Part shown: positions 1-64,000 of the stretch, one piece after another | How the letters are laid out: every line of letters starts with the position of its first letter | How positions within the stretch are numbered: position 1 is the stretch's first letter | Source: Heptranchias perlo | Lineage: Eukaryota | Assembly (NCBI RefSeq): GCF_035084215.1 | Contig: NC_090325.1 | Coordinates: 134,850,001-134,914,000 of the forward strand | DNA: 64,000 bases | Direction: 5' to 3' | The notes under the pieces: generated by a model | Told to the model about the DNA's origin: nothing | Database searches by the model: none | Seen by the model: the letters and a program-made list of their open reading frames with translations, nothing else | Program-made: the position numbers and the translations under genes

Positions 1-58
1 TAAGCACTCCAAGGGCAAAGTGCACCCAACTGTATAACACTGTACCCCCATCTCTAGT

Positions 59-527
59 AAAGAAAAAAAAGAAACACTTGCATTTATACAGTGTCTTTCA
101 CAACCTCAGGATGTCCCAAAGCACTTTACAGCCTGTGAAGTACTTTTGAAGTGCAGTCACTGTTGTAATGTAGGAAACATGGCAGCCACTTGGGAACAGC
201 AAGATCCCACAAACAGCAATGCGATAATGACCATATAATCTGTTTTTAGTGATGTTGCTTGAGGGATAAATGTTGGCCAGGACACCAGTGAGAACTCCCC
301 TGCTCTTCTTCAAAATATTGTCATGGGATCTTTTACGTCCACCTGAGGGGGCAGACAGGGCCTTAAGTTTAACGCATCATCCGAAGGACGGCACCTCAAA
401 AAGTGCAGCACTCCCTCAATACTACACTGGAGTGCCAGCCTAGATTTTGTCCTCTAGTCTCTAGAGTGGGACTTGGACCCACAACCTTCTGGGTTAGAGG
501 TGAGAGTACTACCACTGAGCCACAGCT
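59..527 (-). mobile_element. tRNA-derived SINE, DeuSINE/SacSINE1-like, full length
   Basis: Reverse-complement match to 8759-9224; tRNA-like head near 527, L2-like tail ending aaatgcaagtg-(tttc)n. Confidence 0.8.
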
Positions 528-957
528 ATGCATGGTAATGGAGGAGGTTGGGATGTAGGCTGAAAGATATGATTCCTGAAGAACAACTGTGTCATGCTGT
601 TGCTTAACTAGTCTGTGGGTCAGGACTCCTAATTTGGCCAACATCCCCAGATGTTAACAAGGAGGACTTTGCAGGCTCGACTGGGCTGGAATTGCTCAGG
701 TTGTTGCCAATAGGTCCATCTGATATTTCTCTTATGTTTGTATCCTGTGGCGACTGTTTACAAATAAGTAGCTTGCTAGGTCACTTCAGAGGGCATTGGA
801 TTGCCTGGGCACAGACCCTGGAAAATTTCTCGTTAAGATATTGTGGGACTGCAGTCACATTTAGACCATGATGTGGAGATGCCGGTGATGGACTGGGGTT
901 GACAATTGTAAACAATTTTACAACACCAAGTTATAGTCCAGCAATTTTATTTTAAAT

Positions 958-994
958 TCACAAGCTTTCGGAGGCTTCCTCCTTCGTCAGGTGA
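958..994 (-). ncRNA. Minimal type I hammerhead ribozyme motif
   Basis: TCAC-CTGACGA-A-GGAGG-AAG-CCTCC-GAAA-GCTT-GTGA: CUGANGA and GAAA cores, helix II, palindromic AAGCTT helix III, helix I TCAC/GTGA. Confidence 0.75.
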
Positions 995-1020
995 ACGATG
1001 TGAAAATGAAATCCTCGAAA

Positions 1021-1176
1021 TGTTGCTTAACTAGTCTGTGGGTCAGGACTCCTAATTTGGCCAACATCCCCAGATGTTAACAAGGAGGACTTTGCAGGCT
1101 CGACTGGGCTGGAATTGCTCGGGTTGTTGCCAATAGGTCCATCTGATATTTCTCTTATGTTTGTATCCTGTGGCGA
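1021..1176 (+). repeat. 156-bp direct duplicate of 598-753 lying between the inverted arms
   Basis: Base-by-base identical except one position (ctcagg vs ctcggg). Confidence 0.95.
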
Positions 1177-1779
1177 TTTCATTTCGAGGATTTCATTTTC
1201 ACATCGTTCACCTGACAAAGGAGGAAGCCTCCGAAAGCTTGTGAATTTAAAATAAAATTGCTGGACTATAACTTGGTGTTGTAAAATTGTTTACATTTAG
1301 AACAGACTGGGTACATCCCTTCCCTGAAGGACGGTAGTGAACCTGACGGGTTTTTATGGCCAGCTTTTCTGGTGATCAGTTTTCCTGGTGCTACCCCATA
1401 AATTTAGTGAATTGACTTTCACAATTTATCATGGTAGGATTTTGAAATCGCAACCTCAGGGTTGCTTGTCTAGTACTGTAGCTACTACCCTACCCTTCTC
1501 GACCCCATACTGATAGAGCTCTGCATTTAGTTCATCCCGAATAGATGAAATCCACTAGAAACATAGAAATAATTTATTTTGAGCAGACACCTCACCAGTT
1601 CGGATTTTCCAGCAGAATACAAAGGAAACATCCTTCTAAGCCACTCTACTAACTCTGTCCCTCGAACTTCTGGGATTTCCCACCAGAAATGTTGTGGGGG
1701 TGGGGGGCAGAGAATACATGTACCTAAATATAGATGGTTGTATAGGTGTGATCAAACACTAAGCAAATGTCAGATATAC

Positions 1780-2100
1780 ATCATGGAATCTTACATCACA
1801 GAAGGAGGCCATTCAGCCTATCGTGCCTGTGCCAGCTCTTTGAAACAGCTATCTAATTAGTCCCACTCCCCAGCTCTTTTTCCATAGCCCTGCAAATTTT
1901 TCCTTTTCAAGTATATATCCAATGCCCTTTTGAAATTATTATTGAATCTGCTTCCACCACCCTTTCAGGCAGTGCATTCCAGATCATAACAACTCACTGT
2001 ATAAAAAAATTCTCCTCATCTCCCCTCTGGTTCTTTTGCCAATTATTTTAAATCTGTGTCTTCTGGTTACCGACCCTCCTGCCAGTGGAAACAGTGGAAA
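1780..2100 (-). mobile_element. CR1 LINE 3' end, 5'-truncated
   Basis: SVTRRHRFKIIGKRTRGEMRRIF C-terminal ORF2 motif and CR1 3'UTR similar to 44120-44410. Confidence 0.85.
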
Positions 2101-3358
2101 CATAATAATTTCTGTCAGTTGCACCCTAGCAACACTTAACATGAGGACTATCTCTGTATGCATCTTGTGTAAAGCTTTGCTACATGCTGTGGAGGGAGCA
2201 TTTACAAACGAAGGGGCTGGAAAGCCTATGCAACCGATCATGGGCCAAGGTGCCTGTTTTAAAAAAAAGTTACAAACATTTTTAATCTCAGCCAAGCCTA
2301 GCAGGGCGCATTACATGGCAGCAAGCCTCTGAGGCCACCCTCACCCCACTTCCCCACTCCCAACTCCCCTCCCCCACATCCACTTCAGGCACAGTCCCCA
2401 GCAGAGGCAAGGGAGCCTGAGAAAATTAATCAAATGACTCTTACACTGGAAAAACAATTGGGGTCAGGGGTGCATCCTTGTGATATGTCCTGCCCCTTCT
2501 CACTTCTGCCAGTGTAATGCCCAAGTGGAAAATCTAGGCTAGTGTATTTATAATCACAAAAACAAGAGCCGGATCACATGGTTTTCAATTTATTTACTTT
2601 TGGTTTTCAATTTATTGGTTTCCTGTGTAGACTATAAACAATTATTACATTTCTTATTTTTATTCTGGAGTTCAGTTCAGAGCCGTTTTACTTTTGCCAT
2701 AACCGTTATTAGTGAACATAAGGGTACCGAGAGTACTAATGCAAACGTAGACTCTATCCCCTGCTCTTCTCCTCCAACCCCAATCTATTCCTTCTAGTTG
2801 GTAGGACTCAGATACACATTGACTTACAAACTCTACATCCTTGATAATTAAATCTCTTTGCACGCTTGGTTTTAAAATTGTTTATAATTAAAATGCATAT
2901 GAAATACTTGCTTTTTAACACAGCTTTAACCTGTCCAGGAAGTTCTGCTAGGCAAAAATAAAAAAATCACCAACAAAATTAAAAATTAATTAATTTTGAT
3001 AAGTTCACTGAGTTCTATGTGTGTTGCAAAGCTGCCTGTTAATTGGTGTGTTCTGTTCAATGATCCTCTGGTGGTTCCAGTGACAGTTTCTTTGGCACTC
3101 AGCCACAGTGATGCAATGGAGCGGTGGGTTTGGCCTGAATAAGCTTGTGGTCATTGAAAGAGCAAAAATTCTGCATGTCTATTACCCTCTCCCCTCACCC
3201 TTTAAATCTGGCAATGATTAGTATAGGAACAGATAAAACAAGTGGTCATGTCTAGCCCAACACCTGACCACTGAAGAGTGTAAAAGGGCAGCAAGAGCAA
3301 CCAAATTGAAGAAGCATTCATCTAAAATTATTGAACTTGCCATATAAACTTAAAAAAA

Positions 3359-3785
3359 GGGGCTAAAATTCCTCAAAGCCTGCTCCATCATCGGAAATGT
3401 GATGGGGTTTAATTTCCAGCCTTGAGTGTGGCCCATCGATGACCTCATCTCAAATCTTGGGGAGGGGTCATTAGCATAAAAAGGGTGGGCACCCACAGGG
3501 AGTAGGAAAATCAAAGTGGCCAGTTCCGAGGGAGCCACTGGCTCCTGAAAGACAATCCAGTACATCGAGGAAGATGGCAGATTTTAAAGTTGCCACTTTC
3601 CAAATGGCAATTGATTGCTCTTGGATTGGTGGCTGTTAGGAAAACAGCATTGTGGGCCAAACTTCTGCGGGTTTCTATCATATTCGCCGCACTTTTCATG
3701 GGCAAGGAGAGATGGCAGAAGCTGGTGGGATTTTTGGTGGGGGATATCATCTTGCCAATCCCACTTCTTTCAATGATTTCAGGCT
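3359..3785. mobile_element. Probable degenerate Harbinger-type MITE
   Basis: Begins ggggctaaaattc like other MITE termini in the window; other end poorly defined. Confidence 0.35.
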
Positions 3786-4479
3786 AGAGGAGGAAGGGTG
3801 CAAGAAATAACCACCACCGCCCCCCCATCCCCAACATTAGAATTTGACAACAGGGAAAGAAAGGGGCAGACACCCAGCAGAACCAGATCTCATCTAAATT
3901 CCAGTTTCCCTGCCCAGTCACACCACCGCCCTGCCCTCTCAGGAACAGGAAAGTCGGGATAGAAAGATCAACTTTTCAAAAAGAGTAGGTTGTCACATTT
4001 CTACATTACTTTGTTTTATAAATAAGGGATTGTTCCCTTAAAATATTAAATGAATGGAGCACTTTGACATTTGAGAATCATTCGTTTCTTAACAACAACA
4101 AAATATAATGTGGTTTACAAATAACCAAAGAAAGCTTCAGAAAGTGCCCCTCAATTGAACTTTCCTTGCTTGTAAATCGTGTTAAGGTAACTTCTGTGTG
4201 CTCTGACTGCATTAACACAGTAACATTAATCTATATTTTTTTTAAATCTGTTTGGTTCAACCACAGGCATTACCATTAAATGTAATCTTTTTTCACCGCT
4301 CATTTCTTGTATATTTGACTAGTCCGGTGAATTGATATTTTTGTTTTTTTGGGAAGCAATCCAAAATCTTTCCCCAGTGGAATACTAAGTTGCAAATAAA
4401 CAGATATCCCCTGTTAGTCTGGGAAAAAAATGTAACACAACTTAATTATAAAACGTGTGTTTATAAAGTTGAAGTAAAT

Positions 4480-5435
4480 AGTGTTCAATGAACCAGACAG
4501 GCCCGAAAGGTTCCAAATTCAATTCTTGCTCTGTGCTGTTAGTCGATCTCACTAGGGACAACAGTAGGATCGCTACAATTGACCTCAGCATCTCTGGTAA
4601 GAAAGGAAAAGAACTCAGCCAGGGTTCCTACTTCTGCCTAATATCCAGTAACTCTACTAGAACCGCACATGTCAATATCAAACGGTAAAAGTTATTCCCA
4701 GTGCGATTTGTATTGTGTTGGTTATCATACTCATGTAAAATTCCTGTGTGTGTTATGTTAATCAGATTGTCAATTTGTATAAATTAAATGGGTTAACCCA
4801 CACAGGAGATTTACGCAAGCCTTTAACCAAATCATTATGTTTTTTACATACCCTTCAGTCACCTACCCCTGTAGTGTGGCCTCCCAGCTGCCAATGGCCA
4901 AATAAAGGGAAACCTCCAGAATTTCTCAGACCAGTGGTGACAAAGATTTTATTAGGGTTGGTAAACCCGCTACTGCGGTGCAAACTTTTTACACGGACAA
5001 ACTTTTATTATTATTTTCACATTGGCGTCATGATGTCACTACTCTGCACATGCACATTGGCCATAACGTCATGGTCAGCTCTACGAATGTGTGAAATGTT
5101 GGGTCACCACAGTGCAGCCAGTTTACAAGGACACCAATTGCAAAATAAGGGCATGAGAACGGCTCAGTTAGTTCGCTCCCCCAAGACCGAGGTTGCATTG
5201 TAAGAGCAGCTAAAAATCACATTGGTGTACGCTAGGAGTATGGGATAAGCCTTGACCATGACCATAGCCGCCCAACACTCAAACAGCCTGTTGATATTTA
5301 CTGGCCGGTTCACAAATGGACAATGTCCACTTGGGCGAGGTACTGAAGGAAATCCTTCACCCACGGAATCAAATGTCAACATGAATTGATGCCTTCAGGA
5401 GAAGAGGTGTAAGGGTAAAACAATTGAAGGAAAAA
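4480..5435 (+). mobile_element. LF-SINE-like element split in two (4480-4685 and 5225-5435) by ~540 bp of other sequence
   Basis: ctacaattgacctcag...cagccagggttcct in the 5' half; ccacttgggcgaggtac...ccttcaggagaagagg in the 3' half; contiguous in copy 31820-32212. Confidence 0.65.
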
Positions 5436-6179
5436 GAAAATGTAGATGTGTGACTAAAATTTCTTAATTACCCCATTGCTTTTTTTTACAGGAACTACAA
5501 AATGATTAGTGAGTACATAAAGAAAAAGTTATTTTTATCCTTTCTTTGTTCTGCTGACCGTCTGTCCAATGTAATGAACTTTCCATGTTGTACATTAAGA
5601 AATCCTGCCTGTGTGGGAACTATTTAAAGCCAAATGCTCACAACAGATCTTTTGAAATAACCAGCAACTTTTTTCCTTTCAACTTCTTTTATGTCTCTAT
5701 AATGCCAACATTTTAATCCCAATTTTTCACCAGTAGTAGTACTAATGTGGTGTGAAAGTCATAGCACAGAGCAGTTAATTCTCATTCCACCCAGTTACAC
5801 CACTTCTTTTGAGATACACCTCAGGTGGTGCTCTGACAATGGATCAACATTGCATCAGCTCCAATGTTACAACGCCATGATGGGTATTAGTGCTGCCTAT
5901 CTACTACCATGAGTTCAAATCAGACAATGTGCTAACACCTATGCATCATGAGTGATCAGGTTATATTGGCTCCACTTCTGGTTATATTGGCTCCACCTAG
6001 GAAACTTATAGCATTATTCAGACATATACAGCAGCCACAGCACACATATTACAAGACAAACTACTAGCTGTTTTTTGAGTTCCAGAGGCAGTAGGAGTGC
6101 TTGCTTGTGTGGCAAATGTATTTAATGCATCTTACTTGCATAGGCAGACCAGTATAATAAAAGCAATATCTTGCTTAAG

Positions 6180-6506
6180 GCAACTGAACTATGAAATATT
6201 GAAGAGACGGGGATTCTTAATTCTGAAAAAGAGAAGGCACTGGGGAGATATTTATCAAGTATTCAAGATTCATAAGGGAAAAGATGAATTGAGCCCTAAT
6301 AATATGTTTACGGTTGTCACAAACTCCAGAACCAGGAGACACAAGCTGAAGCTTAAAAGAGGGAAGCTGCATAAACGGTTTTGGTTTAATTACTTCACAC
6401 AGAGGGGAGTGAACACGCAGAATGATTGCCGAAGGAGGCACTGGTGGCAGATAGTGTGGAAACATTAAAGGGAGAATTGGATAGATATTAGAGGGATGGA
6501 GTGATT
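6180..6506 (+). mobile_element. Old CR1 3' fragment
   Basis: RRHWGDIYQVFKI...RTRRHKLKL...YFTQRGVN, the CR1 ORF2 C-terminal motifs. Confidence 0.75.
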
Positions 6507-6620
6507 GGGGGTAATTTCGACTTTGGGTGATAGTGTAAAACGGGTGATATAGGATCCGCCCGCCCATTATACATCTCTCCCGATTTTCATTTCATTGACT
6601 TCAAAGTCAAAATTATCCCC
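6507..6620. mobile_element. 114-bp Harbinger-type MITE
   Basis: 18-bp imperfect TIRs gggggtaatttcgacttt / aaagtcaaaattatcccc; 3-bp TSD att. Confidence 0.75.
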
Positions 6621-8247
6621 ATTGAGATGTATTATTTTTGGGATCAGCCAGATAGATTTCAGAATCTTCTCCTGTTCTTTCCCATCTTTCTATAAGTATA
6701 CTCATTGTTTCTTTTTAAAATTATGGATGTTCCCAATCATTTTGGTTATCGATACCTGGTGTATTTTTTTTTGAAACAATATTGCAACTACAGTTTTGCA
6801 TACTTGAAAGGAGCAGTACATGTTCGTGCAGCATTGGCTATGACATAATCACTTTTGCCACAAACAATCTGTCAAATTTAAATTTTAAGTTTTTTTAAAC
6901 ATCATTCCTGTGGGAATACAAACTATTTGTTGAATACATTTTTGCATTCGGAGTACCTCGTTTGTATAATTTATTCATGTACAGAGGCTGAGACTGATTT
7001 CTTCCACCACTCAATCCCTGGAACTGCCTCAATTTCAATGTTCCAAGAAATGTACATTCAGTGCCCACACCAAACCCAGAAGGAGGTGGAGCATTTAAGG
7101 AAATGGTTGTGTGTGTGTGTGAGAAACAGATCTGATTGGCTGGTTTGCAAATACACAAAATAGTTTGCCCAAGTATGTCTGAAAGTGAAATGGAACAGTT
7201 TGCTTCCTGTAAATGAGTGATTGGTCCCTGTTTTACATATATCCTCAGTCTTTCAAAAGATCCGCTATTGGAAAAAGGAACATTTTCAGTCAGATTTTCA
7301 TTTCTCAAAAATACTGGGTGGCCAACCTTGAACCTGAACCAGTTCAAAATCAGACATTTTTTCTATGCTACAAAGCCACATTTGGCATGTGTTCCGACGT
7401 CTCTAACCACTGCTGGGAAACCATTCAACTTACTGTGGGTTGGTTAAAACAACAGTAAGGAGTAAAACAAGTGACATAGCAAGGCCATGGCCATCACCAG
7501 CTTGCCAGTCTTCTGTGTCTAGCCTGGGCCCCCTCTGCAAGGTTAAAACAAGGCCTAGTCAATGTGCTTTGCCTTAGAAAGTAGCAATCAAGTTTTTTTT
7601 TTAAAGCTGTGCATGCTCCAGCATACATATGTAGTATAAATAAAGCACTTGATGGGAACCTATTGAATGTGGAATTTATCATCCTCATGAGTAGGATTTA
7701 CACAACTCATTCGTGTTTGGGAATTGTTGTGTTCTCACACTCAGGAGATAGATATTATAATTAAAGTAGTTTAATCAGTAGACAGATAAATACCCTGAAA
7801 GTATAGAGCCACTTTTGTTGCAAAGATGCACATAAATGAGATATGAATGTGCGTGGAGAATGCCACAGTTCCAGACTAGAACTGAATGTGAACTTGTTGC
7901 TTTCTCCATTTCAGTAAACTGACAAACTGTTAGTCTTGCTAAACTGAATTGTTGCTATGACAAATACAATTCCATTAAACTCAGGCCCTCAGCTTTCTTA
8001 CTTAGCCAGTAACATCATTCTTTCCAACGATTTCTGAAGAAAATGGCAGCTTTATTAAATATGTGCATTGCATCACCCTAGTACAAAGTACAGATTTTAT
8101 AGGATAGTTACACTGCACAGTTAGCTCTGCTGCAAACTGGTTTCAGTTTTGCTTTGTTGCAAAATATCGTCTAACTGCGGCTACATCGTAATAATAAAAT
8201 AATTTTTAAAAAATCAATAACTGCAGTCAAAGGTAATAACTTACTGC

Positions 8248-9322
8248 TTTTTCCCCACAATTTCCTCACCTCTTCTCATGAATGCACTGACTATTGCTGT
8301 GGTATGGTTCTACGGGCACCTGTAGTGCAGTGGTACATCATCCAACATCGTAAGTGTCGTCAGGCTATTCAATTATGGAAGGTAGCACAACCAAGCCTAA
8401 TCCTGTTCTCACCCAACGTCTATACACACATACATCTTCCAGCAGCAGTCACTGAATAACAATCATGAGCAGGAACCATGAATGATTTTCTCCCCTCCCT
8501 ACTCTTGGGCATAGAGTCTAAAGCTGCTCTTTAATTATGCTGCTAAATCAGTTTTCCATAGTCAAGTTGCAGACTTGTACTGGTCATAAAGGGGCCAGTG
8601 GGCAGTGGAAAACAGGAGCTGGGCACCCAGAATCCAAATTAAAATAGCAACCTAAAAGCAGCTCGACTGTAGCACACTGTCATCGCCCATGGGTTTTCAG
8701 GGTTTTTAATGTCTACAAATTAAACTGCTTTAATTATAATATTGATCCCCTCAGTATTAGCTGTGGCTAAGTGGTAGCACTCTTACCTCTGAGTCAGAAG
8801 GTGGTGGGTTCAAGTCCCATTCCAGAGACTTGAGCACTGAAAAGTCTAGGCTGACACTTCAGTGCCGTACTGAGGGAGTGATATGCTGTCAGAGGTGCCA
8901 TCTTTCAGATGAGATGTTAAAGCAAGGCCCCGTCTGCACTCTCAGGTGGACGTAGAAGAATCCATGGTACTATTTGAAGAAAAGCAGGGGAGTTCTCCCT
9001 CAGAAGTATCCTGGCCAATATTTATCCTTCAACCAACATCACTAAAAAACAGATTATCTGGTCATTATCCCATTGCTGTTGGTGGGATCTTGCTGTGCCC
9101 AAATTGGCTGCCGTGTTTCCTAAATTACAACAGTGACCACACTTCAAAAGTACTTCATTGGCTATAAACGCTATGGGACGTCCTGAAGTCGCGAAAGATA
9201 CTATATGCAAGTCTTTCTTTCTTTAACATTCACTTAGCACAGCCTGGCAATCAAAATGGAGATCTTCTCATCTGTGCTGCTCAGTAACCAAACTGTGCAG
9301 CGTCTTTTCCCCACTAGGCCAG
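8248..9322 (-). mobile_element. LF-SINE-like element (body 8248-8517, head ~9230-9322) interrupted by younger insertions
   Basis: Reverse-complement similarity to 31820-32212 and 53070-53445. Confidence 0.55.
8759..9224 (+). mobile_element. tRNA-derived SINE, DeuSINE/SacSINE1-like, full length
   Basis: A box tggctaagtgg (8764-8774), B box ggttcaagtcc (8807-8817), tail tgcaagt(cttt)n. Confidence 0.85.
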
Positions 9323-11462
9323 CCATTTTTTAAATTAAAGTTTAAAAAGTTTGTCTGCATAACAATTTAATATTAGTGAACAGTCAACATGACAATCCAT
9401 TCTTTACTAACATCAAAAATTTTGCTCGCTGAGTGTTTCTGAGCCAGCAGCATAACTTAGTGTTGTCAGCTCACACTGCTCTAAAAGCAGGTATCACTCT
9501 CAAACATATAAGGGCAAATTTAATGAATTTGCATTCCCAGTGCAGAGCTTCGCCGGGGAGGGTGTATATCGAGAGGTCGGACATTGAGGTAGGTGGACCC
9601 CATTGGATTTTCTATCCATGGACAGAATATAGCACTGAATTGTTAATTCAGCAGCAGGTTTCCATCTGTCCAACATGTGCATATAAAACGGAGTCCGAAG
9701 TTTAATGGAAAAATATACACAATTATTGAAGCAAATCTGATGTACATCAAAAGCCAACTAAGAATCTGAAATATCATGACAGGTGTGTTGGGTCGAATGA
9801 CTTCCTTCTGTGCTACAATCTCAACAGTTCTAATTAGTTCTAACAGCACTCTACACCGGAGAAAAAATGTGCACAAGCAAAAGTTACTGAATAACAAAAG
9901 AGATTTCACAACGGATAGTCTGAGTGAGTTAAGAATGAAAGTTCATTGGCCACCAACAGTGAATTTGTTTCTCCCCTCTCTATATACACACACTCTCGCC
10001 CCACGCAAACCACAATCACTCTAAGATCCCTTTTATCTGTACCATATGTTTCGAGTCAAGGGGAAATGAAAATTTGATGATGTTCTGTGAACTACTCTAG
10101 ATAATCAGTGAAGTAAGGCCTAATGATAGTTGAATGATAGTTTGTTGTCAGCGTGCATTTTGATAAAGTGACAAAGGACATTACTCATTTTCATTATTTT
10201 CTTTTAAGCAGCCAAGGACTATAAAGTGCACAAAAGTCAGGCAATGTGCATGTATCTTAATACCCACATTGTATTTTGGTTTCATTACCACATGGCTTGT
10301 TTTGATTTTGTTTGTGCTGTAATGCAAATATGGAAGGAGTGGTTGGAAAAATACATAAGGCTGAACATTCAGTTTAGTTTTATTGAAATAATACTCGATA
10401 ACCCTACTCCTTTGACCATTACAATGATGCTGAAAAAACATTAGGAATACAACGTGTATCGTGAAAGATTACAACTATCATCATTGTGTCAATATGCGTA
10501 AAGAACCTCGAGAAGTTTTTAACTTGATATTTGAGTAAAGGGCAGCTGTAGTTATATTTTACAAGATAGTAGTGCTCTCCAGAACTGAGACGCAATAAAT
10601 ATATACCACAATCCTTCAGCCTAAAAGACATGGAAAAAAAGAGTCATAAAGACTGCGGCCAGCTGTGCACCTTCCAATTACAGTGTTTGTTTTCATGATT
10701 CAAGTTTTATTAATTTTAATCATGCACTAAATAAAAAAAGTAAACATTTGGTTACTTTAAACACAACAAATAAACCTGCTGACACAAGATTACTTGACTA
10801 AAACGATTTTAGACCAATGCTGCTTTGTTTCGTGGAGCTGTTTTTCGAGTTATTTAAAACAAAGCTACCATTTGTTTTGCAATATATTTTGTAATACCAC
10901 ACAAATCATATCTGATATTAATAAAATAACTAAATGCAATGTTACAACATGTTATCCTATAATATCTAACCTTCAAAAATGCCAAAAAAAAATTGCTGCA
11001 TTATAATTTCAGTCCGAATGCTGGCAATTGCCTTTTCTAATGTAAGCCAACATTAACTCTAATTACCACAGTAAGTGGCTTCCGTCAGAGCAATTACTAA
11101 GCTGATTTAGGCCATGCCAAAATAATTTGTGATTTATCTTGGCCCTACCTTTTTTCCCCAAAGATTACAATGTTGCTCCTTTATTGAACAACTTCGGCCT
11201 AATTATGTCCAGAAAAAGCAACATGATCTGAAATGAAGATCGGGCCTTTTGTGCACAGTTTGGCAACTGCCAGTGTTTTAATAATGTGTTGATACTGATA
11301 TTTGAATGTGCTTGCTACAAATGCTAAGAAGATCCTAACTTGAGATCATTTTTGAGTCTTTAGTTAATTCACCAAGAAAAAAAGTGAGGCCCATCGGACT
11401 AAATTTAATACCCTTGTGCATTGGCAGTTTAATTTGTCTAGGTATTTGAATACAACAGCATA

Positions 11463-11885
11463 GGGCCTAGGCAGCTGAAGGCATGGCTGGCAATAGTGGA
11501 GCGATGAAAATCGGAATGCGCAAAAGGCCAGAATTGGAGGAACGCAGGTCCTAAGTATTGGAATTCCCTCCCTAAACCTCTCCACCTCTCTACCCATCTC
11601 TCCTCCTTTAAGACGCTCCGTAAAACCTACCTCTTTGACCAACCTGTCCTAATACCTCTTTATGTGGCTCGGTGACAAATTTTGTTTGATAACGGTCCTG
11701 TGAAGCACCTTGGGACATTTTACTACATTAAAGGCGCTATATAAATGCAAGCTGTTGTTGTTGGTTATAGGGCTGGAGGAAGTTACAGAGATAAGGTGGG
11801 GTGAAAAAATGGAGGCATTTGAAAACAAGGATGAGAATATTAAATCGAGGCATTGCCGGAAAGGGAGCCAATGTAGTCAGTGAGC
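11463..11885. mobile_element. Rearranged L2 LINE 3' region (minus 11463-11547, plus 11548-11763, minus 11764-11885)
   Basis: L2 C-terminal motifs (RFNILILVFKCLH..PPYLCNFLQPY), tail aaatgcaagc(tgt)n; compare the contiguous copy at 61572-61733. Confidence 0.7.
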
Positions 11886-11965
11886 TCAGAAATAAAAATT
11901 GGGAGAGATGTAAAACGGGATGCTGAATCACTATCACCCATTTTACACTATCGCCTAATGTCTAT

Positions 11966-13769
11966 GGGCTAGAAATTGGGCCATCTAGTGCCTGTTGTTT
12001 TGGTGCTATATGGCCTCCTGAACATTCAAGATGCCGTCTTGGGTGCGCACACACATGCGTTGGACGCCATCTTGGTAAAGGGTTTAGCGCATGCACAAAT
12101 AACGAACACCAGCAGCATGTAAAGTAAGGAGAAAATGCGTTCAATCAGTGTACAACGCTGATTTAAAGTGATAGTCACCATTTTGGGACTTAACGATCCA
12201 CTAAACACAATGTATTAACCACGACCATCTGAATATATCTTAGAGTGCCTGGAGGACTCCCCACCAGTGCTATTTAAAGGGACCATGCAGGATTTTTTTT
12301 TACTCATTCATGGGATGTGCGTGTCGCTGGCAAGGCCGGCATTTATTGCCCATCCCTAATTGCCTTTGAGAAGGTGGTGGTGAGCAGCCTTCTTGAACCG
12401 CTGCAGTCCGTGTGGTGAAGGTTCTCCCACAGTGCTGTTAGGTAGGGAGTTCCAGGATTTTGACCCAGTGACGATGAAGGAACGGCGATATATTTCCAAG
12501 TCAGGATGATGTGTGACTTGGAGGTGACTTGGAGGATTTACAGGTTAGTTGCTGGATAATTGCTTCTGGCTGTTGATGCATTTGTAACTGTTTTTGGAGG
12601 TCTCCTACACTTGAATACTAGGACGAGGTGACATAGCCTAACATTTAGAGTGAGGATGTGCAGGAGTGAAGTTAGGAAACACTTCTACAAGCAAAGGGTG
12701 GGAGAAGTTTGAAACGCTCTTCTGCAGACGGCAGTTGATGCTAGCTCACTTGTGAATTTTAAATCTGAGATTGATAGATTTCTGTGAACCAAAGGTATTA
12801 AGGGATATGGGGCTAAGGTGGGTATATGGAGTTAGGTCACAGGTCCACCATGATCTCATTGAATGGCGGAACAGACTCGATGGGCTAAATACCACTGCCA
12901 CTTGCTGCCTCCTGTTATGCGCCGCCTTCTCCTGCAAGAAAGTGGGACGTGTGTCTGGGTGATGTGCCTGTCATGGTTGAATAGGTGCCAGTATGTGTAG
13001 CCTGTGAGTTGTGGGTGGGCGGCTTGCAACAATGGTAATGTGTAAGGGTGAGAGGAAGCATCTGATTGGAAGAGTTGAGTATTGATTGAAAAAGTTTGTT
13101 GGATGCAGCTAGTGGTGCAATTGGTAGGAGATGCCACTTGACAGTTGACCTCACTCGCCTTGACCGCTCATGTCAAAGCATTGAACTTCTTCCTGCACTG
13201 CATCCATGTTTGTGGTACTATGCGCCTGGCATTGACTTTGTCCCCTACTGCCTCCCACTGCTATTTGAGCATATGTCTGGAGGACCTCTTGCCCCCCCAC
13301 TCGCCCCCACACCCCGTGGATATAGGATGTCCCTCCTTCTGTCCACCTCTTGCACCAAGGCCTCTAGTGCTTCAGCAGAGAACCCTGGGTCATGCACTCT
13401 CGCAGGCCTGGTACCAATTCGACCAGCAGATTGGTGAGGTCCGGCATGCAGATTGGAGAATTTGGGATTTAGTAGTGTGCAACCTTTATTCAATGTTTTA
13501 ACATAACTCATCCATTTGGCTGCTTTTAAGAGATTTTAGCAGGCTGTCAGAGAGACAGCCTGCCTTTAAGAGATTTGGGCTCTCCCTGCTGGTGGAAAGT
13601 GCAAATGTCGTGGAATAGTAGTGACAAGGCCTGGATTTTCCACATGCACAAGGTAAGTTCTGTGGTAGCACGAATGTCTCGTCCTACCTGTGACGGGTCG
13701 ACCGAGCGTGGGTTAATTGCGCAATGCGATGCACGCTCCTGTTTTCGGGGGTTAACCAATTTAACCCCC
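11966..13769 (-). mobile_element. Non-autonomous Harbinger-type element, copy 1, with Myb/SANT remnant and CR1 cargo
   Basis: Imperfect TIRs gggctagaaattgg / ccaatttaaccccc, TSD tat; FSAEALEALVQEVDRRRDILYP; homologous to 19267-20906 and 40237-41931. Confidence 0.8.
12296..12532 (-). mobile_element. Family B LINE 3' end nested in Harbinger copy 1
   Basis: Nearly identical to 55561-55790; poly-T end; TSD aggattt (12289-12295 / 12533-12539); absent from the other two Harbinger copies. Confidence 0.85.
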
Positions 13770-13857
13770 TATGTGTGCAGCATTGAGCTTAAGGCCTCAC
13801 TGGAGGCCTGTATTCAACCTCTGGATTCTGATAATAAACCACTTGAATAGTTTATGT

Positions 13858-14640
13858 CAGCCCAGAAATTACTCACCCTTTCGTCCTCTCTCTCCGCCGG
13901 CGAATCGGTGAAGTAAGTTCACGAATGCGTACAAAACCCGGAAATCGTGAACTTGCTCCCATTGGTTTGACGGCGGTTTGACAGGTCCAAATTAAAGGGC
14001 CATGCTACACTACAATCAATAAAATCATTCAACATTCAGAAACTTACCCATCTGCCCAGTAGGAATGAAGATACTTAACGCCACCAAAAAGTATGCTCAA
14101 AAATACCAGCTCTGCACTACTTTTAAAAGCGTGATGACTGTTAATGACGCGAAGAAACTAAAAATTAAATTTTGAAAATGTGGAATGTCATATTAGTCTT
14201 ATTTTAATATTTTTTGAACATTAAAAAAAATTAAAAATTAAAAATTTACTTTTAACTTTTGTCCGATTAAATTAAATCATTTGCTTGGCTTTTTATAAGA
14301 AGATATGTTAAATTTTTATTTATACTAACATAGGGAAGTTCACTTTAAATGGATGGTCTCTACTTGCCTGCTTGTGGGCGTGACTTCTCTTCCTGACAGA
14401 TTCTGTGGACTGGCTTCCATTCCCACAGTCTGTCCCATACTTACGTTGATTTGGCAACGCACAGCTTGAGAAAACTTCAAGATGGAGGAAGTTGACGTCG
14501 TGGACCCCGCAGTAAGTATATCTATTCCTTTTTCTCGCAGGATGTGCGGAGAGCCTTGCCACACCGCTGTGTGCAATTTCTGGTCCAATGTTAACAGAAC
14601 CATCTGATTGAGTTGCTGCATTGTAACTTAATTTCCAGCC
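13858..14640. mobile_element. Harbinger-type MITE related to 17400-18160
   Basis: Shared internal blocks (aaaaataccag, actaaaaattaa..tttt..aaatgtgga, A-rich tract) in the same order. Confidence 0.6.
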
Positions 14641-15464
14641 ATCTATATCTTACACATATATATTAAATTTGCATGATAAATGAGAAGCTGGCCACCCTGG
14701 CATTAGCAGTCAGAAGTGGTGAGTAAACAAAGTCTGAAGTCAAAATTCGCCACTTCGTAAAGTCTCCTCATAGTTGGTAGAGTTTCTTCTCTATGAATGA
14801 GCCTACACATTATAGAGACCTGAATTGAGCATCTCACAACGCAGTTCTGTTTAATGGAAATACAGATGAAAAATAGTGTCAGCGATGTCTAATAACCCTG
14901 ATGGAATATATTCAGTATACCTAGTCAGGAGGCCCATCTCTGGGGTATCCAAGTCCAGACGAGGCAGACCTTGGGATGATAGGCAATGACGCCATGTGAA
15001 AAATAAACACGAGCAATTCATATAAGTCACAAACAGTCATTAGTTTATTTGCTCCTGTTTTACAGTGAGTGGCTGATATTTTCATGGAATGACCCTTCCT
15101 ACAGCAAACCCATCATACTACAAAGTGAAAGCTTCACTTCCTGCAGTTATTGAATGAGCTGAGGTACAGCATGATTTGATTGGTGGATCCGGATGTCCAC
15201 TTTTCAATCATGAAAGTTATCCTTTGTACCTGTCAATGAACAACGCCAAGATTGCACTGTCCAGGTCAAAACAGGAAGGCTGGCCAACCTACAACCAGCA
15301 CATATCTTGAACATGCATGAGACCCTCATTGTGCCGCTTACTACTAAATCACACATTGATTTTTTCACTCTGAATATCACTGTAAATACAATATAGTACA
15401 GTATATTATATATGGGATGAAGATTGAGATTCTAATGGGCCTGTCACATTTTTTGTTTTTATTT

Positions 15465-15580
15465 CACATTTCCAGTAGGTCTGGTGAGGTGTCTCCAACC
15501 AAAATGTTAACCTACATTCTTTCTTTTCAGTTGCTGACACACCTGCTGTATATTACCACTATTTTCTATTTTTATCATCA
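15465..15580 (+). mobile_element. Degenerate older Penelope-type/hammerhead-derived repeat
   Basis: ctggtga..aaatgttaac...acctgctgtatattacc; similar to 16205-16318. Confidence 0.35.
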
Positions 15581-16204
15581 GAGCTGATCCTAATTAGATT
15601 ACAATCACAGCGAGACAGCTTGTCTCATCAACAGCAGCGCGTGGATGCACCGAGCAGTGCAGATCATTTGTACTTTGTTTTAAATTCACACACTGGGAAT
15701 GATGAGCACCTGCCAAAACAGTGACGTTAGGCACTGTTACTGTCACCTGTGATCTCCTTTGCTTGCCAATGACCAAATCTGATGGGATACCAACAACAGT
15801 TCAGTACTGTCTGCCTGTTTATCAGATCATCAGTACTATACTGATTCCGCACTAAAAACATACTATAAAGACCATCCTACATTTGTTCACACTGACTGCT
15901 GCAAAACCTCCACAAAGTAGTCGTTTCCTGGAGATATGTTATTGCACTTGCCCCAGTGTAATAGCTAGTCTTGCACCTTCATACACATTTATTTTGTGGC
16001 CTATAGTAAACAACAGTAATTGTAGAAAAGTGCAAATGAGTAAATTACTTATGGTAGGTGATCACTTTAATTGTTATGAGAAGAGATGAAACCTTAACCC
16101 TTATGATAAGACAATCTGCTACTCATTGAACAATTAAATAAGAACTAATAAAAGAATAATAAGAATAATTAAAATTAGAGCTCCTCAAACAGTACAGGTA
16201 AAAA

Positions 16205-16318
16205 GACAAAAACTACAAATGCTGGTAGTTCTGCTGAAGGGTAGACAACAGAAATGCTAACTTTCCTTTTCTCTGTATGCATGATGACTGACTTATGAGT
16301 ATTTCCAGCATTTCTCCC
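16205..16318 (+). mobile_element. Degenerate older Penelope-type/hammerhead-derived repeat
   Basis: aaatgctgg ... ctgctgaagggt..gaaatgct ... gagtatttccagcattt, with short inverted ends aaatgctgg/ccagcattt. Confidence 0.4.
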
Positions 16319-16644
16319 TCAGCAGCTCAGTTGGTAAATGCATGGTTTGGTGTGGAACTAAAGCTATGCAGACCATGAAGGTCCCAGGTGCTTTGTTAAC
16401 TAATCTCAGCCAGGGTGGCAAAAAGGATTTTACCATTTGATGAGTGACAATGAAAAACCCTGCCTCATTCCTCTTTTTCAAGAGATAAGTTCAGCGAGTC
16501 TCGCTCTATAATTACATGGAGCTTGGAACTGGAGCGCAGAAACCAGATAAAATCCAAGATTCAGCCGTGTATTCCCATCGCATCCAGCTTCTTCATGAGG
16601 GCCACAAGATGCACTCGGTTAAAACCTTATTTATTATACATTAA

Positions 16645-17090
16645 TCAACCACTTGCATTTATATAGCATCCCAAGGCACTTATTAAATAGACTAAAGGAA
16701 AGCAGATGCTGAGCCAGGAAGGGAGAGATTAGGAGGGATAACCAAATGCTTGGTGGAAGAGATTATTCCTGAGGAGGTTTTTAAAGGTGGGGAGGCAGAG
16801 AGTTCCAAAGAGTAGGGCTAAGACAGCTAAAAGCTTGACCACTAAATGTGAGCAAAAGAAAGGGGAGGATAACCAGATGCTTGGAGTCAGAGGAACATAG
16901 CATTTGGGAGGGAATATAAGCCTCAAGGAGATCAGAGAGATAGGGTGGCAATCCAGTGTACATCAGTTAGGCCAAGGGTGATGGGCGAGTGAGGCAAGAC
17001 AGGATATAACATGTGTGGTAGAGTTTTAAACAAGTTGGAGTTTATGGAGGGTGGAGGATGGGAAGCATGCAAGAAGGGTGTTAGAGTCTC
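16645..17090 (-). mobile_element. L2 LINE 3' fragment
   Basis: GLPPYLSDLLEAYIPSQMLCSSD..GQAFSCLSPTLWNSLP, typical L2 ORF2 C-terminus. Confidence 0.8.
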
Positions 17091-17399
17091 AATGTGTCAA
17101 ATACTGTGGAAAGAATAGAAGGGGATAATAAACCAAGGTCAAAGTCACATAGAATATCTTCCGTGACATCAGCTAGTGCTCTAAACAAGGCAGAAGCATG
17201 CTAAAGTCCATTGCACAACACAGAGTCTCATGGTGCAAACATGTGGGACCAGTTTACTATGTGTATTTTACTGAAACTGTAGGTTTAACCCAATAATACC
17301 CAAATTTTCCTAATGCCATCAGTGGGGGGAAAAAACAGCCACATGGCATGGTACCAGAGAGCCATCTTCACTCGTGAAACTACCCCTGCACGATACAAT

Positions 17400-18160
17400 G
17401 GGGCAGAAATCGCTTGTGAAATAACGACGAGCTCAACAGTGCTCACCATTGTTAGTGACGAAATGGAGGAGCAAGTTCCAACGTTCGCACATGTGCAGTG
17501 AAAAGCGGAAATCCAGAACTTAATCCTGCTGGTTCACGGGCGGTATGACAGCTTCAAATTAAAAGTATATCGCACGCCGCTGTCAGAGAAATCATTGAAA
17601 AAGTGCAAACTTGTTTATCTGCCCAGCTGAAAAGTAACTGATACCGCCACAAATCAGGTACACTTAAAAATACCAGGTCTAAAGTTTTAACAGTCTTAAT
17701 GACTGCCAAACAACTAAAAATTAACTTTTAAAAATGTGGATTCTCATTACTCCTTATTTTAATAGTTTTTGGTCATTTAAAAAAAAATTAAATTAAAATT
17801 TAAGTTTTCTTTTTACTTTTCCCTTCTGTCTGTTTTATTTAATTCAATTACATCTTGCCCTCCCTTTTTGCGCTGTCTATAACTTTTTTTACATTGATTT
17901 TAATGTTGTACCTTTCACTACCTAGTTTAATTTCCAAGCCTGCAGAGAGTTACGCAGCTTGTCAAAAATGCTGCAATCTGATTGATCGAGGGGAGAGATC
18001 GCTCCTCTTGCTTCTCCCAGGGTCCTAGCTTCGCTTGAACTGACGCCGGGCTCTTGTCCGCTTTTTATTTGAGGAAGTGCCCGAAGTAAGTTAGTGGGTT
18101 AGTATAAATTTATGGAGTGGCGAGCAGTGTTGGTTTGCCGCTCTGAGCAATTTCTACCAC
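17400..18160. mobile_element. ~760-bp Harbinger-type MITE
   Basis: TIRs ggggcagaaatcgct / agcaatttctaccac (12/15), TSD aat. Confidence 0.75.
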
Positions 18161-18297
18161 AATGTCTTCAGCAGAGGACGGGATAAAACTGAAAAAAAAA
18201 TTTGCAGTGAAATTATGTTACGCAATTTGGCATATGAAGAGATTAATGCATTTAATTTATTATAGCACTGCTTCTGGGGGCAGTCAAGTATATAAAT

Positions 18298-18495
18298 GTT
18301 AGCTTGTCCCAATGATAGCAGTCTTGCTTCTGAGTCAAAAGGTCAGAGATTCAAGCCATACTGCAGGGGCTTGAGCACACAATCTAAAGTGACACTTCAG
18401 TAAAGGAGTGCCACGCTGTCAGAGGTGCCATCTTTCAAATGAGCTGTTAAACCAAGCCTGCCTGTTCAGGTAGATGTAAAAGATCTCATGGCACA
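18298..18495 (+). mobile_element. 3'-truncated SacSINE1-like SINE
   Basis: Aligns to 8759-8965 (ctgagtca, gacacttcagt, agaggtgccatctttca). Confidence 0.7.
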
Positions 18496-18574
18496 GAAAC
18501 AAGGAAAGCTAAACCAGGAGTACAAGCATACCAGATGGATAGCAATTAAAAAGTAGTTCATTGAAAGTTATCCA

Positions 18575-18835
18575 ATTAGACCCACTCCTCTGCTCTTGCC
18601 CCATAACCATGCAAATTGTTTCCCTTCAAGTATTTATCCAATTCTTTTTTGAAAGTTACGACTGAATCTGCTTCCACCACCCTTTCAGGCAATGCATTCC
18701 AGATCATAACAACTCTCTGTGTAAAAAAATGTTTCCTCATGTCGCCTCTGGTTCTTTCATCAATCACCTTAAACCTGTGTCCTCTGGTTACCGACCCATC
18801 TGCCACTGAAAACAGTTTCTCCTTATTTACTCTAA
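18575..18835 (-). mobile_element. CR1 3' fragment
   Basis: TRGHRFKVI..RKHFFTQRVVMIWNALPERVVEA. Confidence 0.9.
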
Positions 18836-18837
18836 CA

Positions 18838-19090
18838 CGGCCTGTTTCTGCCCCCACCTCAGGCCATCTTCCACGTACATCCTCCTCATTGCATTTGTCA
18901 CCTCCAGACTCAATTAGTCCAATACTCTCCTGGCCAGCCTCCCATCCTCCATCCTCTATAAACTCAATCTCACCCAAAACTCTGCTGCCTGTACCCTATT
19001 GCACACCAAATCCTAATTCCCCATCACCTCTGACCTACACTGGTTCCCATTCCCCCAGTACCTCAAATTTAATATTCTAATCCTTGTTTC
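18838..19090 (+). mobile_element. L2 fragment
   Basis: Pyrimidine-rich L2-like RT C-terminal region (catttgtcacctccagactc..., aaaactctgctgcc, cactggttccc). Confidence 0.6.
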
Positions 19091-19266
19091 ATTTAATCGC
19101 AGTTAACTTGTACAATTTACACATTAATTTTTTAACGCACATTAATCACAGAAGTTAAGCGGAGAGTACCAAGTTAGCAATTTTAAGTTAATTACAATTT
19201 TAATTACAATCAATCATTGCCTTGACACAATCATTCATTGACCTCCCAGACCATGCAAAACTTATC

Positions 19267-20906
19267 GGGGAAAAAAAAATTGGATGGGGCCATTTTTGGA
19301 CATAGGTAGCGTGATGTGCTATTACCCCATGTTCAATGGCCCCTGCGCAGGCAGGACGCAAGTTTCGGCCACCCGAGGACTTACCTGCAATCAGCGTTCC
19401 ATTCCAGGCCTTGCATGTGGAATCAATGCAATTCGGATTTTCCCACCTGGGGAGCTCAATCTCTTGAAGGGAGGATGTTTCTTAGAAATCTCTTAAAGGT
19501 AGCTGGCACCTGTCATTTGCTGAAAATAACAGTACGTAGTCTGAACAGGGATCAGACATCGCACACATAAAACACAGATGCAGATCCCATCCCTATGTTT
19601 AAACACTGATGAGTTTTGTTAAAACATTGAATAAGGTTGCGCACTACTAAATCCCACATCCTCCAATCTGCACACCAGACTTCACCAATCTGCCGATCTG
19701 AGTTGGTACCAGGCCTGCGAGAGTGCATGCACCAAGGTTCTCTCCTGATGCAGTAGAGACCTTGGGTGCAAGAGGTGGACAGAACGAGGGTCATCCTATA
19801 TCTGCAGGGAGAGCAAGAGGCCCTCCAGACACATACTCAAAAGGCAGTGGGAGGCAGCGGGGGATGAAGTCAATGCCAGGTGCACAGCATCATGAACATG
19901 GATGCAGTGCAGGAAGAAGTTCAATGCTTTGACATGAGTGGTCAAGGTGAGTGAGGTCAACTGGCAAGTGGTGTCTCATACCAACTGCTCCACGCACTAC
20001 ACCCCCCCATCACCCACATACCAATAAACTCTTTCCATCAGTACTCAACTATTCCAATCAAATGCTCCCTCTCAGCCTTACACATTACCACTGTTTCAAG
20101 CCGCCCACCTTCAACTCACAGGCCTACACTGGCAGCTATTCAACCATGACAGGCATATCACCCAGACACATGTCCCGCTTTTTTGAAGGAGAAGGTGGCG
20201 CATATCAAGAGCCAGCAAGTGGCAGTAGCATTTAGCTCCTCGAGCCTGTTCCACCATTCAATGAGATCATGGTGGACCTGTGACCTAACTCCATATACCA
20301 TTAATACTCTTGGTTCACAGAAATCTTTCAATCTCAGATTTAACATTCACAAGTGAGCTAGCATCAACTGCCGTCTGCAGAAGAGCAGTCCATACGTCTC
20401 CCACCCTTTGCGAGTAGAAGCATTTCCTAACTTCACTCCTGCACATCCTTACTCTTAATGTTAAGCTATGTCCCTGCGTCCTAGTATTGAAGACTAGGAG
20501 ACCTCCAAAAACAGTTACAGATGTTTTGGCAGCCAGAAGCAATAATCCAGCCACTAATATGTAAATCCTGCATTGTGCCTTTAAATAGCGCTGGTGGGAC
20601 GTCCTCCAGGCACTCTAAGACACGTTCAGATGGTCGGGGTTAAGACTGTGCGTTGATTGAGCGTTAAGTCCCAAAATGTTGTCTATCACTTTAAATTAGC
20701 GTTGCACACTGATTGAAGCCATTTTCTCCCTACTTTACATGATTCCAGCGTTCGTTATCTGCGCCTGCGCAAACTCCTATACCAATATGGCGTCTGGCGC
20801 ACGTCACGCAGGAAACGTGCGTGCGCATCCAAGACGCCAACTTGGATATCAGAGAGGCCGTGTGGCGCCGAAACATCGGGCGCTACATGGCCCAATTTAG
20901 CACCCC
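19267..20906 (+). mobile_element. Non-autonomous Harbinger-type element, copy 2 (inverted relative to copies 1 and 3)
   Basis: MHAPRFSPDA...; intron GT 19947 .. AG 20188 followed by EKVAH; CR1 cargo ~20230-20497; terminus cccaatttagcacccc. Confidence 0.8.
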
Positions 20907-20913
20907 ATATGTC

Positions 20914-23758
20914 TGAAGAAAAAAGAAATAGGAAATCAGAGTAAACATCAGACCAAGTTAAGGAATAAGGGTAACATAAACGGTCAGGGAACAAATACAG
21001 TTTTAGAACATAAGTGCAAATGACTGTTTAAAAAAAGGGAGGGGAACAATTACTAAAAACAAATTAATTTGCCAGTACAGCAATGTGCACAGCATTTGAA
21101 ACAAAACAGGGGAACTGGAGGCAATAATTCATAGCGAGGAGCCAGACATGGTAGGGTAACTGAAACATGGTTACCTGAGGATCAGGACTGGCAGTTAAAT
21201 ATTGCAGGATATAATGTATTTAGAAAGGAAAGGAAAGGAAGAAGGTGGGTAGGCTAGCTCTACTAATTAGAGACAACATAATGACAATAGAAAAAAGGGA
21301 CATAAGTAACATTAAGATAGAAACAGAATCCACATGGATTAAGACAAAAGACAAGAAGGGATCGATCGCATTAATAGGTCTATTCTACAGACCACCTAAT
21401 AGTGGAAGGGAAGTGGAGGAAGAAATATGTAGACAAATCTATGAAATGAGTAAAAAGCATCAAATAACAATCTCGGGAGATTTTAACTATCTCCAAATAA
21501 ATTGGCAAGACGAGGTAGAGAAAGGAGAAAATGGAATGGAGTTTTTACAGTGTCTACATGACTTCTTTATACCCAGTATGTGAGAAGACTAACAAGAGAG
21601 ATATAACTGCTGGCTCTAACAATGGGAAATCAATCAGAACAGATATGAGAAGTAAGCATAGGGGAACATCTAGACAATAGCAATCACAACATAACAAGGT
21701 TTAAAATAATGATTGAGAAAGACATAAGATAAAGCCCAAAGTAATAGATTGGAAAAAAGCAAATTTTGAGGGGATGAGAATGGAACTAGGGAAGGTAAAC
21801 TGGAAAAAAATTTTGATAAAGAAATAAAACAGCGGTGGATAATATTCAAAACGGTGATCAATAGAGTTCAAGAGAAATATATTCCTCTAAAAAGTAAGAA
21901 CAAACTAGCCAATAATGAAACACCATGGATGAATAAAGAGATAAGTGTAAAATTGAAACTAAAGGAAAACACTAAGTACATAGACGATAAAGGAGAGGAG
22001 GGCTAAAGGGAATATGAAAAGGTTAGAAATAGAGTCAAAAAAGCAATTAGGAAAGCAAAGAGGAACTGCAAGATTAAATTATTAAGGAATATAAAAAGAA
22101 ATAGTAAAGTATTCTAAAGACACACAAATAACAAAAGAAAAATCAGGGATGCACAAGATAAACTCACAGGTAATGACATCAAAATGGCAGAAATGTTGAA
22201 TAGCTGCTTTGCCTCCATATTTACCAAGGAGACTAACATGATGGGCATGACATTAAAAGAAGAGGTCGAAAAAGATATTAAAACATTTAAGATAGAAAGG
22301 GGGGAGATAATTGATAAACTAATCAAACTAAGGGAGGATAAGACTCCAGGTCTGGATGGATTGCATCCACGAATATTAAAAGGTTAGGGAGGAGATAGCA
22401 GAGGCACTATTACATACATATAATAATTCACTAGAAAAGGGAAAAGTCCCAGAGGACTGGCGGACAGCTAATGTTATTCCTATATTTAAAAAGGGAGATA
22501 GAACAAGTCCAGGGAACTATAGGCCAGTTAGCTTAACGTCAGTGGTAGGAAAGATAATGGAATATTTACTCAAAGATGTAATAGAAAGACATCTACAGAA
22601 TGAAAATATGATTAAGAATAGTCAGCAGGGATTTCAGAGGGGCAAATCATGGTTGACAAACCTTACTGAATTCTTTGAAGAAGTAACAGAAAGAGTAGGC
22701 AAGGGTAATGCAGTAGATGTAATATAATTGGATTATCAAAAGGCCTTAGATAAGGTACTGCATTATAGACTCATGGCTAAGGTCAGAGCACATGGAGCCA
22801 GGAGACGGATAGCAGAATGGATAGCAAGCTAGCTATAAAACAGAAGACAGAGTGTAGCGGTTAAGGGTAGCTACTCAGACTGGCAAAAGATGGGAAGTGG
22901 TGTAACACAGGGATTGGTGCTGGGATCATTGCTAGTCACAATTTACATTAACAATTTGGATTCAGGAATTGGAAGTACAATTTCAAAGTTTGCGGACGGC
23001 ATCAAATTGGGAGGTATAGTTAATACAAAGGAAGAATGTGTCAAAATGCAAGAGGACATTAATAAACTTGCAGAATGGGCATGTAATTGGCAAATTAATT
23101 TCAATAAAGAGTAGTGAGACTGAGGAAGGCAAATGGTATGTTAGCCTTTATTGCAAGGGGGTTGGAGTATAAGAACAAGGAGGTCTTGCTATGATTATAT
23201 AGGGCTCGGTTGAGACCACACCTGGAGTACTGTGTACAGTTTTAGTCTCCTTACTTGAGGAAGAATATACTTGCCTTAGAGGGGGTGCAACAAAGGTTCA
23301 CTCGATTGATTCCTGGGATGAGAGGGTTGTCCTAAGAGGAGAGATTGAGTAAAATGGGCCTATACTCTCTGGAGTTTAGAAGAATGAGAGGTGATCTCAT
23401 TGAAATGTATAAAATTCGAGAGGCTATTTCCCCTAGCTGAAGAGTCTAGAATTAGAGGTCATTGTCTCAAGATAAGGGGTCGGCCATTTAGGACCAAGAT
23501 GAGGAAAAGTTTCTTCACTCAGAGGGTTGTGAATCTTTGGAATTCTCTACCCCAGAGGGCTGTGGGTGCTCAGTCATTGAGTATATTCAAGACTGAGATT
23601 GATGGATATTTGGACACTAAGGAATCAAGGGATATGTGGACAGGGTGGGAAAGTGGAGTTGAGGTAGAAGATCAGCCATGATCTTACTGAATGGCAGAGC
23701 AGGCTCGAGCAGCCGTATGGCCCAATCCTGCTCCTATTTCTTATGTTCTTATGTTCTT
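20914..23758 (+). mobile_element. Decayed CR1 LINE ORF2 (APE + RT) with 3'UTR; internal junction near 23115
   Basis: FYRPPNS, GDFNY, TNLTEFFEEVT, KFADGIKL motifs with many stops; (ttatgttc)n tail. Confidence 0.92.
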
Positions 23759-23759
23759 A

Positions 23760-23945
23760 AATAGCATAGATGCATTTAAGGGGAAGCTAGATAAGCACAT
23801 GAGGAAGAAAGGAATAGAAAGGCATCCTGATAGGGTTAGATGAAGTAGGAAGGGAAGAGGCTCGTGTGGAGCATAAACACCGGCGTAGACTAGTTGGGCC
23901 GAATGGCCTGTTTCTTAGCTGTAGTTTTGATGTAACTCAATGTAA
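23760..23945 (+). mobile_element. 3' end of another CR1-type family
   Basis: gatgcatttaaggggaagctagataag...gttgggccgaatggcctgtttct; same family as 39852-39964 and 34455-34610. Confidence 0.7.
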
Positions 23946-24214
23946 CCCGAGGTACAAATATGTGCTAAGCCAGTGACAATCTTCAAATCATAGTAAGAGG
24001 AAGCTTTGTCATGAAATTTCATATATTTAACTCTAGGGATAGATTTTCTCATGGTGTCCCCAATTGGGCATTGCTCAGATGATAGATACATTATTTGCAT
24101 TCACCCTGCCTCTAGTAACCTGACGCTGAATGATTTTATGGGTGTAATTTCACATACATAATTTAGATGAGCTCCCAGTCCATACTGGGAGCTCGTCAGA
24201 GGGCAGGAAATCAT

Positions 24215-24317
24215 GGGGGCAAATTTCCTCGGAGCTGCTCCCACTTCACCGGAAGTGGGGCTGAAGCCCTGTTTACAAGTGGGTCACCGGGAGCAGCTCC
24301 GAGGAAATTTCCAGCCC
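24215..24317. mobile_element. ~100-bp hairpin MITE
   Basis: Perfect 22-bp inverted repeat aaatttcctcggagctgctccc (24221-24242 / 24289-24310); catg at both junctions. Confidence 0.8.
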
Positions 24318-27300
24318 ATGTGTAAACGGCTGCTTGCAAAGGATCATGGGTAGACTTAACGGAATGTGGCCATTTAAAGGTAGGTGATTGCATAAAGGCA
24401 CAAAAATGTTAATATCCTTCACAAAGTCTAAGATTTTTTAAAGTATACTTCATCTGGTGCAAAAGCTGTTTGGTAAAAGAAAATGCTGGCAAGACCAATG
24501 GCTGGCACTGGTTCTGTAGCCAAGCATTAAAGCAGTGCAATTCTCAAACCTGCTGTGGCATTGAAGGAGAGTGGTCTTGTTTGCCATTTCTTGGCACTTT
24601 CCTCATAGGACTGCACTGCAGTATGCTTGGAAGGAGGCAGAGGAAAAGGACTTTAGTTAACCATTACTGCCACTGTCATTGTCAGGCCTATGTTGCATGT
24701 TAGTTGCAGGTATCATAGCAGAACACCTTTGTATGTGGCTCCCTGCTGTCCTGAATCCTGTGGTGCCAGTTCCACGTGTTCACTACCAGGTAGGTGCACC
24801 TGTAGATGTGGGTGGGGGGGGGGGACCATCAAGTGGATGCAGTCCCCCCACCCCGGTGCAGCCTACCTAACCTATCATCCTTCTGTTGCTCCTCCTCTTT
24901 TTCCTTCAAAAGAAAAAGAGGAATTCCCAGTGGAAAGCCCATTATCATTGGTATATGTAAGAACTGGTAGTGCTGGAACACAGTACTGACCGACTAAGTG
25001 GAAAGGAGAAAGAAACAAAAAAAAGCATGGGAGAAACTTTAGAAATAGCCTCAAAATGCTGCTACAAATCTTACGACAGGATTCTTTAGATGCATTTCCT
25101 TAAACAACACACCTAGCAGCTTTGCATGTCCATCTTATATGGGTTGATATATGACTGAGCACTGTACCCACAAATGCAGAGAAACTGTGTGGACATCCAA
25201 ATGGCATCAATGTGACCTAATTTTAATATAAACAAACTGCAAACTGGTGGGTGCTTCTGCCGCCAGTTCAAAATCTGACTGCGGTGCCAAATGGACAGAA
25301 ATTCAACGTGACAGATCACCACCCACGTTTCTGATCAGTTATGCCCACTTTATGCCTGTTCATCAGACATAACTGATTAAATAATCTACTCTCAGACATC
25401 ATGTTAAAAGAACAAAAGGATTTAGACAATAAACTAGGCAGCTCTAATAAATAACTCACATTGCTTGACAGCATTAAAACACTATTAAAAAATGTAATAG
25501 GTTTGCAAGTTATGAACTACCTGTTCATTAACTCGATGTTGTACCATGTGCCAACCTACATGGTACAATAACACTGTGTCCAAGTGCATAATGTCATGAT
25601 ACCAAACACTCCACCAGCAAAAAATAAAAAAACAGTAAATGGTTACAAAATCTGAAATCTGTATATATTATAAAGAATAACAGTCGAGGGCAGTAACATG
25701 ACAGCAACATATCTAATGACAGTGAGGGTTTCACTGTGATGTTTTATGACATTATTTCAACCCCTTGATGTATTACCATGTAATGACACATTGCATACTA
25801 TGCATAATACCATCTGCAACACCCTATTGTGAATCACCTATATATCACAACACAGCGACAGTCAATCTGCCTCCACAATATGATACACAATTACCGCCAA
25901 CACTTGCTCCCCCATAGTTAGTTCACTGATAGTCAACTGCTTTGTTGGATTCCCTGCCACAACAAGCTGATCATAAGAACCTGAAAAAATGCATGCAGTG
26001 AACCATCTGTCCAATTCCTGTGGATGGCTTGAAGAATTTACCCAGTGAGTAGCTAAGCCTTAGAATCATATAAAGAGGAATAAGCCATTTGGCCCCTCAA
26101 ACCTGCACTGCCATTTTGTTAGCTACGGCAGCTCTTTATCATTTTATTCCCAATTCCACTTCCTTCCTCCACATCCCTTAATACGCTTTCTTCCCAAGAG
26201 AGGCTATTCTGTGGCCACCGGCGTGAGCCCCGCATGGTGCGTTGCCTCCCTGGTGCCAGGGTAAAAGACATCACGGAGAGGGTGCAGAACATTCTGCAGG
26301 GGGAGGGGGAGCAGCCAGAATTCATGGTCCATGTGGGTACCAATGATATAGGAAGCAAAAGGAACGAGGTCCTGCGGTCAGAGTTTCAGGAGCTAGGGAG
26401 GAAGTTAAAAAGCAGGACCCCAAAGGTAGTAATCTATGAATTACTCCCAGTGCCACGGGCTAGTGAGAAATAGGAAGATAAGGCAGGTTAATGCATGGCT
26501 AGAGACATGGTGCAAGAGGGAGGGCTTCAGATTCTTGGGGCATTGTGACCAGTTCTGGGGCAGGAGGGACCTGTTCAAGACGGACGGGTTGCACCTCAAC
26601 AGAGCTGGAACCAATGCCTTCATGGGGAGTTCAACTAGTGCTGTGGGGGAGGGTTTAAATTTATGTGGCAGAGGGATGGGCATCAGGATGTAGCATTAGA
26701 AAGGATAAACAAGGTGCACAAAAGATTGGGAGAGATAGATAGCACTAGAGTAAAAAATAGTACAGTATTAGGTGGGATCAGACTAAGAGAGAATATGAGA
26801 AGGTCTAAGATAGGTTTAGAGTGCATGTGTGTAAACGCATGAAGCGTGATAAATAAGGTTGGTGAGCTGCAGGTGCAAATAGCCACATGGGAATATGATG
26901 TAGTGGTGATAACGGACACCTGGCTCAAAAAAGGTCAGGATTGGGTACTAAATATTCCTGGATACAAGGTGTTCAGGAAAGATAGGGAAGGAAAAAAAGG
27001 AGGGGGTGGTGGCAGTATTGATTAAAGAGAATATGGCAGTGCTGCAGAGAGGATGTCCTTGAGGGGTCAAATTCAGAATCTATTTGGTTAGAGTTAAGAA
27101 ACAGTAGAGGTGCCATTACACTACTGGGTGTATTCTATAGACCACCAACTAGTGGGAAGGATATAGAGGAGCAAATTTGCAAGGAAATTACAGAGAGGTG
27201 CAAGAACTACAGAGTAGTGATAATGGGGGACTTCAACTATCCTAATATAGACCGGGATAGTAATAGTGTAAAAGACAAAGAGGAGAAGGAATTTATGAAG

Positions 27301-29498
27301 TGTGTTCAGGAGAACTTTCTTGATCAGTATGTTTCCGGCCCAACGAGGAAGGGGGCATTGCTGGATCTAGTTTTGGGGAATGAGGTGGGTCAAGTGGAGC
27401 AATTGGGGGAACATTTAAGGAACAGTGATCATAGAAACATAAGGTTTAGATTAATTATGGAAAAGAACAAGAAGCAATCTAGAGTAAAAATACTTAATTG
27501 GAGGAGGGCCAATTTCAGTGGGTTGAGAACGGATCTGGCCCGGGTAAACTGGAATCAAAGATTGGCAGGCAAAACTGAAATTGAACAATGGGTAGCTTTT
27601 AAAGAAGAGTCTAGATACATTCCCACGAGGGGGAAAGGTGGAGCAACCAAAGCCAAACCTCCCTGGGTGACTAAAGAGATAGAGAGCAAGATGAAGCAGA
27701 AAACGGGGGGGGCGGGGAGGGGGGGTATGACAGATGTCAGGTTGTTAATACAAGTGAGAATCAGGCTGAGTATAGAAAGTTCAGTGAGGAAGTAAAAAAG
27801 GAAATAAGAGGGTCAAAGTGAGAGTATGTGAATAGACTGGCAGCTAACATAAAAGAGAATCCAAAAACTTCTATAGGCATATAAATAGTAAACGGGTAGT
27901 AAGAGGACAGGTGGGACTGATTAGGGACCAAGAAAGGAGATCTAAGCATGGAGGCAGAGGACATGGCTGAGTTACTAAATGAGTACTTTGTGTCTGTCTT
28001 TACCAAGGAAAAAGATGCTGCCAAAGTCACAGTAAAAGAGCAGGTAGTTGAGATACTGGATCGGCTAAAAATTGATAAAGAAGAGGTACTAGAAAGGCTA
28101 GCTGTACTTAAAGTAAATAAGTCACTGGTCCGGATGGGATGCATCCTAGGTTGCTGAGGGAAGTAAGGGTGGAAATTGCATAGGTGCTCGCCATAATCTT
28201 CCAATCCTCCTCAGATATGAGGGTGGTGCCAGAGGACTGGAGGATTGCAAATGTTACAACCTTTGTTCAAAAAAGGGTGTAAGGATAAACCCAGCAACTA
28301 CAGGCCAGTCAGTTTAACCTCGGTGGTGGGGAAGCTTTTAGAAACAATAATCCAGGACAAAATTAAGTCGCTTGGACAAGTGTGGATTAATAAAGGAAAG
28401 CCAGCACGGATTTGTTAAAGGCAAATTGCGTTTAACTAACTTGATTGAGTTTTTTGATGAGATAGCAGAGAGGGTTGATGAGGGCAATGCAGTTGATGTT
28501 GTGTATATGGACTTTCAAAAGATGTTTAATAAAGTGCCACATAATAGGCTTGTCAGCAAAATTGAGGCCCAAGGAATAAAAGGGGCAGTGGCAACGTGGA
28601 TACGAAATTGGCTAAGTAACAGGAAACATAGAGTAGTGGTCAGCGTTTGTTTTTTGGACTGCAGGAAGGTGTGCAGTTGTGTTCCCCAGGGGTCAGTACT
28701 AGGACCACTGCTTTTTTTGATATATATTAATGCCTTGGACTTGGGTGTACAGGACACATTTACAGATGACACAAAATTTGGAAGTGTAGTAAACAATAAG
28801 GAGGATAGTAATAGACTTCAAGAGGACACAGACAGGCTGGTGGAATGGGCGGACACATAGCAGATCAAATTTAATGCAGAGAAGTGCAAAGTGATACATT
28901 TTGGCAGGAAGAATGAGGAGAGGCAATATAAACTAAATGGTACAATTCTAAAGGGGGTGTAGAAACAGAGAGATCTGGGGATATGTGCACAAATCTTTGA
29001 AGTTGGCAGGACAGGTTGAGAAAGCGGTTAAAAAAAGCATACAAGATCTTGGGCTTTATAAATAGAGGCATACGGGACAAAAGCAAGGAAGTTATATTGA
29101 ACCTTTATAAAACACTGGTTCGGCCACAGCTGGAGTATTGTGTCCAATTCTGGGCACCGCACTTTAGGAAGGATGTGAAGGCCTGAGAAAGGATGCAGAA
29201 AAGATTTACCAGAATGGTTCCAGGGATGAGGGACTTCAGTTACGTGTATAGATTGGAGAAGCTGGGGTTGTTCTACTTTGAGCAGAGAAGGTTAAGAGGA
29301 GATTTGATAGAAGTGTTCAAAATCATGAAGGGTTTAGATAAAGTAAATAAAGAGAAACTGTTCCATTGGCGGAAGGGTCGTGAACTAGAGGACACAGATT
29401 TAAGTTGATTGGCAAAAAAAAACAAAGACGACATGAGGAAAAACTTTTTTACACAGCAAGTAGTTATGATCTGGAATGCACTGCCTGAAAGGATGTTG

Positions 29499-29755
29499 TG
29501 GAGATGCCGGTGATGGACTGGGGTTGACAATTGTAAACAATTTTACAACACCAAGTTATAGTCCAACAATTTTATTTGAAATTCACAAGCTTTCGGAGGC
29601 TTGCTCCTTCCTCAGGTGAATGTTGTGGAGTTCACCTGAGGTGAATGTTGTGGAGTTCACAACATTCACCTGAGGAAGGAGGAAGCCTCCAAAAGCTTGT
29701 GAATTTCAAATAAAATTGTTGGACTATAACTTGGTGTTGTAAAATTGTTTACAAT
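29499..29755 (-). mobile_element. Penelope-like 3'-end insertion with 100-bp inverted arms (29528-29627 / 29658-29757), inside CR1
   Basis: Perfect 13-bp TSD tgaaaggatgttg (29486-29498 / 29756-29768); CR1 sequence resumes after it. Confidence 0.85.
29583..29619 (-). ncRNA. Minimal hammerhead ribozyme motif
   Basis: TCAC-CTGAGGA-A-GGAG-CAAGC-CTCC-GAAA-GCTT-GTGA. Confidence 0.72.
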
Positions 29756-30464
29756 TGAAAGGATGTTGGAAGCAGATTCAATGGTGGCTTTCAAAAAGAA
29801 ATTGGATAAATACTTAGAGAGAAAAAATTTGCAGGGCTACGGGGAAAGAGCGGGGAGTGGGACTAACTGGATTGCTCTTACAAAGAACTGGCACAGGCTC
29901 AACGGGCCGAATGGCCTCCTTCTATGCTGTAACCATTCTATGATACTATGTATCTACGAACATACAAAACTGACAGGCAGGAAAAGACCAGCTAGTCCAT
30001 CAAGCCTGCCCCATGCTGGCTTGAACATCATAACTAGACACTTCCCACCCTCCCTCGCCCCCAGCTCCACGGTCATCTAATCTCCAGGGAGAGGCAAAAA
30101 AACAGCGATAAAAACCCAGGGCCAATAAGGGAAAATTCATCTCCAACCCCCTCAGGCAATCTAAAGCCATCCAGGAGATCACATTGTCCAAGTGTTATCT
30201 ATAAAGATATTTACCTTCTATATGATGCGATCTCTGCCCCAGTCCAGAACCGGCCCAGCTCCCTCTGGTATATAGCAGGTCATTTGTATACAGAGTGAAA
30301 ATTTAGGGCACTAGTACTGATGCGTGGAAGACACAACTGTTCACTGCTCACCAATCTGGGAATGTTGCTTTTATCCCAGCATTCTGCCTCCTATCTCTCA
30401 TCCAATGTTTTACTCATAATATGGGGTTGTCTCCAACTCCAGGTGCCTCAATTTTAGCCAGTAA

Positions 30465-30805
30465 TCTCTCACAGGCCAGGAAAGTCTTAGATTCGATTCC
30501 CGCTCTTTGCTTTGTTAATTGATCTCAGCTGGGACAGCAATTGGGATGCTACAATTGCTTCAACGCCCCTAGGCTAGGAATGGGAAAAATCAGCCAGAGT
30601 GCCCACCCTTGATCACTATCCAGTAACTCCTGGACATGTGTGAACATCAGGTGAGTATAGGATCAGGCTTGGCTGTGCTGCAGTCCATGGTTGAATAGCC
30701 TACTGCCCTGGTGAACACATGAAAAGGTATCAGAAGGCAGTTGGTGCATGTGAAACCAAATGCTAGCATGAGTCCATGCGGAGTGGAGAGGAGGAGAATA
30801 GAAAA
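30465..30805 (+). mobile_element. LF-SINE-like element
   Basis: gatctcagc, gctacaattg, aaaatcagccag, gatcactatccagtaac, ggcttggctgtg blocks. Confidence 0.7.
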
Positions 30806-31819
30806 CATCATCAATTTTGATTCTACTGCCTCTGATGATTCTGCAGCTATAAATTCTACTGGACTCAAAATGTCTAATCTATAACATTGACACAGGCTCG
30901 AGAGACATGGCCGGAAGTTCTTCAATATGGTTTTTATAGCTCTAACCTCACGCTGGCATCAAACTACTGAAATGGTGGGCAGCACAATTCCACGGTTGCA
31001 GAAAGTGGGCTGCTGGCAGTCACATTTTCACACCACGTTCCCCACCCTCCTCTTGCCCCTTGGTTAGTGAAACCACTTCAAATATGTCATGTGTTGCTTA
31101 ACTTTTTTTTCATATTTACTAAAACAATTTCAGCACACAAGTGATATTTCCATTTTATAGTAGGGTTGGGCACAGAAGGAGGCCATTCGGCCCATCGTGC
31201 CTGAGCCGGCTCTTTGAACTAGTCTGCATAATAAACACAGTAGTACTCCTGTTCCTATCAAGTACCCTGTTTATACCACTTTTAAAAAGAAAATGTTATT
31301 CGGCATAAAAAGTGGAATTTTCAGTTTTGCTTACATTAATGCGACAGTTTTACTCAAACAGATCAATTTGCAAATAGCTTTGCTGGGCACACACCTGCAT
31401 CTCAGTGTGGCGTGGCAAACACACTTGACCAGCTCACAAAATGTGCTTATTTACTTATGATAACCTAAAGTGTGACAGGTACTAAAACCTTGAATACTCT
31501 TTACAGTGGTGTTTAATCCACAATACTGCCTTGTTCTCCCCCAGTCATATCCAGGATAACATGGAATATCATTTTGATAGTCTGTATATAATCAAATAGG
31601 AGACTTAAAATTATTTTGAAAACCTACTGCACCTGATCGTATCTATAATATAACGGCATTAATCTTTGCACTACTGGGGCTTGATTAATCAGAAAAAAAC
31701 GGCCTTTGAAAACAGTTTGCAGACAAAGGACAATATTCCATCCAAAGGAGCTCCCACATCAAAGTTAATGGTGCAAGGCAAAACATTAAGTACAATGTTT
31801 TAAAATGAAAGCTTTCCTG

Positions 31820-32212
31820 ATGCAGTGAGTAGTTCAGCCATAAAGACCAGGAAAGGTTCAAGTTTAATCTGTTGAGTTAACTAATCTGTCAGGAGCCAGT
31901 AAGATAGTTGGGGGTCTACAAAAGGCTTCAGTGTCTCTCAGGCAGGGAGAGAGAATCACAAAAAAGTCAGCCAGAGTTCCTATTCCTGATCATTATCAAG
32001 TAACTGCTGTGTTCTTAGATGTCCGGAGTACAGGATTGAGGTGGGATGCAATACTGCCACGGTCGGATTGCTTCCCGACGTTCACTGATGGGCTCACACA
32101 TGGGGAATGGTCACTTGGATGGAGTACTAGAAGGTGCCTAGCAGTCACGGAATTGTACTTCAGGAAGGAGTTGGCACTCCCAAGAGGAGAGGGAACAAGA
32201 AAAAAATTGGCA
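31820..32212 (+). mobile_element. LF-SINE-like element, near full length
   Basis: Same block order, ending aggagttggcactcccaagaggagagggaacaagaaaaaaattgg. Confidence 0.7.
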
Positions 32213-32670
32213 GGAGAAAACATTTTTATAAAATGGTACATTCTACACTTGGACCAAATTTCTAACTGTCCAGACATATCTGTATGCCGAATTTTTTTCA
32301 TCCAATAAAATTTAGAGCTCATCAAGTCTGCAGTTTTTTTTCCTCCACTCAAATGCTGGTTCCCCATACTTTAATATTCCTCTTTTCAAGCTACCATCTA
32401 AAAGGAATTTATGGACTCTGATTTAACAACAGTTTGTAGCAGAGAATTCCCCATTCTAACTACTCTCTGTGTAAACAAATTATTCCTAACCTATCGAAAC
32501 CACAAACTCTTCTACGAGCCAACTTCTTAAAATCTTCTAATTTCTTACTGCTGCAGTAAATCAATACCATTATGTAGCAACATAAGCATTAGATAATTTA
32601 CTCTGAAATCCATGTTTCATTTTAAATCACTAACCTAGACAAGACATTAACTCATGTAAATTGTACTTAC

Positions 32671-32756
32671 AGGAACACTAACTGTTCGAAATATTTCTGC
32701 TGCTCTCTGTGCATCCAACAAAGCAATGTCCTGGGGAGTAGAAACAACAACTGCTC
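32671..32756 (-). CDS. NUBPL: Internal coding exon of NUBPL (Ind1, Mrp/NBP35 family mitochondrial Fe-S cluster carrier), equivalent to human exon 8
   Basis: Translates (phase 1) as [29 protein letters not shown], matching the recalled human NUBPL segment [29 protein letters not shown]. Flanked by acceptor ctttcctttag and donor gtaagt; 86 bp long. Confidence 0.93.
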
Positions 32757-33959
32757 CTAAAGGAAAGTACAGTAAAGCCCCATTAGAACACCATCTTTTG
32801 GAGCCATGCGAAAAGCATTTTGGAAAAGGAGTGTAAAATGTAGTCTTTCTGTGGGTGATGAAGTCATAAGCATGCATGTCGTATCATAGCTCATGAAGTG
32901 CTTCTACTCTAATTACACCATGCTATTAATTGCTGCAGCTGAAAATGTTGAAGTTTAATATTTTAATTTACTACATTACTTAAAAAAGTAATGATTATGA
33001 TAGTTCATATAAATCCTGAAACTTGAAAAGTGATTGTAGCAGAGACCTGGTGGTTCTGCATGTTTGTGTATCAAAAGGCTGTGCCAATGGCGATTCCTCA
33101 CATTAGGAGTTGCTGAACTCAAGGCAACCCAATAACGATGTGGTATTGAATGGAGGCCAGATGGATAAGTCACAAGTGACTCTTGCTGTTTTCCTATTCC
33201 CAACTACAGTGCCTCATTAACAGTGATATGGTACAAGGTTGCATGTCTGTGCATTTGGCCCTGAAATAGGGATGTTTTAAGGATACAAATTTGCTTTACA
33301 GCATTCCCATTTTGCAATTTAAAGGGAACCAGGAGATTGATGAGAAGAAATAAATGACCAAATTCAGTTAATATATACAATGAGGTGGCAATTCAATGTT
33401 GTTCTTTCCCTCCTCTCCTCTTGCTGAGATACAGATCCAATGAGCCCACATTGGCTACAGCATTGGTGAATCTAGCACTGATGGAAGTCCATCAAATTTA
33501 GTCGTAGATACAGGTAGCAGACTTTTCTATCCCCTGTAGCCTGTACTCCCTATATCCATAGTTAGCTATGCAGCCACCCACCAGTCCACTGGGGGAGCAT
33601 TTAAAAGTAGGCCATATGCAAAAGCAACACAGAAAACTGTACAGCACAAAAAGGACAAACATGGGAGCAAAACACATTAAATGCTAGCGTTATACAACTG
33701 GATAAACCAAATGCACTTTTACTACATCTTGCAATCTTTCACTTCTTTGTTGGAAATAAAATGTCAGTTAATTAAAAGTAAACATAACATGCAATTCTCT
33801 GCAAAAAGTAAATGAATGAACCAGACAGCAGTTATAGCGATTGTAAATATGTCCAGTAGAATGTAACAGATTGCAATTGCAAAGCTCACTGGAAGAACCA
33901 GACAACAAGCTCCTTGCACAGATGTTTTCCTGTCTGCAGTAGCTGATGTGCTTGTGGTA

Positions 33960-34450
33960 GCAGCAGCATACCATTGACACTCCTGGTCTTCCATGGCTAA
34001 CAGCTCTTCTTCATTCAAGTCCACGATGAGGTCTGTGTTTATTGCCAAGATTGTGTAGCATGCAATATACTTGTATAATTCTGCAGACCCTCTCTAAAGC
34101 CTATTATAAGGTGTTTCACAACTCCAACTGGTCCAAGTATCTAAAATGTTGTTTCAGCACCCCAATTTATTATCCTGGTCCACCCATGTGCCTCGTTACA
34201 TCTGATCTCTGTTCAGGTATGGAGGTTGTGCAGAGGTGTCGTCAGCCATGATTGCATCACACAGCCCACATCTCCAAGAAACCAGCCGTCCATCTTTCCT
34301 TCTTCTTCAAAGATCTGGGTCATAGTGGATTGCCTCAGAATGAAAGCATCATATCCACCCTCAGCATTTGTGAATTGAGGTATATTATTTTCTTGTGGCG
34401 GCTGAGTACTATTTACACAATGATCGAACAATTGCTCTTGCCATAAGGTT
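33960..34450 (-). pseudogene. Harbinger/HARBI1-type DDE transposase remnant
   Basis: YDAFILRQS..GWFLGD.G..WLTTPL, then after frameshifts YNEAH, GVLKQHFRYLD, ERVCRII..CMLHNL and an acidic tail. Confidence 0.85.
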
Positions 34451-34454
34451 GCTG

Positions 34455-34610
34455 GTGGACGTACATAGTTGTTTGAAAAAGAGGAATGTGAAAGGGTGTT
34501 GGAATCCAGCAGGAGAGTGTGATTAGCTTAGGTTTCTCATATGGAGGATAACACTGACCGAGACTTGATGGGCCAAACCGCCTGTTTTTGTGCTGTAACA
34601 TTGTACAATT
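34455..34610 (+). mobile_element. CR1-type 3' end
   Basis: gatgggccaaaccgcctgtttttgtgctgtaac 3'UTR stem-loop region. Confidence 0.6.
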
Positions 34611-35759
34611 CTATATGTACAGTCAATGATTCCCTGTATTTTAGGACTGTGATCAGCTGGTAAAAAAAACTGTTGCTGCTGCCGATCACTGTTTATATGG
34701 TGGGTGATATAGGACTTCCATTAGCTCCTTAATGGAGCAGTAAATGACAAAGTGATTGACTCCTGAGATTGTACCACTGTGGGTTCCTAGAAAGTCCTTG
34801 TGGCCTAAAAGTTAAGGACAGTGGTGACCTTTACTGCTATTGGTAATGGAGTACAGATGTTTTACTGTCCCAACAGGCCTTCTTAAACCAGATGGCACAT
34901 TTCAATCACAGTCTCCCTGCTGATCCAAAGCCTCAAACCCCTCCCCCCTCAAAAGACCCACCCTTGACCATTCTGCCCTTGCAAACTGCTGCCCACTCTT
35001 CAACCTTTCTATCCTCTCCAAATCTATGCCCTTCTCTCTCTTGCAATTCCCCGTGGTTAATTTTCATGTGGAGCATAAAGTACTTCAAGCAGGCAGTGGG
35101 CAGGGTGTCCTTTCTACCCACCTGACTAAATCGGCAGATGGCCAGATTGTGGTCAGGCCTCATTTGAATACAACAGGCAAGCTGCCAGCACTAATCACGC
35201 ACCTTATATACAGCTTTTCAATTGGGAGGGCAGGAAATCTGGCGGGCGGCCGCCACTTAGAGGCAGACCGCAGCCCTTAAAAGGGAGATGCACTTTTCGA
35301 TGATGGTCAGTGAAGAGTGAGTTATTGAAGAAGCATGCCCCCTGATTCTCTAATGCAGCCATGGAAATACTCATATAGAAAGTGAGGAAACAGGAAGGAG
35401 GTCTTCTTTTCCTTCAATGGGCAACATTTGACCCAAAAAATTAGCCACCAATGATAGAGAAGTAGGACCTCATGGGTGGTTATCTCAGGATTACTATCTG
35501 AGCCACATGCTAATTGGCATAGGGATAGACAGATCATGAAGGTGAACGCGTGGCTGAGAGACTGGTAAGGGTAGGAGGGGTTCCATTTCATGGGACACAG
35601 GCACCAGTACTGGGAGAGGAAGGAGCTGTACTGTTGGGATGGGCTCCATCTGAACTGGAATGGGACCAGTGTCCTAGTGGAAAGGATAAACAGGACTGAG
35701 GATAGGACTTTAAACCAGTAAGAGGGGGGAGGGGGGATCTGGTGAAAATAATATAAGTC

Positions 35760-35966
35760 TGGAACGAGCTGCCAGAGGCAGTAGTAGAGGCGGGTACAAT
35801 TTTGTCTTTTAAAAAGCATTTGGACAGTTACATGGGTAAGATGGGTATAGAGGGATATGGGCCAAGTGCATATGGGACTAGCTTAGTGGTATAAACTGGG
35901 CGACATGGACATGTTGGGCCGAAGGGCCTGTTTCCATGTTGTAACTTCTATGATTCTATGATTCTA
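35760..35966 (+). mobile_element. Nested CR1 3' end
   Basis: tggaacgagctgccagagg ... ttgggccgaagggcctg ... (ttctatga)3 tail. Confidence 0.8.
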
Positions 35967-36422
35967 TGAAGATAAAAGAAATAGAAGATGACAATAAAGG
36001 TCAGACCAAGGTAAAGAATAAGGGTAACATAAACTGTCAGGGAACAAATACAGTTATAGAACATAAGTACAAAATGACTGTTAAAAATAAAGTGAGGGGA
36101 GCAATCATTAAAAACAATTTAAATTGCCTGACAGCAATGTACACAGCATCCAAAACAAAATGGGGGAAGTGGAGGCAATAATTTGTAGCGAGGAGCCAGA
36201 TGTTGTAGGGATAACTGAAACATGGCTACATAAAGAACAGGACTGGGAGTTAAATATTGCAGGATATTATATATTTAGAAAGGATAGGGAAGTAAGGAGG
36301 GGCAATGGGGTAGCTGTACTAATTAGAGACAACATAATGACAATAGAAAAAGGGACAAAAGTATATTAAGATAGAAACAGAATCCATCAGGATTGAGACA
36401 AAAGATAAGGGACCGATCACAT

Positions 36423-36586
36423 TTCCTAGAAGTAAAGGGAATTAGGGGTTACGGGGAGCGGGCAGGAAATTGGACATGAATTTAGATTTGAGGTTAGGAT
36501 CAGATCAGCCATGATCTTATTGAATGGCGGAGCAGGCTGGAGGGGCCGATTGGCCTACTCCTGCTCCTATTTCTTATGTTCTTATT
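36423..36586 (+). mobile_element. Nested CR1 3'UTR
   Basis: gatcagccatgatcttattgaatggcggagcagg...ttcttatgttctta; absent at the homologous position 21370. Confidence 0.85.
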
Positions 36587-38299
36587 TATTAATAGGTCTA
36601 TTCTACAAACCACCTAATAGTGGATGGGAAGTGGAGGAAGAAATATGCAGGCAAATCTATGAAATGAGTAAAAAAACTGACTAATAATCATGGGAGATTT
36701 CAACTACCCCCAAATAAACTGGCAAGAAGAGACAGGGAAAGGGGAAAGGTAAATGGTATTTTTACAATGAGTCCAGGACTCCTTTCTTACCCAGTATGTG
36801 AGAAGCCCAACAAGAGAGGAATCACTGCTGGATCTAGTAATGGGAAATGAACCAGAGTAGATAAAAAAAGTAGGCATAGGGGAACATCCAAGCAATAGTG
36901 ATCATAACATAATAAGGATTAAAATAAAGATTGAGAAAGACATAAGTAAGACAAAGACCAAAGTAATAGACTGGAAAAAAGTTAATTTTGAGGGGATGAG
37001 AATGGAACTAGTGAGGGAAGGTAAAGTGGGAAAAAATGTTGAAAGACAAAGAAATAGAACAGCAATGGGAAATATTTAAAACGATGATCAATAGAGTCCA
37101 AGAGAAATATATTCCTCTAAAAAAACAAGAACAAACTAGCCAGTAATGAAACACCATGGATGAATAAAGAGATAAAGGTAAAATTGAAACTAAAGAAAAA
37201 GGCATACACTAAGTACGTAGACAATAAAGGAAAGGAGGACTAAAGGGAATACGAAGAGGTTAGGAAAGAGGTCAAAAAAAATTAGGAAAGCAAAGAGGAA
37301 CTGTGAGATTAAATTATCAAGGAATATGAAAGAAATAATAAAGTATTCTATAGACACATAAATAACAAAAGAAAAATCAGGATCGGGAAAGGGCCACTAA
37401 GGGATACACACGATAAACTTACAGGTAATGACAGCAAAATGGCAGAAACTTCGCCTCAGTATTTACCAGGGAGACTAACATTGGTGGGCATGACATTAGA
37501 AGAAGAAATCAAAAAAAACATAGAGACATTTAAGTTATAAAGGGGGGAGATCATTGATAAACTAATCAAACTTAGAGAGGATAAAACCGTTCATCAGGAT
37601 AGATTGCATCTGCGAATATTAAACGAAGTTAGGGAAAAGTTGGCAGAGGCACTATTACATATCTATAAAAATTCATTAGGAAAGGGAATAGTGCCAGAGG
37701 ACTGGTGGACACCTAATGTTATTCCTACATTTAAAAAGGGAGATAGAACAAGTCCAGGGAACTATAGACCAGTTAGCTTAATGTCGGTGATAAGAAAGAT
37801 AATGGAATCCTTACTCAAAGGTGTAATAGAAAAATATCTAGAAAATGAAAATATAATAAAGAAGTCAGCAATGATTTCAGAAGGAAAAGTCATGATTGAC
37901 CAACCTTATTGAATTCTTTGAAGAAGTAATAGAAAGAGTAGACAAGGGTAATGCAGTAACTGTAATATATTTGGATTTTCAAAAGGCCTTCAATAAGGTA
38001 CCGCATAGTAGACTCACGACTAAGGTCAGAGCATGTGGAGTCAGGGGACAAGTAGCAGAATGGATAGCAAGCTGGCTACAAAACAGAAAAGAGAGTAGGG
38101 GTTAAAGGTACTTACTCAGACTGGCAAAAGGTGGGAAGTGGTGTTCCACAAGGATCGGTGCTGGGACCACTGTTGTTCACCATTTACATAAACGATTTGG
38201 ACTCAGGAATCAGAAGCAACTTGTAGCACTGTAGCATACATTTGTAGCACTGGCTATGTAACGGTAGGTTTTCAAGCGAAAAGTAATTTATCTAGCCAG

Positions 38300-39167
38300 G
38301 GTGACAGATATTTTGGCCCCAATAGTAGCGGGGAGGTGGGATGGCAGCGGGGGTGGGGGGGGGGGGGCGATTGGGCGCGTGGCAAACCCGCATGAACCGA
38401 ACTTACCGTTTCCGACGCAATCACACGTTGATTGATGGTGGTTAACGTCCCCTCCGGGTTTCCCGCCCGGCAGCTGGCCTGATTGACAGGCTGGCTGCTA
38501 TCAGGAGCTACAGCGTGAGGTGGGGCGAGAAAGAGAGAGAGCCAGACGTTATCCAGCGCTGGACTGGAAGACTCGGGGTGGGGGGGGAGGAGAGGGGAAG
38601 ACTGGCGGGGGGGGTGGGGGTAGAGGGGAAGATCAGGAGGGAGAGGAGAAAATCGGGGGGGGGAGAGGGGAAGATCGGGTGGGAGAGGGGAAGATTGGGA
38701 TGGTGAGATCAGGGGGACATCGGGAGGGTGAAGAGGGGGACATCGGAGCGGGAGACATTGGATATTGGAGCAGGTTTCAAAGGTAGGTGCATTTAGTGTT
38801 TTCACTTCCTTGCATGATTTTTTATTTAATTTATTTTGTTTCTTGTTCCCTGATCCGGCCCTTCACGTCTGGTTTCACCAGGCATGAATCAGAAGTGGTG
38901 GGTAAGCCGCCCAGGTAAATTAAAAATCTTTCATCTGTCACAGGTAAAGTGCCTAAAGTATCTCAATGAGGTACATTTGGCACTTTAACTGTCATCCCAC
39001 AGGCTTTAATTGCCGGCAGGACTTCCGTTTTCGGGTCGCCCGCATACGTACAGGTGGGTCCCTGGGAAACTTGGAAGCCGGCTTCCGAACCCAGATGGGA
39101 TTTGAGCGATTTTCAGAGCCCCCCCCCCGCCCCCAACACACCCGCATTTGCCTCCTAAAATCACCCC
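38300..39167. mobile_element. GC-rich Harbinger-type MITE with internal purine-rich minisatellite (38576-38755)
   Basis: Terminus taaaatcacccc; CpG-rich; repeated gagaggggaagatcg units. Confidence 0.55.
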
Positions 39168-39453
39168 TTTTAAGTATGATAATAAAGCAGTTGCACAGAC
39201 TTCAATACAACTTTACAGGATCCGGTTCCTTCTGCAGTGAACTTAACCCATATATGACAATATCTGGTTTAGTGCGGACACTTAACGTTTTGGATAGTGT
39301 CTGATTCTCTGCATTTTCAGAAATATAAGTTGATAAAATTATCCTCTCTTTTTGAACTTCAATGGCGATCTGCTGCATCAGTTACCCTTGCTTGCATTCC
39401 ATGCCAATGAGATAGAGTTGAGCCTCATGTGTTACAGGGTAGCTCCACTTAAG

Positions 39454-40003
39454 TGTCAGTTTGGCTTAGTTGGTAGCATTCTCATCTCTAAATCAGAAGT
39501 TTTTAGGTTCGAGCTGCACTCCGGGACTTGGCTCACACTTCAGTGCTGTAGTGAGGGAGTGCTGCATTTTTAGAGGTGTCATCTTTCAGATGAGACTTTG
39601 AACCGAGGCTCCATCTGCCTGCTCCGGTGGTTCAGTAGGAACCTGACATTATTCAAAGAGGAGAAGTGCAGTCTCCTAGTGACCTGGCCAACATTCCTCC
39701 CTCAACACACCAACAAAACAGATTAAGGGTATCATCTCATTGTTATTTATGGGATCTTGTGGTGTGCAAAATAGCTGCTGCATTCACCTGCTTAACAACA
39801 GTAAGTCACTGTGTGTGAAGTGCTTTGAGGTGTTTCTCGGCAACATGATAAAAATTACAAAGAAGAATGTACAGCACAGAAACAGGCCATTCGTCCCAAC
39901 AGGTCCATGCCAGTGTTATGTTCCACGCGAGTCTTCTCCCACCCTTCTTCATCTAACCCTATCGAACATGATAAGATTCTATATATATGCAAGTCTTTCT
40001 TTT
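39454..40003 (+). mobile_element. SacSINE1-like SINE with nested CR1 tail
   Basis: Aligns to 8759-9224; tail atgcaagtctttcttt. Confidence 0.75.
39852..39964 (-). mobile_element. 113-bp CR1-type 3' end nested in a SINE
   Basis: 10-bp TSD aacatgataa (39842-39851 / 39965-39974); reverse complement of 23830-23930. Confidence 0.8.
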
Positions 40004-40236
40004 AGATCTGTCCCGCTGCCTGTAAATGCCATATATTTATATGAGACATATATGTCTTCAGCAGGTGATACAAGTCAAGCTGTTCCCTTGGAAAATTAGA
40101 GTCAATGATGGGAGACGCATTTGAAAATTGCAGTCAGCATACCCAGGTTCTACAAGTGAGGCAATATAATATAACTTGCTTCATTCATATAACAAGGACA
40201 TTATTGCTATCCTGATCTTAATTATGATGGGATGAG

Positions 40237-41931
40237 GGGCTAGAAATTGGGACGAATAGCGCCCGTTGTTTCGGCACTACCCGGCCTCACGAACATTCAA
40301 GATGGCGTCTTGGCTGTGCACGCACAATTCCAGCGTGATATGCGCCGGACGTCATCTTGGTATAGGAGTTAGCGCATGTGCTTATACGGAACGCTGGCAG
40401 CATGTAAAGTAAGGAGAAAATGGATACAATCAGTGTGCAATGCTGATTTAAAGTGATAGACATTATTTTGGAGCTTAACGCTCAACTCAACGCACAGTCT
40501 TAACCACGACCATCTGAACATGTCTTAGAGTGCCTGGAGGACCCCCACCAGTGCTTTTTAAAGGGACCATGCAGGATCTACAGGTTAGTGGCTGGATTAT
40601 TGCTTCTGGCTTCCGATACATTTGTACATGTTTTTGGAGGGCTCCTATACATGAATACTAGGACTAGTGGACATAGCCTAACATTTAGAGCCAAGGTATG
40701 CAGGTGTGAAGTTAGGAAACGCTGCTACACGCAAAGGGTGGGAGAAATTTGGAACGCTGTTCTGCAAACTACAGTTGATGCGAGCTGAATTATGAGTTCT
40801 AAATCAGAGATTGATAGATTTCTGTGAACCCAGGGTATTAAGGGATATGGGGCTAAGGCGGGTACATGGAGTTAGGTTACAGGTCCACCATCATCTCATT
40901 GAATGGCGGAACAAGCTCGAGGGGCTAAATGCCACTGCCACTTGCTGCCTCCTGAAATGCGCCACCTTCTCCCGCAAGAAAGCGGGACGTGTATATGGGT
41001 GATGTGCTTGTCATGGTTGAGTAGCTGCCAGTGTGTGTGGCCTATGAGTTGTGGATGCGCGGCTTACAACAGTAATGTGTAAGGGTGAGAGGAAGCATCT
41101 GATTGGAAGAGTTGAGTACTGATGGAAAGAGTTTGTTGGTATGTGGGTGATGGGAGGTGTAGTGCATGGTGCAGTGGATGCGGCTAGTGGTGCAGTTGGT
41201 AGGAAACGCCACTTGACAGTTGACCTCACTCACCTTGACCACTCGTGTCAAAGCATTGAACTTCTTCCTGCACTGCATCCATGTTCGTGGTGCTGTGCCC
41301 GAGGCATTGACTTCGTCCCCCGCTGCCTCCTTAGGCATATGTCTGGAGGGCCTCTTGCACCCCCCCCCCCCACCACCCCTGCGGATATAGGATGTCCCTC
41401 CTTCTGTCCACCTCTTGCACCAAGGCCTGTAGTGCATCATCTGAGAACCTTGGTGCATGCACTCTCGCAGGCTTGCTACCAACTCAAATTTAAAGATTGC
41501 TGAGGTCTGGCATGCAGATTGGAAGATGTGGGATTCAGTAGTGTGCAACCTTTATTCAATGTTTTAATATAACTCATCAGTGTGTAAACATAGGGACGGG
41601 ATCTGCATCTGTGTTTTACGTGTGCGGTGTCTGATGTCCATTCAGACTCCGTGCAGACAGCAGACTGTTATTTTTAGCAAATTACAGGTACCGGCTACCT
41701 TTAAGAGATTTTAAAAGACATCCTCCCTTTAAGATATTGGGCCTCCCCCTGCTGGTGGAAAGTGCGAATTGCATTGAATCCTTGTGTCAATGCTGATTTC
41801 CAACACTGCTTGCAGGTAAGTCCTCAGGCCTGATGAAAGTATCATCCTGCCTGCGCACAGGCCATTGGGTGCAGGTTAATAGCGGATCACGCTGCCCACG
41901 CCCAATAATAGGCCTTAGCAAACTTTCCCCC
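40237..41931 (-). mobile_element. Non-autonomous Harbinger-type element, copy 3
   Basis: Starts gggctagaaattggg; VNASGTAPRTWMQCRKKFNALTRVVK Myb/SANT motif; CR1 cargo ~40652-40930. Confidence 0.8.
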
Positions 41932-43229
41932 GCTCAGTTTAATTGGGATGGGATGCTGATTTTAGCAACCAGTTATCAGGAAAAGCCTGCGTGTGCTATT
42001 CTATTGTAAATATCTAGCATTTAGACGTTAACATACTAAAACTAGCTGTCAACAGATTAGCCACAAGGTGACACCTTCCTGTAAACCAGGCTACTGAAAT
42101 TTTTCTCACCTTCTCTTCCTGTCAGATGACACTGTCCCATTGTGCACACACATGCTGTAAAACCTGTCTCCACAGAGATCTTGTAAGAAGAATACTATTT
42201 TGTATTTTCTATCATGCAACTGTCGCTAAGGCCAGAAACTCACTGAGGTAGGTTTTCACAAAGAGTACACATAACTTGCACATGTATAATTAAGAACAGT
42301 TAGCTTAGACCACGTGTTATAATGCTGCAACACAATCTTGGGGCTCAGCTGGGTTTACAATTCAAGTTTCATTCATTATGATGTCAATTGTACCTTGAAA
42401 CTGGATTACAGTTTGCAATTCAAGGTGGTCATTGTCTCTAATTGAAAACCACCAAATTATTCTGATTGAACATCAGGGTGTTAAAAATCCATGTCAGGGG
42501 AATGGAGGGACATGATGTGTAAGTACCAGGATGCACCAGCCCAGGACCTCCATCACTGATCCCATTAAACCTTGTGGGGTCAAGGAGAGGCTCTTTTATT
42601 TGAATGTAAATGGCAGGCACTCATGCTACTGGAGGGTCAATTTGGCAATGAGCACTGAAGAAGCCACAAATTGTAGCATAACAATGGCCAGTGTTGGGAA
42701 ATGTTGGGGCCATTACTGGAAAAAACTGTTAACTGCCCCCAGCAACCCCTTTTATGAGGGGGTCATATTTAAATATTAAAAGCCATAATCCCAGCCTGGA
42801 CCCCCAGGTGAGGCCCACTACCCCTCCCTGGTGGCCAGGTACACCTGGTCCCACAGGTGTACCTCCACTGATCACACAAAGGGTACCCCTCAGAGTTGAG
42901 AACATGGGAACTCCCAGCATTGGGAATTCTGGGCTCCAGTTCCGACCCCTCCTACACCCCTGCTCTGCCCCTTCCAAGGCCTGTGAAATCACTAAGATAA
43001 GGACTGACCCGGCATATCTGGATCCTGACCTAACTTCCATCTGCTATTTCTGCACTCCTGCCGGAATTATGGAGGATCTGTACCCAAAACGTTAATGTGT
43101 CTGTTCTGTTCTTGTCTATTTTCAACATTTTCCATTTTCATTTTGTATTATCGTATTGTCATATTGCTGCAACCATCAAGCATTAAAACATCACTACGAT
43201 ATGTTACACTTTAAATAATTTCCACACCC

Positions 43230-44410
43230 AGATTATGGATTTTCAAAAGGCCTTTGATAAAGTGCCGCACGGTAGGCTTATCATCAAGATTTCGGCCCAT
43301 GGAATAAAGGGGTAGTAGCAACATGGATACAGAATTGGCTAAGGGACAGGAAACAGACAGTAGTGGTGAACGGTTGTTTTTCAGACTGGAGGGAGGTGTG
43401 CAGTGGTGTTCCCTAGGGGTCAGTGCTGGGACCACTGCTTTTCTTGATATATATTAATGACTTGGACCTGAGTGTACAGGGCACAATTCCAAAATTTGCA
43501 GATGACACAAAACTTGGAAGGGTAGTAAACAGTGAGGAGGATAGTGATAGACTTCAAGAGGATATAGATAGGCTGGTGGCAGACATGTGGCAGATGGAAT
43601 TTAATGCAGAAAAATGCGAAGTGATACATTTTGGTAGGAAGAAAGAGGAGAGGCAATATAAACTAGAGGGCACAACTCTAAAAGGGGTACAGGAACAGAA
43701 AGATCTGGGGGTATATGTGCACAAATCATTGAAGATGGCAGGGCAGGTTGAGAAAGTGGTTAAAAAAGCATACGGGATCCTGAGTTTTATAAATAGAGGC
43801 ATAGAGTACAAAAGTATGGAAGTCATTATGAACCTTTATAAAACACTGGTTCGGCCACAACTGGAGTATTGTATCCAGTTCTGGGCATCGCACTTCAGGA
43901 AAGATGTGAAGGCCTTAGAAAGGGTGCAGAAGAGATTTACTAGAATGATTCAGGGATGAGGGGCTTTAGTTACGTGGATAGACTTGAGAAGCTGGGGTTG
44001 TCCTCTTTGGAACAGAGATGGTTGCGAGGAGATTTGATAGAGGTATTCAAAATCATGAAGGGTCTAGACAGAGTAGATGGAAAGAAACTGTTCCCATTGG
44101 TAGAAGGGTCAAAGGCCAGAGGACATAGACTTAAGGTGATTGGCAAAAGAACCAAAGATGACATGAGGAAAAACTTTTTTACACAGCGAGCGGTTAGGAT
44201 CGGGAATGCACTGCCCGAGGGGGTGTTGGAGGCTGATTCAATCATGGCCTTCAAAAGGGAACCGGATAAGTACTTGAAAGGAAAAAAATTTGCAGGGCTA
44301 CGGGGAAAGGACGGGGGAGTGGGACTAGCTGGATTGCTCTTGCATAGAACCGGCGCGGACTCAATGGGCCAAATGGCCTCCTTCCGTGCTGTAACCTTTC
44401 AATGATTCTA
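43230..44410 (+). mobile_element. Relatively young 5'-truncated CR1 (RT core to 3'UTR)
   Basis: LGPLLFLIYINDL, KFADDTKL, LVRPQLEYC; one stop and one frameshift near 43956. Confidence 0.95.
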
Positions 44411-46279
44411 TTACTTAAAATGAGCAGAGCTTGCCTCCCAAACACGTGTGACAGATGCCATTTAGAATGCATGTGTTTTCTACTGCAACAATAACAAATA
44501 ATTAAAATATACTACACTCATCCTGGTATCTCAAGTGCGCTATCACTGGATAAAGATGTCATGCACATAAGTCATTGAGCTGTTTCTCATGCATTGTTGG
44601 TGTTGTTTACTGTTCTCAGGCTATATTAGGAAATGATCTAAGAGCAGAACCAGGATCAAAAATCAGTAAATTGGTATGTAAAAGTAGTGCATTTTCAGGG
44701 TTGTAATTCAGAGTTAAATAGACCTATACATTGAACTAGAACTAACACATGGAAAAACTTCACCGTAATTAACTTTCAGCCCAGACAAATGCCCCCAAGG
44801 TCTTCCTGGTAAAATGCATGCGAATGTGGGGAAACTGAATGCTAAAAGCAGCATAAATAGAGTTATCTAGAGTGATCAAGTTCTAAAGCTATACAGTACT
44901 AGTCTATACTGATGTTTTGTGTGTTATTTTCGGTTTCTCTGTTCTTCACAATTGGCCAATGGTATTTTATTATTGTTTATTCTCCCCTCTCACATCCAAA
45001 TAATGATGAAATTTACCCTGAATACAAGGACACAAGTGTCAATTTAGACTGGCATTTGAACTTGGATCTACAATGCCTTGAGTTTACTGGCAAATGGAGG
45101 TTCAATTTGCTGTAAAATCCAACTTCTGTTTACAAATAAAAATTGTTTAAAGTTCCAAATTGGCAATGGCCTAAACCAAACCTATCTTTGGATGCATGGA
45201 GATGCATTCCACTACAAACTGATCATGATCCCTTCTGGTCCCTGCAAATGTTATACCCCACTAGCAATTCTTACATAAAATGCCTTTCTCGCTGAAACAC
45301 CCACCTGCTTTTTGTAAAGTTAAAACTTTTGTTTTGAGGTCAAGTACGTTCTCTCCAATGAGGGCAAGACTTTCTTAATTTCTTCTTCTTGCTGGTTCAC
45401 TGTTAGCCACACAACTCTTGCATCCAAGAAGTCAAAATACACAACCTACATCCAAGCCACTGCCAGTATCACTCTTGGGAGTCCCAAGGAAACGGCATGA
45501 GTGTGTTTGCCAAGTTGGAGCCAGCCAAAAACCGGAGAAGAGGTGAGACGGGTTCACAAAATATGTTCAGTAAGAATAAAGGACTGGTTTAAACAAATTT
45601 TAGAAACAGAATTAACTGTATATATCTTAACAAAGGGGTGTTGCACAAATAGAATACAAAAACACATACGTAACCATTGGATTGTACTACTCTACTTTAT
45701 TTTCCATTTAAAGCACATGATAAAACTAGGAATCTTCAACAAGCTTCATTTGAATCAAAATTCAGTTGACATGACATCTTTGTATTTCAATAAGCATACA
45801 AATGTCAACATGCACAGAAATGAATCAACATACATAGGAAATAAAGTTGAACAAATTATGATTTTTTTTTGTTAAATAAAATCTAGGACATATCTCATAT
45901 CTTCTAAATTTAGGAAAATGACTTGGACTGATGCAACTTTGAAGCTTTCCAAAAGAACACATCTAAAAATGTGGATGCGCCTTACAAATCTTGACTTTGC
46001 AATAGATAAGATGTTAACAAAAATAACAGATTACATGACAATGTTCACTGTCTACTTTTACACAAAATGGGTATCCTTTAACTATTTTTGTATTTTCTTA
46101 TCTAAAAATACTGTTAAGTGTAAGAAAAGAGACTCAACTGCAGGGAACCCAACTTTTATAAAGTAATTGCAATAACATTTGCAAACTGTGGGCAAATGTC
46201 ACTAGATCCAAAGTCATACAATCAAATGTCACATGATCAAACCTCCAGAAATACACCCAACCTTAGAGGTAAACCAGCA

Positions 46280-46425
46280 GGGTGGATTTCTTGCCGGTTA
46301 TAAAAGCCACCCAATTTTCATTTCCATTGAATTCAATGGATACGAAAATCGGGCAGTCTCTATAACAGGCAAGTGATCCGCTCTGCCCGTTTACTGCCCA
46401 AGCAGTGCAAATGAAAATCAACCCC
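46280..46425. mobile_element. Small Harbinger-type MITE related to 6507-6620
   Basis: Ends gggtggatttc / gaaaatcaacccc; central palindrome tccattgaattcaatgga (46323-46340). Confidence 0.6.
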
Positions 46426-47041
46426 TCATCAATTTTTCATCATTCACAGGAAGTTATTTGACCTTTAACCCAGTGCCTCCCAACAGCAACATGGCTGAAA
46501 TCAAAACAGAGGGGAATATAAAAATCAAACCAGCAGGCCAAAACTACATGACGCAAAGCATTGATGCTGCAAAACATAGCACCAGTTCACCATCCTAACA
46601 TGTTTCTAAAAATAAAAAGTGAAATATTGAACAAACACAGATAAAACTTAATTTAATAAAAATAACAAAATTTACTGCCATGGTCTCCTGATTGGTAAAG
46701 ACACCACATAATTTTTTTGGGGTCCTTTCTGGCAAAGGTGGAAGAAACTGAGGCAGAAGGTCTGGGAAGACCCCTTTCCACCTCATCTCCATGCCTGCCC
46801 TTGTCCTGCACCTGGTGTAGGTACAGGTCCAGTTCTGCCTCTTCGGCAAAATTCCTGGAGCAACATAAAGAGGGTGGAGACCCACATAATGAATCTCTGT
46901 CCCTATTTCCTATGTTCATGCCTAGGAATAAACATTACCCATGTGCAAACCAGAGGAAGATCTGCTCCTTTATTTCTATAGGGCTCTGAATATGTTTTTC
47001 CTTAATGTAATGGGAAGGGGAAATTGCAACTGTTTAACTTA

Positions 47042-47501
47042 GGAAAGGAAAGGACTTGCATTCAAATAACACCTTTCATGACCTCAGGACATCCCAACGT
47101 GCTTTACAGCCAATTAAATACTTTTTTTTTAAGTGTAGTCACTGTTGTAATGTAGAAAAACACAGCAGCCAATTTGCAGACAGCAAGCTCCCACATACAG
47201 CAATGAAATACATGACAAGATAATCCATTTTATGTTGGTTCAGGGATAAGTTTGGCCAGGACACCAGAGAACTCCCTTGCTCTTCTTCGGATATGGGATT
47301 TTAAAAATCCACCTGAGGGGCAGATAATGCCTCGGTTTAACATCTCATCTGAAAGACAGCATCTCTGACAGTGCACTGCTCCCTCAGTAATTACACTAAA
47401 GTGTCAGCATAGATTATGTGCTCAAGTCTCTAGGGTGAGGCTTGAGCCCACAACCTTCTAACTCAAAGGCAAGAGTGCTACATACTTATCCAAGGCTGAC
47501 A
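47042..47501 (-). mobile_element. SacSINE1-like SINE, full length
   Basis: Colinear with 59-527. Confidence 0.8.
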
Positions 47502-48009
47502 CCATCCAGTCTTAACTTAAGTCAACTTAGTCTTGCAGTTCACAAAACTAAAAGGAAATATCTGGATTCACTTAGCACAGTACAACAGTACTGCATTAAG
47601 ACTATAATAAAATGAAATTAATGTTATTAAAGCAAGAGAGTTGCAATCAAGAGACTGTCATTATGGAGCATCACTATATAAATCTACTTCAGTGATAACA
47701 GTAAGAACCTACTACTGTGACTGCCATTATGTGGTTGTAACTAAGGTCAAAATCAGCTGAATAATTTTTCCAGGCATCATTTGGTTTCTAAAAATAACAT
47801 GAGTGAATTACTAGTTTTGGAGCCAAGCCACATGGGGTTCACAGCTTACTGGAGTCAAAAGCTCATGGTAATTAACTGAGTTCTTGGCATCAAATCAAAA
47901 ACGTAAACACACTGATGGCCAAAACCATGTCTGTGCAGTGGTCGCTGTTAAAGTGCAAGATGTCAGATACATAAAATAGTAATTTCTAATGAGAAGATTA
48001 ATAATAGCT

Positions 48010-48220
48010 TCTCCTCCCCATGCCCAGACAGCCACCTCGAGTGTGCCCCAGGCTCCTTCCTATCCCCCTCTATTCCTTATCAATATGCTGCCCATCGATG
48101 ACATCATCAGCAAAGTTGGGTCAGCTTCCACATCCAAGCCAATGACAGCCAGCTCTACCTCTCTGCCTCTAGCCTGGATTCCACAATGGTCACCATGCTG
48201 TTTGTCTGCCATCAAGTCCT
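48010..48220 (+). mobile_element. L2 RT core fragment
   Basis: gtgccccaggctcc..cccctctattccttatcaatatgctgccc..gccaatgacagccagctctac (degenerate VPQGS/YADD region). Confidence 0.6.
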
Positions 48221-48224
48221 AGAT

Positions 48225-48669
48225 CAGTGTTGTCGAATATAAATTGCTGACTAGCCACAAGTGTGGCTACAGCGACACTGTTTTAACCACATGCACTAAT
48301 TTTAATAGAAAATGCCTAACATACACTCACACATTACAGGTAAATGTACTTCGCATGTGTTTACTTATTAACAAACATCTACCACCATTCAGTAACCATG
48401 GAATTAAAGCATGCACAATGATCAAAAAACACTCACACACTCTGATTTTTGTCTTATCATTTTACCAACAAACACATAAAAAGGTTAAAGTACACATGCA
48501 TACGATGTGCGAATATGAATATTGATGTCATATGCCCAACAACGGTATCTATGACTCATTTTTTATTTACCAATTCGAAATGAAATTAGTCACATCTGGA
48601 TTCCCAATTAGCCAAATGTGACTAGTGGCTACAGTTGCATTGCTGTCAAAGTACTGCCCAGCAATACTG
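48225..48669. mobile_element. Possible hAT-Charlie-like non-autonomous element
   Basis: Ends cagtgttg / caatactg, subterminal tagccac..tgtggcta motifs; no clear 8-bp TSD. Confidence 0.4.
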
Positions 48670-50809
48670 ACAGAAGTCAGAGAAAGAAGAGCCAGTTGAA
48701 CCAATCTTATTAGCTGCATATTATCTTTTCCTAACTTAATTGTTCAACGGTTGTTTTCTCTTAAACCATCCAGGGGCATCTATTGGAGCAACTTCTGTGT
48801 GCCCATATATAAAACATACACCTACTTGGCCTTTATTTGAACTCCTCTGTGCTGGAAAATTTGGAAAGCTGCTTTATGCACCTGTAAATTATCTATCTCG
48901 GTTTTAAAATAATTATATAAATAGCACAGATTTTGATTAACATATATTTGTTTTAGGTTCTAAACTTGTATTTTTGGTGATTTTTTTTTAGTTATCAACG
49001 AAAGGGATATCAGTCCAGGAATTGGAACATTTTCTGCTTTTTGTCCAGTACCAGCGACAAATATTCTCCAGACCAGGTACAAGACATCTATATGCAGAAA
49101 AAGTCTTCCTCTGCAGTGTCCTAATGGCTCAGGAGGTAATGCAATATATAGTTTGGTATCTATTCTCTCCCAAATTAGCTGAGGTCAGTCTGGGCAGTAG
49201 CACTCCAATTGTGCAGACTATCTAATTATTTCTCCAGTTGCACAATATCCTCTCTGATTTGCGTATATCCCACATGTTTTTTATTCTCATGATTATTGTA
49301 GGGATTAAGAGACCAGCACAGAGAATGCATCTTGTTCCTGCAAGGAGTGAGACGTACATTAGTCTCTCTACAACAGGGAGTGCTCCAATGGGTAGAGCCA
49401 TCAGGCATGAGGCTGCCATGACCTTTGTGCTTTCCCACACCTCTAGCAAGAGCTGCTGAATGTGAGGCCAAGGCCCTAGTCCTTGCTACAACACATGTTT
49501 CTGACCATAGTCATAATCTTCCAATTGATTAAGAAGGCATAGACTTTGTATGAGGTGTGGCATGTTGACCCTTCCCTGCATAACAACAATGACTACACTT
49601 CAAAAGTACTTCATTGGCTGCGACTCACTTTGGAAGGTCTCAAAGTCATGAAAGACACTATATAAATGTAAGTTCTTTCTTTCTTTCTTCTAAACCAATT
49701 AGTCATTTATCTCATTTGCTGTTTGTGGGACCTTGCTATATGCCTACATAACAACAGTGACGGCTTCAAAAGTTATTCACTGCCTATATATGGCGGGCAG
49801 TTTTGTGGCATCCTCTAATTGTAACCTTGGTTGGAGAAACATTTTGAAAGTTGCATTTTATTTGGTAAATAAATATAGTTGTTATGGTCTTCTGAGTTCT
49901 CTCTGAAGGTTGTTTGCCACTATTATTATAATTATTGTTTTTATGATTATCTCAGTGGGAAAGTATAGACAGTATATTTAACATGCATTTAAACAGTGCC
50001 ACTGTATCATGATATCCTTTCTGCCTTTTTTACACACAGTAAGTTTTTTCGCATTACTTAAAGGCATTACTGTAACTGTAAATCGTAACACATATAAATG
50101 CATCCACATTATTATTTTTTTCACACACTGTTGCCTGTAATTTTGTCTTATGATCAACTATTGAAATCCATTAAACCGTCTACAAGCCAGACATTAAGAG
50201 AAATGTCCCACACAAACACAATACACTTAAAATGATAGTTAAACAGGGAGATAAACGGCAATATACTGGAGTCAAACTGTATTGATACAATACATAATAA
50301 TCAAAGTAACTAAACACTTGGATGTTGATAGTAAAGCTTCAGCTCATCTGCTTTTCACAAGTGGATGGACATAAGGCAACAAGATAAGCCCATATTTATG
50401 CATAAATAATTGAAGTCAATCAAAATGTCCACAAGTAGATTATAAATATCATAACTAAAAGATGCTAGATTTCTTTTTTTTATTGTTGGCATTTTCTTTT
50501 TTAAGAAAAGAGAATACATACATAGATTTGATGCTTCAGCCCGACCCTGAATCCCCACCCCCCCACCGCCCCCAACGCCAGCCCTATTTGCAGGGGCTCC
50601 TTGGCTAGGGAGTCGCGCCAGTCTGGTAGTGGAGGGAAGCATTGGAACAGTTGAGTCTGGAGGTGACAAAGGCATGGATGAGGAGTTGTGTGGACAAAGG
50701 CTATGCCATTTGGCCGATCATATTTTTCTCCACATTAGTCACCTTGTCGAATTCCACTCTCCAGCTCACTTCTAAAAACTTTACATATTCCTCTTTTTCA
50801 AGAAACTTT

Positions 50810-51592
50810 CTCATTCATTTTGGACCAAAAAAGGATATCTAAGTATTTTTGAAATGGTGAAAAGCTAGGAACAGTGGAGATCCAAAGAGATTTAGGGATC
50901 CATATATACAGATCACTAAAATGTAGTAGTCAGGTACAAAAAATAATCAAAAAGGCTAATGGAATGTTAGCCTTTATAACTAGAGGGCTCGAATATAAAG
51001 GGGAGGAAGTTTTGCTACAGCTATACAAAGCCCTGGTTAGACCGCATCTGGAGTACTGTGTACACTTCTGGGCACCGCACCTTAGAAAGGATATATTGGC
51101 CTTGGAAGGAGTGCAGCACAGATTCACTAGAATGTTATCATAGCTCCAAAGGTTATGAGGAGAGATTACATAAACTAGGCTTGTATTCCCTGGAATACAG
51201 AAGGTCAAGGGGTGATTTGATTGAGGTTTTTAGGATTTTGAAAGACATTGTTAGGGTAGATAGAGAGAAACTTTTTCCGCTGGTAGAGGAGTCTAGGACA
51301 AGGGGACATAATCTTAAAATCAGAGCCAGGCCATTCAGAAGAGAAATTAGGAAACACTTCTTCACGTAAAGGGTGGTAGAAGTGTGGAACTTTCTGCCAC
51401 AAAAAACAATAGATGTTAGGTCAATTAATAATTTTAAATCTGAGATTAATAGATTTTTGCTAGCCAAGGGTATTAAGGGATATGGAGCCAAGATGGGTGG
51501 ACAGAGTCAGGATACAGATCAGCCATGACCTCACTGAATGGTGGAACAGGCTTGAGGGGCTGAATGGCCTACTCCTGTTCCTGTGTTCCTAT
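50810..51592 (+). mobile_element. CR1 3' portion
   Basis: QRDLGI, LVRPHLEYC, RTRGHNLKI. Confidence 0.92.
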
Positions 51593-51754
51593 TTCCTTTC
51601 AACAATGGTTGTGGCAGATTTCCACATTATAAGTACCCTCTGTGTAAAGATATTTTTCTTATGTCCCCTCAAAATCTCTTTGTGCAATTTGCACCTTCCC
51701 ATTATTGACTTGTAAGCAGTGGAAACAATCTGTTACTGTTACCTTTATCATAAC

Positions 51755-53020
51755 ACAGGAACAAAGGAACTGGAATAGGCCATTCAGCCCCTCGAGCCTG
51801 TTCTGCCATTCAATTAGATCATGGCTGATCTGTATCTTAACTCCATCTACCTGCCTTGGTTCCGTAATCCTTAATGCCCTTGCCTAACAAAAATCTATCA
51901 ATCTCAGTTTTGAAATTTTCAATTGACCGAGCCTCAACAGCTTTTGGCGGAGAGAGTTCCAGATTTCCACTACCCTTTTTGTGAAGAAGTGCGTTCTGAC
52001 ATCACCTAGGAATGACCTAGCTCTAATTTTAAGATTATGCCCCCTTGTTCTGGACTCTCCCACCAGAGGAAATAGTTTCTCTCTATCTACCCTATCAAAT
52101 CCTTTAGTCATCTTAAAAATCTCAATTAGATCACCCCTTATTCTTCTATATTCAACAGAATACAAATCCAGTCTATGTAACCTGTCCTCATAATCTAACC
52201 TTTTTAGCCTTGGTAGCATCCTGGTGAGTCTGTGCTGCACCCCCTCCAAGGCTAATATATCCTTCCTGAGGTGCGGTGCCCAGAACTGAATGCAGTACTC
52301 CAGATGGGGTTTCACCAGAGCTCTGTACAGCTGTAACATAACTCCCACCCCTTTGTATTTCAGTCCTCTTGAGATAAAGGCCAACATTCCATTAGCCTTT
52401 AAAATTATTTTTTGTACCTACCCACTAGCTTTTAGTGATTTCTGTACTTGGACCCATAAATCTCTCCGCTAATGCACAGTTCCTAGCTTCTTGCCATTTA
52501 GAAAATACTCTAATCTATCTTTCTTGAGTCCAAAGAGGATGACTTCACACTTTCCCACATTGAACTCCAACAGCCACAGTTTTGACCACTCACTTAATCT
52601 ATCAATGTCCCTTTGCAACTTTCTGCTCCCATCTACACTACTTACTGTGCCACCTAACTTAGTGTCATCAGCAAACTTAGATATATAGCTCTCTATTCCT
52701 TCATCCAAGTCAATTATAAATATAATGAAAAGCTGCGGTCCCAGTACAGATCACTGGGGGACACCAATAGTCGCATCCTGCCAATTTGAGTACATACCCA
52801 TTATCCCTATTCTCTGTCTCCTACCTCCAAACCAATTCCCTATCCAAGCCAATAGGTTGCCTCCAATTCCATGCACTCTCATTTTTGTTAACAGTCTCTT
52901 ATGTGGAACCTTGTCGAATGCCTTCTGGAAGTCCATATAAATAACATCCATAGACAGTCCCTTATCTACCACATTAGTTACCTCCTCAAAAAATTCAACT
53001 AGGTTCATTAGACATAACCT
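51755..53020 (-). mobile_element. CR1 RT to 3'UTR, tail-to-tail with the previous copy
   Basis: MDFQKAFDKVPH, KFADDTKL, RTRGHNLKI. Confidence 0.92.
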
Positions 53021-53069
53021 TTCTTGATCTTGAAGTCAGGTCACCCTCTAGCACCTGGGCCCTACAGGG

Positions 53070-53445
53070 AGACTATCCATTGAGTAGGTGAGTCATACAC
53101 ACCAAACAGACTCCAGGTTCAACCCCGGTCCATGCTAAATTAGCTGGTTTATCTAGGGCAACACTAGGTGTACTACATTTGGCCTCAGTGCATCTGGATT
53201 AGAAAGGGTAAAATTGGGCGGGGTTCCCACTCCTAATCACTATCTAGTTACCCCATGCTCTGAGAGGTCAGAATCAGACTTGGCTGTGATTTCCCCTGTG
53301 GTTGATTAGCCTGTTGAGCTCACGATGTAGACTTACTTGTGAATAATAGTGACTTATTTGTGTAAGTGGAAGGTAGACAGTGCCCATGGAATTGTACCAC
53401 AGCAAGGAGTTAATACCTTCAGGAGAGGAAGGGAGAACATTGGCA
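53070..53445 (+). mobile_element. LF-SINE-like element
   Basis: ccaggttcaacccc, ggcctcagtg, gggttcccactcctaatcactatc, ccttcaggagagg. Confidence 0.7.
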
Positions 53446-53849
53446 AACATGATGGCATCTGTTAAAGCACATCATATTTCACTCTTTTTTTCCCCAATCT
53501 TTGGCTAATTGACTGGTTTTCCTCTCCCTAACCAAGAGCCAATTGTAACACCTGGCTGATATCAACTAATACTTTATTTCCTTTATGGGTTTGCCTCCAA
53601 TGGCAAGCAGGGATTGGGAAGGGGTTTTACCTGAATGCTGCAGGCCTCAAATATGAACAGCATCGGCAGTGGCAATTTAGTCATGTCTGCCATTTTCATT
53701 TTGAGCTCTCAGCCTGTGATTGGATCATGGAAAGTGTAGACCAGACTGACAACATCACAAATGTTGAACTGGTACCTTCGGAGAAACTGTGCATGCGCAA
53801 ATATACATCTACACTTTTGCCGAATCCACCCACAGTGTAACAGCAATTA

Positions 53850-55160
53850 TTCACAATCCATAATTCCTCAGAAACATTGATGTGTACCAAGATATTTGGA
53901 ATAAATTTAGTTTCTTCTTCATGACAAAGTCGTATGGTCAGACTACTTAAGGGCGTTTCCTAAGAAAAAAATATTTGGCATCAAAGGAATAGGCTCTGTA
54001 AAAGAAATGGGGTATAAATCAGCACATACTTGGAATCAAACCTGGGACCACCTGGTCTGCAGAATTCATTTACATTTACGACTGAGCCATTAAAATCAGA
54101 GAATCATAGAATGGTTACTGCACAGGTGGAGGCCATTCGGCCCATCGAGCCCATTATGGCTGTTTGTAAGAGCAATCCAGTTAGTCCCATTCCCCAGCTC
54201 TTTCCCTGTAGCCCTGCAAATTTTTTCCCTTCAATAGGGGAGCTTTACTAACCGAGCAATGTAAGGAGCGAATGCTTTCTTAATAATATAGGGCTAGCGA
54301 TTTAGCACTGCGCAACATGAATTTCACCTAACAGTTCGACTTCACCTCTCGGTTTCTCCCCTCATATAACACTTTAATTTTAAGGAACAGCATGTTTGAA
54401 ATACCTCTTAGCCTGCCGAACAATAAAAAAGATTTCCACCTGGTTATTGTAACAGCTTTGTATACAGAGAGCAAGCACTCAGCTGACCAGGGCCTAAAGT
54501 AAAGTTTGTTTACACAAAGTCTAAATTGCATTAAAACACATCATTGTGTCATTGCCTGTGATGTAATGAAAATATCACATAACTCGGCTGCATTTTCCAC
54601 TTTCCAAACACACAAAAAAAATTGTAAATGACAGTGCTCCTATAAGGCTGCCAAAAACAACTTTACAGGAGATAAAGCAAGCACTCATTATATCTTATAA
54701 CAGAGAGAAAGTGTTGCATATTACATAATCTTAGAGATTATCATATTTTATTTTCGCCTACACATTTTTAAAAAGTCATTTGTATTTGTAGGAAGCATGA
54801 ATGTTTCTGATGTTGCAAATGATTAGCTATCGGGGAGAATGCAGGCTTCCAGGAAAGGATAGTCAAGATCTGTGGTGAGAGTATTATGGGGGGTGAGAAA
54901 CACAAATTGGCAATGCCAGTTTTCTTTTAAATGCTGGGAAATTAGCTAAAAAACTGCCAATCTGCATGACTCTCCTGAATGCTGCCATTGTTATCAGATT
55001 AGCAAACAATCAAATCATTCACAATGCATAAATACTCTGAAAAAATATCACTGACACCTGGCAACATTAAAGTATATCAAGATATTTGGAATGAATTGCA
55101 TTTCCCCTTCATAACAAAGTAGTAAATTCAAAGTACTTAAGGGTGCTTCCTAGACAAAAA
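53850..55160. repeat. Diverged ~120-bp direct repeat (53850-53970 and 55018-55160)
   Basis: Shared tcacaat.cataa, caagatatttggaat, cttcat.acaaagt, tacttaaggg...ttccta. Confidence 0.8.
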
Positions 55161-57275
55161 CAGAAGCCCTGCTGGGAGGTGCATTAAATGGCTGTTCTAA
55201 GCTCTCACATTTTTTAACTCCTAGTCAGGGCAAAACTTCAAATTGCTCAAATCTCACTAGAATAACCATATAGCTAATACCCAATGCTGATTTGAAAGGC
55301 CCTGTAGCACTTCAATTTCAAACGGAAAGTCCAAATGACATTTCAGTTTCAACCAGACATCCCAGGTGGCCAAGAACTTTTGTTTGGTATCACTTCTTAC
55401 ATATGTTTTATTTTTGCAAGTAAATGTGCACATTCTTGCAAGGGTAGAGCGATCAATTGTTCTCAGATTTATGCCGACACAACCTGTATTCATCTCTCCT
55501 CCTAGCCATTAATATGTTCCAATACAAAACACAGTCTAGATTTACAACAGACTTAGCTACTTTTTTTTATTCGTTCATGGGATGTGGGTGTCGCTGGCGA
55601 GGCCGGCATTTATTGCCCATCCCTAATTGCCCTTGAGAAGGTGGTGGTGAGCTGCCTTCTTGAACCGCTGCAGTCCATGTGGTGAAGGTTCTCCCACAGT
55701 GCTGTTAGGTGGGGAGTTCCAGGATTTTGACCCAGTGACAATGAAGGAACAGCGATATATTTCCAAGTCGGGATGGTGTGCGACTTGGAGGGGAACGTGC
55801 AGGTGGTGTTGTTCCCATGTGCCTGCTGCTCTTGTCCTTCTAGGTGGTAGAGGTCGCGGGTTTGGGAGATGCTGTCAAAGAAAACTTGGCAAGTTGCTGC
55901 AGTGCATCCTGTGGATGGTACACACTGCAGCCATGGTGCACCGGTGGTGAAAGGAGTGAATGTTTAGGGTGGTGGATAGGGTGCCAATCAAGCGGGCTGC
56001 TTTGTCCTGGATTGAGTATTGTTGAAGCTGCACTCATCCAGGCAAGTGGAGAGTATTCCATCACACTCCTGACTTGTGCCTTGTAGATGGTGGAAAGGCT
56101 TTGGAGAGTCAGGAGGTGAGTCACTCGCTGCAGAATACCCAGCCTCTGACCTGCTCTTGTAGCCACAGTATTTATGTGGCTGGTCCAGTTAAGTTTCTGG
56201 TCAATGGTGACCTCAGCCTGTTGATGGTAGGTAATGCCGTTGAATGTCAAGGAGAGGTGGTTAGACTCTCCTTTGTTGGAGATGGTCATTGCCTGGCACT
56301 TGTCTGGCACGAATTATCAGCCCAAGCCTGGATGTTGTCCAGGTCTTGCTGCATGCGGGCACGGTCTGCTTCACTATCTGAGGGGTTGCAAATGGAACTG
56401 AACACTGTGCAATCATTAGAGAACATCCCCATTTCTGACCTTATGATGGAAGGAAGGTCAATGATGAAGCAGCTGAAGATGGTTGGCCCTAGGACATTGC
56501 CCTAAGGAACTCCTGCAGCAATGCCCTGGGGCTGAGATGATTGGCCTCCAATAACCACTACCACCTTCCTTTGTGCTAGGTATGACTCCAGCCACTGGAG
56601 AGTTTTCCCCCTGATTCCCATTGACTTCAATTTTACCAGGGCTCCTTGGTGCCACACTCTGTCAAATGCTGCCTTGATGTCAAGGGCAGTCACTCTCACC
56701 TCACCTCTGGAATTCAGCTCTTTTGTCCATGTTTGGACCAAGGCTGTAATGAGGTCTGGAGCCGAGTGGTCCTGGCGGAACCCAAACTGAGCATCGGTGA
56801 GCAGGTTATTGGTGAGCAAATGCCACTTGATAGCACTGTCAACGACACCTTCCATCATTTTGCTGATGATTGAGGATAGACTAATGGGGCAGTAATTTGC
56901 CGTATTGGATTTGTCCTGCTTTTTGTGGACAGGACATACCTGGGCAATTTTCCACATTATCAGGTAGATGCCAATGATGTAGCTGTACTGGAACAATTTG
57001 GCTAGAGGTGTGGCTAGTTCTGGAGCACATGTTTTCAGCACTACAGCCGGGATGTTGTCGAGGCCCATAGCCTTTGTTATATGCAGTGCACTCAGCCATT
57101 TCTTGATATCACGTGGAGTGAATCGAATTGGCTGAAGACTGGCTTCTGTGATGGCGGGGATATCAGGAGGAGGCCGAGATGGATCATCCACTTGGCACTT
57201 CTGGCTGAAGATAGTTGCAAACACTTCAGCCTTGTCTTTTGCACTCACGTGCTGGACTCTGCCATCATTGAGGAT

Positions 57276-57406
57276 TAACTCACACTCACCTGACGAAGGA
57301 GGAAGCCTCCGAAAGCTTGTGATTTTCAAATAAAACTGTTGGACTATAACCTGGTGTTGTAAGATTCCTTACATTTGTCCACCCCAGTCCATCACCGGCA
57401 TCTCCA
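57276..57406 (+). mobile_element. Penelope-like 3'-end insertion, single arm
   Basis: Perfect 13-bp TSD catcattgaggat (57263-57275 / 57407-57419); ends ccagtccatcaccggcatctcca. Confidence 0.85.
57286..57322 (+). ncRNA. Minimal hammerhead ribozyme motif
   Basis: TCAC-CTGACGA-A-GGAGG-AAG-CCTCC-GAAA-GCTT-GTGA, identical to 958-994. Confidence 0.75.
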
Positions 57407-57984
57407 CATCATTGAGGATGGGGATGTTCACAAAGCCTCCTCCTCCCTGCAATGAGGAAGCTTTTTAGAACAGCAAAGCAACAAATTTATTTAAAATGAA
57501 AATAAGACCTGAAACAAAATATAATCTACGTTTTCAAAAATTGAGTAACTGGAGTTGTTTCGGCCATTCCCGCCATTTTTCCATCGCCAAAGTTACGACA
57601 AATTCCCGCAGAATTTTGGGTATAAACCTTTGATTTGAGTAAAAGATTTACAAGGGCATTTTTGTATGTATAGACTTGGCTCTTGCAACTTCTACTATTT
57701 CCTAAACAAAGAGAGAAGTATCCATATTTTGTAAATATGAGGCTGATCATCCTGCAAGCCTTATTAAAAATCAAAATCCAGATGATACAGCAGTTCCTGG
57801 GCAGGAAGTTTTCTTTAGAAACATTTTCACCTCAAGGGAACAAGTATATTTATCAATATACTGACTATAAATAAATAACTAAGCACTAATAATGTGTTTT
57901 GGGACGTTTTGAGGTTGTGATATGGAGCTATATACATCCAAATTATTTCTTTCTTGCTAGCTGTTCTGTTACATGGTTTGATCA

Positions 57985-58375
57985 CTTTTTTTTTAAATGC
58001 ACAATTTTCTTCCCTTCATTCCTAAGGTGGTGACTCCTTGCTGAGATACAACTTCACGGGTGCTAGTAACAGTATCACCTTGCCCAAGTGGCTAATCTTC
58101 CATAAGTGAGCCCAGACAGTGAGTGTCAACAGGTCACCTGACTGTGAAGGGCACCATAGTCAAGCCCAACCTGTCATCACTTGACATGCACACATCTTCA
58201 CTTTCCAGCAAGGGTCATTGGTAATGAATGGTAGCGGAACCCTAATTGATATTTTCCATCCCTAGCCCAAGGACACTGTTGTCAATTGTAGCACTCTCAC
58301 CACCATCCTCAATTATATCAGCCATTTCAGACCAGGGATTGAGCCTCTGACCAAACTGATGTATGATTCTAAACC
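57985..58375 (-). mobile_element. LF-SINE-like element
   Basis: Reverse complement of the blocks in 31820-32212 (cccaagtggc, gtgagcccagacagtgagtgtc, caattgtagcac). Confidence 0.7.
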
Positions 58376-59244
58376 ACAAGAATTTATATATAGATTTGTG
58401 CAACAATGCATGCATTTAGTCCTGTGTGGAAGTAGACGTGGTGGCCAAAATACATATTTTGGCTAATTTTACCCCAAAAAATGACATAAGTAAGAAAGGC
58501 TGAAGTACCACTTTTTACTCACGCTTATTTTTTTGGTCAAATTACCAAAGCCAAAACATTTGGCTCTCTCGCCTACATTCCAATAAATGTTCCATTTAAA
58601 CAAAAGTAAATGTAGAAATCCTGTGGTTCAAGTTGGCACAATCCCACTTCACTTTTACTCTTGGTCCAGGTTTTGCTGTGTTTACATACCTCTGAAGCTC
58701 AGAACCAGACAGAGCCCCGTTATAAGACAGCAGAGATGCCGGCACAATAATGTCACACTGTTACATTAACATGTCTTGCCCAGACACATGCAAAGAACAT
58801 CATAAAGAGAAGTTCTGAAAGTGACTCTGGATTTACTGCACAGCCACACAACTCCATCTGTATTTTTATGCCAGAATATATCGGGTTCACACTGATTACA
58901 GTGGCACCAAAAGGAGACATTTTAATTTGGGCACTACCAAGAAAAGAAACAAAATTGCCCACTTAACATTAATCAGAGGGTTTACTACAAAGGTTATAGT
59001 TACAGCTCAGAAGCTCTAATTAAAATCTGTAAAAAAGTCTGGTGCATGATAGCTGTGTATATGAGAGGTGTGCAAACGGTGAACCAGGCTCCAAATCCAG
59101 ATTTCTAGCTGTTCCCAACCAGACTTCCAAGAATTTCAACAGAAGTCCAATGCACACAAACTTTTATGTTGAATCTTGCATGTTGACTTGCATATACCGC
59201 AAATAGCCTCAAATGAATGAACTGATCTTAAAAATATCCTTCTG

Positions 59245-59500
59245 AGGTCCTTCCAGTGGCTCGGTGAGTTAATCCAATAAGTAACTGAGCGATGCAGATC
59301 ATAAAGGTCCCAGGTTTGATCTTCTCTCTGGGATGAGTTAGCTGATCTTGGCCAAGTTGGAAATTGGCCCCATTACGCAGGTTAGAGAGGATAAAACTGT
59401 TGATCATCACTGAGGGACCTCTGCTCTGAAGTGCATGTATGAGTTGACATCAAGCAAGGACACAATCATGCTTAGCTATGATGCCATTCATACTCACATA
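59245..59500 (+). mobile_element. LF-SINE-like 5' part
   Basis: cagtggctc, aggtcccaggtttgatc, gagttagctgatct. Confidence 0.6.
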
Positions 59501-59642
59501 TGGCTTGTGCCTCATTTATACTGAGATCTCATTCTTTTAATTTGAGTTCAGAACTCAAATCTGTATATTTGTGTTACAATTTACATTGTTGGTTTTCAGT
59601 GGAGCAGCACCATAGTTAAGATTACTATTGTGGCCGATGCTT

Positions 59643-60060
59643 AAGACCATAAGACCATAAGAGATAGGAGCAAGAATAGGCCATTCGGCCCCTCGAGCCT
59701 GCTCCGCCATTCAATGAGATCATGGCTGATCTGATTTTTATCTCAACTCCACTTTCCCGCCTTTTCCCCATATCCTTTGACTCCCTTGCTGATCAAAAAT
59801 GTGTCCAACTCAGCCTTGAATGTATTCAACGACTCAGCCTCCACGACTTTTTGGGGTAAAGAATTCCAAAGATTCACGACCCTCTGGGAGAAGAAATTCC
59901 TCCTCATTTCTGTCTTAAACGAGCGACCCCTTATTCTGAGACTATGCCCCGTAGTTTTAGATTCCCCCATGAGGGGTAACATCCTCTCAGCATCTACCCT
60001 ATCGAGTCCCCTCAGAATCTTGTATGTTTCAATGAGATCTCCTCTCATTCTTCTAAACTC
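59643..60060 (-). mobile_element. Young CR1 3' end
   Basis: MRGDLIETYKIL..RRNFFSQRVVNLWNSLPQ; (taagacca)n tail. Confidence 0.92.
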
Positions 60061-61571
60061 CTCTTCTAAGCAATGCTGCGTATTTTAGATACTGCATACA
60101 TCACTTGTTTTCATTTAAATCAATATACAACAGGGAGAATGGATAATCCAAACAGAAGCAGACAAGTTTGCAGCACAGAATTTCCATAAACTTTGTATTA
60201 GTATTTGAAGCAGACACAAGGTCCACGCTGATCTCAGATAGTCATTGCAAGTGGGATTTGGACCACAAAGCAAAGTGAGAACAGAATGTCTACTTTGTTC
60301 TGCTTTCACCCTAAGATGCTCACACTAAAACAGCTTATGCAGGATACACAAGATTCTGGAGGCAAAATTTGAATAATTTCAGAATATCATTTGCAGTGTA
60401 AATGGCACCATTGCATATAATACTCTTCTTTCAAAATTGAATCAATTCCAAACTTACTCTGCTAAAAAAAAGGGTAATATAAACATGGCTTAAATTGTGA
60501 TCCCCACTACCATCAATAATGGTAGCTGCATACAATAGCACTCCATGAAGTCTTTAAAACAACCTGAAATAACTTTCACACCACAATGTCAATTTCCCAC
60601 ACTAAACTGGGGAAATTGGCCTATTCATTCTCTGTGGGCCACTTTAGACTGACTCATTTCAAGTACTTCTTTGAAGATAAATACTGAATCCAATTATCTA
60701 GGTATTATCTATGCAGTTTAAACTACATATAAGTGTGTTTACAAGTTAAACGAGTATAACAAGAGAAAAGAGGCATTCAGCTTTTAACTGAAGGCTCCCC
60801 ATCAATTCCACGTGACATTAACACCAATCAATAACTACACTGAAGTTTTCAGATGGACTCATTAAAAAGTTCTTGGTTGATTAAGTTTGGGTTCAGAAAA
60901 CACACATCAGTATCACTTTGAAAAGAATTCAGAAAGATAAGACATCAGTGCACAAATTACGCTTTCTTACAAGGGTACCATCGAAACGGTCTGCCTGAAT
61001 GATTATGTATCATGTATATTTGGCATTTCATATTCAAAAAAATAGTTTATTTTAAGAGTCTTGCTAAACTGTTATGCTTTTCTGCATCCATTTGTCCTCT
61101 TCACACTTCAGTGCATTATCTTAATTGTGACCACACTGCTATCAACCAATTAGTCCTGAAACTGATAGACAATATAAATGGTATGTTTGACAGATAACAA
61201 CTCCCCTGGGAGAGCTGTTAAATAAAATGCCACCAATTGTTTTCTGCTTCAGAGAGAAAATTCTAATAATTTAAATGTAATACGAAGTTACAGCAATTTC
61301 TAAATTGTGCAAATGAAAACTCTGTACATGTGGAAGATATTTTAGAATGCAGCCCTTTCCAAATAGGTAATAACATATTTTATACACAGAATGAAAATAC
61401 TAATGATAAGTTTGCTTAGATTTCAGGGGTCCCCATGCTGACTAGCTAATATACAATGATGAATGGGACATGTCCAACCAAAACTGACATCACTGTTAAA
61501 CGGCACATATGCCAGAATAATTTTCGCCCCATTTACACTGAAGGGCAGATTTGGCAACAACTCATCTGCGT

Positions 61572-61733
61572 ATACTGGCCTCTTGCACAGCACCGATTTC
61601 ATTGCTCCAGCATTGGTGGCCATGCCTTTAGCTGCCTAGGGCCTAAGCTCTAGAATTACCTACCTAAACCTCTCTGCCTCTCTACTTTTCCTTCCTCCTT
61701 TAACACGCTCCTGAAAACCTACCTTTTTGGTCA
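61572..61733 (+). mobile_element. L2 3' fragment
   Basis: IGGHAFSCLGPKL; ctcctgaaaacctacctttttg. Confidence 0.7.
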
Positions 61734-64000
61734 ACAGCCTGACATAGCCATACTCAAAGAATCATACCTTTCAGCCAACGTTCCAGACTCTTCATCACCA
61801 TCCCTGGGTATGTCCTGTCCCACCGGCCGGAAAGAACCACCAGAGGTGGCGGTAAAGTGGTATACAGTCAGGTGGGAGTGGCCCTGGGAGTCCTCAATAT
61901 TGACTCCGGACGCCATGAAATCTCATGGCATCAGGTCAAACATGGGAAAGAAAACCGCCTGCTGATTACCAGTTACCGCCCTCCCTCAGCTGATGAATCA
62001 GTCCTCCTCCATGTTGAGCTCCACTTGGAGGAAGCAATGAGGGTAGCAAGGGCACAGAATGTACTCTGGGTGGGGGACTTCAATGTCCATCAAGAGTGAC
62101 TCAGTAGCACCACTACTGACCGAGCTGGCTGAGTCCTGAAGCACATAGCTGCCAGACTGGGCCTGCATCAGGTGGAGAGTGAACCAACATGAGGGAAAAA
62201 CCTACTTGACCTCGTCCTCACAAATCTACCTGTCACACATGCTTCTGTCCATGACAGTATTGGTAGGAGTGACCATCACACAGTCCTTGTGGAGATGAAG
62301 TCCCATCTTCACACTGAGGACACCATCCAACGTGTTGTGTGGCACTACCACCGTGCTAAATGGGACAGATTCAGAACAGATCTAGCAGCTCAAATCTGGG
62401 CATCCATGAGGCGCTGTAGGCCATCAGCAGCAGCAGAATTGTATTCCAGCACAATCTGTAACCTCATGGCCCAGCATATTCCTCACTCTACCATTACCAA
62501 AGCCAGGGGATCAACCCTGATTCAATGAGGAGTGTAGAAGAGCATGCCAGGAGCAGCACCAGGAGTACCTAAAAATGAGGTGCCAACCTGGTGAAGCTAC
62601 AACACAGAACTACATGCATGCTAAACAGCGGAAGCAACATGCTATAGACAGAGCTAAGCGATTCCACAACCAATGGATCAGATCAAAGCTCTGCAGTCCT
62701 GCCACATCCAGTCATGAATGGTGGTGGACAATTAAACAACTAACGGGAGGAGGAGGATCTGTAAACATCACCAACCTCAATGATGGCAGAGTCCAGCATG
62801 TGAGTGCAAAAGATAAGGCTGAAGCATTTGCAACCATCTTCAGCCAGAAGTGTCAACTGGATGATCCATCTCAGCCTCGTCCCGATATTCCCACCATCCC
62901 AGAAGCCAGTCTCCAGCCAATTCGATTCACTCCATGTGATATCAAGAAACGGCTGAGTGCACTGGACACAGAAAACGCTATGGGCCCCGACAACATGTAG
63001 TGCTGAAGACTTGTGCTCCAGAACTAGCCGCATCTCTAGCCAAGCTACAACACTGGCATTTACCCGACAATGTGGAAAATTGTCCAGGTACGTCCTATCC
63101 ACAAAAAGCAGGACAAATCCAATCCGGCCAATTACTGCCCCATCAGTCTACTCTCAATCATCAGCAATGTGATGGAACGTGTCGTCGACAGTGCTATCAA
63201 GCGGCACTTACTCACCAATAACCTGCTCACCAATGCTCAGTTTGGGTTCACCAGGACCGCTTGGCTCCAGACCTCATTACAACCTCGGTCCAAACATGGA
63301 CAAAAGAGCTGAATTCCAGAGGTGAGGTGAGAGTGACTGCTCTTGACATCAAGGCAGCATTTGACCGAGTGTGGCACCAAGGAGCCCTAGTAAAATTGAA
63401 GTCAATGGGAATCAGGGGGAAAACTCTCCAGTGGCTGGAGTCATACCTAGCACAAAGAAAGATGGTAGTGGTTTTTGGAGGCCAATCATCTCAGCCCCAG
63501 GACATTGCTGCAGGGGTTCCTCAGGGCAGTGTCCTAGGCCCAACCATCTTCAGCTGTTTCATCAATGACCTTCCCTCCATCATAAGGTCAGAAATGGGGA
63601 TGTTCGCTGATGATTGCACAGTGTTCAGTTCCATTCGCAACCCCTCAGATAATGAAGCAGTCCCACATGCAGCAAGACCTGGACCAGAAACTTAACTAGA
63701 CCAGCCACATAAATACTGTGGCTACAAGAGCAGGTCAGAGGCTGGGTATTCTGCAGCGAGTGACTCACTTCCTGACTCCCCAAAGCCTTTCCACCATCTA
63801 CAAGGCACAAGTCAGGAGTGTGATGGAATACTCTCCACTTGCCTGGATGAGTGCAGCTTCAACAACACTCAAGAAGCTCGACACCATCTAGGACAAAACA
63901 GCCCGCTTGATTGGCACCCCATCCACCACCCTAAACATTCATTCCCTTCACCACCGACGCACCGTAGCTGCAGTGTGTGCCATCCGCTCGATGCGCTGCA
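61731..64000 (+). mobile_element. Family B non-LTR retrotransposon, APE + RT, decayed, runs off the window
   Basis: YRPPS, VGDFN, NYCPISLLS, GVPQGSVLGP, MFADD; stops and an internal deletion near 63684. Confidence 0.92.

What the first reader, a model, noticed from the sequence alone, without database searches (positions are those of the whole stretch)
598..1304. Hammerhead-flanked fold-back insertion that copied 156 bp of neighbouring DNA into its loop
Seen: the insertion reads TSD - Penelope-type 3' end (minus) - 156-bp copy of 598-753 (1 mismatch) - inverted 116-bp copy of the same end - TSD. The donor segment ends only ~103 bp left of the target site. Known: Penelope-like elements carry minimal hammerheads and often have inverted 5' segments. 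Inference: during integration the polymerase switched from element template to adjacent chromosomal DNA and back, giving a ribozyme-bracketed cassette of captured local sequence. If recurrent genome-wide, this would be a little-described local duplication mechanism.
Basis: partly seen in the sequence, partly recalled or inferred. Interest (0 to 1): 0.72.

Follow-up and report, generated by a model that had tools for sequence, protein, structure and literature searches.

The report
Penelope insertion copied neighbouring DNA
A jumping gene landed as two mirror-image partial copies with a 156-base copy of nearby DNA between them, and about 3 in 100 sister insertions sampled show the same, likely because a loose DNA end briefly copied its surroundings while the two halves were being joined, a kind of scar already known from other jumping genes.

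Summary
Observation confirmed. 865-1295 is a Penelope-like element (PLE) insertion: target-site duplication (TSD), tailed arm, a 156-bp direct copy of 598-753 (1 mismatch), tail-less inverted arm, TSD. Other genomic relatives of the loop found are at most 87% alike, so the donor is local. The right arm holds 7 nt more element than the left, so it is not a fold-back of the left arm; a second cDNA fits better. Junction microhomologies are TG and GCGA. Census of 188 other inverted pairs: 5 firm own-flank captures (92-437 bp, 70-790 bp away, direct and inverted, both flanks) and 2 doubtful; control expectation 0.01. All 7 long non-element centres match their own flank. Best reading: a templated insertion made while two cDNA ends were joined. 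The enzyme and the timing are not shown. The hammerheads lie on opposite strands and one has a core mutation, so this is not a ribozyme-bracketed cassette. Closest known: L1 templated insertions and R2 snap-back junctions. This scan has noted such captures before, in this genome and in another. New variant of a known kind; interest moderate.

The parts
598..753 (+). Donor segment in the left flank (piece of an old dispersed repeat)
857..865 (+). Left TSD copy, 9 nt exact (12 nt with one mismatch, to 868)
   Evidence: family mode of 12 nt
865..1022 (-). Tailed arm: PLE terminus, element positions 1-158, 100% identical to a sister copy
865..903 (-). About 39-nt 'tail', present on this arm only
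   Evidence: tail-less arms end at element position 38-43 in 170 of 192 pairs
959..993 (-). Minimal hammerhead motif, core intact
   Evidence: read from sequence against the features in PMC4209133; no Rfam hit
1021..1022 (+). 2-nt microhomology (TG) shared by tailed arm and donor
1021..1176 (+). 156-bp direct copy of 598-753 (templated insertion)
1173..1176 (+). 4-nt microhomology (GCGA) shared by donor and tail-less arm
1173..1295 (+). Tail-less inverted arm, element positions about 43-165, 7 nt deeper than the left arm
1209..1243 (+). Minimal hammerhead motif with a G8-to-A core change at 1217 (CpG-type)
1293..1301 (+). Right TSD copy (to 1304 as a 12-mer); its first 3 nt overlap the arm end

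Best explanation
This is a Penelope-like retrotransposon insertion made of two head-to-head partial copies with a 156-bp copy of the left flank between them, likely laid down when a loose cDNA end copied nearby chromosomal DNA while the two copies were being joined during integration. Shown: the layout, the local donor, the 2-nt and 4-nt microhomologies, the longer right arm and the recurrence. Inferred: (1) the element's endonuclease made a cut staggered by about 12 nt; (2) both 3' ends primed reverse transcription, one at the tail start site and one about 40 nt inside, giving two antisense cDNAs that cannot pair with each other; (3) the tailed cDNA end paired through TG with the flank about 260 bp back and was extended 156 nt on DNA; (4) the new end paired through GCGA with the end of the second cDNA, and the gaps were filled. 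The direction in step 3 is only modestly favoured, and the polymerase (element RT or host repair enzyme) is unknown. The product is a dead insertion scar; the hammerheads are passengers.
For: The right arm has 7 nt that are absent from the left arm. Among 57 pairs with an arm over 200 nt, the tail-less arm is more than 30 nt longer in 20, the tailed arm in 20, and 17 are within 30 nt (permutation mean 3.7). Single-arm insertions with a TSD start at either site. In vitro, a PLE protein nicks and extends both strands and starts at two sites that bracket the tail (PMC11167929). Own-flank captures: 6 of 192 pairs at 80 nt or more and 97% or more, against 2 of 36,672 centre-by-foreign-flank pairs. 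Of 11 centres of 80 nt or more, 4 are element-derived and 7 match their own flank. The tailed-side junction has microhomology of 2 nt or more in 6 of 6 firm cases (chance about 1.5e-5), the tail-less side in 4 of 6. Extra element pieces in the centres of L117 and L250 read as copies of cDNA if synthesis ran from the tailed end. Loop against donor differs at 4 of 1,064 nt and arm against arm at 4 of 910 nt in the same six loci, the same age within noise.
Against: The age comparison rests on 8 differences and cannot separate integration from repair soon after. The inner junctions were not seen in reads. The opposite direction of synthesis gives the same sequence at this locus. 17 of 57 long pairs are nearly symmetric, which a fold-back of one cDNA also explains. 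Lengths and distances exceed the published polymerase-theta range (template within 50 bp, tracts rarely over 10 bp; PMC7165422) and the L1 range (within 15 bp), so no described enzyme fits well. The sample is mostly the first part of one contig, with flanks searched to 1.5 kb at most.
Confidence: 0.7

Rival explanations
1. The element first landed as a plain palindrome; later the hairpin centre broke, the left arm was trimmed by 7 nt or more, and host repair patched the break by copying nearby DNA.
For: It gives the same final sequence and explains the unequal arms. Many centres show repeated snap-back pieces (L037, L069, L086, window 29,610-29,660). Centre-break repair of palindromes is recalled from the literature and was not looked up.
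Against: 139 of 189 pairs keep centres with under 10 nt of filler, so plain palindromes persist. Loops are no younger than arms (low power). In L068 the donor lies about 830-1,270 bp from the centre but 346-786 bp from the target site.
Confidence: 0.15
2. One reverse transcriptase made the whole top strand: element RNA, then flank DNA, then back onto its own cDNA as a fold-back.
For: R2 cDNA ends snap back onto cDNA or nearby target DNA (PMC11371274, passages). Self-priming was proposed for PLE palindromes (PMC3846280, passages). L250 holds a 29-nt flank unit repeated in tandem without microhomology, which looks like RT template jumping.
Against: The right arm carries 7 element bases that this strand never made. 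Tail-less arms are often hundreds of bases longer than the tailed arm.
Confidence: 0.07
3. The RT switched to a host RNA transcribed across this site, so the loop is a cDNA of nascent local transcript and not a copy of DNA.
For: RTs switch between RNA templates (R2 'extra template' junctions). A tethered nascent transcript would explain why donors are local.
Against: No poly(A) or splice mark in any loop. Donors are mostly old repeat fragments. Both orientations and both flanks occur. Host transcription at these loci was not tested here.
Confidence: 0.04
4. The duplication is an assembly artefact at a hard-to-assemble hairpin.
For: No listed contig spans the inner junctions, and the sample's contigs read G at 698 where the assembly has A. 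Inverted PLE structures are known to trouble assemblies (PMC8557442, passage).
Against: The contig over 499-868 has 1.37-1.41 times the depth of the right-flank contig; 1.26-1.37 is expected if 156 bp are present twice (weak, one sample, contig depth is a poor copy measure). Clean microhomology at both junctions, an intact TSD, and five more loci with the same logic.
Confidence: 0.03

Closest known systems
Canonical endonuclease-positive PLE insertion unit: inverted 5'-truncated copy, one-sided 30-40 bp tail, TSD, hammerhead (PMC8557442 and PMC3846280, passages; PMC4209133, passages)
   Same: Head-to-head arms, one-sided tail of about 39 nt, TSD, minimal hammerhead, RT plus GIY-YIG-type ORF in longer sisters.
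   Different: The passages read describe no copy of the insertion's own flank at the inversion joint. The host DNA captured between pLTRs in Adineta vaga was described as unrelated spacers or genes moved to new places, not traced to the landing site.
L1 templated insertions and twin priming (bioRxiv 10.1101/2024.08.27.596794, section 4 read; PMC11702581, passages)
   Same: A retrotransposon insertion that duplicates a nearby genomic segment; both nicks used as primers; microhomology at the joints.
   Different: L1: 22 of 3,598, under 250 bp, within 15 bp of the site, and twin-primed halves come from different parts of the RNA (the authors say they did not search for these events specifically). 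Here: 5 of 188, 92-437 bp, 70-790 bp away, and both halves copy the same end of the RNA.
R2 snap-back 5' junctions (PMC11371274, passages)
   Same: The cDNA 3' end primes further DNA synthesis on cDNA or, less often, on nearby target DNA before joining.
   Different: Defined as opposite-strand copies at a one-cDNA junction; here direct copies also occur and sit between two element arms.
Polymerase-theta templated insertions (PMC7165422 and PMC5068794, passages)
   Same: Direct and inverted flank copies, short microhomology, repeated priming rounds.
   Different: Those tracts are mostly under 10-25 bp from templates within 10-50 bp of the break; these are about ten times longer and farther.

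Membership tests
Endonuclease-positive Penelope-like element | ORF with RT followed by a GIY-YIG endonuclease in linked copies | tested here: inconclusive
   Sister L019 continues into a 431-aa open frame. Pfam RVT_1 E=3.1e-6, 27.5 bits, under the 29.6 cut-off. A VVY...YIGET motif and a Cys cluster are read by eye (motif names recalled). Pfam gave no GIY-YIG hit. Only a C-terminal part was examined.
Endonuclease-positive Penelope-like element | Inverted 5'-truncated copy with a 30-40 bp tail on one end only | tested here: met
   Tail 865-903 on the left arm only; 170 of 192 pairs end the second arm at element position 38-43.
Endonuclease-positive Penelope-like element | Target-site duplication | tested here: met
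   9 nt exact here; 145 of 192 pairs have 12-13 nt (pairs were selected for 7 nt or more).
Endonuclease-positive Penelope-like element | Clade (Neptune against Penelope/Poseidon) by RT phylogeny | not tested
   A Cys-rich linker motif before the endonuclease in L019 would fit Neptune/Nematis by the passage in PMC8557442; no tree was built.
Minimal PLE hammerhead | CUGANGA and GAAA core, extra base between 9 and 10.1, G10.1-C11.1 pair, palindromic 15.2-16.2 | tested here: met
   Left copy has all of them (against PMC4209133). The right copy has a G8-to-A change, so it fails the core. A core pattern is intact on both arms in 126 of 189 pairs.
Minimal PLE hammerhead | Self-cleavage as dimer or with protein help | not testable with these tools
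   The lowest-energy fold of the intact copy is not the hammerhead fold (z -1.68).
Retrozyme or ribozyme-bracketed cassette | Two same-strand hammerheads flanking a unit that is copied to other loci | tested here: not met
   The motifs lie on opposite strands; the loop has no near-identical copy elsewhere.
L1-type templated insertion | Non-element segment copied from DNA near the insertion site | tested here: met
L1-type templated insertion | Template typically within 15 bp of the site | tested here: not met
   103 bp here; 70-790 bp in the other five.
Polymerase-theta templated insertion | Template within 50 bp of the break and short synthesis tracts | tested here: not met
   92-437 bp tracts, 70-790 bp away against PMC7165422.
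Polymerase-theta templated insertion | Dependence on polymerase theta | not testable with these tools
   Needs a knockout in a retrotransposition assay.

The most novel reading that the evidence does not exclude
PLE integration regularly leaves two free, non-complementary cDNA ends, and the element's own telomerase-like RT resolves them by jumping onto chromosomal DNA up to about 1 kb away, on either strand and either flank. That would be an element-encoded local duplication engine that has made a few hundred 0.1-0.4 kb duplications in this genome and records the still undefined end-joining step of PLE mobility.
Probability: 0.25. Interest if true: 0.65.

Novelty: new variant of a known kind. 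Interest (0 to 1): 0.4.

Why it matters
How PLEs finish integrating, and why they leave inverted copies, is stated to be open (PMC8557442, PMC11167929). These centres are a natural record of that step: they point to two cDNA ends that search their surroundings before joining, and they give countable predictions (rate about 3%, size 0.1-0.4 kb, distance under 1 kb, both orientations) for the existing in vitro system or a cell assay. As a source of duplications it is minor: an extrapolated 270 events (range about 115-610) in a 3.25-Gb genome, and this one copies a piece of an old repeat with no evident function.

Tried and rejected
Rfam finds no hammerhead at the gathering threshold in the window; by E-value it gives only a chance miRNA-like hairpin, E=0.094. 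Single-strand folding gives no significant stability (z -1.2 to -1.7). Pfam and PDB searches did not confirm the GIY-YIG domain. Public runs: four runs of one sample hold the stretch; four others share 0.05-0.08 of the words, and the one laid (X5) covers only the element arms, so no empty allele could be tested. No joint skipping the whole insertion was among the 15 joints shown; 227 were not shown. Doubtful captures, left out of the firm count: L218 (207 nt, 96.6% to its flank, 95.5% to a copy elsewhere) and L300 (29 nt of a common repeat, 24 nt exact at other loci). L067's 32-nt own-flank hit is element tail and vanished when element sequence was masked. L071's 94-nt centre is element-derived. 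Three rows (L282 and both L322 rows) were dropped as mis-paired before the count of 189. A bias of donors to the tailed flank (7 of 8 including the doubtful two, p=0.07; 5 of 6 firm) is not significant. Single-arm insertions: apart from element-derived fillers, none of 80 nt or more matched its own flank among 68 rows with a TSD (the rows include repeats of paired loci and chance TSDs); one 18-nt local inverted copy was seen (L048). This is too few to say that capture is specific to inverted pairs. The Fisher test against the L1 rate (p=0.009) is not relied on, because the L1 study did not search for these events specifically. Literature searches found no paper describing own-flank copies at PLE inversion joints; the library lacks most subscription papers.

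Full report
OBSERVATION. The structure is present as described. Window 598-753 recurs at 1021-1176 with one mismatch. It lies between inverted arms, and the whole is flanked by ACATTTAGA at 857-865 and 1293-1301; read as a 12-mer to 868 and 1304, the duplication has one mismatch. The donor ends 103 bp before the left TSD. The donor is part of an old repeat: of 40 scored genomic matches only the two local copies are 99-100% alike, and the other 38 are 77-87% alike over 89-141 nt. The loop therefore came from next door.

THE ELEMENT. The left arm matches many copies in the 3.25-Gb genome (1,853 exact hits of one 30-mer). Longer sisters run into an open frame with a weak Pfam RT hit (E=3.1e-6, below cut-off) and a C-terminal VVY...YIGET motif read by eye; Pfam did not confirm the endonuclease. 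The one-sided tail of about 39 nt, the inverted truncated copy, the TSD and the minimal hammerhead match the described PLE insertion unit (PMC8557442, PMC3846280 and PMC4209133, passages). The clade was not tested.

JUNCTIONS. Sister copies continue past the point where the left arm stops. The left arm leaves the element at position 158 through a 2-nt microhomology (TG). The right arm reaches position 165 and meets the donor through a 4-nt microhomology (GCGA). The right arm thus holds 7 nt that the left arm lacks, and it cannot have been copied from the left arm as it stands. The family agrees: among 57 pairs with an arm longer than 200 nt, the tail-less arm is longer by more than 30 nt in 20, the tailed arm in 20, and 17 are within 30 nt (permutation mean 3.7, maximum 12). 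Tail-less arms end at element position 38-43 in 170 of 192 pairs, and single-arm insertions start at either site. This fits the in vitro result that a PLE protein nicks and extends both strands and starts at two sites that bracket the tail (PMC11167929, parts 1-2 of 4 read).

HAMMERHEADS. The left motif (959-993) reads on the minus strand and is intact. The right motif (1209-1243) reads on the plus strand and has a G8-to-A change. A transcript of either strand holds one sense motif and its antisense partner, so the loop is not bracketed by two working ribozymes. In PMC11167929 hammerhead mutants did not affect insertion in vitro. Rfam and folding gave no added support.

CENSUS. I examined 328 loci: 30 best genome-wide hits, loci picked by position along the first part of contig C1 from four exact patterns, and a second insertion in this window; some loci overlap. 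They held 194 tailed/tail-less pairs, 192 with a TSD of 7 nt or more. I dropped 3 mis-paired rows, leaving 189 with this locus. Each centre was compared with its own element-masked flanks (up to 1.5 kb a side) and with all other flanks. At 80 nt or more and 97% or more, 6 of 192 centres match their own flank, against 2 of 36,672 foreign pairs (0.01 expected). The five others are L068 (437 bp, inverted, tailed flank, 346-786 bp), L104 (106 bp, direct, tail-less flank, 70-176), L117 (92 bp, direct, tailed flank, 690-782), L124 (176 bp, inverted, tailed flank, 354-530) and L250 (94 bp plus two shorter repeats, direct, tailed flank, 153-247). L218 and L300 are doubtful because their donors are common repeats. 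The rate is 5 of 188 (2.7%; Wilson 95% interval 1.1-6.1%). Of 11 centres of 80 nt or more, 4 are element-derived and the other 7 (six firm, plus L218) match their own flank. No firm loop has a copy above 90% at another fetched locus, so the loops are not part of the element. Three tail-less-end patterns give 16,555 hits; 143 of 235 such loci held a counted pair, which extrapolates to about 10,000 pairs and about 270 captures (115-610). That figure assumes that C1 is typical.

MECHANISM. Microhomology at the tailed-side junction is 2, 3, 6, 3, 2 and 3 nt in the six firm cases (all six at 2 nt or more; chance 1.5e-5), and at the tail-less side 4, 0, 3, 0, 3 and about 5 nt (L104 and L124 were scored against the continuation seen in their own subfamily). 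In L117 and L250, short element pieces inside the centre read as sense copies on the tailed strand, which needs only cDNA as template; the other direction would need a return to RNA. Loop against donor (4 of 1,064 nt) and arm against arm (4 of 910 nt) have diverged alike, as expected if both arose together, but the power is low. Most palindromes keep tight centres (139 of 189 under 10 nt), so later breakage is not needed, though not excluded. The polymerase is not identified.

READS. Contigs of one sample cross both outer junctions by 24-26 nt. The contig over 499-868 has 1.37-1.41 times the depth of the right-flank contig, close to the 1.26-1.37 expected from a doubled 156 bp. These contigs read G at 698, so the single mismatch may be a collapsed pair of copies, a heterozygous site or an assembly error. 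The inner junctions remain unseen in reads, and the sample may be the one the window was assembled from.

COMPARISON. L1 makes templated insertions (22 of 3,598; under 250 bp; within 15 bp of the site; bioRxiv 10.1101/2024.08.27.596794, section 4 read; its supplementary figure with the distances could not be seen and may bear on this comparison). PMC11702581 (passages) also reports templated genomic insertions and notes that the L1 protein can extend DNA ends on DNA templates. R2 cDNA ends snap back on cDNA or nearby target DNA (PMC11371274, passages). Polymerase-theta insertions come in direct and inverted classes but are short and close to the break (PMC7165422 and PMC5068794, passages). The finding works like these, but it fails their distance criteria. 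Searches found no paper on own-flank copies at PLE inversion joints. PMC7229834 (passages) was read for hammerhead background only.

EARLIER SCAN NOTES. After I had recorded my reading, the scan's index showed several notes of flank copies inside PLE fold-backs in this genome and one in another genome, mostly inverted copies, and many notes on the two-cDNA reading. They are unchecked AI notes and add no support; they call the animal a shark, which I did not test.

VERDICT. Real, recurrent at about 3% of inverted pairs, and best read as a templated insertion at the joint between two cDNAs. It is a new variant of a known kind, with no sign of function. Interest 0.4.

Noticed in passing
window 29,490-29,770: Second fold-back insertion of the same family, 13-nt TSD, with a centre of repeated snap-back pieces (25-nt tandem repeat at 29,610-29,660); no flank capture.
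   Followed up: yes
window 57,286-57,412: Single-arm copy of a related subfamily on the opposite strand, apparently with a TSD.
   Followed up: partly
L250 (G000:C1:14544620-14547650), centre 1272-1428: After a 94-bp flank copy, a 29-nt flank unit recurs in tandem through the same junction without microhomology; resembles repeated copying of a short DNA piece by template jumping.
   Followed up: partly
census, 132 short pairs: Inner ends cluster at element positions 120-149 (109 of 132), which may mark the RNA 5' end; this locus ends slightly beyond, at 158 and 165.
   Followed up: no
L067 3521-3581: The tail-less arm runs through about 2.5 kb and into an upstream tail, which shows the tandem junction of tail and body inside an inverted arm.
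   Followed up: partly
L157: A pair with two tail-less arms and a 12-nt TSD: both ends used the inner start site.
   Followed up: no
window 866-960, minus strand: The tail-less start site (window about 904-907) lies in a predicted A/C-rich stem-loop (z -1.6), like the initiation stem-loop described in PMC11167929.
   Followed up: partly
L040 and L041 (C1 15.59 and 15.60 Mb): Two loci 12 kb apart show the same insertion with the same flank, probably a segmental duplication; counted once.
   Followed up: no
window 50,811-52,542 and 55,898-57,273 / 62,775-64,000: Large inverted pairs of older repeats, 78% and 89% alike; probably independent copies of dispersed elements.
   Followed up: no
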